64,000 nt of DNA from an uncultured Acidimicrobiia bacterium. GTDB lineage: Bacteria > Actinomycetota > Acidimicrobiia > Acidimicrobiales > AC-14. Positions 1 to 64,000 of the stretch are shown piece by piece. Under the pieces are notes generated by a model. It did no database searches, had not been told where the DNA came from, and saw only the letters and a list, made by a program, of their open reading frames with translations. The first letter of the stretch is position 1, and each line of letters begins with the position of its first letter. The translations under genes were made by a program, and so were the position numbers. Location: assembly GCA_963836205.1 (NCBI GenBank), contig CAWIIV010000008.1:160001-224000 (forward strand). The letters run 5' to 3'.

Positions 1-1425
1 GAGGGCGAGGACCGATGTGGTGGCGCTGTCGAGGGGCTTGCACTCGCCGGTGCCGAACTCGGGGCACTCGTGGAGGGTGTGGAGGGCGCGCTCCATCCAC
101 GAGAGCAGGGAGCGGTGGTCGCGGCGTTGGGCGGCCACGTTCACCTTCCGGTAGCCGAACTGGCCCTCGTCGATGACCGGGCGGGGCAGGTCCTGGGCCG
201 GAGCGGTGGAGAATCCGGCGTTGGGGGCGTCGGACCACTGCATCGGGGTCCGCACCGAGTTGCGCTCGGGGAGGCTGAGGTCGTCGCCCATCCCGAGCTC
301 CTCGCCGTAGCGCACGACCGGCGTCCCCGGCAGGGTCAACTGGAGGCTGTAGGCCATCTCGATCCGGCGCCGGTCGCAGCCGAGCATCGGGGCCAGCCGG
401 CGGCGGATACCCCGGTCGTAGACCTGCATCTCCGGCTCCGGACCGAAGGCCTGGAAGACCTCGGCCCGCTCCACGCCAGTGAGGCGACCAAGGTCGATCT
501 CGTCGTGGTTGCGGAGGAACGTCGCCCAGGCGCAGGAGTCGGGGATGGAGGGCGTCATGGCCAGGCCGTTGAGCACGGGGCCGGCGTCGCCCCGGGCCAG
601 GGCGAGGAAGACCTGCTGGTTGAGCAGGAAGTTGAACAACATGGGGAGGCGGTCACCCGTGCCGAAGTACTCGGTGAGCTCCTGGGGCTCGGCGTTGGCC
701 TCGGCCAGCACCACCGTGTCGCCCCGGCGCCAGGTCATCACCTCCCGCAGCTGGCGCAGGTAGTCGAAGTCCTTGGGCGGGTTGGGATTGCCGGGCTCCG
801 ACAGCTCGATGACGAACGGGGCCGCGTCCATCCGGAACCCGGCGACCCCCATCTGGAGCCAGAAGGCGATGATCTTCTCCACCTCCGCCCGCACCCGGGG
901 GTTGGCCGCGTTGAGCTCGGGCTCGAAATCGTAGAAGCGGTGGTAGTACCAGGCCTTGGCCTTGCGGTCGAAGGTCCAGGTCGCCTTCTGGACGCCGGGG
1001 AACACCATTCCCTGGTGGAGATCGGAGGGACGTTCCTCCGACCACACGTAGTAGTCGCGGAAGGGCGAGTCGGGATCGGACCGGGCCGCCTGGAACCACG
1101 GGTGCTGGTCGGACGTGTGGTTGACGACGAGGTCGATCATCACCCGCAGGCCCCGGTTGCCGGCCTGGTGGATGAGTTCGACGAAGTCGCCCAGGTTCCC
1201 CAGGCGGGGGTCGACGCCGTAGAAGTCGGACACGTCGTAGCCGTCGTCGCAGTTGGGCGTGGGGTGTATGGGGTTCAACCACAGGCACGTGATCCCCAGC
1301 CGCTCGAGGTAGTCGAGGCGGCTGATGAGGCCGGGCAGGTCGCCGACCCCGTCTCCGTCGGAGTCCTGAAACGTCTCGACGTCGAGGCAGTAGATCACCG
1401 CTTCCCGGTACCAGCGCTCGTTCAT
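1..1425 (-). CDS. GH13 alpha-amylase family protein, trehalose synthase (TreS)-like; runs off the window edge
   Basis: Translated by hand from ATG at 1425: MNERWYREAVIYCLDVETFQDSDGDGVGDLPGLISRLDYLERLGITCLWLNP...DDGYDVSDFY..., later GFRMDAAPF and FLRNHDE motifs. Missing from the ORF track because it has no stop in the window. Confidence 0.88.
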   Translation of the reverse strand, partial: MNERWYREAVIYCLDVETFQDSDGDGVGDLPGLISRLDYLERLGITCLWLNPIHPTPNCDDGYDVSDFYGVDPRLGNLGDFVELIHQAGNRGLRVMIDLVVNHTSDQHPWFQAARSDPDSPFRDYYVWSEERPSDLHQGMVFPGVQKATWTFDRKAKAWYYHRFYDFEPELNAANPRVRAEVEKIIAFWLQMGVAGFRMDAAPFVIELSEPGNPNPPKDFDYLRQLREVMTWRRGDTVVLAEANAEPQELTEYFGTGDRLPMLFNFLLNQQVFLALARGDAGPVLNGLAMTPSIPDSCAWATFLRNHDEIDLGRLTGVERAEVFQAFGPEPEMQVYDRGIRRRLAPMLGCDRRRIEMAYSLQLTLPGTPVVRYGEELGMGDDLSLPERNSVRTPMQWSDAPNAGFSTAPAQDLPRPVIDEGQFGYRKVNVAAQRRDHRSLLSWMERALHTLHECPEFGTGECKPLDSATTSVLAL

Positions 1426-1579
1426 GCCCGTGTCCCTACCCCGGGAGTCCCGGTCGCACGACGCCCGTCCCCGGCCCCGATGCCGCCGGGAGGTGCGCTA
1501 GGTTCGACGGGTCGTCCGCTGCACGCCACGGCGCCCCCAACCGGGGTGCGTGGGTCCGGTGCCGGGAGAGAGGACGCCT

Positions 1580-2698
1580 ATGAGCTTGCTATCGAGCTTC
1601 GCCATGCCCGTGATCGCAGCCACCAGCCAACTGGCCCAGTCCGCCGCCGACGCCGCCACCCAGGCGTGCGGGCCCCCTGCCGACGCCAGTTCCCTGTGCC
1701 TGAGCGTGTTCCGCGCCACCGGCAACTCGGTGCTGGCCCAGGCCTCGGAGACGCTGATCGTCCGTCCCTTCCGGGTCCTGGTGATCCTGGCGGTGGCGTT
1801 CGTGGCCCGGCGAGTGCTCGGCCGGGTCATCCAGCGGCTGGTGACGGGGGTGCAGGGGACGGCCTCGGCGGTGAGCGCCAGCCACACCTCCTCCGGCGCC
1901 GGCGCCGGCGGTGGTCCTCGGTCCGGCACCGGGCTGCGGGGGGCTCGCCGGGCCGACACCATCGCCGCCCTGCTGCGCAGCATCAGCGGCTTCGCCATCT
2001 GGACAGTCGCCGGGTTCATGGTCCTGGGCGAGCTGGGCCTCAACCTGGGACCGCTCATCGCGGGGGCGGGGATCGTCGGCGTGGCCATCGGGTTCGGCGC
2101 CCAGAACCTGGTGCGGGACTTCGTGTCCGGCATCTTCATGCTGGCCGAGGACCAGTACGGCGTCGGCGACGTGATCGACGTCGGCCCCGCCACCGGGACG
2201 GTGGAGGCCGTGAGCCTGCGCACCACCCGGCTCCGGGACGTCAACGGAACGGTCTGGCACCTCCCCAACGGCCACATCGAGCGGGTCGGCAACAAGTCGC
2301 AGCAGTGGTCGCGGGCGCTGCTCGACGTGGAGGTCTCCTACCAGACCGACGTCGCCCTGGCCTCCGAGGTCATCAAGCGCACGGCCGACGAGCTGTGCGC
2401 CGACGAGGGGTTCGCCGGCATGGTCCTGGCCGAGCCCGAGGTGTGGGGGGTGGAGGATCTCGGCGCCGACGCGGTCAAGATCCGGGTCGTCCTCAAGACC
2501 GAGCCCAACCAACAGTTCACCGTGGCCCGGGAGCTGCGGGCTCGCATCAAGCGGGCCTTCGACGAAGCCGGCATCGAGATCCCGTTCCCCCAGCGCAGCA
2601 TCTGGCACCGCACCGAGGTGCCGGCCGAAGCCGCTCCGGGCGTGACAGTCAGCCGCCAGGAGGAACCAGTGGCCTCGGGTCGAAGGTCACCCGGATAG
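1580..2698 (+). CDS. mscS: Small-conductance mechanosensitive channel (MscS family)
   Basis: AGAGIVGVAIGFGAQNLVRDFVSGIFML, GDVID, GTVEAVSLRTTRLRD, FDEAGIEIPFPQR motifs. Confidence 0.92.
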   Translation: MSLLSSFAMPVIAATSQLAQSAADAATQACGPPADASSLCLSVFRATGNSVLAQASETLIVRPFRVLVILAVAFVARRVLGRVIQRLVTGVQGTASAVSASHTSSGAGAGGGPRSGTGLRGARRADTIAALLRSISGFAIWTVAGFMVLGELGLNLGPLIAGAGIVGVAIGFGAQNLVRDFVSGIFMLAEDQYGVGDVIDVGPATGTVEAVSLRTTRLRDVNGTVWHLPNGHIERVGNKSQQWSRALLDVEVSYQTDVALASEVIKRTADELCADEGFAGMVLAEPEVWGVEDLGADAVKIRVVLKTEPNQQFTVARELRARIKRAFDEAGIEIPFPQRSIWHRTEVPAEAAPGVTVSRQEEPVASGRRSPG

Positions 2699-3003
2699 CC
2701 GTGACCTTCCCGTCCTCGACGTGGCTCCAGTTGGCGGTGGGGCACGGCGGGGCCACCGACGTGTGGAGGTCGAACCAGGTGAGGACGTCGGGGCCGTCGA
2801 CGAAGACGTGGTGGACGACGATGTCGGTCACGATCTCGGACATCTGCTCGATCCCGGCCCGGCACTCGTTGGCGCCCACGATCTGGGCCAGCGGGCCCGA
2901 CGAACGTGACGTCGTCGGCCAAGGTCGCCTGGTAGGCGTTGAACTCCTTCGCCCTCCACGCGTCGAAGTACGTGGCAACCACCTGCCGCGGGGTCTTGGC
3001 CAT
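2649..3003 (-). pseudogene. SnoaL/NTF2-like protein with one +1 frameshift near 2890 (possibly a sequencing error)
   Basis: MAKTPRQVVATYFDAWRAKEF...LADDVTFVGP in one frame continues as LAQIVGANECRAG...WSHVEDGKVTAIRVTFDPRP in another. Confidence 0.75.
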
Positions 3004-3037
3004 GTCAGCCTCCTGACGCCTCTGGGTTTCCTTCCTC

Positions 3038-3520
3038 CTACCCGGTATCCCGCGGCAGGCGTCCGGTGCGCCAGAGGTTGTGCCTGACCTGGGGGTTTGT
3101 GAGGTTCCACTCCCGCCAGAGCCAGGCCAGGGCGGCGGCGCCGGCCAGTTCCTGCACCACCAGCAGGGCGACCGGACGGTCGAGCGGGGGGAGGCCGCCG
3201 TCGAGGCGGCGACCGAGGAAGGGCCACCAGAAGGTCTCGGTGCGGGTCCACATCCCGTCGACGACGAGGTGGAGGAAGGTTCCGATGGGGATGGCCAGCA
3301 GGCGGCGGCGGGCCTGGCGGCGGTGGCGGGTGGCGAGCATGACGCCGACCAGCAGGACCACGCTGGCGACAACGGTGTGCATGACCCGGGCGCCGCCGAA
3401 GGGGGTGTCGACCACATCGGGCAGCAGCGCCCCCACGACGACCAGCCGGTAGTCGATGGCCGGGTCGCGGAAGATCAGCCACACCAGCACGAGGGCCAGC
3501 CCTGCCGGCCACAGGATCAC
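3038..3520 (-). CDS. Membrane-bound metal-dependent hydrolase-like domain (YdjM/LexA-regulated type), in frame with the upstream zinc-ribbon protein
   Basis: GALLPDVVD, MHT, GTFLHLVVDGMW, WWPF motifs and hydrophobic segments. Confidence 0.7.
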   Translation of the reverse strand: MILWPAGLALVLVWLIFRDPAIDYRLVVVGALLPDVVDTPFGGARVMHTVVASVVLLVGVMLATRHRRQARRRLLAIPIGTFLHLVVDGMWTRTETFWWPFLGRRLDGGLPPLDRPVALLVVQELAGAAALAWLWREWNLTNPQVRHNLWRTGRLPRDTG

Positions 3521-4252
3521 CGGAGAGAAAGAACGAACGAGGATGCGGCCGCACTGCTCGCAGTGCAGCAGGGCGTCCGGCGGCAGCCGGTTGGCGTTCG
3601 TCAGCTCGGTGACCGACAGGCTCAGGTGGCATCCGTCGCAGCGGCCGTTGACCAGTCGGGCGATGCCCACCCCGTCGAGGCGGGTGCGGAGGCGCTCGTA
3701 GGAGGTCATCACCTCGGGAGGGATGCCCTCGACCGCCGCCGCCCGGGCCTCGATCTCGGTGACCAGGTCGGCGTCGATGGTGGCCTGGGCCTCGGCCAGC
3801 GCGGCCCGGACGCCGCCCGCCTTCACGTCGAGCTCGGCCCGCTGCGCCTCCATCGACGCCATCTCGTCGTCGAGGGGCTCCCGCTCGGTCATGGTCTCGA
3901 GGACGTCGTCCTCCAGGGTGCTCTGGCGCCGCTTGAGTGCCTCCACCTCCGCCTGCAGTGCCTGCAGCTCCCGGATCAGGCTCACGGTGCCGCCGTACAG
4001 CTTGACCTGGTCCTCGTGCAGCTTGTGCTCCACCGAGGCCAGCTCGTCCTCCAGCCCCCGCTGGCGGCGGGCCACCTCCGCCCGCCGGGCGCCGACCTCG
4101 GCCAGCGTCCGCTCGAGGGCGGTGCCACGCGCCTCCAGGCCCGCCAGCTCGGCCAGCTCCGGAAGGGTGCGGCGCCGGTGGCGGAGGCGGTCGACGGCGG
4201 AGTCGTGCTCCTGCACCAGCAGGAGGTTGTCGAAGACGCCCGTGGCCGCTAT
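3521..4252 (-). CDS. Coiled-coil C4 zinc-ribbon protein (DUF164/CT398-like); start codon uncertain; no stop before the downstream hydrolase
   Basis: LLLVQEHDSAVDRL, long heptad region, CDGC...CEQCGRILVR. Confidence 0.8.
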
Positions 4253-6444
4253 CCCGAGTCCCGTTTGGGATTGAGGGCCCGCTCGCGGGCGGCCGCGATC
4301 AGGGCGTCGATGTCGGGGACGGTGACCTGGGGGATCGTGGGCGCGGTCGGGGTCGACGGCGGGGTGATCTGCGGCACCGTCGGGGCGGGGGCACCACCGA
4401 CAACGGTGCTGCCGGGCGTGGTGCTCGTGGTGTCGTCGAACTCCTTGTCCGGCGGCGGTGCCTTCTCCCCCGTCAGGGCGAGGAACTTCGATCCCCGCCC
4501 GCCCCGTTCGGGGGGGGTGAAGTCGATCGGCTCGGTGTCGGCCAGCGCCTTGCGGGTGAACGATCCCCAGATCTGGGCCGGGTAGGTGCCGCCGAAGACG
4601 GTGACGCCGTTGACGTTGCGCATGGAGACGTCGCCCTCCGGGGCACCCATCCACACCGCGGTGGCGAGGGTGCGGGTGTAGCCGACGAACCAGGCATTGG
4701 TGTTGTTGTCGGTGGACCCGGTCTTGCCCCCCACGTCCCAGCCCGAGACCCGCGCCGCCGTGCCCGTGCCCCGCTGGACCACCTGGGCGAGCACCTCGTT
4801 GGTCTGGCGGGCGACCTGCGTGGAAATAGCCCGCTCGGCCTTGGCCTGGTTGCGGAAGATCACGTTGCCCTCACGGTCCTCGACCCGGTCGACGACGTAG
4901 GGGCTGTGGTACTCGCCGTCGGCGGCGAGGGTGGCGTAGGCCGAGGCCATCTGCAGCGGTGTCACGTCCTGGGCCCCGAGCGTGAGCGAGAGGTAGGGCT
5001 CGAGGTGGTTGGTGACGCCCATGCGGTGGGCCACGTCGACCACCTTGTCGGGCCCGACCAGCTTGACCAGGCGGGCGTAGGCACAGTTCACGGAGCTTAC
5101 GGTGGCGTCGGTGAGGGTGAGGGTGCCCGACGACCCACCCTCCACGTTGGCCGGCTTCCAGACCCCTTCCTCGCTCCCGGGATCGGGAATGACGCAGGGC
5201 GACGAGCCGAGGATGGTGTCGTTGGTCTGCATGCCGTTCTCGAGGGCCGCCACCAGGGTGAACGGCTTGAACGACGACCCCGTCTGGCGACCGCGGGTGT
5301 CGGTGACCAGGTTGAACTTGGTCTGGGTGAAGTCGCTGCCGCCCACCAGGGCCCGCACCGCTCCGTCGCGAGGATCGACCGTGACCAGGGCGGCGGTGAA
5401 CCGGCCGTCGGTGTCGGGGAGGATGGCGGCCACGCTCTCCTCGGCCATGCGCTGGTACTCGGGGTTGAGGGTGGTGTGGATCGACAGCCCGCCCCGGAAC
5501 ACGGCCTGGTAGCGCTGGCTGTCGGTGTCGCCCAGCCGGGTGTCGTTCAGCAGCTGCTGCTTGACGTACTCGGTGAAGTAATCGGTGCCGGGCGCAGGGC
5601 CGGTGGGGGCGGACAGGGCCGGAGGCATGGGCTCGGCCTTGACGTAGTCGGCCTGGACGGGGCTGATGTGGCCGAGGGTCACCATGCGGTCGACGATGAC
5701 GTTGCGGCGCTCGGTGGCCGCCTCCGGGTTGCCGTAGGGGTCGGCGTAGACCGGGTTGCGGATGAGCCCGGCCAGCAGGACGGCCTGGCCGACGGTGAGC
5801 TTGTCGACGTCGGTGCCGTAATAGCGCTCGGCCGCGGCCTGGATCCCGTAGGAGTGGTTGCCGAAGTACACCGTGTTCAGGTAGCGCTCGAAGATCTCGT
5901 CCTTCGTCATCTGGTCCTCGAGGCGGATGGCGAGGGCCGCTTCCTGCAGCTTGCGGTTGACGTCCTGCTTGGACGTGAGCAGGACGGTCTTGACCAGCTG
6001 CTGGGTGATCGTCGAGCCGCCCTCGGTGATCCCCCCCTCCTCCAGGTTGTTGACCATGGCCCGGGCCATGGCCCGCAGGTCGAGGGGGCCGTGGTCGTAG
6101 AAGCGCTCGTCCTCGGCGTCGAGCACGGCCCGCTTCACGTGCTCGGGCACACGATCGAGGGGGACCGGCACCCGGTACTCCTCGTCGTGGAAGATGCCGA
6201 GCTGCGAGCCGTCGGCGGCGTAGACGACCGACCGGGTGGCGAGAGGGCCCAGGTTGAGGCGGTCCTGGTCGGAGCCGACGGAGCCGGCGGTGAAGAACGT
6301 GACCGCCTGCTGGCCGACGAGGACGGACCCCATGGCCAGGCCTGCCCCGCCGACGAGGAGCGTCACGGCCCACCGGGCGATGGTCCGGGTGCCCGTGCGC
6401 AGAAGGCCTCCGCCCCCATCTCTGAGCGCGTGACCGGCTTCCAT
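4249..6444 (-). CDS. Class A penicillin-binding protein (transglycosylase-transpeptidase)
   Basis: EDERFYDH, GGSTITQQLVK, RKLQE, YLN; transpeptidase SxxK (SSFK), SxN (SVN), KTG; Pro/Thr-rich tail. Confidence 0.95.
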   Translation of the reverse strand: MEAGHALRDGGGGLLRTGTRTIARWAVTLLVGGAGLAMGSVLVGQQAVTFFTAGSVGSDQDRLNLGPLATRSVVYAADGSQLGIFHDEEYRVPVPLDRVPEHVKRAVLDAEDERFYDHGPLDLRAMARAMVNNLEEGGITEGGSTITQQLVKTVLLTSKQDVNRKLQEAALAIRLEDQMTKDEIFERYLNTVYFGNHSYGIQAAAERYYGTDVDKLTVGQAVLLAGLIRNPVYADPYGNPEAATERRNVIVDRMVTLGHISPVQADYVKAEPMPPALSAPTGPAPGTDYFTEYVKQQLLNDTRLGDTDSQRYQAVFRGGLSIHTTLNPEYQRMAEESVAAILPDTDGRFTAALVTVDPRDGAVRALVGGSDFTQTKFNLVTDTRGRQTGSSFKPFTLVAALENGMQTNDTILGSSPCVIPDPGSEEGVWKPANVEGGSSGTLTLTDATVSSVNCAYARLVKLVGPDKVVDVAHRMGVTNHLEPYLSLTLGAQDVTPLQMASAYATLAADGEYHSPYVVDRVEDREGNVIFRNQAKAERAISTQVARQTNEVLAQVVQRGTGTAARVSGWDVGGKTGSTDNNTNAWFVGYTRTLATAVWMGAPEGDVSMRNVNGVTVFGGTYPAQIWGSFTRKALADTEPIDFTPPERGGRGSKFLALTGEKAPPPDKEFDDTTSTTPGSTVVGGAPAPTVPQITPPSTPTAPTIPQVTVPDIDALIAAARERALNPKRDSG

Positions 6445-6518
6445 GGCCAGAACCTACTTCCCCAACGCCTCGATTTTGACGCCACCCCTGGGGGCGGCGG
6501 GCCGACCGGCCTCGGGCG

Positions 6519-6860
6519 TTAGCCCCACTCCTCGCCGAGCATGGCCTCCAACCGCTCCTTGCGGCGGGGCTTCTCGGTCTTCGGGGTCTGCTTGGCTCGG
6601 CATCGGCCTGACAGGCCGTGGAGCCACAGCGCGCTCTTGGCGTCGTCGTCGGGCTCGACGACGACACGGGCGTAGCACTCCGGGCAGCGGAAGGTCTTCG
6701 GCGTCATCGTCGCCTTCGAGGCCGGCTTGGCGGCCAGGGGCTTGGGCGTCTTGGGAGGCAGTGTCTTGGATGTCAGCGTCTTGGATGTCAGCGTCTTGGA
6801 TGTCATCGTCTTGGGTGCCAGCGTCTTCTCTACAGGACTCACTGGTCCTTTCGTGCCCAT
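6519..6860 (-). CDS. Small basic hypothetical protein with KT(L/M)xx pentapeptide repeats and a CxxC...H...C putative zinc finger
   Basis: ORF track 113 aa; CPEC...HGLSGRC. Confidence 0.5.
   Translation of the reverse strand: MGTKGPVSPVEKTLAPKTMTSKTLTSKTLTSKTLPPKTPKPLAAKPASKATMTPKTFRCPECYARVVVEPDDDAKSALWLHGLSGRCRAKQTPKTEKPRRKERLEAMLGEEWG
6748..6827. repeat. 15-bp tandem repeat (GTCTTGGATGTCAGC), about 5 imperfect copies
   Basis: Directly visible; encodes KTLTS-like repeats on the minus strand. Confidence 0.85.
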
Positions 6861-7014
6861 GGAACCACCAGGATACGCCTGCTGGCGCCGGTCCGTATCC
6901 GCGGGGGCGGCCGGGGTCGGGGCTGGTGGCCGCCGGGCTCATCACCTACCCTGTCCGAAGTACCCGGGGGAAGGGGGGCCGCGTGTATCCGTGCCACGCG
7001 GAAGCAACGAGCTG

Positions 7015-7647
7015 ATGGCCGACGGCGTGCTGGTCATCCTGCTACTCGTCTTCATCTGGGCCGCGGTCCTGATCCCGCCCGCGGCCGGCGCCCGCGCCTC
7101 ACGGGAGGCCGACTTCCTCGGCAGCATTCGATCCGGCAGTGACCCGCTGGAGGGCAATCTCGGCGGCGGTCAGCCCGATGTCGCCGCCGACCAGCCCCGG
7201 TTCCGTCCCGCGCTCACGGCCAACGCCCGCCGCCGCCAGGTGCTGGGCGGGCTGGTGGTGGCCATGGCGGCGACGCTGCTCCTTGGCCTGCTGCCTACGT
7301 TCCGCCTCCTCCTCGTCGTCCACCTGTTCCTGGTGAACTCGTGCCTCGCCTACGTCGGGCTCCTCGTCCACACCCGTGACCAGTCTGCGGCGCGTGGCCG
7401 GGCCGCGGAGATCGGGGTGCGGGTGCGGCCGGTGCTCACGGCGGTCGAGGCGACGTACTCCGACATCGCCGACGACGAGTTCGCGTCCTACGAGGCTGCG
7501 TACGCGGTCGACGAGGAGCCGACGTTCGCCGACGCCTACTACGGGGCCGAGAGCGACGACGACCGCTACGAGGACGACGACGAGGACGTCGAGGCCGAGG
7601 CGGCCTACATCGACGAGCTCGACCTCGAGCTCGCCCGCCCCGCCTGA
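7015..7647 (+). CDS. Membrane protein with acidic C-terminal tail, resembling actinobacterial SepX/GlpR
   Basis: N-terminal TM ...IWAAVLIPP, RRRQVL followed by two TM helices, Asp/Glu-rich tail. Confidence 0.55.
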   Translation: MADGVLVILLLVFIWAAVLIPPAAGARASREADFLGSIRSGSDPLEGNLGGGQPDVAADQPRFRPALTANARRRQVLGGLVVAMAATLLLGLLPTFRLLLVVHLFLVNSCLAYVGLLVHTRDQSAARGRAAEIGVRVRPVLTAVEATYSDIADDEFASYEAAYAVDEEPTFADAYYGAESDDDRYEDDDEDVEAEAAYIDELDLELARPA

Positions 7648-7662
7648 GTCGGACTGCTTCCT

Positions 7663-7711
7663 CGCATTTGCGGGACCTTTCCAAGTTGTAACTGGCGGGT
7701 GCGGCTAACCT
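7663..7711 (+). promoter_or_regulatory. Candidate operator palindrome CGCATTTGCG and -10 box TAACCT of the mod operon (probably leaderless)
   Basis: Inverted repeat at 7663-7672; TAACCT at 7706-7711, 8 nt before the ATG. Confidence 0.45.
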
Positions 7712-7719
7712 GACCAGCT

Positions 7720-8121
7720 ATGGCCGACTATCGCCTGGGCCAGGCGGCCGACCTGCTGGGCGTGAGCGTCGACACCGTGCGCCGGTGGGCCGACGGCGGG
7801 CGCTTCGAGACCCGTCGCTCCGATGGCGGCCACCGCATGGTGGAGGGCGCGGAGCTGGCCCGCTTCCTCGCCGAGACCGCGCCGACGGCGGAGTCCGGGT
7901 CCTCCGCCGCCCACTCCGCCCGTAACCGCTTCGCCGGCATCGTCACCCGGGTCGTCCGCGACTCGGTGATGGCCCAGGTCGAGATCCGCTCCGGACCCCA
8001 CCGCATCGTGTCGCTCATCTCCCGGGAGGCGGCCGACGAGCTGGCCCTGGAGCCGGGCGTGCTGGCGGTGGCGACGGTGAAGTCCACCAACGTGGGCATC
8101 GAGCTGCCGGGGACGCCGTGA
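7720..8121 (+). CDS. Molybdenum-responsive regulator (MerR/excisionase-type HTH plus TOBE/Mop domain)
   Basis: YRLGQAADLLGVSVDTVRRW; SARNRFAG...VKSTNV. Confidence 0.88.
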   Translation: MADYRLGQAADLLGVSVDTVRRWADGGRFETRRSDGGHRMVEGAELARFLAETAPTAESGSSAAHSARNRFAGIVTRVVRDSVMAQVEIRSGPHRIVSLISREAADELALEPGVLAVATVKSTNVGIELPGTP

Positions 8122-8951
8122 TCCGCCGCCAGCTCGTTTCGGGGCTGGCCGCCCTGGCGCTGGTGGCCGCCGGCTGCGGCGGGACCGGCGGCGGCGGCGG
8201 CGGAGACGCAGACGGCGGCGGGCGGGGTGCGGTCACGACCTCGGGCGGGGTCGGCGCCACCACTCCCCCGCTGTCGGGGACGCTCACCGTGCTGGCGGCA
8301 TCGTCGCTGGCGGAGTCGTTCGGCGAGCTGGGCCGGCGTTTCCAGGTCGAGCATCCCGGGTTGCGGATGTCGATCCTCTTCGGGGCGTCGTCGAGCCTGG
8401 CCCGGCAGCTGGTCGACGGGGCGCCGGGCGACGTGCTGGCCACCGCCGACGAGACGACGATGGGCCAGGCGGTCGAGGGTCGGGCGGTGGAGGCGCCGGT
8501 CGTGTTCGCCCGCAACCGGCTGGCCATCGTCACCCGGGCCGGCAACCCCGAGGGACTGTCCGGGCTCGCCGACCTAGCCGGGCCCGGCCTGGTGGTGGTC
8601 CTCTGCGCCCCCGAGGTGCCGTGCGGGCGGCTTGCGTCGGAGGCGCTGGCCAAGGCGGGGGTCACCGTCGAGGCGGCGTCGTTGGAGGAGAACGTCAAGG
8701 CGGTGGTGTCGAAGGTCACCCTGGGCGAGGCCGACGCCGGGATCGTCTACGTCACCGACGTGAGGGCGGCAGGCGACAAGGTCGCCGGGGTCGACGTCCA
8801 CGACGCCCACAACGTGGTCGCGGCCTACCCGCTGGCCGTCGCCACCGCCGCCGCCAACCCGGTGGCCGCTCGGGCGTGGGTCGACTTCGCACTCGGACCG
8901 GTGGGCCAGGAGGTCCTCGCCGGGTACGGGTTCGCGCCAGCCACGTCGTGA
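8118..8951 (+). CDS. modA: Molybdate ABC transporter substrate-binding lipoprotein
   Basis: Lipobox AAGC, AASSL, GASSSL, VPCG, GEADAGIVYVTD. Confidence 0.93.
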   Translation: MIRRQLVSGLAALALVAAGCGGTGGGGGGDADGGGRGAVTTSGGVGATTPPLSGTLTVLAASSLAESFGELGRRFQVEHPGLRMSILFGASSSLARQLVDGAPGDVLATADETTMGQAVEGRAVEAPVVFARNRLAIVTRAGNPEGLSGLADLAGPGLVVVLCAPEVPCGRLASEALAKAGVTVEAASLEENVKAVVSKVTLGEADAGIVYVTDVRAAGDKVAGVDVHDAHNVVAAYPLAVATAAANPVAARAWVDFALGPVGQEVLAGYGFAPATS

Positions 8952-9742
8952 AGGGGCCGGGCCGGCCGCCGCCGCGCCTGGCGCTGGCGTTGGCCACCGT
9001 GGCGGTGGCGTTCGTCCTCCTGCCCCTCGCCGGGCTCCTGTGGCGGACGCCGTGGAGCAGCCTGGGCCGGGAGCTGGCGTCGCCGGCGGTGCGCACGACG
9101 CTGCGGCTGTCGCTCGTGTGCTCGCTCTCGGCGGCGGCGTGCTGCGTCGCGTTCGGACTACCGCTGGCGTGGGTGCTGGCCCGGGTCGAGTTCCCCGGCC
9201 GGCGCCTGGTGCGGGCGCTGACGCTGCTGCCGATGGTGTTTCCCCCGGTGGTCGGCGGGGTGGGCCTGCTCCTCGCCTTCGGCCGGCGGGGCCTCGTCGG
9301 CGGGCTCCTCGACGACTGGTTCGGCGTCCGCCTGCCGTTCACCACCGCGGGGGCGGTGATGGCCCAGACGTTCGTGGCCCTGCCCTTCCTCGTCATCGCC
9401 GCCGAGGCCGCCTTCCGGTCGATCGACCGCCGCTACGAGGACGCGGCTCGCACCCTGGGCGCCAGCCGGTGGACGGTCTTCCGCCGGGTGACCCTGCCCC
9501 TGGCCGGTCCCGGGCTGGCCGCGGGCGTGGCCCTGTGCTGGGCCCGGGCCCTGGGCGAGTTCGGGGCGACCATCACCTTCGCCGGCAACACCCCCGGACG
9601 CACCCAGACCATCCCGCTCCAGGTGTACCTGCTCATGGACGCCGGCCGGTTGGAGTCGGCGATCGTGCTCAGCCTGGTCCTGCTGGCGGTTTCGGTGGCG
9701 GTGCTGGTGGGCCTGCGCGACCGGTGGCTGATCCACCCGTGA
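8948..9742 (+). CDS. modB: Molybdate ABC transporter permease
   Basis: LPMVFPPVVGG, EAA loop YEDAARTLGAS, RALGEFGATITFAGN; GTG overlaps modA stop. Confidence 0.93.
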   Translation: MKGPGRPPPRLALALATVAVAFVLLPLAGLLWRTPWSSLGRELASPAVRTTLRLSLVCSLSAAACCVAFGLPLAWVLARVEFPGRRLVRALTLLPMVFPPVVGGVGLLLAFGRRGLVGGLLDDWFGVRLPFTTAGAVMAQTFVALPFLVIAAEAAFRSIDRRYEDAARTLGASRWTVFRRVTLPLAGPGLAAGVALCWARALGEFGATITFAGNTPGRTQTIPLQVYLLMDAGRLESAIVLSLVLLAVSVAVLVGLRDRWLIHP

Positions 9743-10800
9743 CCGCGAACGGCCTGGTGGCCGCGGTCGAGGTCCGCCTCGGGCCTCTGCACCTCGCGGT
9801 CGAGCTCGACGTGGGCCCCGGCCGGACGGTGGCCGTGGTCGGGCCCAACGGCGCCGGGAAGTCGACCCTCCTACGGGCGTTGGCCGGCATCCAGTCCCTC
9901 GCCGGGGGCCGGGTGGTCCTCGACGGGCGGGTGCTCGACGACGTGGCCTCCGGCGAGCACGTCCCGGCCGAGGATCGGTCGGTGGCGGTCGTGTTCCAGG
10001 ACCACCTCCTGTTCGCCCACCTGAGCGCCCTCGACAACATCGCCTTCGGCCTGCGCAGCCGGGGCGCGGCCAAGGCGGCCGCCAACCGCTCCGCTGCCGG
10101 CTGGCTCGAGCGCCTGGGCCTGGCCGACCACGCCGGCGCCCGTCCGGCGCAGCTGTCGGGAGGCCAGGCCCAGCGGGTGGCCCTGGCCCGGGCGCTGGCC
10201 ACCGAGCCCCGCCTCCTCCTCCTCGACGAACCTCTCGCCGCCCTGGACGCCTCCACCCGCCCCGAGACCCGGCGGGAGCTGCGGCGGGTCCTGGAGTCCT
10301 ACGACGGGGCCCGAGTGCTCGTCACCCACGATCCCCTGGAGGCGGGGGCGCTGGCGGAGCGGCTGGTGGTGGTCGAGGAGGGGCGGGTCGTGCAGACGGG
10401 CACGCCGGCCGAGATAAGCGCCCGCCCCCGCAGCCGCTACGTGGCCGACCTGGTGGGCGTGAACCTGCTGCGGGGCACGGGCGCCGACGACCACGTCGAC
10501 CTGCCCGGCGGCGCCGTCCTGGTCGCCCCCGGCGCGGGACGGGGCGACGTGCTGGCCGTCGTCCACCCCAGGGCGGTGGCGCTCCACCGGCGACCGCCCG
10601 ACGGCACCCCCCGCAACGTGTGGCCGGGCGTGGCCCGCAGCCTCGACCGCGAGGGCGACCGGGTGCGGGTGGTCGTCAACGGACCGGTGCCCATCGTGGC
10701 CGAGGTCACCCCCGCCGCGGTCGACGAGCTACGCCTGGCCGAGGGGGGCGACGTGTGGGTGTCGGTGAAGGCGACCGAAGTGGTGGTCTACCCCGCCTAG
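9739..10800 (+). CDS. modC: Molybdate ABC transporter ATPase with C-terminal TOBE domain
   Basis: GPNGAGKS, LSGGQAQR, LLLLDEP, WVSVKATEV. Confidence 0.92.
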   Translation: MTANGLVAAVEVRLGPLHLAVELDVGPGRTVAVVGPNGAGKSTLLRALAGIQSLAGGRVVLDGRVLDDVASGEHVPAEDRSVAVVFQDHLLFAHLSALDNIAFGLRSRGAAKAAANRSAAGWLERLGLADHAGARPAQLSGGQAQRVALARALATEPRLLLLDEPLAALDASTRPETRRELRRVLESYDGARVLVTHDPLEAGALAERLVVVEEGRVVQTGTPAEISARPRSRYVADLVGVNLLRGTGADDHVDLPGGAVLVAPGAGRGDVLAVVHPRAVALHRRPPDGTPRNVWPGVARSLDREGDRVRVVVNGPVPIVAEVTPAAVDELRLAEGGDVWVSVKATEVVVYPA

Positions 10801-12197
10801 GTCGGGGCCGACAGGGGGGCGAAGCGGGCGGTGAAGTGGCGCAGGTACGGCGGCTCCCACGTGATGCGGTAGCCGGGCACCTGGTCGCGGCGGGCACGGA
10901 CGGCGGCGATCACCTCGGCCACGTAGTCGACGTGGCTCTGGGTGTAGACCCGCCGGGGCAGGGCCAGCCGCACCAGCTCGTGCTGGGCCGCGTCCCCGAA
11001 CATCACCGAGCCCACCTCGACCGCCCGCACCCCGCCCACCCGGTACAGCTCGACCACGACCGCGTGGGCCGGGAACTGCTCCCGCGGGACGTGGGGCACG
11101 ATCGACGCCGCGTCGAGGTAGACGGCGTGGCCGCCGGGCGGGCGCACCGTGTCCACGCCGGCCGCCCAGCAGCGCTGAGCCAGGTACTCGGCCGTCCGCA
11201 CCCGGTAGCGGAGGTACTCGGGGTGGAGGACCTCCTCCAGGCCGGTGGCGATGGCCTCCAGGTCACGGCCGGCCAGTCCCCCGTAGGTGGGGAAGCCCTC
11301 GGTGAGGATGAGCAGGGCCCGGCAGCGGGCGGCCAGGTCGTCGTCGCGCAGGGCGAGGAAGCCGCCGATGTTGGCCAGCCCGTCCTTCTTGGCGCTCATG
11401 GTGACGCCGTCGGCGTAGGAGAACAGCTCGTGGGCGACCTCGGTGGGGGTGCGGTCGGCGTAGCCGGGCTCCCGCTGGATGACGAACCAGCAGTTCTCGG
11501 CGAAGCGGGCGGCGTCGATGAACAGGGGCACCTCGAAGCGGTCGCACAGCGCCCGCACCGCGCGCACGTTGGCCATCGAGACGGGCTGGCCGCCGATGGT
11601 GTTGTTGGTGACGGTGAGGAACACCATCGGGACGTCGAGCGCCCGCTCGGAGAGGAGCGCCTCCAGCCGGTCGAGGTCCATGTTGCCCTTGAACGGCGCC
11701 TCCGCCTGGGTGTCGCCCGCCTCCGGGCATGGCAGGTCGAGGGCGATTCCACGGTCGTACTCGATGTTGGCCCGGGTGGTGTCGAAGTGGGTGTTGTTCG
11801 GGACGACGTCGCCCTTCTTCACCGTCTCCGCGAACAGGATGCGCTCGGCCGCCCGGCCCTGGTGGACAGGGATGACGTGGGCCAGCCCGGTGAGGCCGGT
11901 GACGGCGGCGGTGAAGCGCTCCCACGACTCGGCGCCGGCATAGGACTCGTCGCCCCGCATGATCCCGGCCCACTGCTCGGCCGACATGGCGCCGGTGCCG
12001 GAGTCGGTGAGGAGGTCGATCATCACCTCGCTGGCCGCCAGCCCGAACACGTTGTAGCCGGTGCGGACGAGGGCCAGCTCGCGGTCGGCGCGGGTCGTGA
12101 AGTGCAACGGCTCGACCGCCTTGATGCGGAACGGCTCGAAGATCGTGCTCCACCCGGCCCCACCGGGACCGTCGCCGGGACGGGCGTCGTCGGTCAC
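10797..12197 (-). CDS. tnaA: Tryptophanase (beta-eliminating lyase)
   Basis: EPFRIKAVE, IDLLTDSGT, HQGRAAE, PLP motif SAKKD (tyrosine phenol-lyase usually has SGKKD), RLALPRRVYT, LRHFTA. Confidence 0.85.
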   Translation of the reverse strand: MTDDARPGDGPGGAGWSTIFEPFRIKAVEPLHFTTRADRELALVRTGYNVFGLAASEVMIDLLTDSGTGAMSAEQWAGIMRGDESYAGAESWERFTAAVTGLTGLAHVIPVHQGRAAERILFAETVKKGDVVPNNTHFDTTRANIEYDRGIALDLPCPEAGDTQAEAPFKGNMDLDRLEALLSERALDVPMVFLTVTNNTIGGQPVSMANVRAVRALCDRFEVPLFIDAARFAENCWFVIQREPGYADRTPTEVAHELFSYADGVTMSAKKDGLANIGGFLALRDDDLAARCRALLILTEGFPTYGGLAGRDLEAIATGLEEVLHPEYLRYRVRTAEYLAQRCWAAGVDTVRPPGGHAVYLDAASIVPHVPREQFPAHAVVVELYRVGGVRAVEVGSVMFGDAAQHELVRLALPRRVYTQSHVDYVAEVIAAVRARRDQVPGYRITWEPPYLRHFTARFAPLSAPT

Positions 12198-12207
12198 CGG
12201 CTGCCCC

Positions 12208-12440
12208 AACCGGTGACGCTTTCGGTCCTGTGGCGACCAAAACCGTCACCGGTTCGAGGGCGGTGCCAACTGGTGACGCTTTCAGGCCGGTGGCGACCGA
12301 AACCGTCACCGGTTCGAGGGCGGTGCCAACTGGTGACGCTTTCGGTCCTGTGGCGACCAAAACCGTCACCGGTTCGAGGGCGGTGCCAACTGGTGACGCT
12401 TTCGGTCCTGTGGCGACCGAAACCGTCACCGGTTCGAGGG
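12208..12440. repeat. Tandem array of four 60-bp units, each a 47-bp REP-like palindrome (AAC[C/T]GGTGACG...CGTCACCGGTT) plus a linker
   Basis: Units start at 12208, 12268, 12328 and 12388 and are near-identical. Confidence 0.92.
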
Positions 12441-12465
12441 GGGTCGGTCCCGGCCCCCGGTGCCG

Positions 12466-14841
12466 TCATCGGTACCCTGCCGGGGGCTCGACCCGGAGGA
12501 TCGAGCCCGGCTCGCGGCCGGCGGGCTGGGCCGGGCGGGGCCGGGGGGCGATGGCCGGCACCTTGCGTTCGACCGGTTGGCCGATGGTCACGACCAGCTC
12601 CTCCCCGTGATGGGCGACCTCGAGCGGGTCTCCCTCCAGGAGAACGTAGGTCGCCACCGTCGGGGTGATCTCCACCCGCAGGCGCCGGCCCCGCACCGCC
12701 AGCCGGAAGGCGATGCGGCTGAGCTGCTCGGGCAGGCGGGGGGCGAAGCACAGCCGGCCCCCGTGGTCGCGCAGGCCGCCGAAGCCGCACACCACCGCCG
12801 ACCAGGTGCCGGCCAGGGCGGCCAGGTGGAGCCCGTCGCGGGTGTTGTTCCCCAGGTCCCGGAGGTCGATGAGGGCCGTCTCCCGCAGGTACTCGAAGGC
12901 CAGGCCGAGATGGCCCACCTCGGCCGCCATCACCGCCTGGGTGCACGCCGACAACGACGAGTCCCGCACCGTCAGCCGCTCGTAGTAGTCGAAGTTCCGG
13001 GCCTTCTCCGCGGGCGTGAAGGCGTCGCCCCGCAGGTGGAGGGCGAGGACGAGGTCGGCCTGCTTCACCACCTGCTTCCGGTAGAGGTCGAAGTACGGGT
13101 AGTGGAGGAAGAGCGGGTAGCGGTCGGACGGGGTCGCCTCGAAGTCCCACGCCTGGTGGTCGGTGAAGCCGTCGGCCTGGGGATGCACGCCCAGGACGGC
13201 GTCGTAGGGGACGACCATGGCCGTGGCCGCGTCCCGCCACGACACCAGCTCCTGGTCGTCGACGCCGTGGGCCGTGGCTTCGGCCGGGTGGCGGGCGGCA
13301 ACGGTGGCGGCGGCCTCCAGATTCCGCTGGGCCATGAGGTTGGTGTAGACGTTGTTGTCGGCGACGGCGCTGTACTCGTCGGGACCGGTGACCCCGTCGA
13401 TCCGGAACCGGCCCCGGTGGTCGTGGTGGCCGAGCGACCGCCACAGCCGAGCCGTGGCCACCAGCAGGTCGAGGCCGACGGTGCGCTCGAACTCCCAGTC
13501 GCCGGTGGCATCGACGTAGCGGATGGCGGCGGCGGCGATGTCGGCGTTGACGTGGAAGGCGGCGGTGCCCGCCGGCCAGTAGGCCGAGCACTCCTCGCCC
13601 GCGATCGTGCGCCAGGGGAACGCCGCGCCCTTCAGGCCCAGCTGGGCGGCCCGCTCGACGGCCAGGGGCAGCGTGTCCCGCCGCCATCCGAGGGCGTCGG
13701 CCACCGCCCGGGGGACCGTGTAGGTGAGGACGGGAAGGACGAAGACCTCGGTGTCCCAGAACGAGTGGCCGTCGTAGCCGGGCCCGGTGAGGCCCTTGGC
13801 CGGGATGGCCCGCCGCTCGGCCCGCGCCCCCGCCTGCAGGACCTGGAACAGGGCGAAGCGCACCGCCTGCTGCACACCGGGGTCGCCGTCGACCTCCACG
13901 TCGGCCCGGCCCCAGAAGTCGTCGAGGAACGCCCGCTGTTCGGCGACCAGGCCGTCCCACCCCGCCTGGCGGGCGGCGAGGAGGGCGGCAGCCACCTGGT
14001 CCCGCAGGGCCGGCACCGAACGCAGCCCCGACCAGCCGTAGACCACGAACTTCACGATCCGCAGCCGCTGCCCCGGCTGCAAGGTCGTCGTCACCGACAC
14101 CCGGCCGATGTCGGGGAAGCTCTCGGACTCGACGTCGAGGCCGTCGGCCGGGCCCTCGACGAGGTGGTCCATCCCGGCCGCCACCCGGATGCGGCTGGCC
14201 CTGGTGGTGTGGAGAAGGATGACGCGGCGCCCGTCGGCGGAGTGCTCGTCGGTGACGAGGGGGGCGTCGATGGCGGCCGCCACCCGGGGGTCGCCGGAGC
14301 GGGTGGGCACCGACTCGTTGGCCACCAGCTCCGACTGCACCACGACCCGCGCCGGCTCGCCGACCGCCTCGACGGTGTAGCTGATGGCGGCCACCGACCG
14401 CTGGGTGAGCGAGACCAGCCGCTCCGACGACACCCGCACCACCTGGCCCGCGGGTGAAACCCACTCGACGTCCCGGGTGAGGGTGCCGGCCCGCAGGTCG
14501 AGCGCCCGCTGATGCGACCGGACGACGCCGTAGCGGACGTCGAAGGGTTCGTCGTCGACCAGCAGCCGCAGGAGCTTGCCGTTGGTGACGTTGATCACCG
14601 TCTGCCCCGCCTCGGGATAGCCGTAGCCGGCCTCGGCATGGGGCAGGGGCCGCCGCTCGTAGACCCCGTTGAGGTAGGTACCGGGCGTCCCGAAGGGCTC
14701 ACCCTCGTCGAGGTTGCCCCGCAGCCCGATGTGGCCGTTGGACAGGGCGAACACCGACTCGCTCTGGCTGAGGAGGTCGAGGCGCAGCTCGATCTCCCGT
14801 ACGCACCACGGCTCGACGACGTACGCCGGCTCGGTGATCAC
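12466..14841 (-). CDS. Glycoside hydrolase family 65 (trehalose/maltose/kojibiose phosphorylase-like)
   Basis: ESVFALSNGHIGLRG, KGLTGPGYDGHSFWDTE, VTGPDEY, KQAD, DSSLS. Confidence 0.93.
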   Translation of the reverse strand: MITEPAYVVEPWCVREIELRLDLLSQSESVFALSNGHIGLRGNLDEGEPFGTPGTYLNGVYERRPLPHAEAGYGYPEAGQTVINVTNGKLLRLLVDDEPFDVRYGVVRSHQRALDLRAGTLTRDVEWVSPAGQVVRVSSERLVSLTQRSVAAISYTVEAVGEPARVVVQSELVANESVPTRSGDPRVAAAIDAPLVTDEHSADGRRVILLHTTRASRIRVAAGMDHLVEGPADGLDVESESFPDIGRVSVTTTLQPGQRLRIVKFVVYGWSGLRSVPALRDQVAAALLAARQAGWDGLVAEQRAFLDDFWGRADVEVDGDPGVQQAVRFALFQVLQAGARAERRAIPAKGLTGPGYDGHSFWDTEVFVLPVLTYTVPRAVADALGWRRDTLPLAVERAAQLGLKGAAFPWRTIAGEECSAYWPAGTAAFHVNADIAAAAIRYVDATGDWEFERTVGLDLLVATARLWRSLGHHDHRGRFRIDGVTGPDEYSAVADNNVYTNLMAQRNLEAAATVAARHPAEATAHGVDDQELVSWRDAATAMVVPYDAVLGVHPQADGFTDHQAWDFEATPSDRYPLFLHYPYFDLYRKQVVKQADLVLALHLRGDAFTPAEKARNFDYYERLTVRDSSLSACTQAVMAAEVGHLGLAFEYLRETALIDLRDLGNNTRDGLHLAALAGTWSAVVCGFGGLRDHGGRLCFAPRLPEQLSRIAFRLAVRGRRLRVEITPTVATYVLLEGDPLEVAHHGEELVVTIGQPVERKVPAIAPRPRPAQPAGREPGSILRVEPPAGYR

Positions 14842-15572
14842 CGCCCGATCTCCCTGGGGCCGAGCAGCTCGCTCAGGTCCTGGACCACGACGTCGGCCCC
14901 GTGGGCGAGGAGGGCGTCGGCCCGCCCGACCCGGTCGACGCCGACGACCCACCGGAACCGGCCGGCCCGGCCCGCCTCCACCCCGGCCAGGGCGTCCTCG
15001 AATACGGCTGCCTGACCGAGACCGGCGCCGGCCATCTCCGCTCCGGCCACGAACGTGTCGGGCGCGGGCTTGCCCCGCAGATGACGTTGCTCGGCCACGA
15101 TCCCGTCGATGTACCCGTCGACCAGATCGATGAGTCCGGCCGCGACCAGCACGTCGCGGCAGTTGGTGCTGGAGGACACCACCACCCGGGCCAGCCCCGC
15201 CTCCTGCGCCCGCCGGAGGTACTCCACCGATCCCGGGTAGGCCTGCACTCCTCCCTCCCGGATCAGGCGGAGGACGATCTCGTTCTTCCGGCGGCCCAGC
15301 TCCCGCACGTCGTCGTCGGACAGGGTGATCCCCCGGGAGGCGAGGAAGTCGCGGGTGCCGTCGTCTCGGGGCTTGCCGTCGACGTAGGTGACGTAGTCGG
15401 GATCGACCTCGAACGGCCGGAAGGGTTCGCCGGTGCGGGCCGCCCGCTCGCGGAGGTAGCCGTCGAACATCGCCTTCCACGCCGCGGCGTGGACCTTGGC
15501 CGTGCTCGTGAGCACGCCGTCGAGGTCGAACAGGCAGGCCCGGACGTCGTCCGGCAGGCCGAGGCCGAGCAC
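14838..15572 (-). CDS. Beta-phosphoglucomutase-family HAD hydrolase
   Basis: FDLDGVLT, GKPAPD, FEDALAGVEAG; coupled to GH65. Confidence 0.9.
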   Translation of the reverse strand: MLGLGLPDDVRACLFDLDGVLTSTAKVHAAAWKAMFDGYLRERAARTGEPFRPFEVDPDYVTYVDGKPRDDGTRDFLASRGITLSDDDVRELGRRKNEIVLRLIREGGVQAYPGSVEYLRRAQEAGLARVVVSSSTNCRDVLVAAGLIDLVDGYIDGIVAEQRHLRGKPAPDTFVAGAEMAGAGLGQAAVFEDALAGVEAGRAGRFRWVVGVDRVGRADALLAHGADVVVQDLSELLGPREIGR

Positions 15573-15613
15573 CGCCGCCAGCCTACGACGCCCGGACCCT
15601 GGCCCTGGCCCTG

Positions 15614-15674
15614 GGCCTCGAACCGGTGACGCTTTCGGTCGTCAGGCGACCGAATCTGTCACCGGTTCGAGGCC
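15614..15674. repeat. Single REP-like palindrome of the same family
   Basis: GGCCTCGAACCGGTGAC...GTCACCGGTTCGAGGCC. Confidence 0.88.
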
Positions 15675-15679
15675 GCCGC

Positions 15680-15850
15680 TCAGATCAGGAGGACCGCGAT
15701 GATGGCGACGATGGCGAGCAGGGCCAGCACCCGCACCGGCCAGCCGTACCGGCTCGGGCCCCCGTCGTCGAGCCCGTCGTCGTCGTACCACTCCGACCAC
15801 AGGTCGGGGTCGTTGGGATCGGGGGCGACGGGCCCGACCGGGGTCGGCAC
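15680..15850 (-). CDS. Small hypothetical protein with C-terminal TM helix (~56 aa)
   Basis: GTG just after the MMPL stop; acidic N-terminus then VLALLAIVAIIAVLLI. Confidence 0.45.
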   Translation of the reverse strand: MPTPVGPVAPDPNDPDLWSEWYDDDGLDDGGPSRYGWPVRVLALLAIVAIIAVLLI

Positions 15851-15852
15851 GG

Positions 15853-18177
15853 CTACCGGCCGGTGGTGGTGGGCACCCGCCGGTCGGGGCTGTCGGCTGC
15901 CTCCCGGCCTTCGACGGCCACGTCGGGCAGCAGCTTGTCGAGCCAGCGGGGCAGCCACCAGTTCTTGTCTCCTAGCAGCTCCATGGTGGCGGGCACGAGG
16001 AGGAGGCGGACGATGGTGGCGTCGAGCAGCACCGCTCCCGCCAGGCCGATGCCGAAGAGCTTGATGACCCGGTCGTTCTCCAGCAGGAAGCTGCCGAAGA
16101 CGAAGACCATGATCAGGGCGGCGGCGGTGATCACCCGGGCGGTGGCGGCCAGGCCGTCGGCCACCGACTCCCGGCTGTCACCCGAGTGCTTCCACGCCTC
16201 CCGGATCCGGGACAGGAGGAACACCTCGTAGTCCATCGACAGGCCGAAGACGATGGCGAAGAGCATCATCGGCACGAACGGCTCGATGGGCGCCTTGTCG
16301 AGATTGAGGATCGACGCCCCCCAGCCCCACTGGAAGATGGCCACCACCACGCCGAAGGCGGCGCCCAGCGACAGCAGGTTCATGATCACCGCCTTGAGCG
16401 GCACCAGCACCGATCGGAAGACGGTCATCAGCAGGAGGAACGACAGCCCCAGCACGGCGGCGAAGAACAGGGGCATGCGGGCGGTCATGTAGTCGGAGAA
16501 GTCGACCAGGATGGCGACCGTGCCGGTGACGGAGACGTCGAGCCCGGTCCCCTCGACGGCCGGTGGCAGGACGCCGTCGCGCAGGGTCGAGACCAGCTCG
16601 GTGGTGGCCTCGTCCTGAGGTGAGGTCGACGGCACCACCCGCCACAGGGCGGCGGTGGGGTTGTCGGGGTCGTTGAGGACGGCCGGGCTGGCGAAGGCGA
16701 CACCGGGTGCCCCCGTCAAGGCGTCGGTGACTCGCTGCAGGGTCGCGTCCGAGGTGCCGGGCGGCACCTCGGAGACCACCATCATGGTGCCGTTGAAGCC
16801 GGGGCCGAAGCCCTCCGCCAGCAGGTCGTAGGCCTTGCGGGTGGTGGTCTCCTCGGCGTAGTTGCCCTCGTCGGAGAAGCCCAGCCGGAGCCCGAACACG
16901 GGCAGGGCGAGAAGGATGAGCACGGCCACCGCGATCAGCGCCGAGGGCCACGGGTGGTGCTGGATCAGCCGGCTCCAGCGGTAGGCGAGGGTCTCGTTCC
17001 GGGGCTTGGGAGCGGGCCGGGGCACCGGCTGGCGCAGCGGCCGGACGGCGAGGCTGGCCAGCATGACGATCGCGGCCAGCGGCAGGCAGACGGCGAACAG
17101 GGCGGGGATCTTGAGGCCCAGGCCCAGCAGGCCCACCGCCAGCAGGCTGGCCCCGATGAGGCCTCGCCAACGGGTGAGCTCGACCCGTCCCCCGGCGAAG
17201 CCGAGCAGGGCGGGCAGGAGGGTCAGAGCCGCCACCATGGTCATGAAGACGACGAGGGCGGCGCCGATGGCCAGGCCCGACACGAAGCTGATCTGCATCA
17301 CCAGCATGCCGAGCAGCGAGATGACCACGGTGGTGCCGGCGAAGGCGACCGACCGTCCGGCGGTGTCGATCGACTGGCGCACCGCGGGCCCGATGTCGTC
17401 GCCCGCATGGAGCTGCTCCCGGAACCGGGTGACGATGAACAGGGCGTAGTCGATGCCCACGCCGAGGCCGATCATCAGGCCCAGCTGGGTGGCGAAGTCG
17501 GGGATGGTGATGAAGTTGGAGAACAGGCCCACGGTGATGGTGCCGAAGCTGATCCCCGCCAGGGCGACGGCGATGGGCAGGCCCATGGCCAGGACCGACC
17601 CGAAGGCGAGCACGAGGATGACCATGGCGAAGGCCACGCCCAGCAGCTCGGACGAGGGAGGCTCGAACTCGCCGAAGATGGCCCCGCCGAGCTCGATCTG
17701 GAGGCCCGCCTGCTCGGGCATCACCTCGTTGATGTCCTTGGTGATGGCCTGGGCGGTCTCGAAGGTGACCTCGGGGTCGAGCTCGACCACGGCGTAGCCG
17801 ATGTCGCCCGGGTGCTCGGCGGTGTCGGAGATCTGGTTCGACCCGTCCTCCGAGTAGGGGCTCACCACCCGGGCCACGCCGTCGACCTCGGCCACCTGGG
17901 CGAGGAACGACTCCATGGTGGTCCGCACCTGGGGGTCTTCCACGCCCGCGTCGGACCGGAAGACGACGGTGCCGCTCTCACCCGTGCCCTGGCCGCCGAA
18001 GTGCTCCTCGAGGACCTCGAAGCCCTGGCGGCTCTCGACGTCGGGCAGGTTGAAGTCGGCCCGGTAGGCGGTGCCGAGGGAGCTGAGGATGCCGCCGGCC
18101 ACGAAGAGGCCGAGCACCCATCCGATTACGACGATGCGGCGGTGATCGTGGCACCAACCACCAAGGCGTCCGAACAC
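15853..18177 (-). CDS. MMPL/RND family transporter
   Basis: GLGVGIDYALFIVTRFRE, FGLSMDYEVFLLSRIRE, many TM segments. Confidence 0.93.
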   Translation of the reverse strand: MFGRLGGWCHDHRRIVVIGWVLGLFVAGGILSSLGTAYRADFNLPDVESRQGFEVLEEHFGGQGTGESGTVVFRSDAGVEDPQVRTTMESFLAQVAEVDGVARVVSPYSEDGSNQISDTAEHPGDIGYAVVELDPEVTFETAQAITKDINEVMPEQAGLQIELGGAIFGEFEPPSSELLGVAFAMVILVLAFGSVLAMGLPIAVALAGISFGTITVGLFSNFITIPDFATQLGLMIGLGVGIDYALFIVTRFREQLHAGDDIGPAVRQSIDTAGRSVAFAGTTVVISLLGMLVMQISFVSGLAIGAALVVFMTMVAALTLLPALLGFAGGRVELTRWRGLIGASLLAVGLLGLGLKIPALFAVCLPLAAIVMLASLAVRPLRQPVPRPAPKPRNETLAYRWSRLIQHHPWPSALIAVAVLILLALPVFGLRLGFSDEGNYAEETTTRKAYDLLAEGFGPGFNGTMMVVSEVPPGTSDATLQRVTDALTGAPGVAFASPAVLNDPDNPTAALWRVVPSTSPQDEATTELVSTLRDGVLPPAVEGTGLDVSVTGTVAILVDFSDYMTARMPLFFAAVLGLSFLLLMTVFRSVLVPLKAVIMNLLSLGAAFGVVVAIFQWGWGASILNLDKAPIEPFVPMMLFAIVFGLSMDYEVFLLSRIREAWKHSGDSRESVADGLAATARVITAAALIMVFVFGSFLLENDRVIKLFGIGLAGAVLLDATIVRLLLVPATMELLGDKNWWLPRWLDKLLPDVAVEGREAADSPDRRVPTTTGR

Positions 18178-18289
18178 GTGGCTTCCTCCTCGAGACGGGG
18201 GGCGTCGGCGCCCATGCTACGGAACGCAGGCGCGTTATGTGAACAGGATTAGGGAACGGCGGACCGGACGGGCCTGTCCAGGGAAAATG

Positions 18290-18363
18290 TGGGCGCTGAG
18301 GGACTCGAACCCCCGACCCCCGGCTTGTAAGGCCGGTGCTCTGACCAACTGAGCTAAGCGCCC
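18290..18363 (-). tRNA. tRNA-Val (anticodon TAC)
   Basis: Reverse complement GGGCGCTTAGCTCAGTTGGTCAGAGCACCGGCCT-TAC-AAGCCGGGGGTCGGGGGTTCGAGTCCCTCAGCGCCCA folds as a cloverleaf. Confidence 0.96.
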
Positions 18364-18394
18364 GCAGCGGGTGCCAGCCTACGGGCGGGGCGGC

Positions 18395-18910
18395 CTACTC
18401 GCTCCCGGTGGCCGGGCGGTTGGCCCGGGCCAGCTCCACGAGGGCAGTGGTGGCCTCCGGCAGCAGGATCGGCAGCGCGTTGGGAGCGAACCACCGCACC
18501 TCCACGATCTCCGGCGACGCCGGGGTCGGCGGTGGCGGATCGGATTCGTCGCCGGGCAGCCGGCCCCGGTAGACGACGTCGACCCGCCGGTGGCCGGAGT
18601 CGACCACCACCATGGGGGCGTCGTCGACCTCCACCTCCACGCCGAGCTCCTCCCGCACCTCCCGACGGACGGCGTCGGCCGGCTGCTCCCCCCGCTTCAA
18701 GAGGCCGCCGGGGAACCCCCAGGCTTCCTTGCGGCGGTAGGACTGGCGCAGCAGGAGCAGGGCGCCGTCGGCCCGCTCGATCACGCAGAGGGCGCCGACG
18801 TGGAACGACGGGGTCAGGGTGCGCACGACCAGGAGTCGACCCGCGAGAGGGAGCCGGCGGTAGACGCCCAGGAGCGCCGTCTGGACCCGCTGCCGGGCTG
18901 CGGGCAGCAC
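18395..18910 (-). CDS. NUDIX hydrolase
   Basis: Nudix box GGLLKRGEQPADAVRREVREELG. Confidence 0.88.
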   Translation of the reverse strand: MLPAARQRVQTALLGVYRRLPLAGRLLVVRTLTPSFHVGALCVIERADGALLLLRQSYRRKEAWGFPGGLLKRGEQPADAVRREVREELGVEVEVDDAPMVVVDSGHRRVDVVYRGRLPGDESDPPPPTPASPEIVEVRWFAPNALPILLPEATTALVELARANRPATGSE

Positions 18911-18915
18911 GAGGC

Positions 18916-19662
18916 TCAGCGGAGCCCGGCGCGGGCCTCGAGCGCCTCCGCCAGCAGCTTCTCGGTGGCGGCCGCCACGGGCGTGCGCCGTTCTGTCAGG
19001 CCCAGTGTGACCAGCTCCCGGCCCTCGGCGTCGGCCACCAGCCCCCCCGCCTCCCGGCACACGAGGACACCCCCCAGGTAGTCCCAGGGGGCGCAGGAGT
19101 GGTCGCTGCAGTCGATGTAGGCGTCGAGCAGGCCGGCGCCGACTGCGCAGATGTCGAGGGCGGCCGCCCCGAGGGCCCGGAACTGGCGCCAGCCGAGGTA
19201 CGCCGCGGGCCAGCCGTTGAGCCCGACGACGGCGTCGCCCATGGTGGTGCAGCCGGTGCTGTGGAGCGGACGGCCGTTGCACGTGGCTCCCGAGCCCCGC
19301 AGCGCCTCGAACCGGTCGCCGGTGGCCTGGTTGACGACCACCGCCGCCCGCACACCGGCGGTGTCGACCGCGGCCAGGCTGGTGGCGTACCAGGGCAGCC
19401 TGCGGGACGCGTTGGTCGATCCGTCGACCGGGTCGAGGGCCACCATGACCGGCCGGTCGGGGTGATGCAGGCCGGTCTCCTCGGAGAGCACGCCCAGGCC
19501 CGCCCCCACCAGGATCGCCACCGCCACCTCGTCCGCCGCCAGGTCGCTGAAGTACTGGCCGGGGCGCGTGCCGGCCGGGCCCCAGTCGTCGAGGGCCTCG
19601 AGGGCGGCGTGGACCGCGGTCGCCGCCTCGTTGAGGACGGCGATGAGGCGGTCGTCGGTCAT
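18916..19662 (-). CDS. Inositol monophosphatase family protein
   Basis: SEE, LDPVDGSTN, RALGAAALD, WDY motifs. Confidence 0.9.
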   Translation of the reverse strand: MTDDRLIAVLNEAATAVHAALEALDDWGPAGTRPGQYFSDLAADEVAVAILVGAGLGVLSEETGLHHPDRPVMVALDPVDGSTNASRRLPWYATSLAAVDTAGVRAAVVVNQATGDRFEALRGSGATCNGRPLHSTGCTTMGDAVVGLNGWPAAYLGWRQFRALGAAALDICAVGAGLLDAYIDCSDHSCAPWDYLGGVLVCREAGGLVADAEGRELVTLGLTERRTPVAAATEKLLAEALEARAGLR

Positions 19663-19750
19663 CGTCCGAACCTACCCGCCGAGTCCGGCGCCACCGCCTA
19701 CGCTCGTCAAGAGTTACTGCAACATCTATTGGCCCGGAGGAGGTGGACGG

Positions 19751-20308
19751 TTGGCTGCCATCGACGTGGCCGGATACGTAGCGGAGCTCAAGGACCACGC
19801 CGTCGACCACGGCTTCCATGTCCACGACGAGCGCCACTTCGTGGAGACGTACTCCCTGCGCCAGGTGTGGGAGGTCGACCTCCACCCGGAGGAGGGCTGC
19901 GGTGGCCCCCTCGACCTCCACCTTGCGCTGGAAGTGGAGCCGCGGGTGCTCCTCGCCTTCGAGGACGTGGTGTCGAACCTGCCCGACGACGAGGACCCGG
20001 CCGACGACTTCCAGTTCCCCCTCATCTTCACGTGGGCCCTGCCGCCGCTGCCCAAGGGCCCCGACCTGCTCCTGTTGGCCACCGAGTTGGCCGGCGTGGG
20101 CGGGCCCGACCTGCCCCTCGAGGTGTCGGCCATCGACTCGTTCGCCTCGGTCACCGACGCCCCCGAGCGCAGCCTCACCATCGTCGCCCGCCAGCAGGTG
20201 TCGCTGGCCAAGGTCCTGGCCGGCGAGGAGCTGCTGTGCGACATGCTCGACCGCTGCCTGGCCGTCAGCCGCTTCCTGCTCGACCAGGCGCCGGCGTGGG
20301 GCGTCTGA
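19751..20308 (+). CDS. Conserved-looking hypothetical protein (acidic, ~185 aa)
   Basis: TTG start after strong RBS GGAGGAGG; typical high-GC3 codon usage. Confidence 0.75.
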   Translation: MAAIDVAGYVAELKDHAVDHGFHVHDERHFVETYSLRQVWEVDLHPEEGCGGPLDLHLALEVEPRVLLAFEDVVSNLPDDEDPADDFQFPLIFTWALPPLPKGPDLLLLATELAGVGGPDLPLEVSAIDSFASVTDAPERSLTIVARQQVSLAKVLAGEELLCDMLDRCLAVSRFLLDQAPAWGV

Positions 20309-20318
20309 CGCAAAACCC

Positions 20319-20347
20319 TTGACAGAAGGGGAGCCCGGGCTTATATT
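20319..20347 (+). promoter_or_regulatory. Near-consensus sigma-70/SigA promoter TTGACA-N17-TATATT
   Basis: TTGACA at 20319-20324, TATATT at 20342-20347. Confidence 0.8.
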
Positions 20348-20355
20348 TGTCTTCC

Positions 20356-20437
20356 GGAGTCCCAAGGGGGCACCCGAAGCGGAAGGACCCTCGGGTCCAG
20401 AAGCGGAGGAAACTTCCTTGGGGCTCCTCTTTTTTTT
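20356..20437 (+). ncRNA. Candidate structured small RNA (~82 nt) ending in a U8 tract
   Basis: 5'/3' ends pair over 15 bp (GGAGTCCCAAGGGGG / CTTCCTTGGGGCTCC), 14x14 internal loop, apical hairpin GGACC-CTCG-GGTCC, then T8. Confidence 0.6.
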
Positions 20438-20456
20438 GCCCTATTGTCGGGTTCTG

Positions 20457-20539
20457 GCCCGGATGGCGGAACGGTAGACGCGATGGTCTCAAACACCATT
20501 GTCCGAAAGGGCGTGCGGGTTCGAGTCCCGCTCCGGGCA
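20457..20539 (+). tRNA. tRNA-Leu (anticodon CAA)
   Basis: GCCCGGA acceptor, ATGGT-CTCAAAC-ACCAT anticodon arm, long variable arm, GGTTCGAGTCC T-arm. Confidence 0.96.
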
Positions 20540-20665
20540 CGGCCGTTCGGCGGCATACACGCTGGCAGCGTCCTCTAGGGCCTCTGCGTGAGATGCATTG
20601 AGGTGTCCTTCGTGGTCACGAGTTGGTCACAGATCGCCGGACGGGGGTTCGGCAGCGTCCTGCGG

Positions 20666-20713
20666 GTCGACGGCAATGTGTGAGTCGACGGCAATGTGAG
20701 TCGACGGCAATGT
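20666..20713. repeat. Three direct repeats of GTCGACGGCAATGT
   Basis: Copies at 20666, 20684 and 20700. Confidence 0.85.
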
Positions 20714-20724
20714 CGTGCAGCAAA

Positions 20725-20890
20725 GTCTTGAGGTGATCTCCCGCCAGGACCGGCCCGCAAGAATTGAGATGCCGGGTGTAGCAGTCGACCGTGGAAGGTG
20801 CCCGCCCCGAGGTGGACAGCCCGGCCGTCCAGCCGTCAAGGTAGGCGGCCGGGGTGAGGCGGCTCGGGTCGACATAGGTCTGGTCCCGCG
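20725..20890 (-). pseudogene. Remnant of a tyrosine integrase N-terminal/core-binding region
   Basis: Peptide TYVDPSRLTPAAYLDGWTAGL...RAPSTVDCYTRHL resembles the actinobacterial integrase pattern GTYVxPSxLTVxxYLxxW...PSTxxxY; no catalytic domain present. Confidence 0.6.
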
Positions 20891-20944
20891 CGCTGATCCT
20901 GAGGCGGATCCGAGTAGAAGGAGGCGGCCGATGGATCTCGTCCT

Positions 20945-21214
20945 CTACAGGACGAGATCCAGGTACGACGGGCGGTCGATCCGGCACTCGACCATGTCGT
21001 AGACCTGCCTTCTGGTAACGCCGAGTTGCCGACCGATCGCAGAGACCAGCGAGTCGTCGATGTCGCGGGCGCCGCGGGACACCTGGGTATGTGCCACCCA
21101 CACACCGTCGATCTCGAGCTTGTACTTGTCGTGAGGCCCGCGGCCCGACCCGTCGCAGGTGAACCCGAACTTCCCCGTCAGTGCGGTGCGCAGGGCTCGG
21201 GCGGCGAGGGGCAC
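20945..21214 (-). CDS. HicA-like mRNA interferase toxin (89 aa)
   Basis: GF...GRGPH (equivalent of the HicA GSH catalytic His), beta strands, C-terminal DIDDSLVSAIGRQLGVT. Confidence 0.7.
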   Translation of the reverse strand: MPLAARALRTALTGKFGFTCDGSGRGPHDKYKLEIDGVWVAHTQVSRGARDIDDSLVSAIGRQLGVTRRQVYDMVECRIDRPSYLDLVL

Positions 21215-21643
21215 CTATCCGAAGACGAGCCTAAGAAACGCCAGCTGACGTTGCATCCGTGGGTGCAGCCGTTCCTGGTGGAGGCGCAGCTCGTCATAGT
21301 GCTCCCGCGCTGCCTGGCGCCAGTGCTCCATCGCTTCGCCAAATGACTGGCCGACGCCGTAGGCCCCTCCCTCTGGGTCCGAAACGACGACGGTTCCCTC
21401 CTCGCCCAGCCGCACGGTCAACCGCTGGAACGCCTCAGCTGAGGAGCCGACCGCGGGAGCGCCTACGTGCACGACCAGCGTCGTTCCGCCGACCTGCGTC
21501 TGTGCCGGTGGCTCCCAAGAGTTGAGATCGTCCCATTCAAGCTCGAGGCTTGGCCTTTGGCCTGGGTCGACGTCGCTGTTCGTTGGGTCGGTTGTGCGCC
21601 CCGGTTGAGGGAAGGCGAACCGCTCCATCGTCATGTCACTCAC
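21215..21643 (-). CDS. HicB-like antitoxin with N-terminal low-complexity extension and no obvious DNA-binding domain
   Basis: VVVSDPEGGAYGVGQSFGEAMEHWRQAAREHYDEL matches the HicB beta-beta-beta-alpha pattern (GxGxT/SxxEA). Confidence 0.65.
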   Translation of the reverse strand: MSDMTMERFAFPQPGRTTDPTNSDVDPGQRPSLELEWDDLNSWEPPAQTQVGGTTLVVHVGAPAVGSSAEAFQRLTVRLGEEGTVVVSDPEGGAYGVGQSFGEAMEHWRQAAREHYDELRLHQERLHPRMQRQLAFLRLVFG

Positions 21644-21972
21644 TCGCTCATCCCTCCTGGTCCTCTCAGGTCAAGCCCTGGCGGGCCGAACTGCCTCAGA
21701 TATTCACCAAACTGCGCCTGCAACAGGCTGATCAAGGCGTGCATCAAGGTCGCCGGAACAACAACATGAGCCACGGCCTGCGGGTGGATCTCGACTACCC
21801 CCCCTTCGACATCCTCGGGTGACACCTGAAGCGGCGACAGGAAGAGGCTGAACATCAGGCGGAAGTCGTGGGGAGTGAAGTTAATGTTGGCGGCGTTCGC
21901 GTAGACCGGCCGCAGGTAGTCCGGCTCGATCGGAGGTCCGACCGAAACGTTGAGGCCTGCCTGTTCCGACAC
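21640..21972 (-). CDS. DUF3467-like protein (~110 aa)
   Basis: PVYANAANINFTPHDFRLMF and VVVPATLMHALISLLQAQFGEYLRQFG; RBS GGAGGAG before the GTG. Confidence 0.7.
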   Translation of the reverse strand: MSEQAGLNVSVGPPIEPDYLRPVYANAANINFTPHDFRLMFSLFLSPLQVSPEDVEGGVVEIHPQAVAHVVVPATLMHALISLLQAQFGEYLRQFGPPGLDLRGPGGMSE

Positions 21973-22080
21973 CGCTTCTCCTCCGCCCTGGGCGTTACAC
22001 GCTTGTGATTTGGTGCACAAATAATGGTACTAGTCATGCCGCCGGAAGGAAGGACCAGCATCCAAGCGTTCCTCTCCCTG

Positions 22081-22134
22081 GGGCCAAACACAGTGTCGGT
22101 CATGTCCGGGCCAAAGACAGTGTCGGTCATGACG
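22081..22134. repeat. Two 27-bp direct repeats GGGCCAAA(C/G)ACAGTGTCGGTCATG...
   Basis: Copies at 22081 and 22108. Confidence 0.85.
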
Positions 22135-22479
22135 AGTCCCGTCGAGCGCCCACAGGCGTCGTCGCTGGTCACACCGTGGTCACGGAATGCCCGCCACTCG
22201 ACAACACCAGACACCATGCCCGTTGTGGCGCCAACCCGAAAGGGCTGTCCAGAGCGGTCGTCTCGACCCCTGGCATCATCCGATGAACAAGGCCTGCGGG
22301 AGTTCGAGTCCCGCTCCGGGCACGGCCGTCACCCACGACGCTCAGGGTGCACGGAACGAACCGTGCGCCGAGATGGCCGTGATCCGGCCCGAGATCGCCG
22401 CCGACACGACGATTCGAGCGATCTGAAGGGCGACCGACGTTACGTGCGCCGGAATCGTCGTGGGCGGTGGGGGGCGGCG

Positions 22480-22938
<459 letters not shown>

Positions 22939-22973
22939 CGGGCGACCCTACCCGTGGCCGGGAGGGCCCCCGG

Positions 22974-23816
22974 TCAGAGGCCCAGGGGCAGGCGCCGGCC
23001 GTTGAAGGTGGTCGTGCCCAGGGCCAGCTGCACGCCGGCGAAGGCGGGGACCTTGGCCTTCAGGTAGTCGAGCTCCCGGCGGATGTCGCCGACCCCGTTG
23101 GTGACGCCACCGGGGATGGCGATGTTGAGCGTGCTCAGAACGCCCAGGGCCTTGCCGGTGGAGTCGAGGAACGCGCTCCCCGAGTCGCCCGGGATGCCCG
23201 GCGTGAGGGTGGACACGCTGTGTGTCCATCCGCCGCCGCCGTCGCCCATGCTGAACCCGAGCTTGGGGCTGAGCAGGGTGATGCCCAGGCGCAGGCTGGA
23301 GTTGCCGTAGCTGTAGACCTTCTGCAGGGTGGTCGTGCCGGCCGAGTTGACCCCGTTGGGGCCACCCCAATGGGGGATGGACGGGTTGACCTTGGCCGCG
23401 TCGGCGGGGTCGATCTTCACCAGAGCCAGGTCGTTGTACTTGCAGGTGTCGGGATCGGTCTCGTTGAGCGCCTGCATGGTGAGCCAGGAGTTGTAGACGA
23501 GCGTGCCCGGCTTCGACGCCCCTCCCACGGTGACGGCGGTGCCGAGCGGCAGGGAACCGGCGATGCACCCGTTGGTGTCGGTCTGGCCACCGGTGGTGGA
23601 GCAGTGGGCGGCCTGCCCGATGTACACCGTGGGACCGTCGTAGAAGACGAAGTTCGACGTGCACTGGCCGCCGGCAGTCGTGGTCTGCACGCCGGGATGG
23701 ATGGGCGCGGTGGCCGCCGGCGCCCACGTGGGTGCAGCCGTGGCCGTGCCGGCCGGGATCAGGGCCAGGGACGAGAGCAGGGCCGCGACCGGTACACAAC
23801 GCCGAAAGATTCGCAT
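22974..23816 (-). CDS. Secreted trypsin-like (S1) serine protease
   Basis: Signal peptide; CTSNF, AAHC, DLALVK, GDSGS catalytic motifs. Confidence 0.88.
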   Translation of the reverse strand: MRIFRRCVPVAALLSSLALIPAGTATAAPTWAPAATAPIHPGVQTTTAGGQCTSNFVFYDGPTVYIGQAAHCSTTGGQTDTNGCIAGSLPLGTAVTVGGASKPGTLVYNSWLTMQALNETDPDTCKYNDLALVKIDPADAAKVNPSIPHWGGPNGVNSAGTTTLQKVYSYGNSSLRLGITLLSPKLGFSMGDGGGGWTHSVSTLTPGIPGDSGSAFLDSTGKALGVLSTLNIAIPGGVTNGVGDIRRELDYLKAKVPAFAGVQLALGTTTFNGRRLPLGL

Positions 23817-23869
23817 CGGCTCAGGATGCCAGGGCCTCTCCGAGTTGGGGTGGCAGGGAGCAGGTATTT

Positions 23870-24691
23870 CTACGGCTGTGGATCGAGAGGCGGCGGTTCG
23901 ACGGGCGCGGGCGCGGGCGCAGCGGCCAGCGAGTGGAACCCGCCGTCGACGTGGATCATCTCGCCGGTGGTGGCCGGGAACCAGTCCGACAGGAGGGCGA
24001 CGCACGCCTTGGCCACCGGGATCGCGTCACGGGTGTCCCAGCCGAGGGGGGCTCGGCCGCCCCAGGTGTCCTCGATCTGGGCGAACCCGGTGATGCCTTT
24101 GGCCGCGATCGTGCGCAGGGGGCCGGCCGAGACGAGGTTGACCCGCACCCGGTCGCGGCCGAGGTCGCGGGCCAGGTAGCGCGACGTGGCCTCAAGAGCG
24201 GCCTTGGCCACGCCCATCCAGTCGTACGCCGGCCACGCGTAGCGGGCGTCGAAGGTGAGGCCGACGATCGACCCCCCGCCGGCCGCCCGCATCAGAGGCA
24301 GGACGGCGCCGGCCAGGGCCTTGAGGGAGTAGGCCGAGACGTGCAGGGCCGTGCTCACGTCGGCCCATTCCGGCTGCATGAAGTCGCCGCCCAGGCAGTT
24401 GGCGGGGGCGAAGGCGACCGCGTGGAGCACCCCGTCGACCCGTCCCCACCGGTTGCTGAGCTCCTCGGTGAGGAAGAGCAGATGGGCGGGGTCGGTGACG
24501 TCGACCTCGAGCACGTCGGGCTCCACCGGCAGCCGGCGGGCGGTGCGCTTGGTGAGGCTCATCCCCCGTCCGAAACCGGTGAGCACGATCTCGGCCCCCT
24601 GCTCCTGGGCCACCGCCGCCACCGCGTAGGCGATGGAGGATTCGTGCAGGACCCCCGTGACCAGCACCTTCTTGCCTTCGAGCAGCATCAA
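23870..24691 (-). CDS. fabI: Enoyl-ACP reductase (FabI/InhA)
   Basis: LLEGKKVLVTG...SIA, AWPAYDWMGVAKAALE, VSAGPLRT. Confidence 0.93.
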   Translation of the reverse strand: MMLLEGKKVLVTGVLHESSIAYAVAAVAQEQGAEIVLTGFGRGMSLTKRTARRLPVEPDVLEVDVTDPAHLLFLTEELSNRWGRVDGVLHAVAFAPANCLGGDFMQPEWADVSTALHVSAYSLKALAGAVLPLMRAAGGGSIVGLTFDARYAWPAYDWMGVAKAALEATSRYLARDLGRDRVRVNLVSAGPLRTIAAKGITGFAQIEDTWGGRAPLGWDTRDAIPVAKACVALLSDWFPATTGEMIHVDGGFHSLAAAPAPAPVEPPPLDPQP

Positions 24692-24698
24692 CCCCGCA

Positions 24699-26072
24699 TC
24701 ATAGGGGTGGGTTGGAGTGCTTCAGGCCGGCGGGGGACGGCACCCGCTTGGACCGCAGGGCGGCCAGGCCGGCGACGAGGAGGCGGCGGGTGTCGGTGGG
24801 GTCGATGACCTCGTCGACGAAGCCCCGCTCGGCCGCCACCTGCGGCGTGCAGAACCGGGACGCGTACTCGGCCTCCAGCTGGTTCGCGGCGCCGGCCCGG
24901 TCGGCGGGGTCGTCGAAGGCGTCGAGGCGGCGGCGGTGGAGGATCTGGACCGCGCCGGGGGCACCCATCACCGCGATCTCGGCCGTCGGCCAGGCCAGGA
25001 CCAGGTCGCTGCCCAGGCCCCGTGAGTCCATGACGATGTAGGCGCCGCCGTAGGCCTTGCGCAACACCACGCAGATGCGGGGGACCGACGCCGCCGAGTA
25101 CGCCGCCACCAGCTGGGCCCCGTAGCGGATGATGCCCTGCCACTCGATGTCCTTGCCCGGCTGGAACCCGGAGCTGTCGACGAAGGTGACGAGGGGGATC
25201 CCGAACGCGTCGCAGCACTGGACGAAGCGGGCCGCCTTCGTCGAAGCGTCGATGTCGAGGGTGCCGGCCCGGTAGCTGGGCTGGTTGGCGATCACGCCCA
25301 CGGGCGCCCCCGCCAACCGTCCGTAGCCGGTGACCACGTTGGGCGCCGCCCCCGCCCGCACTTCGAGGAACGAGTCGCGGTCGACGACGTCGCCGATCAC
25401 GGTGCGCACGTCGTAGGAGGCGGTGGCCCGATCGGGGACGGTGGTGGCCGCCACCCGGCAGGGCCGGTCGACGGGATCGTCGCAGGCCACGACGGGTGCG
25501 TCCTCCCGCCAATTCGAGGGCAGGTACGACAGCAGGTCGCCCACGGCCCACGCCGCCTCCGCCTCGTCGGCCACGACCAGGGACGCCAACCCGCTGCGGC
25601 GGGCGTGGACGTCGGCCCCGCCCAGCTCGGCGCTGGTGGTGGGAAGCCCGGTGAACTCCAGCACCGATGCCGGACCGCTCACGTAGGCGTAGGCGTCGGC
25701 GGTCATCACCACGTGGTCGGCGATGCCCAACATGAGGGCAGGACCGGCCAGGCACGGCCCGAGCACGGAGAAGACGATGGGCACCGTCCCCGACGCCTCG
25801 CTCAGGGCCCGGGCCACCCGGCCCCAGGCATGGAGGGATGCCAGTCCCTCCCGGACGTCGGCGCCCGACGTCGACAGCTCCCCCACCACCGGCACCCCAA
25901 CGTCGAGGGCCATGCGGATGAGGCGCTCGACGACCTGCCCCTCGACGGGACCGATCGCCCCCCGGTGCGGCCCCCCGGCCAACCGGAACCAGGCCACCCG
26001 GCGCCCGTCGAGCTCGGTGAGCGAGGCCTGGACGGCTCCGCCCCGGCGGGCCGCGACCGGCACCGCGGTCAT
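24699..26072 (-). CDS. Acyl-CoA carboxylase carboxyltransferase subunit (short N-terminus)
   Basis: SGADVREG, LGGADVH, ANQP, KAYGGAYIVMDS, AEIAVMGAPGAV, KHSNPPL. Confidence 0.88.
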   Translation of the reverse strand: MTAVPVAARRGGAVQASLTELDGRRVAWFRLAGGPHRGAIGPVEGQVVERLIRMALDVGVPVVGELSTSGADVREGLASLHAWGRVARALSEASGTVPIVFSVLGPCLAGPALMLGIADHVVMTADAYAYVSGPASVLEFTGLPTTSAELGGADVHARRSGLASLVVADEAEAAWAVGDLLSYLPSNWREDAPVVACDDPVDRPCRVAATTVPDRATASYDVRTVIGDVVDRDSFLEVRAGAAPNVVTGYGRLAGAPVGVIANQPSYRAGTLDIDASTKAARFVQCCDAFGIPLVTFVDSSGFQPGKDIEWQGIIRYGAQLVAAYSAASVPRICVVLRKAYGGAYIVMDSRGLGSDLVLAWPTAEIAVMGAPGAVQILHRRRLDAFDDPADRAGAANQLEAEYASRFCTPQVAAERGFVDEVIDPTDTRRLLVAGLAALRSKRVPSPAGLKHSNPPL

Positions 26073-26082
26073 TCGGCCGTGC

Positions 26083-27321
26083 TCACTCAGGGGGGGCGAG
26101 CACCAGGCTGGCGTTGTGGCCGCCGAACCCGAACGAGTTCGAGATGACGGGTGCGGCGGCGAGCTTCCGGGGCTCGCCGTGGACGACGTCGATGGCCAGC
26201 TCGTCCTCGGTGCGCTCGAAGTTGGCCGTGGGTGGGACCAGCCCGGCCCGCATGGCCAGGAACGAGGTGACCGCCTCCACCGCCCCGGCGGCGCCGATGA
26301 GGTGGCCGGTGGCGCCCTTGATCGACGTGACCGGCGGCCCGTCGTGGCCGAAGACCTTCACCATCGCCTCCGCCTCGGCCGCGTCGTTGAGCGGCGTGGA
26401 GGTGCCGTGGGCGTTGACGTGGCCGATGGCCGACGGGTCGAGACCGGCGTCGACCAGGGCCAGGCGCATGCACTCGGCCGCTCCGACTCCCCCGGGTGAG
26501 GGAGCGGTGATGTGGTAGGCGTCGGCGTTGCGGCCGTAGCCGGCGACCTCGCCGTAGATGCGGGCGCCCCGGGCCACGGCCCGGTCCCAGCGCTCGAGCA
26601 CCAGGAAGGCGGCACCCTCGCCGATGACGAAGCCGTCGCGGGCCACGTCGAAGGGTCGGGAGGCCAGCTCGGGGGCGTCGTGACGGCTGCTGAGGGCTCC
26701 CATGCGGGCGAAGGCGGCGATGGCGATGGGGGTCACCGCGGCCTCGCTGCCGCCCGCCAGCACCACGTCGGCCGAGCCCTCCCGGATCAGGCGAGCCCCC
26801 TCCCCCACCCCGTGGGAGCCGGCGGCGCAGGCGGTGGCGACGCAGAAGTTCGGCCCCGTCCAGCCCAGCTTCATGCCGATGAGGGCGGCGGTGGCGTTGG
26901 GCATCATCATGGGGACGAGCATGGGGCTGACCCGGGACGCCCCCTTGCTGAACAGGACCTGCTCCTGCGCCTCCTGGGTGATCAGCCCGCCCACGCCGGT
27001 GCCCGCCACCACGCCGCAGCGGGCGGGGTCGGCGCCCAGGTCGCCGGCGTCGGCCAGGGCGTCGGCCGCGGCTGCGAAGCCGAGCTGGGCCACCCGGTCG
27101 GACCGCTTCGCCTCCTTGTAGTCGAGGTAGGCCAGGGGGTCGAAGTCGGCCACTTCACCCGCGAACTGCACCGGCAGGCCGGAGGGATCGAAGCGGCGGA
27201 TGCGGGCCGCGCACGACTGCCCGGTGAGGAGGGTGGCCCAGAAGCTGTCGAGGTCGGAGCCGGCCGGCGACTTGACCCCCATGCCCACCACGGCCACGCG
27301 CGACCTCTCCACTCGGGTCAT
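26083..27321 (-). CDS. fabF: Beta-ketoacyl-ACP synthase II
   Basis: TACAAG, NAHGTST, KGATGH, NSFGFGGHN. Confidence 0.95.
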   Translation of the reverse strand: MTRVERSRVAVVGMGVKSPAGSDLDSFWATLLTGQSCAARIRRFDPSGLPVQFAGEVADFDPLAYLDYKEAKRSDRVAQLGFAAAADALADAGDLGADPARCGVVAGTGVGGLITQEAQEQVLFSKGASRVSPMLVPMMMPNATAALIGMKLGWTGPNFCVATACAAGSHGVGEGARLIREGSADVVLAGGSEAAVTPIAIAAFARMGALSSRHDAPELASRPFDVARDGFVIGEGAAFLVLERWDRAVARGARIYGEVAGYGRNADAYHITAPSPGGVGAAECMRLALVDAGLDPSAIGHVNAHGTSTPLNDAAEAEAMVKVFGHDGPPVTSIKGATGHLIGAAGAVEAVTSFLAMRAGLVPPTANFERTEDELAIDVVHGEPRKLAAAPVISNSFGFGGHNASLVLAPPE

Positions 27322-27662
27322 GCCGGGTTGGAGATCTCGACCGGCTCGGGGCTCTCGGCCGACACCGCGTCGGCCTCGGCAGCCGGTGCCGCGTCGTCGG
27401 CGGGCGCCGGCGTCTCGGTGGCCTCCGCGATCCCGATGACGAGGTCGATGGCCTCGCCCACGGTGGTGATGCCGTCGAGCTTGTCCTCGGGGACGGAGAT
27501 GGAGAAGCGCTCCTCCAGGGCCATCACGACCTCGACCAGGTCGAGGCTGTCGGCGTCGAGGTCCTCCTTGAACCGGGCGGTCTCGGACACGATGGCCGGG
27601 TCGGCCCCGAGCACGTCGACGGCCACCTCGGTGAGCTGCTCGAGGACTGTCGCGCGATCCAT
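27318..27662 (-). CDS. acpP: Acyl carrier protein with acidic Ala/Pro-rich tail
   Basis: DLDADSLDLVE phosphopantetheine motif; RBS AGGAGG. Confidence 0.93.
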   Translation of the reverse strand: MDRATVLEQLTEVAVDVLGADPAIVSETARFKEDLDADSLDLVEVVMALEERFSISVPEDKLDGITTVGEAIDLVIGIAEATETPAPADDAAPAAEADAVSAESPEPVEISNPA

Positions 27663-27729
27663 GTTGTGAATTCCTCCTAGGCCTTCATCGATAAGGGCGA
27701 TACATCAGCGATCCGGTACGTCGGCGATC

Positions 27730-28473
27730 TCAGTGGCCCATGCCCATGCCGCCGTCGACCGGCACGACCGCGCCCGACACGTAACTGGCGGCGTCGGAAC
27801 ACAGAAATGCGGCAACGGCGGCGACTTCCTCGGGTGTGCCGAACCTGGCCAAGGGTACCTGGCCCGTCATCTGCGCCTTGCGCTCGTCGCTGAGGGCGTC
27901 GGTCATGGCCGTGGTGATGGGCCCGGGAGCGATCAGGTTGACGGTTATCCCCCGGGAGCCGAGCTCGCGGGCGACGGAGCGGGTGAGGCCGACCAGGCCG
28001 GCCTTGGCCGCCGCGTAGTTGGCCTGCCCGGGGGAGCCGGTGAGGGCGACCACCGATCCCACCAACACGATGCGTCCCCACCGGGCCCGGACCATGCCCG
28101 GGGTGGCCCGCCGCACGACGTGGAAGGCGCCGTCGAGGTTGGTGCGCAGGACCTCCGACCACTGCTCGTCGGACATCCGCATGACGAGGCCGTCGCGGTT
28201 GATGCCGGCGTTGGACACAACCACCTCGACCTTGCCCCACGCCTCCTCCACCTGGGAGAAGGCAGCGTCGACCGAATCGGGGCGGCTCACGTCGACCTGG
28301 ATCGGAAGCGCCTCCCCGCCCAGGCTCTCGATGGCCTGGCACGTCTCCGCTCCCGCGGCGGCGTCGGCACCGAAGCAGGCCGCCACCCGGTGGCCGTCGG
28401 CCGCCAGGGCCACTGCCACCGCCCGGCCGATCCCCCGGGACGCGCCCGTCACAAGGGCGATCCGCCCCCCCAT
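27730..28473 (-). CDS. fabG: 3-oxoacyl-ACP reductase
   Basis: TGASRGIG, NAGI, GQANYAAAKAG, VDGGMG. Confidence 0.94.
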   Translation of the reverse strand: MGGRIALVTGASRGIGRAVAVALAADGHRVAACFGADAAAGAETCQAIESLGGEALPIQVDVSRPDSVDAAFSQVEEAWGKVEVVVSNAGINRDGLVMRMSDEQWSEVLRTNLDGAFHVVRRATPGMVRARWGRIVLVGSVVALTGSPGQANYAAAKAGLVGLTRSVARELGSRGITVNLIAPGPITTAMTDALSDERKAQMTGQVPLARFGTPEEVAAVAAFLCSDAASYVSGAVVPVDGGMGMGH

Positions 28474-29502
28474 CAGCGAGTCTGCCCCCACCGGAGGATG
28501 ACGCTGGCCCACGACATCCCGGCGCCGAACCCGGACATCAGGACCAGGTCGCCGTCGTGCAGCCGTCCGTCGTCGGCGGCCTCGGCCAACGCGATCGGCA
28601 CCGACGCGGCCGAGGTGTTGCCGTAGCGCTCGATGTTGACGAACACCCGCTCGGCCGGGAACCCCAGCCGCGACGCGGCGGCGTCGATGATGCGGAGGTT
28701 GGCCTGGTGGGGCACGAAGAGGGCGATGTCGGCGGCGGTGAGGCCGGCCGCGGCCAGGGTGATCTCGGCCGACTCGACGATCGCCCGCACCGCCTTGCGG
28801 TAGACCTCCTTGCCGTCCATCCGCAGCCACTGCTCGCCTGCGGCCAGGGTTTCGAGGGTGAGCGGCCGGCGGCTGCCGCCACCGGGGATCGACAGCAGGT
28901 GGGCGGTGGACCCGTCGCAGGCCAGGTCCCAGGCCAGGAGGTTGGGCTCGGAGTCGGGCACCAGCACGACCGCCCCCGCGCCGTCGCCGAAGAGCACGTT
29001 GGTGCTGCGGTCGGCGGGGTCGGCCACCCGGCTGAGGGTCTCGGCGCCGATCGACGAGGACCGGACCGAACCCGCCCGAGGCCACCAGGGAGGCCCCCAC
29101 CACCAGGCCGTAGACGAACCCGGAGCAGGCGGCGTCGATGTCGAACGCACCGCAGCGCAGGCCCAGACCGTCCTGCACGAAGGCGCCGGTGGGCGGGATG
29201 GGCTGCTCGGGGGTGCAGGTGGCGACGATGCAGCAGGCGATGTCGGCCGGGCACAGGTCGGCCGACTTGATGGCCGAGGCGCCGGCCTCGATGGCCAGGG
29301 TGGCCGTGCTCTCACCCTCGCCTGCCCACCGCCGCTCCTTGATGCCGGTGCGCTCGGTGATCCAGGCGTCGCTGGTGTCGACCATCTGGGCCAGATCGTC
29401 GTTGGTGACCCGACGTTCGGGGACCGCCTTCCCCCAGCCGGCGACCGCAACCCGTAGGCCTGCCGGAACCTGTGGGCCGGCCGGGTTGATGCCTGCCGGC
29501 AT
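28473..29502 (-). CDS. fabH: Beta-ketoacyl-ACP synthase III, one +1 frameshift near 29052 (likely assembly error)
   Basis: TSDAWITERTGIKERR and AACSGF in one frame; LFGDGAGA, PHQAN, GNTSAAS, GFGAG in the other. Confidence 0.88.
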
Positions 29503-29780
29503 CAGTGCGCCATGCGGAGCCACGCCACCGGCTGGCCCTCACGCACCCGCTCTCCGGCCGAGGCGAGCAGGCCCATGAGCCGGCCGTGGAAGGGGCTGTG
29601 GACGGGCGTGGAGTGGCCGATGCCGTCGACGAAGCCGATGACCTGCTGACGGGCCACGTCGGCGCCGTCGGAGGTTGCTTCGGGCGCGCTCTCGATCGGG
29701 CGGAACTTGCCGGGGGCGGGAGCCAGGATCACCCGTTCGGGGACCATGAGCACCTCACCGTGGACAGATCCGGCTTCCAT
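29502..29780 (-). CDS. Small biotinyl/lipoyl-domain-like protein lacking the attachment lysine
   Basis: ILAPAPGKF...QVIGFV...VHSPFHGRL...GERVREGQPV barrel-hybrid pattern; no MKM/DK. Confidence 0.7.
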   Translation of the reverse strand: MEAGSVHGEVLMVPERVILAPAPGKFRPIESAPEATSDGADVARQQVIGFVDGIGHSTPVHSPFHGRLMGLLASAGERVREGQPVAWLRMAH

Positions 29781-30715
29781 CACGCGACCTCCAGAGAACG
29801 GGAGAAAGTGGGGACGTCGTCGGGGGCGGCGACGTTGTGGGTGGTGACACCCGAGAGCGTGCGGCGGGCCAGTCCGGACAGGACGGCACCAGGTCCGACT
29901 TCGAGAAAGGTTCGGGCACCGAGGGCGGCGAGAGTCTCCAGAGATTCCCGCCAGCGTACCGGCGCCACCAGATGGCGGCTCAACCGCTCCGGCCAACCGT
30001 CGGCACCGGCGTGGGCGGCGGCGTCGGTGTTGGCCACCACCGGGGCCGAGGGGTTGGTGAACCGGGTGTCGGAGAGGTGGTCGAACAGGTGGGCCGCGGC
30101 CCGCGCCATGAGGGGCGTATGGAAGGCGGCGCCCACCTTCAGGGCCATCACCCGCTTGACGCCCAGGCCCTTGGCGCGGGCGGCGGCGGCTTCGATGCCG
30201 GCAGGGGTGCCGCCGATCACGACCTGGCCGGGGGCGTTGTCGTTGGCGACCCACGAGGTGCGGCCGGCGGTGGTGGCCCCGGCGGAGGCGGACTCGGCCT
30301 GGTCGAGGGAGGCGCCGAGGAGGGCGGCCATGCGACCGGGGCGGGCGTCGGCCGCGGCCTGGGTGCAGTCGGCCCGCTCCGCGGCCAGGCGGACGCCGTC
30401 CTCGAGAGAGAGGGCGCCGGAGGCGATGAGGGCGGTGATCTGGCCCAGGGAGTGGCCGGCGAAGGCGACGGGGGGCTCGTCGAGGGTGTCGCGTACGGCC
30501 TCCCAGGCCATGAGCGACGTGAGAAGCACCGCCAACTGGGCCTCGCGGGTGCGGGCCAACTCGTCGGCGTCGGCGGTGAGGAGGAGATGGGCGAGGGGCT
30601 GGCCGAGGGCGGATTCGGCCCGTTCGACGACGTTCCAGGCCGCCGAGGCGCGCCAGGCCTCACCCATACCGGGGACTTGGGTCCCCTGGCCGGGGAAGAG
30701 CACGGCTAAGGCCAC
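29780..30715 (-). CDS. fabD: Malonyl-CoA:ACP transacylase
   Basis: FPGQG, AGHSLG, AFH, PVRW, EVGPG. Confidence 0.93.
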   Translation of the reverse strand: MALAVLFPGQGTQVPGMGEAWRASAAWNVVERAESALGQPLAHLLLTADADELARTREAQLAVLLTSLMAWEAVRDTLDEPPVAFAGHSLGQITALIASGALSLEDGVRLAAERADCTQAAADARPGRMAALLGASLDQAESASAGATTAGRTSWVANDNAPGQVVIGGTPAGIEAAAARAKGLGVKRVMALKVGAAFHTPLMARAAAHLFDHLSDTRFTNPSAPVVANTDAAAHAGADGWPERLSRHLVAPVRWRESLETLAALGARTFLEVGPGAVLSGLARRTLSGVTTHNVAAPDDVPTFSRSLEVA

Positions 30716-30781
30716 CGGACCTACGACCTCGGGGGGGCCCAGAGGGTTACATCCGGGGGTCCGGCGGGTGACCGGAGGGGG

Positions 30782-31576
30782 TTACCGGGCGTCGAGGCCG
30801 GCGCGGAGCTCGGCGACGAAGTCGGCGGCGCCGTCGGGTCCGCAGCCTTCGAGCAGGCGGCGGACGAGGGCCGAGCCCACGATCACGCCGTCGCCGTCGG
30901 CCGCCGCCTCGGCCGCCTGGGACGGGGTGGACACCCCGATGCCGATGAGGACGGGCTTGTCAGTGACCGCCTTGAGGCGCTTGGCCATGAGGGTGGCGGA
31001 GCTGGCGAGGGCGGAGCGTTCGCCGGTGACGCCCATGATCCCGACGCCGTAGACCCAGCCCCGTGTCCGCTCGCAGATGGCCACCAACCGGTCGTCGGGC
31101 GTGGTGGGGGCGGCCAGCAGGATCGTCTCCACACCGGCCTCCTCGGCCGCGTCGCCCCACCCGTCGAGCTCGTCGAGAGGCAGGTCGGGGACGATGGCCC
31201 CGGCGATCCCCTGGTCGGCCAGTTGGCGGGCGAAGCGGGTATGGCCGGCGCGAAAGACCAGGTTGTAATAGGTCATGACCGCGACCGGCACCCCGCCGGT
31301 GTCGATCCTGCCCAGGGCGGTGACGATGGCGGCGGGGGTGATCCCGGCCGCCAGGGCCCGCTGGGATGCCTCCTGGATGACGGGGCCGTCCATGACCGGG
31401 TCGGAGAAGGGGATGCCCACCTCCACCGCGTCGGCCCCGGCGGCGGCCACCGCCTCCACCACCGCCGGCCAATCCGTCCCGAGCCCGCCCGTCACGTACG
31501 GGACGAGGAGCTTGCGCCCTTCCGCCCGCCGAGCGCGGAGGAAGGTCTCGATGGCCCCGCCGGAGTCGGCCGTCAC
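30782..31576 (-). CDS. trpA: Tryptophan synthase alpha chain
   Basis: [29 protein letters not shown]. Confidence 0.94.
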
Positions 31577-32781
31577 AGTTGGTCGCCGACCATGTCCATG
31601 ACCTGGGCCACGTCCTTGTCGCCCCGGCCGGAGAGGGTGACGAGGACGGTGGTGCCCGGAGGGAGGTCGCCGGTGCCGGCGGCCCGGATGACCCAGGCCA
31701 GGGCGTGAGCCGGCTCGAGGGCGGGGATGATGCCCTCGGTCTCGGCCAGGAGGCGGAAGGCGTCGAGGACCTCGCCGTCGGCGGCCGACACGTACGTCAC
31801 CCGGCCGACCGAGGAGAGGTGGGCGTGCTCGGGGCCGACGCCCGGGTAGTCGAGGCCGGCGGAGATGGAGTGGGCTTCGAGGACCTGGCCGTGCTCGTCC
31901 TGGAGGAGGAACGACTTGCTCCCGTGGACCACGCCCGGCACGCCCCGGCCGATGGCGGCCCCGCCCTCGGGCTCGACCCCCACCAGGCGGGCGTCCGTGT
32001 CGACGAAGCCGGCGAAGGTGCCGGCGGCGTTGGACCCGCCGCCGACACAGGCCACCACCACGTCGGGCTGGGCCCCGTCGAGTATCGGAGGGCACTGTTC
32101 GGCCGCCTCCCGACCCACGATGCGCTGGAACTCACGCACCATCCACGGGTAGGGATGGGGTCCCATCACCGAACCCAGGCAGTAGTGGGTGGACTCGACG
32201 CTGGCCACCCATTCCCGCAGGGTCTCGTTGATGGCGTCCTTCAGGGTGCGGCTGCCGGAGGAGACGGGGATGACCTCGGCGCCGAGGAGCTTCATACGGA
32301 AGACGTTGAGGGCCTGGCGCTCGACGTCGACCTCGCCCATGTAGACCCGGCACTCGAAGCCGAAGAGGGCGGCGGCGGTGGCGGTGGCCACCCCGTGCTG
32401 GCCGGCGCCCGTCTCCGCGATCATCCGCCGCTTGCCCATGCGCTCGGTGAGCAGGGCCTGGCCGATCACGTTGTTGAGCTTGTGGGAGCCGGTGTGGTTG
32501 AGGTCCTCCCGCTTGAGCAGGACCCGGATGCCGAGCCGCTCCGAGAGGCGGTGGCACTCGGTGACGGGCGTCGGCCGGCCGCCGTAGTCGCGGAGGAGCC
32601 CCTCGTAACGGGCGTGGAAGGCGGGGTCGGCCCACGCCTCGGTGAAGGCGACCTCGAGCTCGGCGCAGGCGGGGACCAGGGACTCCGGCAGGTAGCGGCC
32701 GCCGAAGTCGCCGAACCGGCCGTCGGCGGAGGGCTCCTGCATGAGGCGGGCGGCAGTCGGCTCGGTCAGCAAGGAGCCCAC
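31573..32781 (-). CDS. trpB: Tryptophan synthase beta chain (TrpB1)
   Basis: [48 protein letters not shown]. Confidence 0.95.
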
Positions 32782-32843
32782 GCTACCGCCCTCGTTCCGG
32801 CGCCCGGCATGGGATTTGGCGGGGGTCGTTCGTCGCCGGGTGC

Positions 32844-33530
32844 CTACAGGTCGTCCTGGTCGAAGGGGAGCTCGGCCTCGTCGACGAGCTCGTCGGTGTC
32901 GTCGACGGACGGGTCGGTGTCGTTGGCCGCGTGCTCGGCGGCGCGGGCGGCGACGATGAAAGTCCGCAGCTTGCGGGGGTCCTTGCGCCCGGGAGCAGCC
33001 TCCACGCCGGTGGCCACGTCGACGCCCCACGGGTGGACCTGGGCGATGGCCGCGCCCACGTTGGCCGTGGTGAGTCCCCCGGCGAGCATGAGGCGGATGC
33101 CGCTGGGGACCTCGGCCAGGGCCCAGTCGAAGACCTTCCCCGAGCCGGGCTTCGCCGAGTCGATCATGACCACGTCGGCCAGGTAGTCGGCCGCCTGGGC
33201 CACGTTGGGGTCGCCCGCGGGGAAGGCCTTGATGAGGAACCGGACCCGTTCGCGCACGTGGAGGGCCTGCTCCACCGTCTCCCGCCCGTGGAGCTGGGCC
33301 CCGCCCAGGCCGGCCTGGTTGACGACGGCCACCACCCGCTCGGGCGCCTCGTCGCGGAAGACGCCGATGGTGAGGATCTCGCGGGGCAGGCGCTTGACGA
33401 TGTCGGCCACCCTCGTCGGCGACACCATCCGGGGCGACGGGGCGAAGACGAAGCCCACCGCGTCGGCGCCCATGGCGACGGCGAGGAGGGCGTCCTCCTC
33501 CGTCGTCGTCCCGCAGATCTTCACGAACAC
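32844..33530 (-). CDS. trpF: Phosphoribosylanthranilate isomerase
   Basis: [31 protein letters not shown]. Confidence 0.93.
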
Positions 33531-33585
33531 CGAGGTCGAACGCTACCGGTCGGACCTCGGAGAAGCGGAGATGGTCCGTCCGGCC

Positions 33586-34872
33586 TCAGCCGTCGAGGCG
33601 GTCGTTGGCGTAGTCGTCGTACGCGCCGAGGTCGAGGAGGCCGTGGCCGGAGTAGGAGAAGAGGATCACCCGCTCGGCGCCCTCCTCCTTGGCCAGGAGG
33701 GCCTCGTCGACCGCAGCCCGGATGGCGTGGGACGTCTCGGGGGCCGGGATCGACCCCTGGGTGCGGGCGAACTGCACGGCCGCCTCGAAGCACTTGCCCT
33801 GCGGGTACGCCACCGCCTCGATGCGTCCCGACTGGACGAGGTTCGACACAAGGGGCGAGTCGCCGTGGTACCGGAGGCCACCGGCGTGGATGGGCGGGGG
33901 CATGAAATCGTGGCCGAGGGTGTACATGGCCAGCAGCGGGGTCATGCCGGCGGTGTCGCCGAAGTCGTAGTCGAAGCGTCCCCCGGTGAGGGTGGGGCAT
34001 GACGACGGCTCCACCGCCACCAGGCGCACGCCCTCGTCGGGGACGAACGGGAAGGCGATCCCGCCAAAGTTCGACCCCCCGCCGCAGGAGCCGATGACCA
34101 CGTCGGGCTTCTCCTCCCCCGCCGCCGCCAGCTGCTCCTTGGCCTCCAGGCCGATGACGGTCTGGTGCAGGAGGACGTGGTTGAGCACCGATCCCAGTGC
34201 GTAGTGGGTGTCGGGACGGCTGGCGGCGTCGGCGACGGCGTCGCTGATGGCGCTGCCCAAGGACCCGGGCGAGTCGGGGTCGGCCACCGGCGACGGCTCC
34301 ACCTGTCCGCCCCACGTCTCGATCATCACCCGCCGGTAGGGCTTCTGCTGGAACGACGAGCGCACCATGTAGACCTTGCACTCCAGGTCGAAGAGGGAGC
34401 AGGCGAGGGACAGGGCGCTCCCCCACTGGCCGGCGCCGGTCTCGGTGGCCAGGCGGGTGGTGCCGTCGGCCTTGTTGTAGAAGGCCTGGGGGATGGCGGT
34501 GTTGGGCTTGTGCGACCCGGCCGGCGACACCGACTCGTCCTTGTAGTAGATCCGGGCCGGCGTGCCGAGGAAGGCCTCCAGGCGGCGGGCCCGCACGAGG
34601 GGCGTCGGCCGCCACATGCGGAGCACGTCGAGCACCTCGCCGGGGATGTCGACCCACGGCTCGGCCGTGACCTCCTGGCCGATGAGGGCCATGGGGAACA
34701 GGGGGGCGAGGTCGTCGGGGCCGATCGGCTGGCGGGTGCCGGGGTGGAGCGGGGGCTGCAGCGGCGCGGTGAGGTGGGGGGCGACGTTGAACCAGGCGGA
34801 CGGGATGCGGTCGGGCGGGAGGAGCCAGCGACACCCATTGGGGTTGCATCGGAAACGGTCATGACGGTTCAC
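33586..34872 (-). CDS. trpB2: TrpB-like PLP enzyme (TrpB2); start uncertain (34872 GTG, or 34862 ATG with a frameshift)
   Basis: [48 protein letters not shown]. Confidence 0.9.
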
Positions 34873-35657
34873 CTCGCAGGGTTCGGAGGGCGTCGGCGGG
34901 GTCGGCGGCGGTCACCAGCTGCTCCCCCACCAGGATGGCGTCGTAGCCGGCCTCGGCCAGGGCGTCGACCTGGGCCGGCGTGTGGATGCCCGACTCGGCG
35001 ATCTTCATGACTCCGTCGGGGATGAGGGCAGCCAGGCGGGCCGCCCGCGTGGGGTCGACCTCGAAGGTGTGCAGGTCGCGCTGGTTGACCCCGATGATGG
35101 TGGCGCCGGCCTTGAGGGCGACGGCCACCTCGTCCTCGTCGTGGACCTCGACCACCGCGGCCAGTCCCAGTCCGTCGGCCAGGTTCCGCAGGCGGGAGAG
35201 GTCGCCCGGGTTGAGGGCGGCCACGATCAGGAGGACGGCGTCGGCGCCCATGGCCCGGGCGTCGGCCACGTCGCGGCCGTCGACGGTGAAGTCCTTGCGA
35301 AGGATCGGGCAGGTCGGGGGCCGCCTGGCGGGCCGCGGCCAGGTCGTCGGGCGAGCCGCCGAAGAACTCGGCGTCGGTGAGCACTGACAGGGCCGACGCC
35401 CCCGCCGACTGGTAGGCCCGGGCCAGGACGGCGGGGTCGAGGTCGGGGGCGAGGTCGCCCTTCGACGGGGACCGGCGCTTGATCTCGGCGATCACCGCCG
35501 GCCGTCCGGTGCGGGCCGCCGCCACCCGTAGGAGGCCGCGGAAGTCGCGCGGGTCCGGGGCCTCGAAGGCGGCGGTCATGGTGGCGTCGAGCCAACGCTT
35601 GTCGGCCAGGGCCGCCTCCCGGTGGGCGGCGATGATGCGGTCGAGGACGGTGGGCAT
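34859..35657 (-). CDS. trpC: Indole-3-glycerol phosphate synthase, +1 frameshift near 35308 (likely assembly error)
   Basis: [12 protein letters not shown] and SVLTD in one frame; [27 protein letters not shown] in the next. Confidence 0.9.
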
Positions 35658-35722
35658 CCGATCGATCGTACCGACCGCACCATCCCCGTGAGTCCCCGCC
35701 CGGCCTGGGAAGATCGACGTTC

Positions 35723-36313
35723 GTGCACGGGCTCGACGCGCTGGAGGGTGGTCCGTTCTCGACCATCCTCGCCGACCCCCCGTGGCGGTTCTCCCACCGC
35801 ACCGGGAAGGTCTCGCCCGAATACCGCCGCCACGCCCGCTACGGCACCATGCGCACGCCCGCGATATGCGCCCTGCCGGTGGCGAACGCGGCCGCCCCCG
35901 ACGCTCACCTCTACCTGTGGGTACCCAACGCCCTCCTCGCCGACGGCCTGGCGGTGATGGAGGCGTGGGGCTTCACCTACAAGGCCAACCTGGTGTGGCA
36001 CAAGGTCCTGGCCGACGGGCGCAGCGACCGGCGGGGCGTGGGCTTCTACTTCCGCAACGTCACCGAGATGGTGCTCTTCGGGGTGCGGGGCAGCCTGCGC
36101 ACCCTCGCCCCCGGCCGGCGCCAGGTAAACCTCATCGCCACCCGCAAGCGGGAGCACTCCCGCAAGCCGGAGCAGCTCTACGACCTGGTCGAGGCGTGCA
36201 GTCCGGGCCCCTACCTGGAGCTGTTCGCCCGTTACCCCCGCCTGGGCTGGACCGCCTGGGGCGACGAGGTGGGCCAGCTCACAGAACCCTCACATGAGGG
36301 AGCGCGACCATAG
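35723..36313 (+). CDS. MT-A70 family adenine methyltransferase (orphan)
   Basis: ADPPW, HLYLW, WGF, HSRKP, LELFAR, WGDE. Confidence 0.9.
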   Translation: MHGLDALEGGPFSTILADPPWRFSHRTGKVSPEYRRHARYGTMRTPAICALPVANAAAPDAHLYLWVPNALLADGLAVMEAWGFTYKANLVWHKVLADGRSDRRGVGFYFRNVTEMVLFGVRGSLRTLAPGRRQVNLIATRKREHSRKPEQLYDLVEACSPGPYLELFARYPRLGWTAWGDEVGQLTEPSHEGARP

Positions 36314-36316
36314 GGC

Positions 36317-37003
36317 GTGGCTGACGTCGGCACGATCGTGGTGGTGGAGGACGACCAGCACATCGCCGACCTGGTCGAGCTCTACCTGCGCCAGGAGGGA
36401 TTCCGCGTCGTCCAGGCGGCCGACGGCCAGCGGGGGCTCGACGCGGTGCGCGACCAGCGGCCGCGGATGGTGATCCTCGACGTCGGCCTGCCCGCGATCG
36501 ACGGGCTGGAGGTGTGCCGGCGGCTGCGGGCCGACAGCGACGTCCCGATCCTCATGCTCACCGCCCGCGACGGCGAGATCGACCGGGTCCTGGGCCTGGA
36601 GATGGGCGCCGACGATTACGTGGCCAAGCCCTTCTCGCCCCGGGAGCTGGTGGCCCGGGTGCGGGCGATCCTGCGTCGGGCCGACGGGGCCTCGGGGGCG
36701 GGCCGGGGGGACACTCCCGGCGTGCTGCCGGCGGGTGACGTGGAGGTCGACGTCGGCCGCCGGGAGGCGAGGGTGGACGGGGCCGTGGTCGCGCTGGCCA
36801 CCCGCGAGTTCGACCTCCTCCGGTACCTGGCCGAGAACGCGGGGCTGGCCCTGTCCCGGCAGCAGATCCTCGACGCGGTGTGGGGTCCGGACTGGTACGG
36901 CGACGAGCGCACCATCGACGTCCACGTGGGCCAGCTGCGCAAGAAGCTGGGGCCCGGATTGCCCCTGGCGACGGTGTGGGGCGTCGGCTACCGCCTCGGA
37001 TGA
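36317..37003 (+). CDS. OmpR-family response regulator
   Basis: VEDD, LDVGLP, GADDYVAKPF, winged HTH. Confidence 0.93.
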   Translation: MADVGTIVVVEDDQHIADLVELYLRQEGFRVVQAADGQRGLDAVRDQRPRMVILDVGLPAIDGLEVCRRLRADSDVPILMLTARDGEIDRVLGLEMGADDYVAKPFSPRELVARVRAILRRADGASGAGRGDTPGVLPAGDVEVDVGRREARVDGAVVALATREFDLLRYLAENAGLALSRQQILDAVWGPDWYGDERTIDVHVGQLRKKLGPGLPLATVWGVGYRLG

Positions 37004-37011
37004 CCGCGGCC

Positions 37012-37147
37012 CCCCTCCGAACCGGTGACGAAAAAGGGTCCCCACAGGGGCGGAAAGTGTCACCGGTTCGGAGCGGCGGGCGGGTCGCCAGCGAACCGGT
37101 GACGGTTCCGGTCCTGTGAAGGCCTTTTCCGTCACCGGTTCGGAGGG
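37012..37147. repeat. Two REP-like palindromes of the same family between regulator and kinase
   Basis: AACCGGTGACG...GTCACCGGTT at 37020-37068 and 37094-37140. Confidence 0.88.
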
Positions 37148-38500
37148 ATGGGCACGGTGACCCGACGCCTCATCGTCACCATCGTGGCGGTGGTGGCCGC
37201 CGCCCTGGCCGTGGCCAGCATCGGGACGGTGGTGATCCTCCGGATCGAGGCCCGGGCCGCGGCCCGGACGGAGCTGCGGGACCAGGCGGTGCGGCTGGCA
37301 TCGCGGGTGGAGACGGTGCAGGCGCCGGGGGCGCTGCCGGCGGTGGCCCGCGCCCTCCGCCTCGAAGGGGCCTCCATCCTCCGCATCGACCCCGACGGCC
37401 GCCTGCGGGGCGTCCCCCCGGCCGGGGTCACCCTGGCCGACCTCGACCCGGCCCGGCTCGGTGACGGCCGCACCGTCACCGGCGTGGCCCCGGGCGGGAT
37501 CGCCTACGCCGCCGCCCCCGCCGAGCGGGCCGCCTCGACCGTGGTGGTCGTCCTCAGCCGGCAAGTGAGCACCGGGCGTCCCGTCCTCGGGCCGTGGTTC
37601 CTGGTGGCGGTGGTGGCCACCCTCGGCCTGGCCGCGCTCGTGGCCGGCAACCTCGCCCGCCGCCTCACCCGTCCGCTGCGGGAGGCCCAGGAGGCCACCC
37701 GGCGCATCGCCTCCGGCGACCTGGCCGTGCGGGTGACGGAGGACGAGGCCGACGGGGCCGAGCTGGCAGGACTGGCCCGGTCGATCAACGCCATGGCCGA
37801 GAGCCTGGAGCGGTCGCGAGGCATGGAGCGCCAGTTCCTGCTCTCGGTGTCGCACGACCTGCGGACGCCGCTCACGTCGATCCGGGGCTTCGGCGAGGCG
37901 TTGGCCGAGGGACGTGCCCCCGACCCGGCCCACGCGGGGGCGGTGATCACGGCCGAGGCCCGCCGGCTGGAGCGGCTGGTGGGCGACCTGCTCGAGCTGG
38001 CCAAGCTCGACGCCCGCCGCTTCTCCCTCGACATCCGGGCCACCGACGTGGCCGAGGTGGTGTCCGACACGACCGAGGGCTTCCGCCCGGCCGCGGAACG
38101 GGCGGGCGTGGTCCTCGCCGTCGACCTCGGCGCCGGCCCCCGGGGCCCGTTGGCGTCGGCCGATCCCGACCGGCTGGCCCAGGTGGTGGCCAACCTGGTG
38201 GAGAACGCCCTCAAGTTCGCGGCCACCCGCATCTCGGTCTCCGTGGTGGAGGGCGTCCGGATCGCCGTCGACGACGACGGGCTCGGCATCGCCGCCGACG
38301 ACGTGGCCCACGTCTTCGAGCCCTTCTTCCAGTCGAGCCGGGCGCCGGCCCGCCAGGTGGGATCCGGCCTGGGGCTGGCGATCGTCGCCGAGTTGGCGGT
38401 GGCCATGGGGGGGTCGGTGCGGGCCGAGCCCCTGGCCGGCGGGGGCACGAGGGTGCTCGTCGCCCTCCAGCCGTGGCCGATACCCCCGCCGGTGGGTTAG
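37148..38500 (+). CDS. HAMP sensor histidine kinase
   Basis: SHDLRTPL, NLVENALK, DDDGLG, GSGLGL. Confidence 0.93.
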   Translation: MGTVTRRLIVTIVAVVAAALAVASIGTVVILRIEARAAARTELRDQAVRLASRVETVQAPGALPAVARALRLEGASILRIDPDGRLRGVPPAGVTLADLDPARLGDGRTVTGVAPGGIAYAAAPAERAASTVVVVLSRQVSTGRPVLGPWFLVAVVATLGLAALVAGNLARRLTRPLREAQEATRRIASGDLAVRVTEDEADGAELAGLARSINAMAESLERSRGMERQFLLSVSHDLRTPLTSIRGFGEALAEGRAPDPAHAGAVITAEARRLERLVGDLLELAKLDARRFSLDIRATDVAEVVSDTTEGFRPAAERAGVVLAVDLGAGPRGPLASADPDRLAQVVANLVENALKFAATRISVSVVEGVRIAVDDDGLGIAADDVAHVFEPFFQSSRAPARQVGSGLGLAIVAELAVAMGGSVRAEPLAGGGTRVLVALQPWPIPPPVG

Positions 38501-39327
38501 GGCGTGGTGGTGGCGGGGACGGTGGGGGCGGGAGCCACGGGGGCGGGCACGCACGCCGGGAGCACCAGGGCCGACGAGAGGTTGCCGACCAGGATGGAGG
38601 CCGGGAACTGGCCCGGCAGGAGGCACCGGACCTGCCACGCGACCGCACCGGTGCCGTCGGTGACGGGGATGGGCACCGACTCCAGACTGAAGCCCGACGG
38701 CAGGCTGAGCTGGACCCGGATCCCGGGACGAGGGGTGAGCACGACGTTTCCACTGGCGTCGACCGTCCCGCTCCCGAAGCGGACGACCAGCAGCGCCGGG
38801 AATCCCGCCACCGGTGGGTTGGGGTCGATGCTGGCGGTGACGGAGTTGGTGCCCACTTCCATGAGATTGGTGGTGAGCGACTTGGTCTCGTCGGCGGCCA
38901 GGAAGAACACGTCGGCGGCCGTCTGGGCCAGGTCGGGCGGGCGGAAGATGGTGACCCGGTAGGAGCCGCCGAGGATGGCGTCGATCGACCAGGTTCCGGC
39001 CGCGGTGCGGGCCTCGGCCGTCGCCACCGCCGACCCCACGAAGCGCTCGATCCTCACCACCGCCCCGGTCACCGGGCCCGCGGGCCCGTTGACGACGCCG
39101 ACGATGCGGGCCGAGCCCGGTCCCATTGCGGTCGACAGGCTGGTGACCGTGCGGGGACTGCCGCGGGGCACCGTGGTCTCCGGGACCGCCTCGGTGACCG
39201 GCGGGGCGGTGGTGACCTCGATGACGGCCGTGGTCGGTGTCGTGGTCGGCGCCGGCTTGTCGTCGGAGCCTCCCCCGCACGCGCCCGCCACCAGGGCGGC
39301 GGTCACCAGGAGGACGAGTCGGCGCAC
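38497..39327 (-). CDS. Lipoprotein with carboxypeptidase-regulatory-like (beta-sandwich) domain
   Basis: Lipobox AGAC, Thr/Pro linker, IVGVV..PAGPVTGAVV, GSYRV. Confidence 0.7.
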   Translation of the reverse strand: MRRLVLLVTAALVAGACGGGSDDKPAPTTTPTTAVIEVTTAPPVTEAVPETTVPRGSPRTVTSLSTAMGPGSARIVGVVNGPAGPVTGAVVRIERFVGSAVATAEARTAAGTWSIDAILGGSYRVTIFRPPDLAQTAADVFFLAADETKSLTTNLMEVGTNSVTASIDPNPPVAGFPALLVVRFGSGTVDASGNVVLTPRPGIRVQLSLPSGFSLESVPIPVTDGTGAVAWQVRCLLPGQFPASILVGNLSSALVLPACVPAPVAPAPTVPATTTP

Positions 39328-39335
39328 AGGGCGTC

Positions 39336-40226
39336 TCAGGGCACGAGGGGGAGGGCGAGGACCTGGGCCGGGGTCGTGCCGCCGTCCCAACGGAGCTCGA
39401 CCTCCGCCGGCGGCTCCACCGCCCGCCGCACGTAGGCGAGGGCCACCATCGCCGCCCGCCACTCCGACCGGGCCACGCTCGTGACCACGCCCACCTCCTT
39501 GTCCCCGGCATGGATGGTGGCGCCCGCCGGGGGCACCACGTCGCCGGAGACCACGACGCCCCGCAGGCGGCGGGGGACGTTGCCGCCCCGGGAGTCGATC
39601 CGGGCGACCAGTTCCTGTCCCGTGTAGCAGCCCTTGTCGAACGCCACCGAGCGCTCGACCACGCCGGCCTCGGCGGGGATGGTGGACTCGTCGAGCTCGC
39701 GTCCCATCACCGGCACCCCCGCCTCGATGCGGGCCACCTCGTAGTCGTCCACCGAGACCGTCGGGACGCCGTCGGGCGCCTCCACCTCGGCCGCGGGGCC
39801 GACGATGTCGACGCCGGGGAGGCCGGGCCAGTCGGCGGGCAGTCCCCCTTCGGGCACCGCCTCGTGGGCGCCCGGACCCCGCACGGCCAGGCACTTCCAG
39901 CCCTCGATCACCTCGATGTCGGCCTTCACCCGCAGCTTGAACCGGTTGAGGCGCTCGACCACGGCCGGCGCCCACCCCCCGTCGGTGTCGAGGACGTACT
40001 CCTCGGCTCCGGTGCGGGTGAAGCGGAGGAGGGCGACGACCTTGCCCTGGGGGTGGAGGAGCAGGGTCCACGCCGAGGTCCCGACGGGGACGTCGACCTG
40101 CTGCGACAGCTGGCCCTGGAGGAACTTCATGGCGTCGGGTCCCGCCACCCGGACGAAGTCGCGGGGCAACTCGACCACACCCACCGTCTGGTGGAGGTCG
40201 ACGGCCGTGTCGGACATGTCAGGCAC
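39336..40226 (-). CDS. ygfZ: Folate-binding YgfZ/GcvT-family protein
   Basis: GPDAMKFLQGQLS, KGCYTGQE motif. Confidence 0.9.
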   Translation of the reverse strand: MPDMSDTAVDLHQTVGVVELPRDFVRVAGPDAMKFLQGQLSQQVDVPVGTSAWTLLLHPQGKVVALLRFTRTGAEEYVLDTDGGWAPAVVERLNRFKLRVKADIEVIEGWKCLAVRGPGAHEAVPEGGLPADWPGLPGVDIVGPAAEVEAPDGVPTVSVDDYEVARIEAGVPVMGRELDESTIPAEAGVVERSVAFDKGCYTGQELVARIDSRGGNVPRRLRGVVVSGDVVPPAGATIHAGDKEVGVVTSVARSEWRAAMVALAYVRRAVEPPAEVELRWDGGTTPAQVLALPLVP

Positions 40227-41754
40227 CGGCGGCCACCTGTCTCGAAGCCCGCATCCGGCGGGCGGCGGGGACGGCTGCGAGCAGTGCGGCCGCCTTGTTG
40301 TGGCACTCGTCGTCCTCGGCCCCGGGGTCGCTGTCGGCCACGATGCCCGCCCCCGCCTGCACCGACGCCCGCCCGTCGGCCCCCACGAACATGGTCCGGA
40401 TGGAGATGGCGGTGTCGAGGTTGCCGGAGAAGTCGAGGTAGCCGACGACGCCCGCGTAGGGGCCCCGCTTGGTTGGCTCCAGGGTGTCGATGATCTCCAT
40501 GGCCCGCACCTTGGGCGCGCCCGACACGGTGCCCGCGGGCAGCGTCGCCCGCAGCACGTCGATCGGCCCCTTGCCCGACGCCAGCCGCCCCGACACCTGC
40601 GACGTGAGGTGCATCACGTGGGAGTAGCGCTCCAGGGTCATCAGCTCGTCGACCTTCTCGGTGCCGAAGGTGACCACCCGGCCCACGTCGTTGCGGGCCA
40701 GGTCGACCAGCATGATGTGCTCGGCCACCTCCTTGGGGTGCTCCCGCAGCTCGCCCCCGAGGCGGCGGTCCTCCTCCGGCGTGGCTCCCCGGCGGCGGGT
40801 GCCGGCGATCGGGCGGGACACGACCACGCCGTCGCGCAGCTGCACCATGGGCTCGGGGGACGAGCCGACCACGGTGATGGCCGGGTGGCGCAGGAAGTAC
40901 ATGTAGGGGCTGGGGTTGACCTGGCGCAGCACCCGGTAGACGTCGAACGGGTCGGCGCCCAGGTCGAGGTCGAAGCGTTGGGAGAGCACCACCTGGAAGA
41001 TGTCGCCGGCCAGGATGTGCTCCTTGGCCACCTCCACCGCGCCGGTGTAGGCCCGCCGCCCCACCACCGACCGCACCTCAGGCAGGGGGTCGGTCGGGTT
41101 GGGGGGAGTGGCCGGCGTGTACGGCAGGGCCCGGCCGAGGTCGTCGGCCATCGTCTGGAGGCGGACCTGGGCCTCGTCGTACAGCCGGTCGAGGGCCTCG
41201 ACGTCGAGGGCGGTGCCGGCCGCCACCCGGACGTTCTCGATGAGCACCACCCGCTGGCGCCAGTGGTCGAAGGCGGCGACGTGCCCGATCACCGACAGCA
41301 CGGCGTCGGGGTGGCCGAGGTCGTCGGGCGGCGGCGACGGCAGGTGCTCGACCTCCCGCACCACGTCGTAGCCGAGGAAGCCGACCACACCGCCGTGGAG
41401 CGGAGGCAGGTCGGGCAGCACCGGCGAGCGGTAGACGTCGAGCAGGCCCTCCACCGCGGCCAGCACGCCCCGGTCGAGGGGGACGCCCGCCGGCACCACC
41501 CCGTCGGCCTCGATCCGCCCGTTGCGGGCCACCAGGGTGACGGACGGGTCGCGACCAACGAACGAGAACCGCCCCCAGGTGTCGCCGTGCTCCACCGACT
41601 CCAACAGGAAGCTCGGGGCGGCGTCGGGACCGTCGCCGGCGAGCTTGAGGTAGGCCGCCACCGGCGTCTCCAGGTCGGACACCAGCTCCCGCCACACGGG
41701 CACCACCGTGTGCCCTGCGGCCAGGGACCGGAAGTCGTCCCGGCTGAGATCCAC
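40219..41754 (-). CDS. trpE: Anthranilate synthase component I
   Basis: FLLESV, GDIFQVVLSQR, NPSPY, PIAGT, EHIMLVDLARND, GTVSGAPK. Confidence 0.95.
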   Translation of the reverse strand: MDLSRDDFRSLAAGHTVVPVWRELVSDLETPVAAYLKLAGDGPDAAPSFLLESVEHGDTWGRFSFVGRDPSVTLVARNGRIEADGVVPAGVPLDRGVLAAVEGLLDVYRSPVLPDLPPLHGGVVGFLGYDVVREVEHLPSPPPDDLGHPDAVLSVIGHVAAFDHWRQRVVLIENVRVAAGTALDVEALDRLYDEAQVRLQTMADDLGRALPYTPATPPNPTDPLPEVRSVVGRRAYTGAVEVAKEHILAGDIFQVVLSQRFDLDLGADPFDVYRVLRQVNPSPYMYFLRHPAITVVGSSPEPMVQLRDGVVVSRPIAGTRRRGATPEEDRRLGGELREHPKEVAEHIMLVDLARNDVGRVVTFGTEKVDELMTLERYSHVMHLTSQVSGRLASGKGPIDVLRATLPAGTVSGAPKVRAMEIIDTLEPTKRGPYAGVVGYLDFSGNLDTAISIRTMFVGADGRASVQAGAGIVADSDPGAEDDECHNKAAALLAAVPAARRMRASRQVAAGA

Positions 41755-42128
41755 TACTTCTCGGGGGACGGGTCGGTGCCGAAGCGCCGGTAGAAGCAGG
41801 TGCGCTCGCCGGTGTGGCAGGCACCCCGGCCCTCCTGCTCGACCACCAGGAGCAGGGTGTCGCCGTCGCAGTCGTAGTACGCCTCCCGCACGAACTGGCG
41901 GTCGCCCGAGGTCTCGCCCTTGCACCAGAACTCCTGGCGGGACCGGCTCCAGAACCAGGTGCGGCCCGTCTCCAGGGTGCGGCGGAGGGATTCCTCGTTC
42001 ATCCAGGCCAGCATGAGGACGGCGCCGGTGGCCTGCTCCTGGACGATCGCCGGAACCAGGCCCTCGGCGTTGAAGGAGACGGCGGCCAGGTCGGAGTCGA
42101 CGAGGGTGAGGGGTGTGGCGGTGGGCAC
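41754..42128 (-). CDS. hisI: Phosphoribosyl-AMP cyclohydrolase
   Basis: [31 protein letters not shown]. Confidence 0.94.
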
Positions 42129-42231
42129 CCGGCCATCGTACCGGCGGCCCGGACCCGAGCGACCTTGACCTGCACGGGATCTCCATAGGGCGCACGGGAC
42201 TCCGCCACATCCGGTCCGTATCCTTCGGTAG

Positions 42232-42912
<681 letters not shown>

Positions 42913-42934
42913 AGGTCACCGGCCAATGCATCAG

Positions 42935-43936
42935 ATGAGGCCGCTCGACCCCCTGAAGTCGATCAAGATGAAGCTGGGGGCGGTGATCGTGGCCGCGGTG
43001 GCGGTGACGGTGCTGGTCGTGTCGGTGGGGCAGGGGGCGGGCATGTCGGCCGTGGCCAGCGCCCTGCTGGCGGGTGCGTTGGCCCTGAGCCTGGTCCAGA
43101 TCCTGGCCCGGGGGATGACGTCGCCCCTGCGGGAGATGGCCTCCGCGGCCCGGGCCATGGCCAAGGGCGACTACGGCCGGCGGGTGACGGCCACCTCCCG
43201 CGACGAGGTGGGTGAGCTGGCCCGGGCCTTCAACGCCATGGCCGTGCAGCTGGCCGAGGTCGACCGGGTGCGGCGGGACCTGGTGGCCAACGTGTCCCAC
43301 GAGCTGCGCACGCCCATCACCGCCCTGCGGGCCAACCTGGAGAACCTGGTCGACGGGGTGGAGCCGGCCGACGCCGACACGTTGCGCACCATGCTCCGCC
43401 AGACCGAGCGCCTGGGCGGGCTGGTGGCCCAGCTCCTCGACCTGTCCCGCCTGGAGTCGGGGTCGGTCCCGCTGCAACGCCAGCCGTTCGCGGTGGAGGC
43501 GGTGCTGGAGGACGCGGCGTCGGAGTCCCGCCTCCATGCGCCCGGGGTGGAGGTGTCGGTGCTGGTCGAGGCGCCCGACCCGGTGGCCGACGGCGACCCC
43601 GCCCGCGTCCACCAGGTGGTGGCCAACCTGCTCGACAACGCCGTGCGCTACTCCCCCGCGGGCGGCACCGTCGAGCTGTCGGCCCGCCGGGGCAAGGGCA
43701 CCGTCACCATCGAGGTCCGCGACCACGGCCCCGGGATCAGCGACGAGGACTCCTCCCGGGTCTTCGAGCGCTTCTACCGGGCCGACGCGTCCCGGTCGTC
43801 GGGCCACGGGGGGGCGGGCCTCGGCCTGGCCATCGCCCGGTGGATCGTCGACCTCCACGGGGGCGAGATCCGGGCCGAACGGGCCCAGCCCACCGGCTGC
43901 CGCATGGTGGTCGTCCTCCCCGCGGGCCGGCTGTGA
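42935..43936 (+). CDS. HAMP histidine kinase with minimal extracellular loop (intramembrane-sensing type)
   Basis: Two adjacent TMs, SHELRTP, NAVRY, GAGLGL. Confidence 0.9.
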   Translation: MRPLDPLKSIKMKLGAVIVAAVAVTVLVVSVGQGAGMSAVASALLAGALALSLVQILARGMTSPLREMASAARAMAKGDYGRRVTATSRDEVGELARAFNAMAVQLAEVDRVRRDLVANVSHELRTPITALRANLENLVDGVEPADADTLRTMLRQTERLGGLVAQLLDLSRLESGSVPLQRQPFAVEAVLEDAASESRLHAPGVEVSVLVEAPDPVADGDPARVHQVVANLLDNAVRYSPAGGTVELSARRGKGTVTIEVRDHGPGISDEDSSRVFERFYRADASRSSGHGGAGLGLAIARWIVDLHGGEIRAERAQPTGCRMVVVLPAGRL

Positions 43937-44021
43937 CCGGCGGCGCCCCCCTCTCTGGAGCGAAAACGACAGCCACGGTCGCTTTTGCACCACAAAGCCG
44001 AACCCGGATCGAGGTCCCGTC

Positions 44022-45486
44022 ATGAACACGCTCGAGGAACTGCACGACAGCCTGGCCGTGCGCCGGCCGGCCGACGGGGCCACCCTGGCCGTGGTCGGGG
44101 CGGCGGCGGTGCTGACCGACGTCGCCGTGCGCTCGCGGCCTCGACGGGCTGGCCGGCGCCCTGCTGGTGGCCGTGGTGGCCGGCGGGCTGGTGCTGAGCG
44201 GCCGGGTGGCCAACCCCCAGGCCCGGGCCCTGGCCGCGGCGGCCATTGCCTTCGGCGTCTGCCTGGCCGCCCGTACCAGCCCGTGGCTGCTCCCCTTCGA
44301 CGTGCTCGCGGTCGGGGGGCTGTTGGTGCTGGCGGCGTCGTTCGCCTCCGGGGGCAGCGTCCTCGACCTCACCGTGCCCGCCGCGGTCACCCGGGCAATC
44401 CACGCGGTGGCCCACGGGCTCACCGCACCCGCCTTCCTGGTGGCCGGCCGGGGCCGGGTGACGTCCCGGCGGGCGGCGGCCACCGCCCGGGGCCTGGTGC
44501 TGGCCGTCCCCCTCCTCCTGGTGCTGGGCGTGCTCCTGGCCGAGGCCGACGCCGTCTTCGCCGGCTTCTTCTCCGGCTGGGACCTGCTGACCCCCGTCGA
44601 GCACGGTGTGCTGCTGATCATCGGGGCGTGGGGCATGGCCGGTCTCCTTCGGTTGGCCTCGGCCGCGCCGGCACCGGCGCTGCCCCGCGTCGGCCTCCGG
44701 CTCGGCCGCACCGAGGCCACCATCGTGCTGGCCTCGGTGGTGGCGCTGTTCGCCGCCTTCGCCGTGGCCCAGCTGGTGGCCGCGTCCGAGGGCGGTCGCC
44801 ACGTGATCGAGACCGCCGGCCTCACCTACGCCGAGTACGCCCGCACCGGGTTCTTCCAGCTGCTCGCGGTGGCCGCCATCACCCTGGCCGTGCTGCTCGG
44901 GCTGCGGGGGGCCACCGACCTGTCCGAACCCGCCGCCCGCCGCCGGTTCACCGTGTTGGCGGAGGCGGCGGTGGCGCTGACCCTCGTGATCGTGGTGGTC
45001 GCCGTCGCCCGCCTCGGCCTCTACGAGGACGCCTTCGGCCTGACCATGCTGCGGCTGTACAGCAAGGTGTTCGCCGTCTGGATCGGCGTCGTGTTCGTCC
45101 TGCTGGCCCTCGACCTGGCCGGCCTCGGCCGGCGCCGGACGTGGCTGCCGTCGACGGCGGTGGCCGCCGGCCTGGTCGCCCTGTTCGCCCTCAACGTGGT
45201 CAACCCGGAGGCGGTGGTGGTCCGCCACAACGTGGCCTTCGCCGAGCGCAGCGGGCGGTTCGACCCGGTGTACCTCACCGATCTGTCCGACGACGCCGTC
45301 CCTGCCCTGGTCGACGCCCTCCCCCGCCTCGACCCGGAGGCCCGCCGGATGGTGCTGGCCCGGGTGTGCACCATGGGGTCCGCCGGCCAACCGGCCCGGT
45401 CGTGGTGGTCGTTCAACGGCGCCCGGGACGCGGCCGTCGAGGCCCGCAACCAGGTGTGCGCCGCTCCCGGCCCCCGGGTGCCCTAG
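44022..45486 (+). CDS. DUF4153/DUF4173-like membrane protein, +1 frameshift near 44136
   Basis: ADAVF, TYAEYARTGFFQLL, LYEDAFGLTMLRL, YLTDLSDDAVP; N-terminal part in a different frame. Confidence 0.8.
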
Positions 45487-46100
45487 GAGGCGGACAGCTC
45501 CAACGCGACCGGAACGTCCCCCGGGGCTATCCGGCGGTGCTGCCGTTGCCGGTAGAGGGCGGCGTCGGCCCGGGCGACGAGGTCCTCGGACGAGTCGCCC
45601 GGCCGCAGCTCGGCGATGCCGATCGTCACCGACCCGTGCTCGGGAGCCTGGGCCAGGGCCTGGTTCACGCCTGCGAGGCGCTTGGTGGCGGCGGCGGTGC
45701 TCAGGCCGGGGACCACGCAGACGAACTCGTCGCCGCCGTAGCGGATGATCACGTCGTAGGAGCGGAGGGTCGCCCGGATGGTGGCCGCGACCTCGACCAG
45801 CATCCGGTCACCGGCCGCGTGGCCCGGTCCGGTCGCCCGTCGACCATGAACTGCGACAGGAGGCCGGCGGCGTCGACGGCCACGAAGCGACCCTCGTCGA
45901 TGGCGGTGTCGAGGTCGATCCCGGCGGCCCGGAAGGAGGCGTCGAAAGGTGTCGGTGGACGGGTGTCGCCACGATCACGGTGGCGTCGCCGGCGAGGAGG
46001 GAGGGCGCCAACGTGGCGCAGACGGTGCTGACGAGGAACGCCTCCGTGTCGTAGAACCCGACGACATGGTCGCCACGGCCCTTGGCCCCGGTGTCGGCCA
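45483..46100 (-). pseudogene. Degraded MEDS-GGDEF diguanylate cyclase gene (frameshift plus internal deletion)
   Basis: DHVVGFYDTEAFLV...GDATVIVATPVH, then shifted GIDLDTAIDEGRFVAVDA..LLSQFMVDG, joined to GHAAGDRML...RYGGDEF...RADAALY. Confidence 0.72.
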
Positions 46101-46189
46101 GGCTCGGAGGGTCCGCTACCCCTCTTTGTCGACCCGTCGCCGCCGCAACTGGAGCGCGGCGTGGGGCCGCGCTCCAGTTGGCACCCGCG

Positions 46190-47002
46190 TCAGCCCACCC
46201 GGCGGCGGGCGGTGACCACGGCCAACCCCACGAACACGGCGGCCACCAGCAGCGGCCACCACAGGGAGTGGGGGTCGTTGGTCGACCCCAGCCACGACTG
46301 ACGGAGGCCGCCCACCAGGTGGCTGAGGGGCAGGACGTCGGAGATCGTCCGCATGGCCCCGGTCATGACGGCCCGGGGCGGGCCGCCGCCGCCGAGGAGG
46401 AGCATCGGGACGAAGACGAGGTTGCCGAGGGCGTTGGCCGACCGTCCCGACGGGAGGAGCGACCCGAGGGCGACGCCGATGGCGACGAAACAGGCCAGCC
46501 CGGCCACGTACCAGCCGAGGACGCCGACGGGGTCGGCCGGCATGCGCAGGCCGTAGATGGCGGCCCCCGCCACCAGCACCGTCGCCGCCGCCACCGTGCC
46601 CAGCACCGCCCCCAGGAGGACCTCCGACGTCACCAGCACGCCCGCGCTCAGGCCCGACGACCGGAACCGCCGCAGCACTCCCAGCTCCCGGTGGGTCGCC
46701 ATGTGCACCGGGACGGTGATGAGGCCCATGGCGGCCAGGACGACACCGACGTAGCCGGCCAGGTAGTGCTGGCTGGGCGCCACCCCGGCGAACTCGGGAT
46801 CGGGGGCCTGGCCGAAGACGCCTGCCAGGACGAGCACGGTGCCGAGCGGGAAGCCGATGAGGGCGACGGCCACCATCGGCTCCCGGAGGACGAGCCGCAG
46901 CTCGGCCCCGGTGAGGCGTAGCACGGAGCGCAGGCGGGGCGGGCGCCCCCCGGGGGCGTTGCCGACAGTCGCGGGGGCAGTGGGTTGGACGAGGGCGGTC
47001 AT
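46190..47002 (-). CDS. ABC-2 type exporter permease
   Basis: Six TM segments, RELGVLRRF, LPLSH. Confidence 0.88.
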   Translation of the reverse strand: MTALVQPTAPATVGNAPGGRPPRLRSVLRLTGAELRLVLREPMVAVALIGFPLGTVLVLAGVFGQAPDPEFAGVAPSQHYLAGYVGVVLAAMGLITVPVHMATHRELGVLRRFRSSGLSAGVLVTSEVLLGAVLGTVAAATVLVAGAAIYGLRMPADPVGVLGWYVAGLACFVAIGVALGSLLPSGRSANALGNLVFVPMLLLGGGGPPRAVMTGAMRTISDVLPLSHLVGGLRQSWLGSTNDPHSLWWPLLVAAVFVGLAVVTARRRVG

Positions 47003-47997
47003 GACGAGGCCTCCTGGGTGAGGGCCCTGGCTGTGAGGGCCCTGGCTGTGAGGGCCCTGGCTGTGAGGGCAATGAAGCGGTCTTCGAGCGAGGGGCGGTG
47101 GGCCCGGAGGTCGAGCGGCGGGCGGCCGAGGACGACCAGGCGGGCGCCGACGTGGGCCAGCACCGGGCCCGTGCCGGTCACCCGGACCTCGGGGCCGTGG
47201 CGGTCGACCCGGGTGACGCCGGGCAGGCGGCGGAGGGTGGAGACGTCGAGGTCGGCGTCGGTGAACGTCACCGTCGTGGTGCCCCCCAGCTCGGCGACGA
47301 TCGACGCCGGCGTGCCGTCGGCCACCACCTGTCCCCGGTCGAGGACGACGATGTGGTCGCACAGGCGCTCGGCCTCCTCCACGTCGTGGGTGACGAGGAC
47401 GACGGTGGTGCCGCGGTCGCGGACCCGGCGGACCACGTCCCACGTGCGCCGACGGCCGACCGGATCGAGGTTCTGGGTGAGCTCGTCGAGGAAGACGAGC
47501 CGAGGCCGGCCGACGAGGGCCAGGGCCACGAACAGGCGCTGGCGCTGCCCACCCGACAGCCCGCCGAACGGCCGTCGCCACAAGTCGTCCAGCTGCCACT
47601 CCCGGGCCAGCTCGACGAGGGGGCGGGGCGACGGGTGGAGCGAGGCGAACAGCCGCAGCGCCTCCCCCACCCGCATGCGCTCGGGCAGGGCCGCGTCCTG
47701 GAGTTGGGCGCCGACGATGCGGCGGAGGCGGTCGCCGGCCGTGGACGGGTCGAGGCCGAGGACCGAGATCTCCCCGCCGTCGGCCCGGCGCAGACCCTGG
47801 AGGATCTCGACGGTGGTCGTCTTCCCCGCCCCGTTGGTGCCCAGGAGGCCGAACAGCTCGCCTTCCCGGACGGTGAAGGAGATGCCGCCGAGCACCTCGG
47901 TGGACCCGTAGCGCTTCCGGAGGTGGCGGACCTCGATGACGGGGCCGTCGCCCAGCCCGAGGCGCTCGGGGGATGGTGAGAGTGTCGTCGTGGACAT
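46999..47997 (-). CDS. ABC exporter ATP-binding protein with C-terminal ALTAR repeats
   Basis: GTNGAGKT, LSGGQRQR, FLDE. Confidence 0.92.
   Translation of the reverse strand: MSTTTLSPSPERLGLGDGPVIEVRHLRKRYGSTEVLGGISFTVREGELFGLLGTNGAGKTTTVEILQGLRRADGGEISVLGLDPSTAGDRLRRIVGAQLQDAALPERMRVGEALRLFASLHPSPRPLVELAREWQLDDLWRRPFGGLSGGQRQRLFVALALVGRPRLVFLDELTQNLDPVGRRRTWDVVRRVRDRGTTVVLVTHDVEEAERLCDHIVVLDRGQVVADGTPASIVAELGGTTTVTFTDADLDVSTLRRLPGVTRVDRHGPEVRVTGTGPVLAHVGARLVVLGRPPLDLRAHRPSLEDRFIALTARALTARALTARALTQEASS
47019..47070. repeat. 15-bp tandem repeat TGAGGGCCCTGGCTG, about 3.5 copies, in the ATPase 3' end
   Basis: Directly visible. Confidence 0.85.
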
Positions 47998-48046
47998 GCG
48001 GCCATCGTGCGCCCACCACCCCCTGGGGCGCATCGGGCCAGGGTCG

Positions 48047-48718
48047 CTACGTCGTCTCCGCCCCCGGTCGGGGTTCGACGATCCCGTGGTCGTAGGCGAA
48101 GACGATGGCCGCGGCCCGGTCGCGAACGCCCAGCTTGGAGAAGATGGCCCCCACGTGGGTCTTGACGGTGGCCTCGCTCACGAACAGCGACGCCCCGATC
48201 TCGGTGTTGGTCGCGCCCCGGGCCATGTGGCGGAGGACGTCGTGCTCCCGGTCGGTGAGCTGCTCGGCCCGGGCCGCCTCCACCAGCCGGGGCCGTACGT
48301 TCGTCCGGAACGCCTGGAGCACCCGGGGCGCGACCTTCGGGTCGAGCCAGGCGGCCCCGCCGGCGACGGCCCGGGCCGCGGCCAGCAGGTCCTCGGCCGA
48401 GGCGTCCTTGAGGATGAACCCGGCCGCGCCCGCGTCGAGGGCCCCCCACAGGGCGTCGTCGTCGTCGAACGTGGTCAGGACGAGGATCGGGGGCTCGTCC
48501 GCCACCGCCCGCAGGCGGCGGGTGGCCTCCACCCCGTCGACCCGGCGCATGCGCACGTCGAGCAGGACCAGGTCGGGCCGGTGGCGGGCGACGGCGTCGA
48601 CCACCTGGTCGCCGTCGTCGCACTCCTCGACCACGGCGAAGCCGTCGTCCGGCCCCAGGATGCGAGCCACCCCCGCCCGCACCACCGCCTGGTCGTCGAC
48701 GATCACGACCCTGATCAC
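48047..48718 (-). CDS. NarL/LuxR-family response regulator
   Basis: IVDDQ, LDVRM, LTTF, TNTEIG..LFVSEATVKTH. Confidence 0.93.
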   Translation of the reverse strand: MIRVVIVDDQAVVRAGVARILGPDDGFAVVEECDDGDQVVDAVARHRPDLVLLDVRMRRVDGVEATRRLRAVADEPPILVLTTFDDDDALWGALDAGAAGFILKDASAEDLLAAARAVAGGAAWLDPKVAPRVLQAFRTNVRPRLVEAARAEQLTDREHDVLRHMARGATNTEIGASLFVSEATVKTHVGAIFSKLGVRDRAAAIVFAYDHGIVEPRPGAETT

Positions 48719-49875
48719 GGGGCGTCCACCACCACTGAAGGTAGGCGGGCGTCGACCCGCCACCCGTCGGCCGTGGGTCCCGCGTCGAGATCGCCGCCCA
48801 GGGCCCGGGCCCGCTCCCGCATCCCGACCAGCCCGAAGTGGCCGTCGTTCGGATCGGGCGGCGCGCCGGGACGGCCGCGGTCGGCCACGACCAGGCGCAC
48901 CTCGCGTGCGTCGACCGCCACGGCCAGCTCCACCCGGTTCTCCGGAGCGTGGCGGGCGACGTTGGCCAGTGCCTCCCGAGCGATGCGGTGGAGGGCGGTT
49001 CCCACTGCTCCCTCCAGCGCTGCGACCTGCTCGGGGACGGTGGCGTCGACCCGGAGCCCGGCCCGCTGGTATTCGTCGACCAGGCCGGCGAGGTCGGCCG
49101 CCCCGGCCAGGGACGGGTCGGTCCCCCGCTCGTGGGTGCGCAGGGCGGCCACCGTCGCCCGGATCTGGTCGAGGCTCGACCGGCCCACCGACTCCGCGTC
49201 GCGCAAGGCCCGCTCGGCCTCGTCGACGTCGCGGCGCAGCACATGGCGGGCCCCGGTGACGTGCAGGAGCATGGCTGCCAGGGTGTGGCCGGCCAGGTCG
49301 TGCAGCTCCCGGGCGATGCGGCGCCGTTCTTCGGCCACCGCCTGCTCGGCCAGCGCCCGCCGGGCCCGCCCGAGCTGCTCGATCAGGTCCTGCTTGCGGC
49401 GCAGCTCCCGGCCCATGGCGAAGGTGAACACCGCGGCCGCGGCCCACGGCGTCCAGTTGATGCCCGAATCGGGCGCGAAGACGTCGGCGATCAGCCACGG
49501 GGTGACGGCGGTGACGGCGAGGAGCACGACCGCCCTGGTCAGCGACCGGAGGTGCCACGCCGCGTAGAGGAGCATCACCACCGGCAGGAACTGGGCCGCC
49601 TCGAGGTCGCCGTCGCCGGTGGCCACGGCGAGCGCGACCGACCCGACCACGACCGCCCCGAACACCTCCGCCGGCATGCGGGACCACAGGGCTCGGACCA
49701 CGAAGGCCGCGACCGCGGGGACGAGCAGGAGCAGGGCGGCGCCCGAGCCGGGGTCGGTGAGCTGGGCGATGGCGGAGATGGCGACCGCGCTGCCCACGAG
49801 GAACCACCGCTGGTCGGACCCCGTCGGCACCTCCGGCCGCCACAGGTCCGCTCGCCACCGGCTCGACCAGTCCAT
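48715..49875 (-). CDS. HisKA_3 (NarX/DesK-type) sensor kinase
   Basis: ERRRIARELHD, EALANVARH, GLVGMRER. Confidence 0.92.
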   Translation of the reverse strand: MDWSSRWRADLWRPEVPTGSDQRWFLVGSAVAISAIAQLTDPGSGAALLLLVPAVAAFVVRALWSRMPAEVFGAVVVGSVALAVATGDGDLEAAQFLPVVMLLYAAWHLRSLTRAVVLLAVTAVTPWLIADVFAPDSGINWTPWAAAAVFTFAMGRELRRKQDLIEQLGRARRALAEQAVAEERRRIARELHDLAGHTLAAMLLHVTGARHVLRRDVDEAERALRDAESVGRSSLDQIRATVAALRTHERGTDPSLAGAADLAGLVDEYQRAGLRVDATVPEQVAALEGAVGTALHRIAREALANVARHAPENRVELAVAVDAREVRLVVADRGRPGAPPDPNDGHFGLVGMRERARALGGDLDAGPTADGWRVDARLPSVVVDAP

Positions 49876-50043
49876 CGAATCGAGGCTAGGGCGGCGCTCG
49901 GCGGACGTCATCGGCCCGGGGACGGAACGACGTCCTCCCAGGGGCGGAGTTGCGAGGGGCGGCTTCGGTTCGGATCGTCCGTAGCGGGGTGATCTGACCG
50001 AAAGCGGCCGATTCACCCCGATTCGGCTGCGCCGAACCGTGGC

Positions 50044-50795
<752 letters not shown>

Positions 50796-50814
<19 letters not shown>

Positions 50815-51533
50815 GCGGCCATCGCCTCCTCCACCGTGAACAGCCCGTCGTGGAGGGCCTTGCCCACGATCGCCCCCGCCAGCCGACGCCCCCCGACTTC
50901 GAGCGTGGCCAGGGCGACCAGATCCGCCGCCGAACCCACCCCGCCGGATGCGATCACGTCGACCGCGGTCGCCTCGAGCACCGCGGCCAGGCCGTCGAGG
51001 TCGGGGCCGGCGAAGGTGCCGTCACGGGCGATCTCGGTGACGACGAAGGCGGCCACGCCACAGTCCTCGAAGCGGGCCAGGAGGTCGAAGAGGTCGACGC
51101 CCGAGCCCTCCAGCCAGCCCCGGACAGCCGCCACCCGGCCCCGCACGTCGATCCCCACCGCCACCTGGTGGTGGGTGGCCAGGTCGCGCACCAGCTGCGG
51201 GTTCTCGACCGCGGCCGTCCCGATCACCACCCGGTGGGCGCCGGCCTCAAGGAGGGCCTCGGCCGACGCCTGGTCGCGCACCCCCCCGCCGGACTGGATG
51301 CGCGCCGCCCCGCCGACCGCGGCGGCGATCGCCGCGATCACGGGCCGGTTCTCGGGAGTGCCGGTGCGGGCCGCGTCCAGGTCGACCAGATGGATCCACG
51401 GGGCGCCGGCGGCGACGAACTCCAAGGCCACGGTCACCGGGTCCGTGCCGTACGCCGTCTCCTGGGAGAAATCACCCTGGTAGAGACGGACCGTACGACC
51501 GGCCCGGAGGTCAATCGCCGGGTACAGATCCAA
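50796..51533 (-). CDS. hisA: ProFAR isomerase
   Basis: [25 protein letters not shown]. Confidence 0.93.
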
Positions 51534-52119
51534 CGAAGTTGGCCAGGATGCGCAGCCCGGCCGCCCCCGACTTCTCGGGGTGGAACTGGGTGGCCCACAG
51601 CCGTCCCCGGCGGACGGCGGCCGTCACCGGGCCCCCGTAATCGCAGGTGGCGACCACGTCGGCCGTCGGCTCGGGGGCGTAGGAGTGGACGAAGTAGACC
51701 CACAGCGGGTCGTCGAGGCCGTCGAACAGCGGCGCCCCGGCCGGCGTGCGGTCGAGCACGTTCCACTGCATCTGCGGCCGCTTGACCCCGTCGGGCAGGA
51801 GCCGCACCGTGCCCGGCAGCACGCCCATGCCCTTGACGTCGGGGTCCTCCTCCGAGCCCTCGTAGAGCATCTGCATGCCGACACAGATGCCGAGGAACGG
51901 CGTGCCCGCCTCGATCGCCTCCCGGGCCACGTCCTCCAGGCCCGCCTCCCGCAGCGCCCCCATGCACCGCCCGAAGTGGCCCACGCCGGGGAGCACGACC
52001 GCCTCCGCCGCCCGCACCACGGCCACGTCGTCGGTGAGGACGGCGTCGGCCCCCACCCGCTGCAACGCCTTCTGGGCCGACCGCAGGTTGCCGATCCCGT
52101 AGTCGAGGACGGCGATCAT
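51511..52119 (-). CDS. hisH: Imidazole glycerol phosphate synthase glutaminase subunit
   Basis: DYGIGNL, LGICVGMQ, YFVHSY, QFHPEKSG. Confidence 0.94.
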   Translation of the reverse strand: MIAVLDYGIGNLRSAQKALQRVGADAVLTDDVAVVRAAEAVVLPGVGHFGRCMGALREAGLEDVAREAIEAGTPFLGICVGMQMLYEGSEEDPDVKGMGVLPGTVRLLPDGVKRPQMQWNVLDRTPAGAPLFDGLDDPLWVYFVHSYAPEPTADVVATCDYGGPVTAAVRRGRLWATQFHPEKSGAAGLRILANFVGSVPGD

Positions 52120-52136
52120 GCCGCGCGGCCCGGCCC

Positions 52137-52184
52137 AACTGGTGACGAAAAGTGGGGTCCCGGCCCCGCTTTTCGTCACCAGTT
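52137..52184. repeat. REP-like palindrome of the same family between hisB and hisH
   Basis: AACTGGTGACGAAAAG...CTTTTCGTCACCAGTT. Confidence 0.85.
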
Positions 52185-52193
52185 CGCCTTGGG

Positions 52194-52788
52194 TCACAGC
52201 GAGCCCTTGGTGGACGGCACTCCCCCGCCCTCGATCCGCACCGCGTCGCGCAGGGCCCGGGCCACGCCCTTGAACGACGCCTCCAGGATGTGGTGGTTGT
52301 TCTTGCCGCTGCGCATGCGCAGGTGGAGGGTGATGGCGGCCGACGTGACGAACGCCCGCCAGAACTCCTCCGCCAGCTGCGGGTCGAACGGCGGCGTGCC
52401 CAGGGCGTCGCCCCCCGGCTCCACCTCGTAGCAGCAGGAAGGGCCGGCCGGACAGGTCGAGGGCGACCTCGATCAGGGCCTCGTCGAGGGGCACCGAGAT
52501 CGACGCGAACCGGCGCACACCTGCCTTGTCGCCCAGGGCGTCGCGCAGGCACTCGCCGAGGGCGATGCCGACGTCCTCCACCGTGTGGTGGGTGTCGACG
52601 TCGAGGTCGCCGCTCGCCTTGAGGTCGAGGTCGAAGCCGGCGTGGCGGCCGAGCTGGGAGATCATGTGGTCGAAGAAGGGCACGCCCGTGGCCACGCTCG
52701 TCTCGCCCGACCCGTCGAGGTCGAGGCGGATCTCGATCGACGTCTCCTTGGTGACCCGCGACCGGGTGGCGACTCGTGTACCGGCCAT
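52194..52788 (-). CDS. hisB: Imidazoleglycerol-phosphate dehydratase, +1 frameshift near 52432 (likely assembly error)
   Basis: FFDHM, HHTVED, PLDEA, DLSGRP; then NNHHILEASFK, PSTKG in the shifted frame. Confidence 0.9.
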
Positions 52789-53862
52789 CTAGCCGAGGAC
52801 CTCCTGTAGGGCGGAAAGAAAGGCGTCGTCCTCGTCGGGGGTGCCGACGGTGACCCGCAGGCAGCCGCCCAGGCGGGGCCACGACGAGCAGTCGCGCACC
52901 AGCACCGAACGCTCCACCAACCCCTTCCAGACGGCGGCACCGTCGAGCGCGAGCGGTCGGAACAGCACGAAGTTGGCCCCCGACGGCCACACCTCGACCG
53001 GCAGCAGGCGGAGGCCGGCCAGCAGCCGCTCCCGCTCCACCACCACCGCCGCCACCCGGGCCTCCATCTCGGCCTGGAAACGCAGGGCCAGGCGGCCTGC
53101 GATCTGGCTGGCGGCGTCGAGGTGGTAGGGCAGGACCACCCGCTCGAGCTGGGCCACCACGTCGGCCGGACCGATCAGGTACCCCATCCGGCAGCCGGCC
53201 ATCGACCACGTCTTGGAGAACGTGCGGGTGACGACCAGGGGCCGATCGTCGGCCAGGAGCGACATCGACGACCACGAGGCGAACTGGGCGTAGGCCTCGT
53301 CGACGACGACCAGTCCCGGCGCCAGGGCCAGCACCTCCTCCACCGCCTCCCGGGGCTCGACCAGGCCGGTGGGGTTGTTGGGCGACGTCAGGAACGTGAT
53401 CGACGGGTCGGCCTCCGCCAGCACTCGCCGCACCTCGTCGAAATCGAGGGTGAAGTCGGCCGCCCGCTCCCCCACGGCCACGCCGGTGCCGGTGATGCGG
53501 GCGATGTGGGAGTGGAGGGCGTAGGTGGGCTCGAAGACGGCCACCGTGCGCCCGTGGCCGCCGTAGGCCAGGCACGTGGCCTGGAGGACCTCGTTGGACC
53601 CCTTCCCCACCAGGACCTGGTCGGGACCGACTCCGTGCAGCTCGCCGATGGCCGTGCGCAGGGCCCGCGCCTGGCGGTCGGGGTAGCGGTGGAACGGCAC
53701 CCCGGCCAGCTCCTCCAAAAACGCGTCCCGCCACGCGGGCGGCGGCGGGTAGGGAGACTCGTTGGTGTTGAGGCGGACGTCGACCGTCACCTGGGCCGAG
53801 TGGTATCCCTCCAGGTCGGAGAGGTCGTCCCTGACTCTGATTGGCCGCACGGAGAGGGCCAT
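52789..53862 (-). CDS. hisC: Histidinol-phosphate aminotransferase
   Basis: LNTNESP, GSNE, PNNPTG, DEAY, RTFSK. Confidence 0.94.
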   Translation of the reverse strand: MALSVRPIRVRDDLSDLEGYHSAQVTVDVRLNTNESPYPPPPAWRDAFLEELAGVPFHRYPDRQARALRTAIGELHGVGPDQVLVGKGSNEVLQATCLAYGGHGRTVAVFEPTYALHSHIARITGTGVAVGERAADFTLDFDEVRRVLAEADPSITFLTSPNNPTGLVEPREAVEEVLALAPGLVVVDEAYAQFASWSSMSLLADDRPLVVTRTFSKTWSMAGCRMGYLIGPADVVAQLERVVLPYHLDAASQIAGRLALRFQAEMEARVAAVVVERERLLAGLRLLPVEVWPSGANFVLFRPLALDGAAVWKGLVERSVLVRDCSSWPRLGGCLRVTVGTPDEDDAFLSALQEVLG

Positions 53863-55172
53863 CAGCTGCGACCCAACCGCATCTGGACCGAGAGGGCGTG
53901 GGCGTCGAGCCCCTCGGCCCGGGCCAGGGTGGCCACCGCCGGCGCCACCGCGGTGAGCGCCACCTGATCGAGGGTGATGGCGTGGATGGTGCGGACGAAG
54001 TCGGCCACCTGCAGCCCGCCGGCGAAGCGGGCGGAGCCGAACGTGGGCAGCACGTGGCTGGGCCCGGCCAGGTAGTCGCCCACCGACGCCGGCGCCCACG
54101 GCCCGGTGAACACGGCCCCCGCGTGGCGGACACCGGCCAGCATCCGCTCCGCCCCGTCGCACATCAGCTCCAGGTGCTCGGGGGCGATGGCGTTGGCCAC
54201 CTCCAGGGCGGCCTCGGGCCCGTCGACCAGCACCGCGTAGCCGCCGCCGGCCAGGGTGGACTCGATCTCCGACCGCCGCAGCGACGCCTTCACCAGCCGT
54301 TCGACCTCGGCGGTGACGGCCTCGGCCACCGCCTCCTCCCACGTCACCAGCCAGGCCAGCCCGTCGGGGCCGTGCTCGGCCTGCACCACCACGTCGACCG
54401 CGGCCCACGACGGGGGCACCGAGCCGTCGGCGATGACGACAACCTCGGACGGGCCCGCGAATGCCGCGGGCACCCCGACCACCCCCTCCGCCGCCACCTC
54501 CCGCTTGGCGATGGCCACGTAGACGTTGCCCGGCCCCACGATCACGTCGACCGCGGGGACCGAGTCGGTGCCGTAGGCCATCGCCCCCACCGCCTGGGCC
54601 CCGCCGATGCGGTAGACCTCGTCGACCCCCGCGATCGCGGCCGCGGCCAGCGTGGGCCCGAACACCCGGCCGTCGGGACCCGGCGGCACGCACAGCACCA
54701 CCTCGGCCACGCCCGCCACCCGGGCCGGGATGGCGGTCATGAGCACGGTGGACGGGTAACCGGCCCGGCCCCCGGGCACGTAGGCGCCGGCCCGGTCGAC
54801 CGCCCGCCGCAGCTCCCGGACCACCACGCCGTTGCGCTCGTGGCGGCCCTCGGGCTGCACCTGGTGGCGGTGGTAGGCCTCCACCGAGTCGGCCGCCTCC
54901 TCGAGCGCGGCGCGCAACGCGGGCGAGATGGCGTCGAGGGCGGCGGCCAACTCCGAGGCCGGCACCCGCAGGTCGTCGAGGACCACCCGGTCGTAACGCT
55001 CGGTGTACTCCCGGACCGCGGCGTCGCCCCGCTTGCGCACCTCGGCCAGGATCTCCCGCACCGCGTCGACCGGCGCGGCTCCGCCCTGGTCGGGCCGGGG
55101 CAGGCGCGACCGGAGCCCAGGCCCGGTAGCGCCCCGCAGGTCGAGCCGAGCGAGGATGGGCCGGGAAAGCAT
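53862..55172 (-). CDS. hisD: Histidinol dehydrogenase
   Basis: YVPGG, GGAQA, GPGN, AGPSE, QAEH, APEHL, HVLPT. Confidence 0.95.
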   Translation of the reverse strand: MLSRPILARLDLRGATGPGLRSRLPRPDQGGAAPVDAVREILAEVRKRGDAAVREYTERYDRVVLDDLRVPASELAAALDAISPALRAALEEAADSVEAYHRHQVQPEGRHERNGVVVRELRRAVDRAGAYVPGGRAGYPSTVLMTAIPARVAGVAEVVLCVPPGPDGRVFGPTLAAAAIAGVDEVYRIGGAQAVGAMAYGTDSVPAVDVIVGPGNVYVAIAKREVAAEGVVGVPAAFAGPSEVVVIADGSVPPSWAAVDVVVQAEHGPDGLAWLVTWEEAVAEAVTAEVERLVKASLRRSEIESTLAGGGYAVLVDGPEAALEVANAIAPEHLELMCDGAERMLAGVRHAGAVFTGPWAPASVGDYLAGPSHVLPTFGSARFAGGLQVADFVRTIHAITLDQVALTAVAPAVATLARAEGLDAHALSVQMRLGRS

Positions 55173-55259
55173 GAGCCGATCGTACCGGCGCCTCGCGGTG
55201 GCTCCCTTCTCATTCATGCGGGCTCAATGATGGGAGGGGATTGGGATAGGAAGGAGGCA

Positions 55260-55475
55260 ATGCCCGACCCGTCGCCGACCTCACCGGCTCCCGAGCTGTC
55301 GTCGATCACCACCGCCCTGAGCGAGATCACCCGCCGGGTCACCAGCATCGCCGAGCGGTCGCAGGGCACCGAGCTCGACTGGCTGTCGTCGACGCTCTTC
55401 GACGTGGAGCGGGCGCTGGTCGACGCCACCCGCCGGCTCTCGTCGGCCACCACCGCCCTGCGCAATCGCGGCTGA
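55260..55475 (+). CDS. Small helical hypothetical protein (71 aa)
   Basis: RBS AAGGAGG; LSSITTALSEITRRV...LFDVERAL amphipathic helices. Confidence 0.7.
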   Translation: MPDPSPTSPAPELSSITTALSEITRRVTSIAERSQGTELDWLSSTLFDVERALVDATRRLSSATTALRNRG

Positions 55476-55486
55476 GGGCGGGCGCG

Positions 55487-55516
55487 ACTGACGGCGCCCC
55501 GAAGGGCGCCGTCAGT
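55487..55516. terminator. Perfect 13-bp hairpin with a UUCG loop on the minus strand; likely a bidirectional terminator
   Basis: ACTGACGGCGCCC-CGAA-GGGCGCCGTCAGT. Confidence 0.75.
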
Positions 55517-55583
55517 GGGGCGGCCCGGGCGGCGGGACCCGTTGACCGCCATAGGGATCCAGGTGGCGGGAACCTGATCCCTG
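55487..55583 (-). ncRNA. Candidate 6C-like small RNA: two hairpins with UCCCGCC loops plus a terminator hairpin
   Basis: Minus strand AGGGATCAGG-TTCCCGCCA-CCTGGATCCCT and GGCGGTC-AA-CGGG-TCCCGCCG-CCCG-GGCCGCC; extended -10 TGCTACCTT at 55597-55589. Confidence 0.62.
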
Positions 55584-55650
55584 CGCAAAAGGTAGCACGT
55601 CATGGAGCCAATCCAGCCGATGCCCGGACGCGTGCGGCGTCAACATTCCC

Positions 55651-56332
55651 TCAACTCTTTTGGGCCCTGGCGATGCCCCCGAACGTGGTCGCCGAAGGGC
55701 AGAAATCGGCCAGCAGGCACTCCCCACAGCGGGGCGAGCGGGCCTGGCAGACCCTCCGCCCGTGCAGGATCAGGCGCAGGCTGAGCCGCCCCCGCTCGCT
55801 GGAGCGGGACGATCGCGTTCAGGTCGGCCTCCACCCGCACCGGATCGAGCTCGGTGGTCATCCCCAGGCGTCGGGTGAGCCGCCCGACGTGGGTGTCGAC
55901 CGGCAGTCCCGGCAGCCCGAAGCCGACGCTGCGGACCACGTTCGCCGTCTTCCGCCCCACTCCGGGAAGGGTCACCAGGTCGGCCATGGCGGTGGGGACC
56001 TCGCCCCCGAAGCGCTCCTCCAGGGCGGTCGCCATCCCGATCAATGACCTGGCCTTCGACCGGAAGAACCCGGTTGAATGGACAAGCACTTCCAGCTCCC
56101 CCGGATCGGCGGCGGCCAGGTCGGCCGGGGTCGGATACCGGACGAACAATGCCGGAGTCGCCTTGTTCACGTTCTCGTCGGTGGTCTGGGCCGACAGGAT
56201 GGTGGCCACCAGCAATTGGAACGGGCTGTCGTGGGTGAGGGCGCACAGGTCGCGCTCGTCGCCGGGGTACTCGTCGGCCAGCCGGGCGACCGTCTCGCGG
56301 GCCCTTCCCTTGGGCGTCCGGGGCCGGGCCAT
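55651..56332 (-). CDS. nth: Endonuclease III, +1 frameshift near 55798
   Basis: [12 protein letters not shown], Hh[17 protein letters not shown]; FeS motif [17 protein letters not shown] in the shifted frame. Confidence 0.9.
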
Positions 56333-56371
56333 GCCCGGGAACGGTAGATGCCGGCGGTACCTTGGGCGCAC

Positions 56372-57364
56372 ATGGCCCGGCTGGAGATCAAGCGCCAGAT
56401 GGGGAAGGTCGACATCGCCGCCGTCTCCGAGCTGCTCGACGTGGCCGCCGCCGTCGACGGGCACTACCCCCTCGGCGAACACCAGTGGCTCGACCTCGTC
56501 CACGGCAGCCGCCACGGCTTCGCCGGGCTGGTGGCGTGGGAACCCGGCCACGACCACCCCGTCGGCTACGCCCAGCTGACCCGGGAGGACTCTCCCGCCC
56601 ACCACGGCCCCCTCTGGGACCTCGAGTACGTGGTCGACCCCCACCACCGGATGGCCAACGACGGGATCGGGGAGAACCTGGTGGGCACCGCCCTCGACAT
56701 CGTCCGCCACGAGGGTGGTGGCCGGGTCCACATGTGGGTGCCCAAGCCCACCGCCGCCCACGACCGGCTGGCGGAGACGGTGGGCATGGCCCGGGGCCGG
56801 GAGCTGCGCCAGCTCCGGCGGGCCCTCCCCGTCCACCAGCAGGCCACGGTCGACGTGCGGCCGTTCGTGCCCGGCCGCGACGAGGAGGCCTGGCTGGAGG
56901 TCAACAACCGGGCTTTCAGCTGGCACCCGGAGCAGGGCGGCTGGGACCTGGAGACCCTCCGCCACCGGGAGGCGCAACCCTGGTTCGATCCGTCCGGCTT
57001 CCTCCTCCACGAGCGCGACGGCAAGCTGGCCGCCTTCTGCTGGACCAAGGTCCACCACGACGACGGCACCGGCCCCGGCCACGGTGGCGGTCACCGGCAC
57101 GGCCATGACCACGACCAGGACCTGGGCGAGATCTACGTGGTGGCCGTCGACCCTGCCTACCAGCGCATGGGGCTGGGCCGGCAGATGGTGCTGGCCGGCC
57201 TCGACTGGCTCACCTCCCGGGGGATCCGCACCGCCATGCTCTACGTCGACGCGGTCAACGACGGTGCCCTCCGGCTGTACGAGGACATGGGCTTCACCCT
57301 CGACCACGTCGATCGGGCCTACGTGGGCGACGTCGACCCCGTCCCGGCCCGGCCGCTGCCGTAA
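56372..57364 (+). CDS. mshD: Mycothiol synthase (tandem GNAT)
   Basis: NNRAFSWHPEQGGW, WFDPSGF, FCWTKVH, GEIYVVAVDP, LYVDAVN. Confidence 0.9.
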   Translation: MARLEIKRQMGKVDIAAVSELLDVAAAVDGHYPLGEHQWLDLVHGSRHGFAGLVAWEPGHDHPVGYAQLTREDSPAHHGPLWDLEYVVDPHHRMANDGIGENLVGTALDIVRHEGGGRVHMWVPKPTAAHDRLAETVGMARGRELRQLRRALPVHQQATVDVRPFVPGRDEEAWLEVNNRAFSWHPEQGGWDLETLRHREAQPWFDPSGFLLHERDGKLAAFCWTKVHHDDGTGPGHGGGHRHGHDHDQDLGEIYVVAVDPAYQRMGLGRQMVLAGLDWLTSRGIRTAMLYVDAVNDGALRLYEDMGFTLDHVDRAYVGDVDPVPARPLP

Positions 57365-57388
57365 GGGCGCGGCTTGGGGAGCGCGGGC

Positions 57389-58177
57389 TCAGCCGACGGC
57401 GCCGATGCCCGCGAACGAGCCCAGCACGAAGGTGATCAGGGCCGGGATGGCCGTGAACAGCAGCTGGCGGGCGGCCGAGCGCACGACCCGGCGGCCGGTG
57501 AAGCGCCCGAGGAGCCCACCTACGAGGACCGCGGCGATGGCGCCGAGGACGATCGAGGCGACGACCGCGGCCGTGCCCCCACCGAAGAACCAGGGGAACA
57601 GGGGCACGATGGCACCCAACGAGAAGCTGACGAACGACGACCCCGAGGCCGCCAGCGGCGAGCCGAGCTCGTCGGGGTCGATGCCGAGCTCCTCCCGGGC
57701 GTGGGTCTCGAGGGCCAGCTCGGGGTTGCGCATGAGCTGGCTCGACATCTCCTCCGCCGTCTTGCGGTCGACGCCCCGGGCCACGTAGATGGCGGCCAGC
57801 TCGGCCGTCTCCATCTCCGGGCTGCGGCGCAGCTCGACGCGCTCCATCTCCAGCTCCCGCTCCAGCAGCTCGGCCTGGGCCTTCATGGAGACGTACTCGC
57901 CGGCGGCCATCGAGACCGCCCCGCCGATGAGGCCGACCAGCCCGGCCAGGCGCACCAACGAGGGCGTGGGGTTGGCCCCCGCGAACCCGAGGACGATGGC
58001 GATGTTGGACACCAGCCCGTCGCTGACCCCGAACACCGCCGCCCGGGCCGCCCCGCCCTGGACGTTGCGATGGTGCTTCTCGGGCAGCGTCGGCTCGGCC
58101 TCGGAATCGGGTTCGGGCGGGACCGGGGAGGCGGTGGCGGGACCACTCTCGGTCTCGTCGGAAGCCGGGGTGCTCAC
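57389..58177 (-). CDS. VIT1/CCC1 family Fe/Mn transporter
   Basis: RAAVFGVSDGLVSN, SMAAGEYVS, HAREELG. Confidence 0.92.
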   Translation of the reverse strand: MSTPASDETESGPATASPVPPEPDSEAEPTLPEKHHRNVQGGAARAAVFGVSDGLVSNIAIVLGFAGANPTPSLVRLAGLVGLIGGAVSMAAGEYVSMKAQAELLERELEMERVELRRSPEMETAELAAIYVARGVDRKTAEEMSSQLMRNPELALETHAREELGIDPDELGSPLAASGSSFVSFSLGAIVPLFPWFFGGGTAAVVASIVLGAIAAVLVGGLLGRFTGRRVVRSAARQLLFTAIPALITFVLGSFAGIGAVG

Positions 58178-58358
58178 TCCACGAGGGTACCGCCCGGAAT
58201 CCGGCCGACGTGCCTGCGCCGACGGTGCGCGCCCCCTGGTCGCGGGTCCAGGGTCCGACGGCCGACGCTCGGCTCGTCTCCGATGTCGGCCTGCGCCGTA
58301 ACCTTCCTTCGACGGGCGAGCGGCCGCCTTGATGCCGGCGCTGCGCCATGATCGAGGG

Positions 58359-59417
58359 GTGCCCACACGGTCCCCCGCCTCCCGCTTCGACCTGACCCCG
58401 CCCGAGGTGGCGGCGGTGCTGGGCGACGAGCCCGCCTACCGGGCCCGGCAGGTGTGGGCGGGCATCCACGCCGGCCGGGAGCCGTCGGACATGACCGAGC
58501 TGCCCGCCGCGCTCCGGGCCCGGCTGGCGACCGACCTCCCGGCGGCCCTCCACCTCGAGCACCTGTCGACGTCCGACGGGGGCGACACCGACAAATGGCT
58601 GTGGCGACTCGGCGACGGGGCGGCGGTGGAGACCGTCCTCATGCGCTATCCCGACCGGGCCACGGTGTGCGTTTCGACCCAGGCCGGCTGCGCCATGGGC
58701 TGCTCGTTCTGCGCCACCGGCCAGGTCGGCTTCACCCGCCACCTCACCACCGGCGAGATCGTGGAGCAGGTGGTCAGAGCCCGGCGGTCGGCCCTCCCCC
58801 GCCGCCTGTCCAACGTGGTGTTCATGGGCATGGGCGAGCCCCTGGCCAACTACGGGCCGGTGTGGGCCGCGGTCGAGCGCCTCCACCACGATCTCGGGCT
58901 GTCGGCCCGCCACCTCACCGTGTCCACCGTCGGCCTGGTCCCCGGGATCCGGCGGCTCACGGCCGAGGCCCTCCCGGTGAACCTGGCGGTGTCCCTCCAC
59001 GCGGCCAACGACACGTTGCGGGACGAGCTCGTCCCCATCAACCGGCGCTACCCGCTGGCCGACCTCCTGGCCGCCTGCCGGGACTACGTGGCCGCCAAGG
59101 GTCGACGGCTCTCGTTCGAGTGGGCCCTCATCGCCGGCGTCAACGACCGTCCGTCCGACGCAACCGAGCTGGCCGAGGTGGCCATCCCCCTGGCGGCCCA
59201 TGTCAACCTCATCCCCCTCAACCCGACGCCCGGGTATCTGGTGCGGGGACCGTCGCCGGCCGCGGTCCGCGCCTTCCGCGACCGGCTGAAGGGCCTGGGC
59301 GTGAACGCCACCGTCCGCCGCAACCGGGGGACCGACATCGACGCCGCCTGCGGCCAGCTGGCGGCCTCCGCGTCCGGTCGGCAGGCGGTCACCCTCGGCC
59401 CCACTCGGCGGCCGTGA
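58359..59417 (+). CDS. rlmN: Dual-specificity RNA methyltransferase RlmN
   Basis: CVSTQAGCAMGCSFC, MGMGEP, SLHA, DIDAACGQL. Confidence 0.94.
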   Translation: MPTRSPASRFDLTPPEVAAVLGDEPAYRARQVWAGIHAGREPSDMTELPAALRARLATDLPAALHLEHLSTSDGGDTDKWLWRLGDGAAVETVLMRYPDRATVCVSTQAGCAMGCSFCATGQVGFTRHLTTGEIVEQVVRARRSALPRRLSNVVFMGMGEPLANYGPVWAAVERLHHDLGLSARHLTVSTVGLVPGIRRLTAEALPVNLAVSLHAANDTLRDELVPINRRYPLADLLAACRDYVAAKGRRLSFEWALIAGVNDRPSDATELAEVAIPLAAHVNLIPLNPTPGYLVRGPSPAAVRAFRDRLKGLGVNATVRRNRGTDIDAACGQLAASASGRQAVTLGPTRRP

Positions 59418-60890
59418 GCGGCAGGGGCCCGCTCGGGCGGGCGGTGGACCAGTTCGTGGTGGCGGTGGCCCCGGCACTCACCCGCCTGGCCGGCGAGTCC
59501 CGCATCGGCGACACCGACAAGCTGGCGGGCGACGTGGCCCTGGAGGCGTTCAACCTCGCCGCCGCCTTCATCGACGCCGACGGCCGCCACACCGACGACG
59601 AGCTCGACGCCTTCATCGACGTCTTCGGTCCTCGCTTCGACACGGTGGCCCGGGCCGCCAGCCCCAACGCCATGCGGGCCGCGGGCCTCCTCACGGGCAG
59701 CCGCACGTTCCTCGACTCCCCGTCGCCGCTCTTCGACCTCCTGGTGGGGGCCGACGGCCGCGACGGGGGCAACCGGGCGTGGGGCTATTACACCGCCGCC
59801 CTCGCCGTCGGCCACACCGTCCTCGCCCTCGACGCCTTCCCGTCCCACGCCGAGCTGTCGGCCGTGGAGCGGTTCCGCTCGGCGCTGCTGCACGCCATGG
59901 ACGCAGCCGGGTTGCGGAGACCGGGCGGTCCGCAGCCGCAGCCGGGCCCGTCCGCCGGCCGTCCGGCCGCATCGGGGGGGCCGGCAGTCGTCCCCCCGCC
60001 GCCCTTGGCCCCTCTCGCGCCGCCCCGGCCCATCGAGGAGCTGCTGGCCGAGCTCGACGGCCTGGTGGGGCTGGCGCCGGTGAAAGCCGAGGTCAAGCTG
60101 GTCACCGACCTGCTACGGGTGGAGAAGCTGCGGGAGGCGCGGGGCCTGCCGGTGGTCGAACACAGCCGCCACCTGGTCTTCACCGGCAACCCGGGCACGG
60201 GCAAGACCACCGTCGCCCGCCTCCTGGCCCAGATCTACCGCAGCCTGGCCGTGGTCGAGAAGGGGCATCTGGTGGAGACCGACCGGGCCGGGCTGGTGGC
60301 CGGCTACGTCGGGCAGACGGCGCTGAAGGTGAAGACGGTCTTCGAGTCGGCCATGGGCGGTGTGCTCCTGATCGACGAGGCCCACGCCCTGGCCCGGGGG
60401 GTCGACACCGACTTCGGCCACGAGGCCATCGACATGATCGTCAAGCTCATGGAGGACCACCGCGACGACGTGGTGGTGGTCGTGGCCGGCTACCCGGACG
60501 AGATGGCGGTGTTCCTCGACGCCAACCCCGGGCTGCGGTCCCGCTTCCCGAAGACGATCTTCTTCCCCGACTACACCGACGCCGAGCTGGCCTCGATCTT
60601 CGACGGCATGTGTCACAAGAGCCACTACGTCCCGACCGCCGAGGCCCGGGAGGCGGTGCTGGAGTTCCTGGCCGGGCAGGCCCGCGACCGCGGGTTCGGC
60701 AACGCCCGCCTGGTGCGGAACCTGTTCGAGGCGGTGGTGGCGCGGCAAGCGAGCCGGGTCGTCTCCCGCCCCGAGGCCGAGGTCTCCGACGACGCCCTGG
60801 TGGCCATCGAGGCGGTCGACGTCAACCCCCAGCCGGCTGCGGCGGCCCGGCGGCGGCGGCCCCGGTGCCGGCCGCCGACGGACCAGCACC
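59414..60890 (+). CDS. AAA+ ATPase (CbbX/SpoVK-like) with N-terminal TerB-like helical domain; 3' end uncertain (ORF reads on to 61363)
   Basis: FIDADGRHTDDE; FTGNPGTGKTTVAR, LIDEAH, NPGLRSRF, FGNARLVRN. Confidence 0.85.
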
Positions 60891-61622
60891 GTCACCTGGT
60901 CCGACGCCCTGATCGCGTCCACCAGCCGCTCCCCGGGGTGGACCCGCGCCCCGTCCCAAACCACCGACCGCACGAGCTCGCCCTCGACGACCGCCCCCTC
61001 GCCGATCACCGACGCCCCTCCCGACGCAGCCAGGTTGGCGGCCAGGTAGCGGGCGGGCGTACCGCAGTCGATTGCCTGCCCGTCGGCGACGACGAGGTCG
61101 AGGTCGACCTCCGGGTCGAGGTGCCGCCACGAGGCCTCCCACAGCCCGGCGGGGGTGTCGGGGAGGGTGCTCACGACCGTCCACGGGAGGAGGGCGGCGC
61201 CCGCGTAGGCGAGGTCGTCCCACGTGGCCAGGGCGGGGTCGGGAACACACAGCAGCCGGGACCGCACGCCGTCCCACCCCGTGACGAACGGCCCGAGGTC
61301 GACGGTGCTCCACGTGTCGGCATTGAGGACGAGTGTCGGGCGGCCGTCGATCCACGGCCGTAGGCGACCGAGCGCGCCCGCCGTCCCCAGGCGGTCGCCG
61401 TCCTCCATCGACACCCTGACCCCGAGGTCCATCGAGGTGGGCGGCCAGGGTGGGTTGGGAGCGGTGGCAGTTCACCGCCACCGAGTCGGCGACCGTCCGG
61501 GCCCGGGCGACGGCCCAGTCGACGAGGGGCCGGCCGCCGACTGGGCAGAGGGCCTTGGGCCGGAGCGTGGTCAGGGGCCGCAGGCGGGTGCCGGCACCGG
61601 CTGCGAGGACGACCGCGGCCAC
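60830..61622 (-). CDS. Nucleotidyltransferase (sugar-1-phosphate NTP transferase family), +1 frameshift near 61432; 3' end uncertain
   Basis: VLAAGAGTRLRPLT..RPKAL; then LGTAGAL, LNAD, DCGTPARYLAAN in the shifted frame. Confidence 0.82.
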
Positions 61623-61649
61623 CCCGTCCGCTCCTGCCAGAATGTCGCC

Positions 61650-62009
61650 ATGCAACAGCGCCGGTGGTTGAACCCCGCCCAACCGCAGACCCTCCAGATC
61701 GCCGTTTTCCTGTTCTACGCCAACTCGGCGTTCATCCTGCTGGCCCTGCTGCTCAACGCCGACCTCCCGATCCTGTACGTCGCCATCTTCGCCGGCCAGA
61801 TCCTGGCCGGCTACGGGATCGCCAACGAGGTCAAGTGGGGCTACATCCTCGGCATCGTGATGGCGGTGACCCCCTTCGCCATCCGCTTCTACTACTACGA
61901 CAACCCCTTCGTCGGCACCGGGCTCCTGAGCCTCATGTTCGAGATCGCCCTGATCGCCCTCCTCCTCCACCCCCAATCAAGGGACTACCAACGCATCTGG
62001 TTCAAATAG
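61650..62009 (+). CDS. Small 4-TM membrane protein
   Basis: MQQRRWLNPAQPQTLQIAV...LLLHPQSRDYQRIWFK; native codon usage. Confidence 0.8.
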   Translation: MQQRRWLNPAQPQTLQIAVFLFYANSAFILLALLLNADLPILYVAIFAGQILAGYGIANEVKWGYILGIVMAVTPFAIRFYYYDNPFVGTGLLSLMFEIALIALLLHPQSRDYQRIWFK

Positions 62010-62045
62010 CAGCTCATTGGCTGCTGTAAGGGGTACGGTCGGTCG

Positions 62046-62780
62046 ATGGGCAAAGCCACCGCGCTACTAAACGATCGCGCCAACGCCGCCTGGGATGCAA
62101 TACGTAGGAGTCCGGTGGCCGGCGTTTACCTCACGGAGCTACATAGGCTGGCTACTGACATTGTCGTTAGCCTAGAGGCTGCGCTTGCCGCCGTTCCTGT
62201 GCCACAACCTGGGTCCGGGCTCATTACCGTGAATCATGAAGTTCATCGCCACATCCTGAACGCTCTTGGGGCCGGAGCACGCCTGAAGGGCCTGTGTTTC
62301 GACAGGAGCAAGGGGTACAAGCAGACAGACTTGGAGCACAAGATCCTCCTCCGGAGGGCTGCGTGGGTGCGCGAGCTTCTCGTGGGGATCGATCTCGCCC
62401 CTCTGAAGGAAGCACAAGTGCGAAATACGCTTGAACATTTCGATGAGTATGTGGATCGGTTGGCATTGGAGGCCTACGAGGGAGACATTTCCATGCCTGC
62501 CCTGGTGCCCGTGGATATGGCCCTTAGTTCGCGAAACCTCCTTAGCCAGTTCGCCATAGGGAACGAAGAACCAACTATGTATTGGGTTCGAATCTACATC
62601 TCCGATGAGAAATGCTTCATCAACTGTGGTCACGAAGTGCGCGTTGAGCCCCTGCGGCTGACTGCCGGGTCGATCCGCGATCGACTTGGACCGCTTTTGG
62701 GGAATGCGGCCGAACATGACGGATCCTCGATGCTCGTCCTCACGGAGCGTTCGTTCAAGATGCCGAAGTGCGAAAGGTAG
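62046..62780 (+). CDS. Low-GC hypothetical protein with RNxxxH motif (HEPN-like)
   Basis: VRNTLEHFDE; atypical codon usage; TACGGT -10 6 nt before the ATG. Confidence 0.65.
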   Translation: MGKATALLNDRANAAWDAIRRSPVAGVYLTELHRLATDIVVSLEAALAAVPVPQPGSGLITVNHEVHRHILNALGAGARLKGLCFDRSKGYKQTDLEHKILLRRAAWVRELLVGIDLAPLKEAQVRNTLEHFDEYVDRLALEAYEGDISMPALVPVDMALSSRNLLSQFAIGNEEPTMYWVRIYISDEKCFINCGHEVRVEPLRLTAGSIRDRLGPLLGNAAEHDGSSMLVLTERSFKMPKCER

Positions 62781-62879
62781 GTCCGGACCAGCGCATAGGT
62801 GATACCGCACGCTCGTCACCCATCACACGCCTACGGTGGACCCATGCACAACGCTCAGCCCTGGGCACGGTTCAAGTAG

Positions 62880-62989
62880 GCCCGTCGGCCCCTGCCGCGG
62901 CGCCCCAGGCCGCCTTCTGCAACAAGTGCGGGACCCGGCGCAACCCTGGCGACGCCTTCTGCCCGTCCTGCGGCAACAGGCTGTCCTGA
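62880..62989 (+). pseudogene. Orphan C-terminal zinc-ribbon fragment
   Basis: AAPQAAFCNKCGTRRNPGDAFCPSCGNRLS* in native high-GC codons with no convincing N-terminus. Confidence 0.5.
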
Positions 62990-62996
62990 GGATCGC

Positions 62997-64000
62997 TCAG
63001 AACGCGACCCTCACAACCGTCGCCCGCAGGACGCCCTGGCCGTCGGCGGCGGACCGCTCCAGGAACACGACCGCGCCGGCGGCCTCGCTCGGCGCCTCGA
63101 ACCCGATCTCGCCGCTGAACGGTCCGAGGACGCCGTCGCCGCGGCCGGTGACGAAACCCTCACCCAGGCGCCGATCGGCGAGCATGCCGTCCTCCCGCAC
63201 CTGGACGACCACGTTGCCCTCGAAGGTGGCGGCCTGGCCGGCCACGCCCACCGGAGACGACACCCGGTCGAGCGCCGCCGGCCGGGTGACCACGATCTGG
63301 GGCGACGACGCCGCCACCACGGTCCACGGGCCGAGGTCGCCGTCGGCATTGCCGGACATGAGGAACACGCTCATCGTGGGCTGGGGATCGGCGATCGGCG
63401 TCCCCCCCTCGCCGGTGGTGAATCCGACCTTCACCTCGAGCCGGCCGCCGGTGGACGGGGTCGGCGAGCCGAAGGTGGCGGGGTCGACCATGCCCACGTA
63501 GCGAGCGGCGAACGCCTTGGCCGTGTCCACCGGGCTGGTGAACGTGCGGTCGGCGCCCGAAAGGTAGGCGTCCATCTCCGCCTGCGACGTGAACGGCCAG
63601 ATCCCGGGGAACGTCGCCGCATCCGCGTCCACGAACTCCCGGTAGTCGGCGCAGCTCACGGGCTGGTCCAGCACGATGCCGTTGCCGGAGAACACGTTGA
63701 CCAGGTCGCCGTCGAGCAGGAAGCGGACCCCGGAGACGCTGTCGAACTGGTCGAGCGTGCACGTCACCTGGGCCAGGCGGAGGCTGAGCGACAGGCTCCC
63801 CCCGCCCGACTCGAAGTCTTTGGACAGGTCGACCTTGGCCACGCCGTCGGCGATGGTGAGGCCCCGGAACCGGGTCTCGGCGGGGATGGCAGTGCCGAAG
63901 CCGTCGGCCGCCTCCGCCGCGGTCGGGCCCCCGACCAGCCCTTTCATCGATTCCGCGCCGATGGCCGGCACCCGGGGGACGGCCCGGGTGACGGCGGTGA
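62997..64000 (-). CDS. GerMN plus Gmad2 Ig-like domain envelope protein; 5' end beyond the window
   Basis: LVGGPT, TAIP, VDLS.DF..GGGS, LAQVTCTLDQF; ATFEGNV, GPFSGEI. Confidence 0.82.
   Translation of the reverse strand, partial: TAVTRAVPRVPAIGAESMKGLVGGPTAAEAADGFGTAIPAETRFRGLTIADGVAKVDLSKDFESGGGSLSLSLRLAQVTCTLDQFDSVSGVRFLLDGDLVNVFSGNGIVLDQPVSCADYREFVDADAATFPGIWPFTSQAEMDAYLSGADRTFTSPVDTAKAFAARYVGMVDPATFGSPTPSTGGRLEVKVGFTTGEGGTPIADPQPTMSVFLMSGNADGDLGPWTVVAASSPQIVVTRPAALDRVSSPVGVAGQAATFEGNVVVQVREDGMLADRRLGEGFVTGRGDGVLGPFSGEIGFEAPSEAAGAVVFLERSAADGQGVLRATVVRVAF

Follow-up and report, generated by a model that had tools for sequence, protein, structure and literature searches.

A small RNA gene of about 80 bases, previously undescribed and, so far as sequence can tell, real and conserved, is found in one family of uncultured Acidimicrobiales. 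The reading that we favour, with moderate confidence, is that of a gene in its own right, whose product, a stable structured RNA of about 80 nt from an undescribed family, probably binds a protein and is often co-transcribed with tRNA-Leu. The gene lies in the window (the whole 64,000-nt stretch that was analyzed, G000:C8:160001-224000). A sequence-only reading of this window had proposed a new small RNA here, and the proposal holds up: the element comes with a promoter of its own and a conserved structure, and nothing in Rfam matches it. Moreover, the promoter is conserved together with the RNA, and the conserved structure shows compensatory changes, as is asked of an independent small RNA gene.

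The promoter and the hairpin

The promoter, TTGACA-N17-TATATT, occupies positions 20319-20347 of the forward strand and matches the consensus at 11 of 12 positions, with the -35 hexamer TTGACA at 20319-20324, a spacer of 17 nt, and the -10 hexamer TATATT at 20342-20347. It had been picked out as the best promoter match in the window, and it is the only 11/12 site both there and in the whole assembly. Scans of the window report one other promoter-like site, scoring 9/12, and a TTGAC-anchored scan of the 4.05-Mb assembly reports nine sites with at least 10/12, this one included. The -35 hexamer starts 11 nt past the stop codon of a gene for a 185-aa protein. Directly 5′ of the hexamer, the forward strand reads as an A-tract (20312..20315) that is possibly an UP-like element, and A-rich stretches like it also precede the -35 hexamer in the flanks of many homologues. 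The gap between the promoter and the 72-nt hairpin is 8 nt, and the start of the RNA is predicted at ~20354-20356, at the foot of the stem.

The same layout is seen in every homologue. We collected 48 instances from 47 genomes, and in all 48 a promoter of the form TTGACN-N16-18-TAnnnT ends 5-8 nt 5′ of the first paired base, so that the RNA would start at the foot of the helix. The conservation of the promoter is independent of the homology search because the covariance model used here (R1) begins only 5 nt before the stem, and the promoter lies outside of it. As a separate observation, the window's genome carries four near-identical promoters of the form TTGACA-N17/18-TA(G/A)CAT, each with the same ~70 nt after it, at C6:64744(-), C6:635524(+), C23:59126(+) and C20:132762(+) of G000, which may constitute a repeated mobile or regulatory unit.

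Could the element encode a protein? The only open reading frames over the hairpin either extend through the tRNA or read the upstream gene in another frame, in agreement with the earlier statement that there is no credible ORF, and the lengths of the homologues (81-100 nt) differ by amounts that are not multiples of three.

The hairpin spans 20356-20427, and its ends pair over 15 bp (20356-20370 with 20413-20427). This end pairing, the apical GGACC-CUCG-GGUCC hairpin and the run of eight Us are all present where they had first been placed. Reading the forward strand from its 5′ end, the 5′ arm of the outer helix, GGAGUCCCAAGGGGG (20356..20370), is assigned from the fold and from covariation. 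The 5′ interior strand (20371..20384, assigned from the fold) follows with a CAC loop, a CC that pairs with GG, a GAA engaged in purine pairs, GC, and GGAA. After it comes the apical hairpin (20385..20398), of variable sequence among homologues with its pairing kept. The 3′ interior strand (20399..20412) reads AGAA, GC, GGA, GG and AAA, and the 3′ arm of the outer helix is CUUCCUUGGGGCUCC (20413..20427), both assigned from the fold and from covariation. The U8 tract (20430..20437), read from the sequence, gives the element an end like that of an intrinsic terminator, that is, a stem, here ending at 20427, that is GC-rich and directly followed by Us. A simple terminator scanner did not list the element, owing to its loop limit of 8 nt. 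Of the 48 instances, 28 have at least 4 Ts in a row after the stem, and the predicted end of the RNA is not uniform across homologues because 12 instances, with runs of at most 2, have no U tract.

The minimum free energy of the RNA strand is -44.4 kcal/mol, and that structure makes up 0.905 of the ensemble (z = -2.27); 5 out of 200 shuffles fold as well. The opposite strand folds less well (-36.7, z = -0.93). The fold statistic by itself makes a modest case, and the case beyond chance rests on conservation and covariation. Unpaired segments of the folded RNA are only 3-4 nt long, and the predicted structure is best described as one irregular rod.

The two interior strands had been described as a symmetric open bubble of 14x14 nt, a picture that does not stand, given that folding and covariation split the strands into short helices and purine-purine pairs. 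The CC at 20374-20375 pairs with the GG at 20408-20409, and this helix is kept in 91.7% of the alignment cells, with six G-C/C-G swaps. Beside it, the window presents the purine-purine oppositions G.A, A.G and A.G, and then a G-C pair. In some genera both strands read ACCGAGGA, resulting in a symmetric CC-GA-GG duplex with tandem G.A pairs. We also weighed by eye whether the loops could be K-turn, loop E or UAA/GAN motifs; they misfit the K-turn layout because the CC/GG helix separates the 3-nt strands from the G.A pairs.

Both interior strands carry the word GAAGCGGA in the window (20376-20383 and 20400-20407, forward strand), as had been noticed, and the window has 7 copies of it when 2.0 are expected. 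The duplication is not general, though: it is found in only 5 of the 48 instances, all in the window's genus. Any 8-nt word common to the two strands is present in 8 instances, and in 34 the strands have at most 4 nt in common. The duplicated purine-rich word had led to the suggestion of a decoy that presents GGA motifs to CsrA, as CsrB/RsmZ-type sponges do. GGA is indeed frequent, in the 3′ interior strand of 44 instances and in the 5′ strand of 18. It sits in internal, mostly paired or purine-paired segments, however, while in CsrB and RsmZ the GGA is conserved and exposed in hairpin loops. Moreover, CsrA itself (PF02599) was not found in this assembly, which is 88.6% complete, using a model that does match the E. 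coli, B. subtilis and T. maritima controls. Together with the rarity of the duplication, this leaves a CsrA/Rsm-type sponge hardly credible.

Conservation and covariation

A BLAST search with 20310-20545 against 61 related genomes finds the whole stretch at 86-92% identity in all 7 genomes of the same genus, and at 73-78% identity in members of three further genera; the hairpin part alone is also matched at sites unlinked to the tRNA. The hairpin RNA is single-copy in its own genome. From 20 instances aligned with MAFFT (alignment A1), on which the structure was named, we built the covariance model R1, whose E-values are rough since its calibration was short. In the window's family, f1, R1 matches 45 of 58 genomes, representing 13 of 18 genera and 15 of the 22 high-quality genomes, with one copy per genome except for one genome with two contigs. 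A sample of the order gives matches in 5 of 151 genomes, of which three are f1 genomes and the other two belong to a single genus of family f32, and a second sample of the order, 41 genomes searched at looser thresholds, agrees with this rarity outside f1 and f32. At the instance loci the forward strand scores 37-91 bits, and the reverse strand at most 33.

The search can be widened much further by scanning for the exact pattern. In 185,579 species genomes we found 52 such loci, and 46 of them score 41-91 bits with R1: 45 labelled as Acidimicrobiales, Acidimicrobiia or actinobacterial metagenome-assembled genomes, and one as Burkholderiales. The remaining six are in other phyla and score 17-25 bits, about chance level. 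All instances come from uncultured organisms and none from a cultured strain. Six of the 48 (G023, G009, G008, G035, G015, G061) belong to unpublished genomes, two of which (G023 and G009) contribute to A1. When the six are left out, 42 instances remain, with the tRNA close on the same strand in 28, on the opposite strand in 3, far in 1 and absent in 10, and the conclusions are the same.

Is the RNA needed by every member of the family? Judging by gene content, it is dispensable, because 13 of the 58 f1 genomes, including 7 of the 22 high-quality ones, have no match to R1, and in one of them the protein gene is directly followed by the tRNA. In that f1 member (L016, G024), the 185-aa gene, 34 nt and the tRNA-Leu follow each other with no hairpin in between, an arrangement that, read from gene order, shows the element lost or never inserted. 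As to expression, four sets of contigs from RNA libraries of mixed communities share 5-9% of sampled words with the region. They reach into portions of the upstream gene and the tRNA but leave 20295-20464 uncovered, and as assembled contigs they are uninformative either way on expression.

Covariation in relatives had been proposed as a check, and it is positive on both alignments that we used. In A1, 91.8% of cells are paired, where controls with the structure slid along the alignment reach 35-60%, and both partners have changed in 10 pairs, where shuffles give 3.9 (none of the 500 reaches 10). A second alignment (A4) includes all 48 sequences; it was fitted to the structure of the model and thus favours that structure, a weakness that the MAFFT-based A1 does not have. 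In A4, pairing is kept in 92.3% of cells, where shuffles give 85.1% and slid controls 37-60%, and 11 of 23 pairs have double compensatory changes against 5.6 in shuffles (again 0 of 500 reach it). The apical stem (helix 4) has compensatory changes in 3 of its 4 modelled pairs among the 48 sequences, and it is capped mostly by CUCG, UUCG or GAAA loops.

The outer helix behaves differently. Of its 15 pairs, 6 are invariant among the 48 sequences and 5 have compensatory changes. Its wobble pairs are themselves maintained, G19.U105 in all 48, G18.U106 in 40 and U10.G114 in 26, and the pair 14-110 is G.U in 21 and A.C in 14. Pairing alone would leave the sequence of the helix much more freedom than these alignments show.

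A nearly invariant helix is what one would expect if one of its arms had to match a target. Thus, the RNA could be a base-pairing or processed regulator, where RNase III or another nuclease opens the helix and an arm, for instance CUUCCUUGGGGCUCC, which resembles an anti-Shine-Dalgarno sequence, pairs with an mRNA. A 15-bp helix with internal loops is also like the known hairpins processed by RNase III. The folded RNA, however, has no single-stranded seed, and one structure dominates its ensemble, both of which lead us to give this regulator little credence. (Target matches of 12-15 nt are expected by chance in a GC-rich genome of 4 Mb, and would not be informative.) The alternative that we favour is that a protein recognizes the helix. 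That the RNA acts by being bound by a protein is the most likely mode of action, because there is no unpaired stretch longer than 4 nt and the helix is constrained beyond pairing.

The neighbouring protein gene and the tRNA

The gene order around the element comes from codon-position GC and family scans. On the reverse strand are an MMPL transporter (15853-18177), a tRNA-Val (18289-18363), a NUDIX protein (~18395-18850) and an inositol-monophosphatase-like protein (18919-19662). On the forward strand, the gene for a conserved hypothetical protein of 185 aa (19751-20308) has a TTG start after a GGAGGAGG ribosome-binding site. The 185-aa gene is adjacent upstream in 38 of the 48 instances, at 85-100% identity, with its stop codon 43-93 nt before the stem, and the hairpin would also end transcripts of this gene.

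Such a position raises the concern that there is no RNA function at all, and that the hairpin is just the terminator of the upstream gene sitting next to the promoter of the tRNA. Several observations speak against that: sequence conservation across 13 genera is not usual for a terminator; the promoter is upstream of the hairpin in 48 out of 48 instances, and not between the hairpin and the tRNA; the interior loops and the CC/GG helix are conserved and covary; and the promoter-hairpin unit moves together to other contexts. A bare terminator is accordingly a very improbable explanation.

The 185-aa protein is a single-copy, near-core protein of the order, present in 136 of 151 genomes at 42-99% identity (a count that includes the unpublished G098, G121 and G198), and it has 3,891 relatives in the database, all unnamed. 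It has no Pfam or NCBIfam match. Its invariant residues H23, H25, H29, H45 and C50 suggest a metal site. The structural model of the protein (pLDDT 92) has a fold like that of YbjN and secretion chaperones (Z 8-9.7), the best structural match being 2plg_B (Z 9.7, rmsd 3.4 over 131 residues); a Foldseek search with the model reports nothing at E ≤ 0.001. The modelled fold gives no hint of RNA binding. We rejected this protein as an obligate partner of the RNA, as the protein is found in 136 and the RNA in 5 of the 151 genomes of the order. In f32, the gene and the hairpin RNA are on different contigs. The linkage of the two is one of local gene order and not of partnership, because the DNA after the 185-aa gene in other families (26 loci read) has no such hairpin.

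On the other side of the hairpin, tRNA-Leu(CAA) is at 20457..20540 on the forward strand, 19 nt after the T8, and is probably co-transcribed with the hairpin by read-through. It is the only full tRNA-Leu(CAA)-like match in the assembly. In 30 of the 48 instances the stem is followed by the tRNA at 11-111 nt in the same orientation, and in 9 of these it is within 16 nt, which leaves no room for a separate promoter. Of the 12 instances with a T run of at most 2, 9 have the tRNA next. In many genomes, then, the hairpin and the tRNA are very probably on a common transcript.

Three other sequence features of this region can be mentioned here. A putative promoter for the tRNA (TTGGGG-N18-TATTGT, 20418-20447) is seen in the genus alone, and it carries no weight in our reading. 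An exact copy of the final 28 nt of the tRNA-Leu region (20519-20546) is present 1,783 nt downstream, at 22302-22329, and the pair resembles an attachment repeat that a small integrated remnant would have. Just past the tRNA, 20661-20713 consists of three tandem copies of a 16-19-nt unit with a GTCGACGGCAATGT core. We attribute to chance the likeness of the hairpin to two parts of the tRNA-Leu, the T arm (common GAGUCCC) and the variable arm.

With such a neighbour, it is natural to ask whether the hairpin is purely a cis-acting 5′ leader of tRNA-Leu(CAA), one that attenuates transcription or guides processing and in doing so sets the level of the only UUG-reading tRNA, the RNA having no function of its own. 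An attenuating leader had been raised as an alternative from the beginning, and the part of that proposal that stands is the frequent proximity of the tRNA, including its presence next to most of the instances that lack a U tract. The part that does not stand is its generality, since a leader would always have the tRNA after it on the same strand. In 4 instances the tRNA is on the opposite strand, in 1 it is on the same strand ~1 kb away, and in 13 it is absent from the available flank (3 of these have flanks of less than 600 nt). These 18 instances still keep the promoter, the helix and the loops, and therefore the hairpin is not only a leader. Moreover, the f1 genome with the tRNA directly after the upstream gene indicates that the tRNA does not need the hairpin. 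In f32, the element is found elsewhere (L063 1597-1911, in G088, and likewise L064, in G160): there the promoter and the hairpin have no U tract, and the stem ends ~12 nt before an ORF of 104 aa. We regard a pure leader as unlikely. In three of the instances where the tRNA is not adjacent (L050, L053 and L062, of G062, G030 and G071), a GAACAnnnGTTCG palindrome is found just after the hairpin, resembling an actinobacterial LexA box.

From sequence features, conservation, covariation, the conserved promoter and the gene contexts, we infer transcription, termination, read-through, processing and protein binding for an independent protein-binding RNA as follows. A housekeeping-type promoter, near consensus, would start transcription at the foot of the stem, and because it starts there, the RNA would have almost no single-stranded 5′ end. 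The rod would consist of the 15-bp helix with its G.U wobbles, a 3x3 A-rich loop, the 2-bp CC/GG helix, tandem G.A/A.G pairs, and a variable stem with a stable tetraloop. In the window's genome, most transcription would stop at the U8; transcripts that read through would carry tRNA-Leu(CAA) after the 19-nt spacer, and RNase P would then separate both RNAs. In other genomes, the RNA would be freed either by termination or by tRNA processing. A protein would read the wobble-rich helix and the purine-rich loops, and the action would not be by base-pairing with an mRNA.

The scope of this RNA is narrow, one family of metagenome-assembled genomes with no cultured host. Acidimicrobiia are, on the other hand, abundant in soils and waters and mostly uncultured, and what we have is a clear and testable new RNA family, with the best promoter in its genome, a compact seedless fold, and a physical link to the only UUG-reading tRNA. 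If the RNA is bound by a protein, this would be a new RNA-protein pair for the phylum. Hfq, ProQ and CsrA are not known from most lineages of the phylum (CsrA alone was checked in this assembly).

Larger relatives and known RNAs

When R1 is run across the class, 10 of 151 genomes match, including 5 of the 7 genomes of family f91, which belongs to another order. In that order R1 matches 11 of 40 genomes (4/4 of f91, 3/4 of f102, 2/3 of f157 and 2/4 of f93). What R1 matches there is a hairpin of 64 nt; its helix sequence, tandem G.U included, is that of the small RNA, and it often has a CGCGUY tail like the one in several f1 genera. Here the helix closes a chain of 5-7 hairpins, forming unannotated RNAs of ~150-330 nt rich in UUCG and GCAA loops (L108-L112, L114-L116, L201-L211). 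They are present in one to three units per genome, which are in tandem, 488-891 nt apart, when there are two or three. A promoter-like site is 160-330 nt upstream where one was found (6 of 11 loci checked), and the f91 RNAs have two CGCGAAAA boxes upstream. The large RNAs have no Rfam match, and a BLAST search with the body of one of them against the window's genome returns only short chance matches.

What the large RNAs have in common with the small one is the terminal helix, GGARCCCCGAGRGGG ... CUYYCUCGGGGUUYC, in which the tandem G.U keeps its position. They differ in that the promoter of the small RNA abuts the helix, and in that its helix carries the extended interior. As for still more distant matches, in two low-GC genomes of the phylum (L129 in G441, and L130 in G428), a TTGACT-N17-TAnnnT promoter lies directly against a hairpin that has a GAGCCCCAAG or AGUCCCAAG stem and ends in a U tract. 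These matches score 28.3 bits (E ~2e-4) and have no Rfam match; they could be distant relatives or look-alikes.

The common 3′ module points to a set of larger unannotated RNAs. As we would define it from these sequences, the proposed module is a helix of 15-17 bp in which the tandem G.U is fixed and after which a CGCGUY tail often comes; in the other order it closes RNAs of ~150-330 nt, often in tandem arrays. A bolder proposal, which we put forward tentatively and with more doubt than conviction, is that the 80-nt RNA is the smallest form in a broader, so far undescribed family of Acidimicrobiia RNAs with this 3′ module; that f1 lost the body, and the promoter became joined directly to the module; that the module is a docking site for one conserved protein; and that the large members could be the missing 6S/Ms1-type regulators of the class.

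How does the small RNA compare with those already known? The search of Rfam that had been suggested at the outset, run with Rfam 15, has no family that matches the element, whether at gathering score in a scan of the window or at E ≤ 10 in one of 20200-20650. A search of the full-text literature found no paper on small RNAs of Acidimicrobiia. A passage of a paper on the raiA motif (PMC10861870) places that motif in Acidimicrobiia; no locus that we scanned has a raiA match.

One question concerns RNA polymerase. Like 6S and Ms1 RNAs, the element is strongly promoted, rod-like and, in our proposal, protein-binding, and it had been put forward as a miniature open-bubble mimic of them. A minimal RNA of this kind, binding RNA polymerase, would suit the very strong promoter, the absence of an RF00013 (6S RNA) match, and the terminal helix that is common to RNAs of another order of a size fitting such a role. 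Yet a 6S RNA is a rod of ~180 nt with a large open central bubble, and the element is less than half the length of 6S and Ms1 RNAs, with its interior closed by the covarying CC/GG helix and by tandem G.A pairs. RF00013 has no match in the window or in the genome, which is weak evidence as the model matches only 5 of 14 control genomes (none of them Corynebacterium) and misses the other 9. The main text of a survey of Ms1 (PMC9130861) does not mention Acidimicrobiia. We consider the mimic very unlikely.

With CsrB/RsmZ sponges, the element has in common repeated purine-rich words that contain GGA; it differs from them in that its motifs are neither in loops nor conserved as repeats, and in that no gene for CsrA was found in the assembly. 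A different kind of precedent is given by regulatory RNAs cut out of tRNA precursors, of which the 3′ external transcribed spacer in the glyW-cysT-leuZ operon of E. coli is an example. The similarity here is a transcript in common with a tRNA-Leu, from which the RNA would be freed by tRNA processing. The element differs from that spacer in its position, on the 5′ side of the tRNA, in having a conserved fold of its own that leaves no single-stranded site for pairing, and in persisting where no tRNA accompanies it.

Finally, there is the bacterial small SRP (4.5S) RNA, RF00169, which is marked by its domain IV loops and a GNRA-type apex. The element has no RF00169 match, either at gathering score or at E ≤ 10, and the SRP RNA of this genome is on another contig (70.5 bits with RF00169) with a sequence unlike that of the element. 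The likeness is one of architecture: both are single-copy hairpins of ~80-100 nt whose internal loops, close to the apex, are conserved, and SRP RNA binds a protein, as we propose for the element. The difference is in where the conservation lies, given that in the element it is the apical loop that varies and the basal helix that is conserved.
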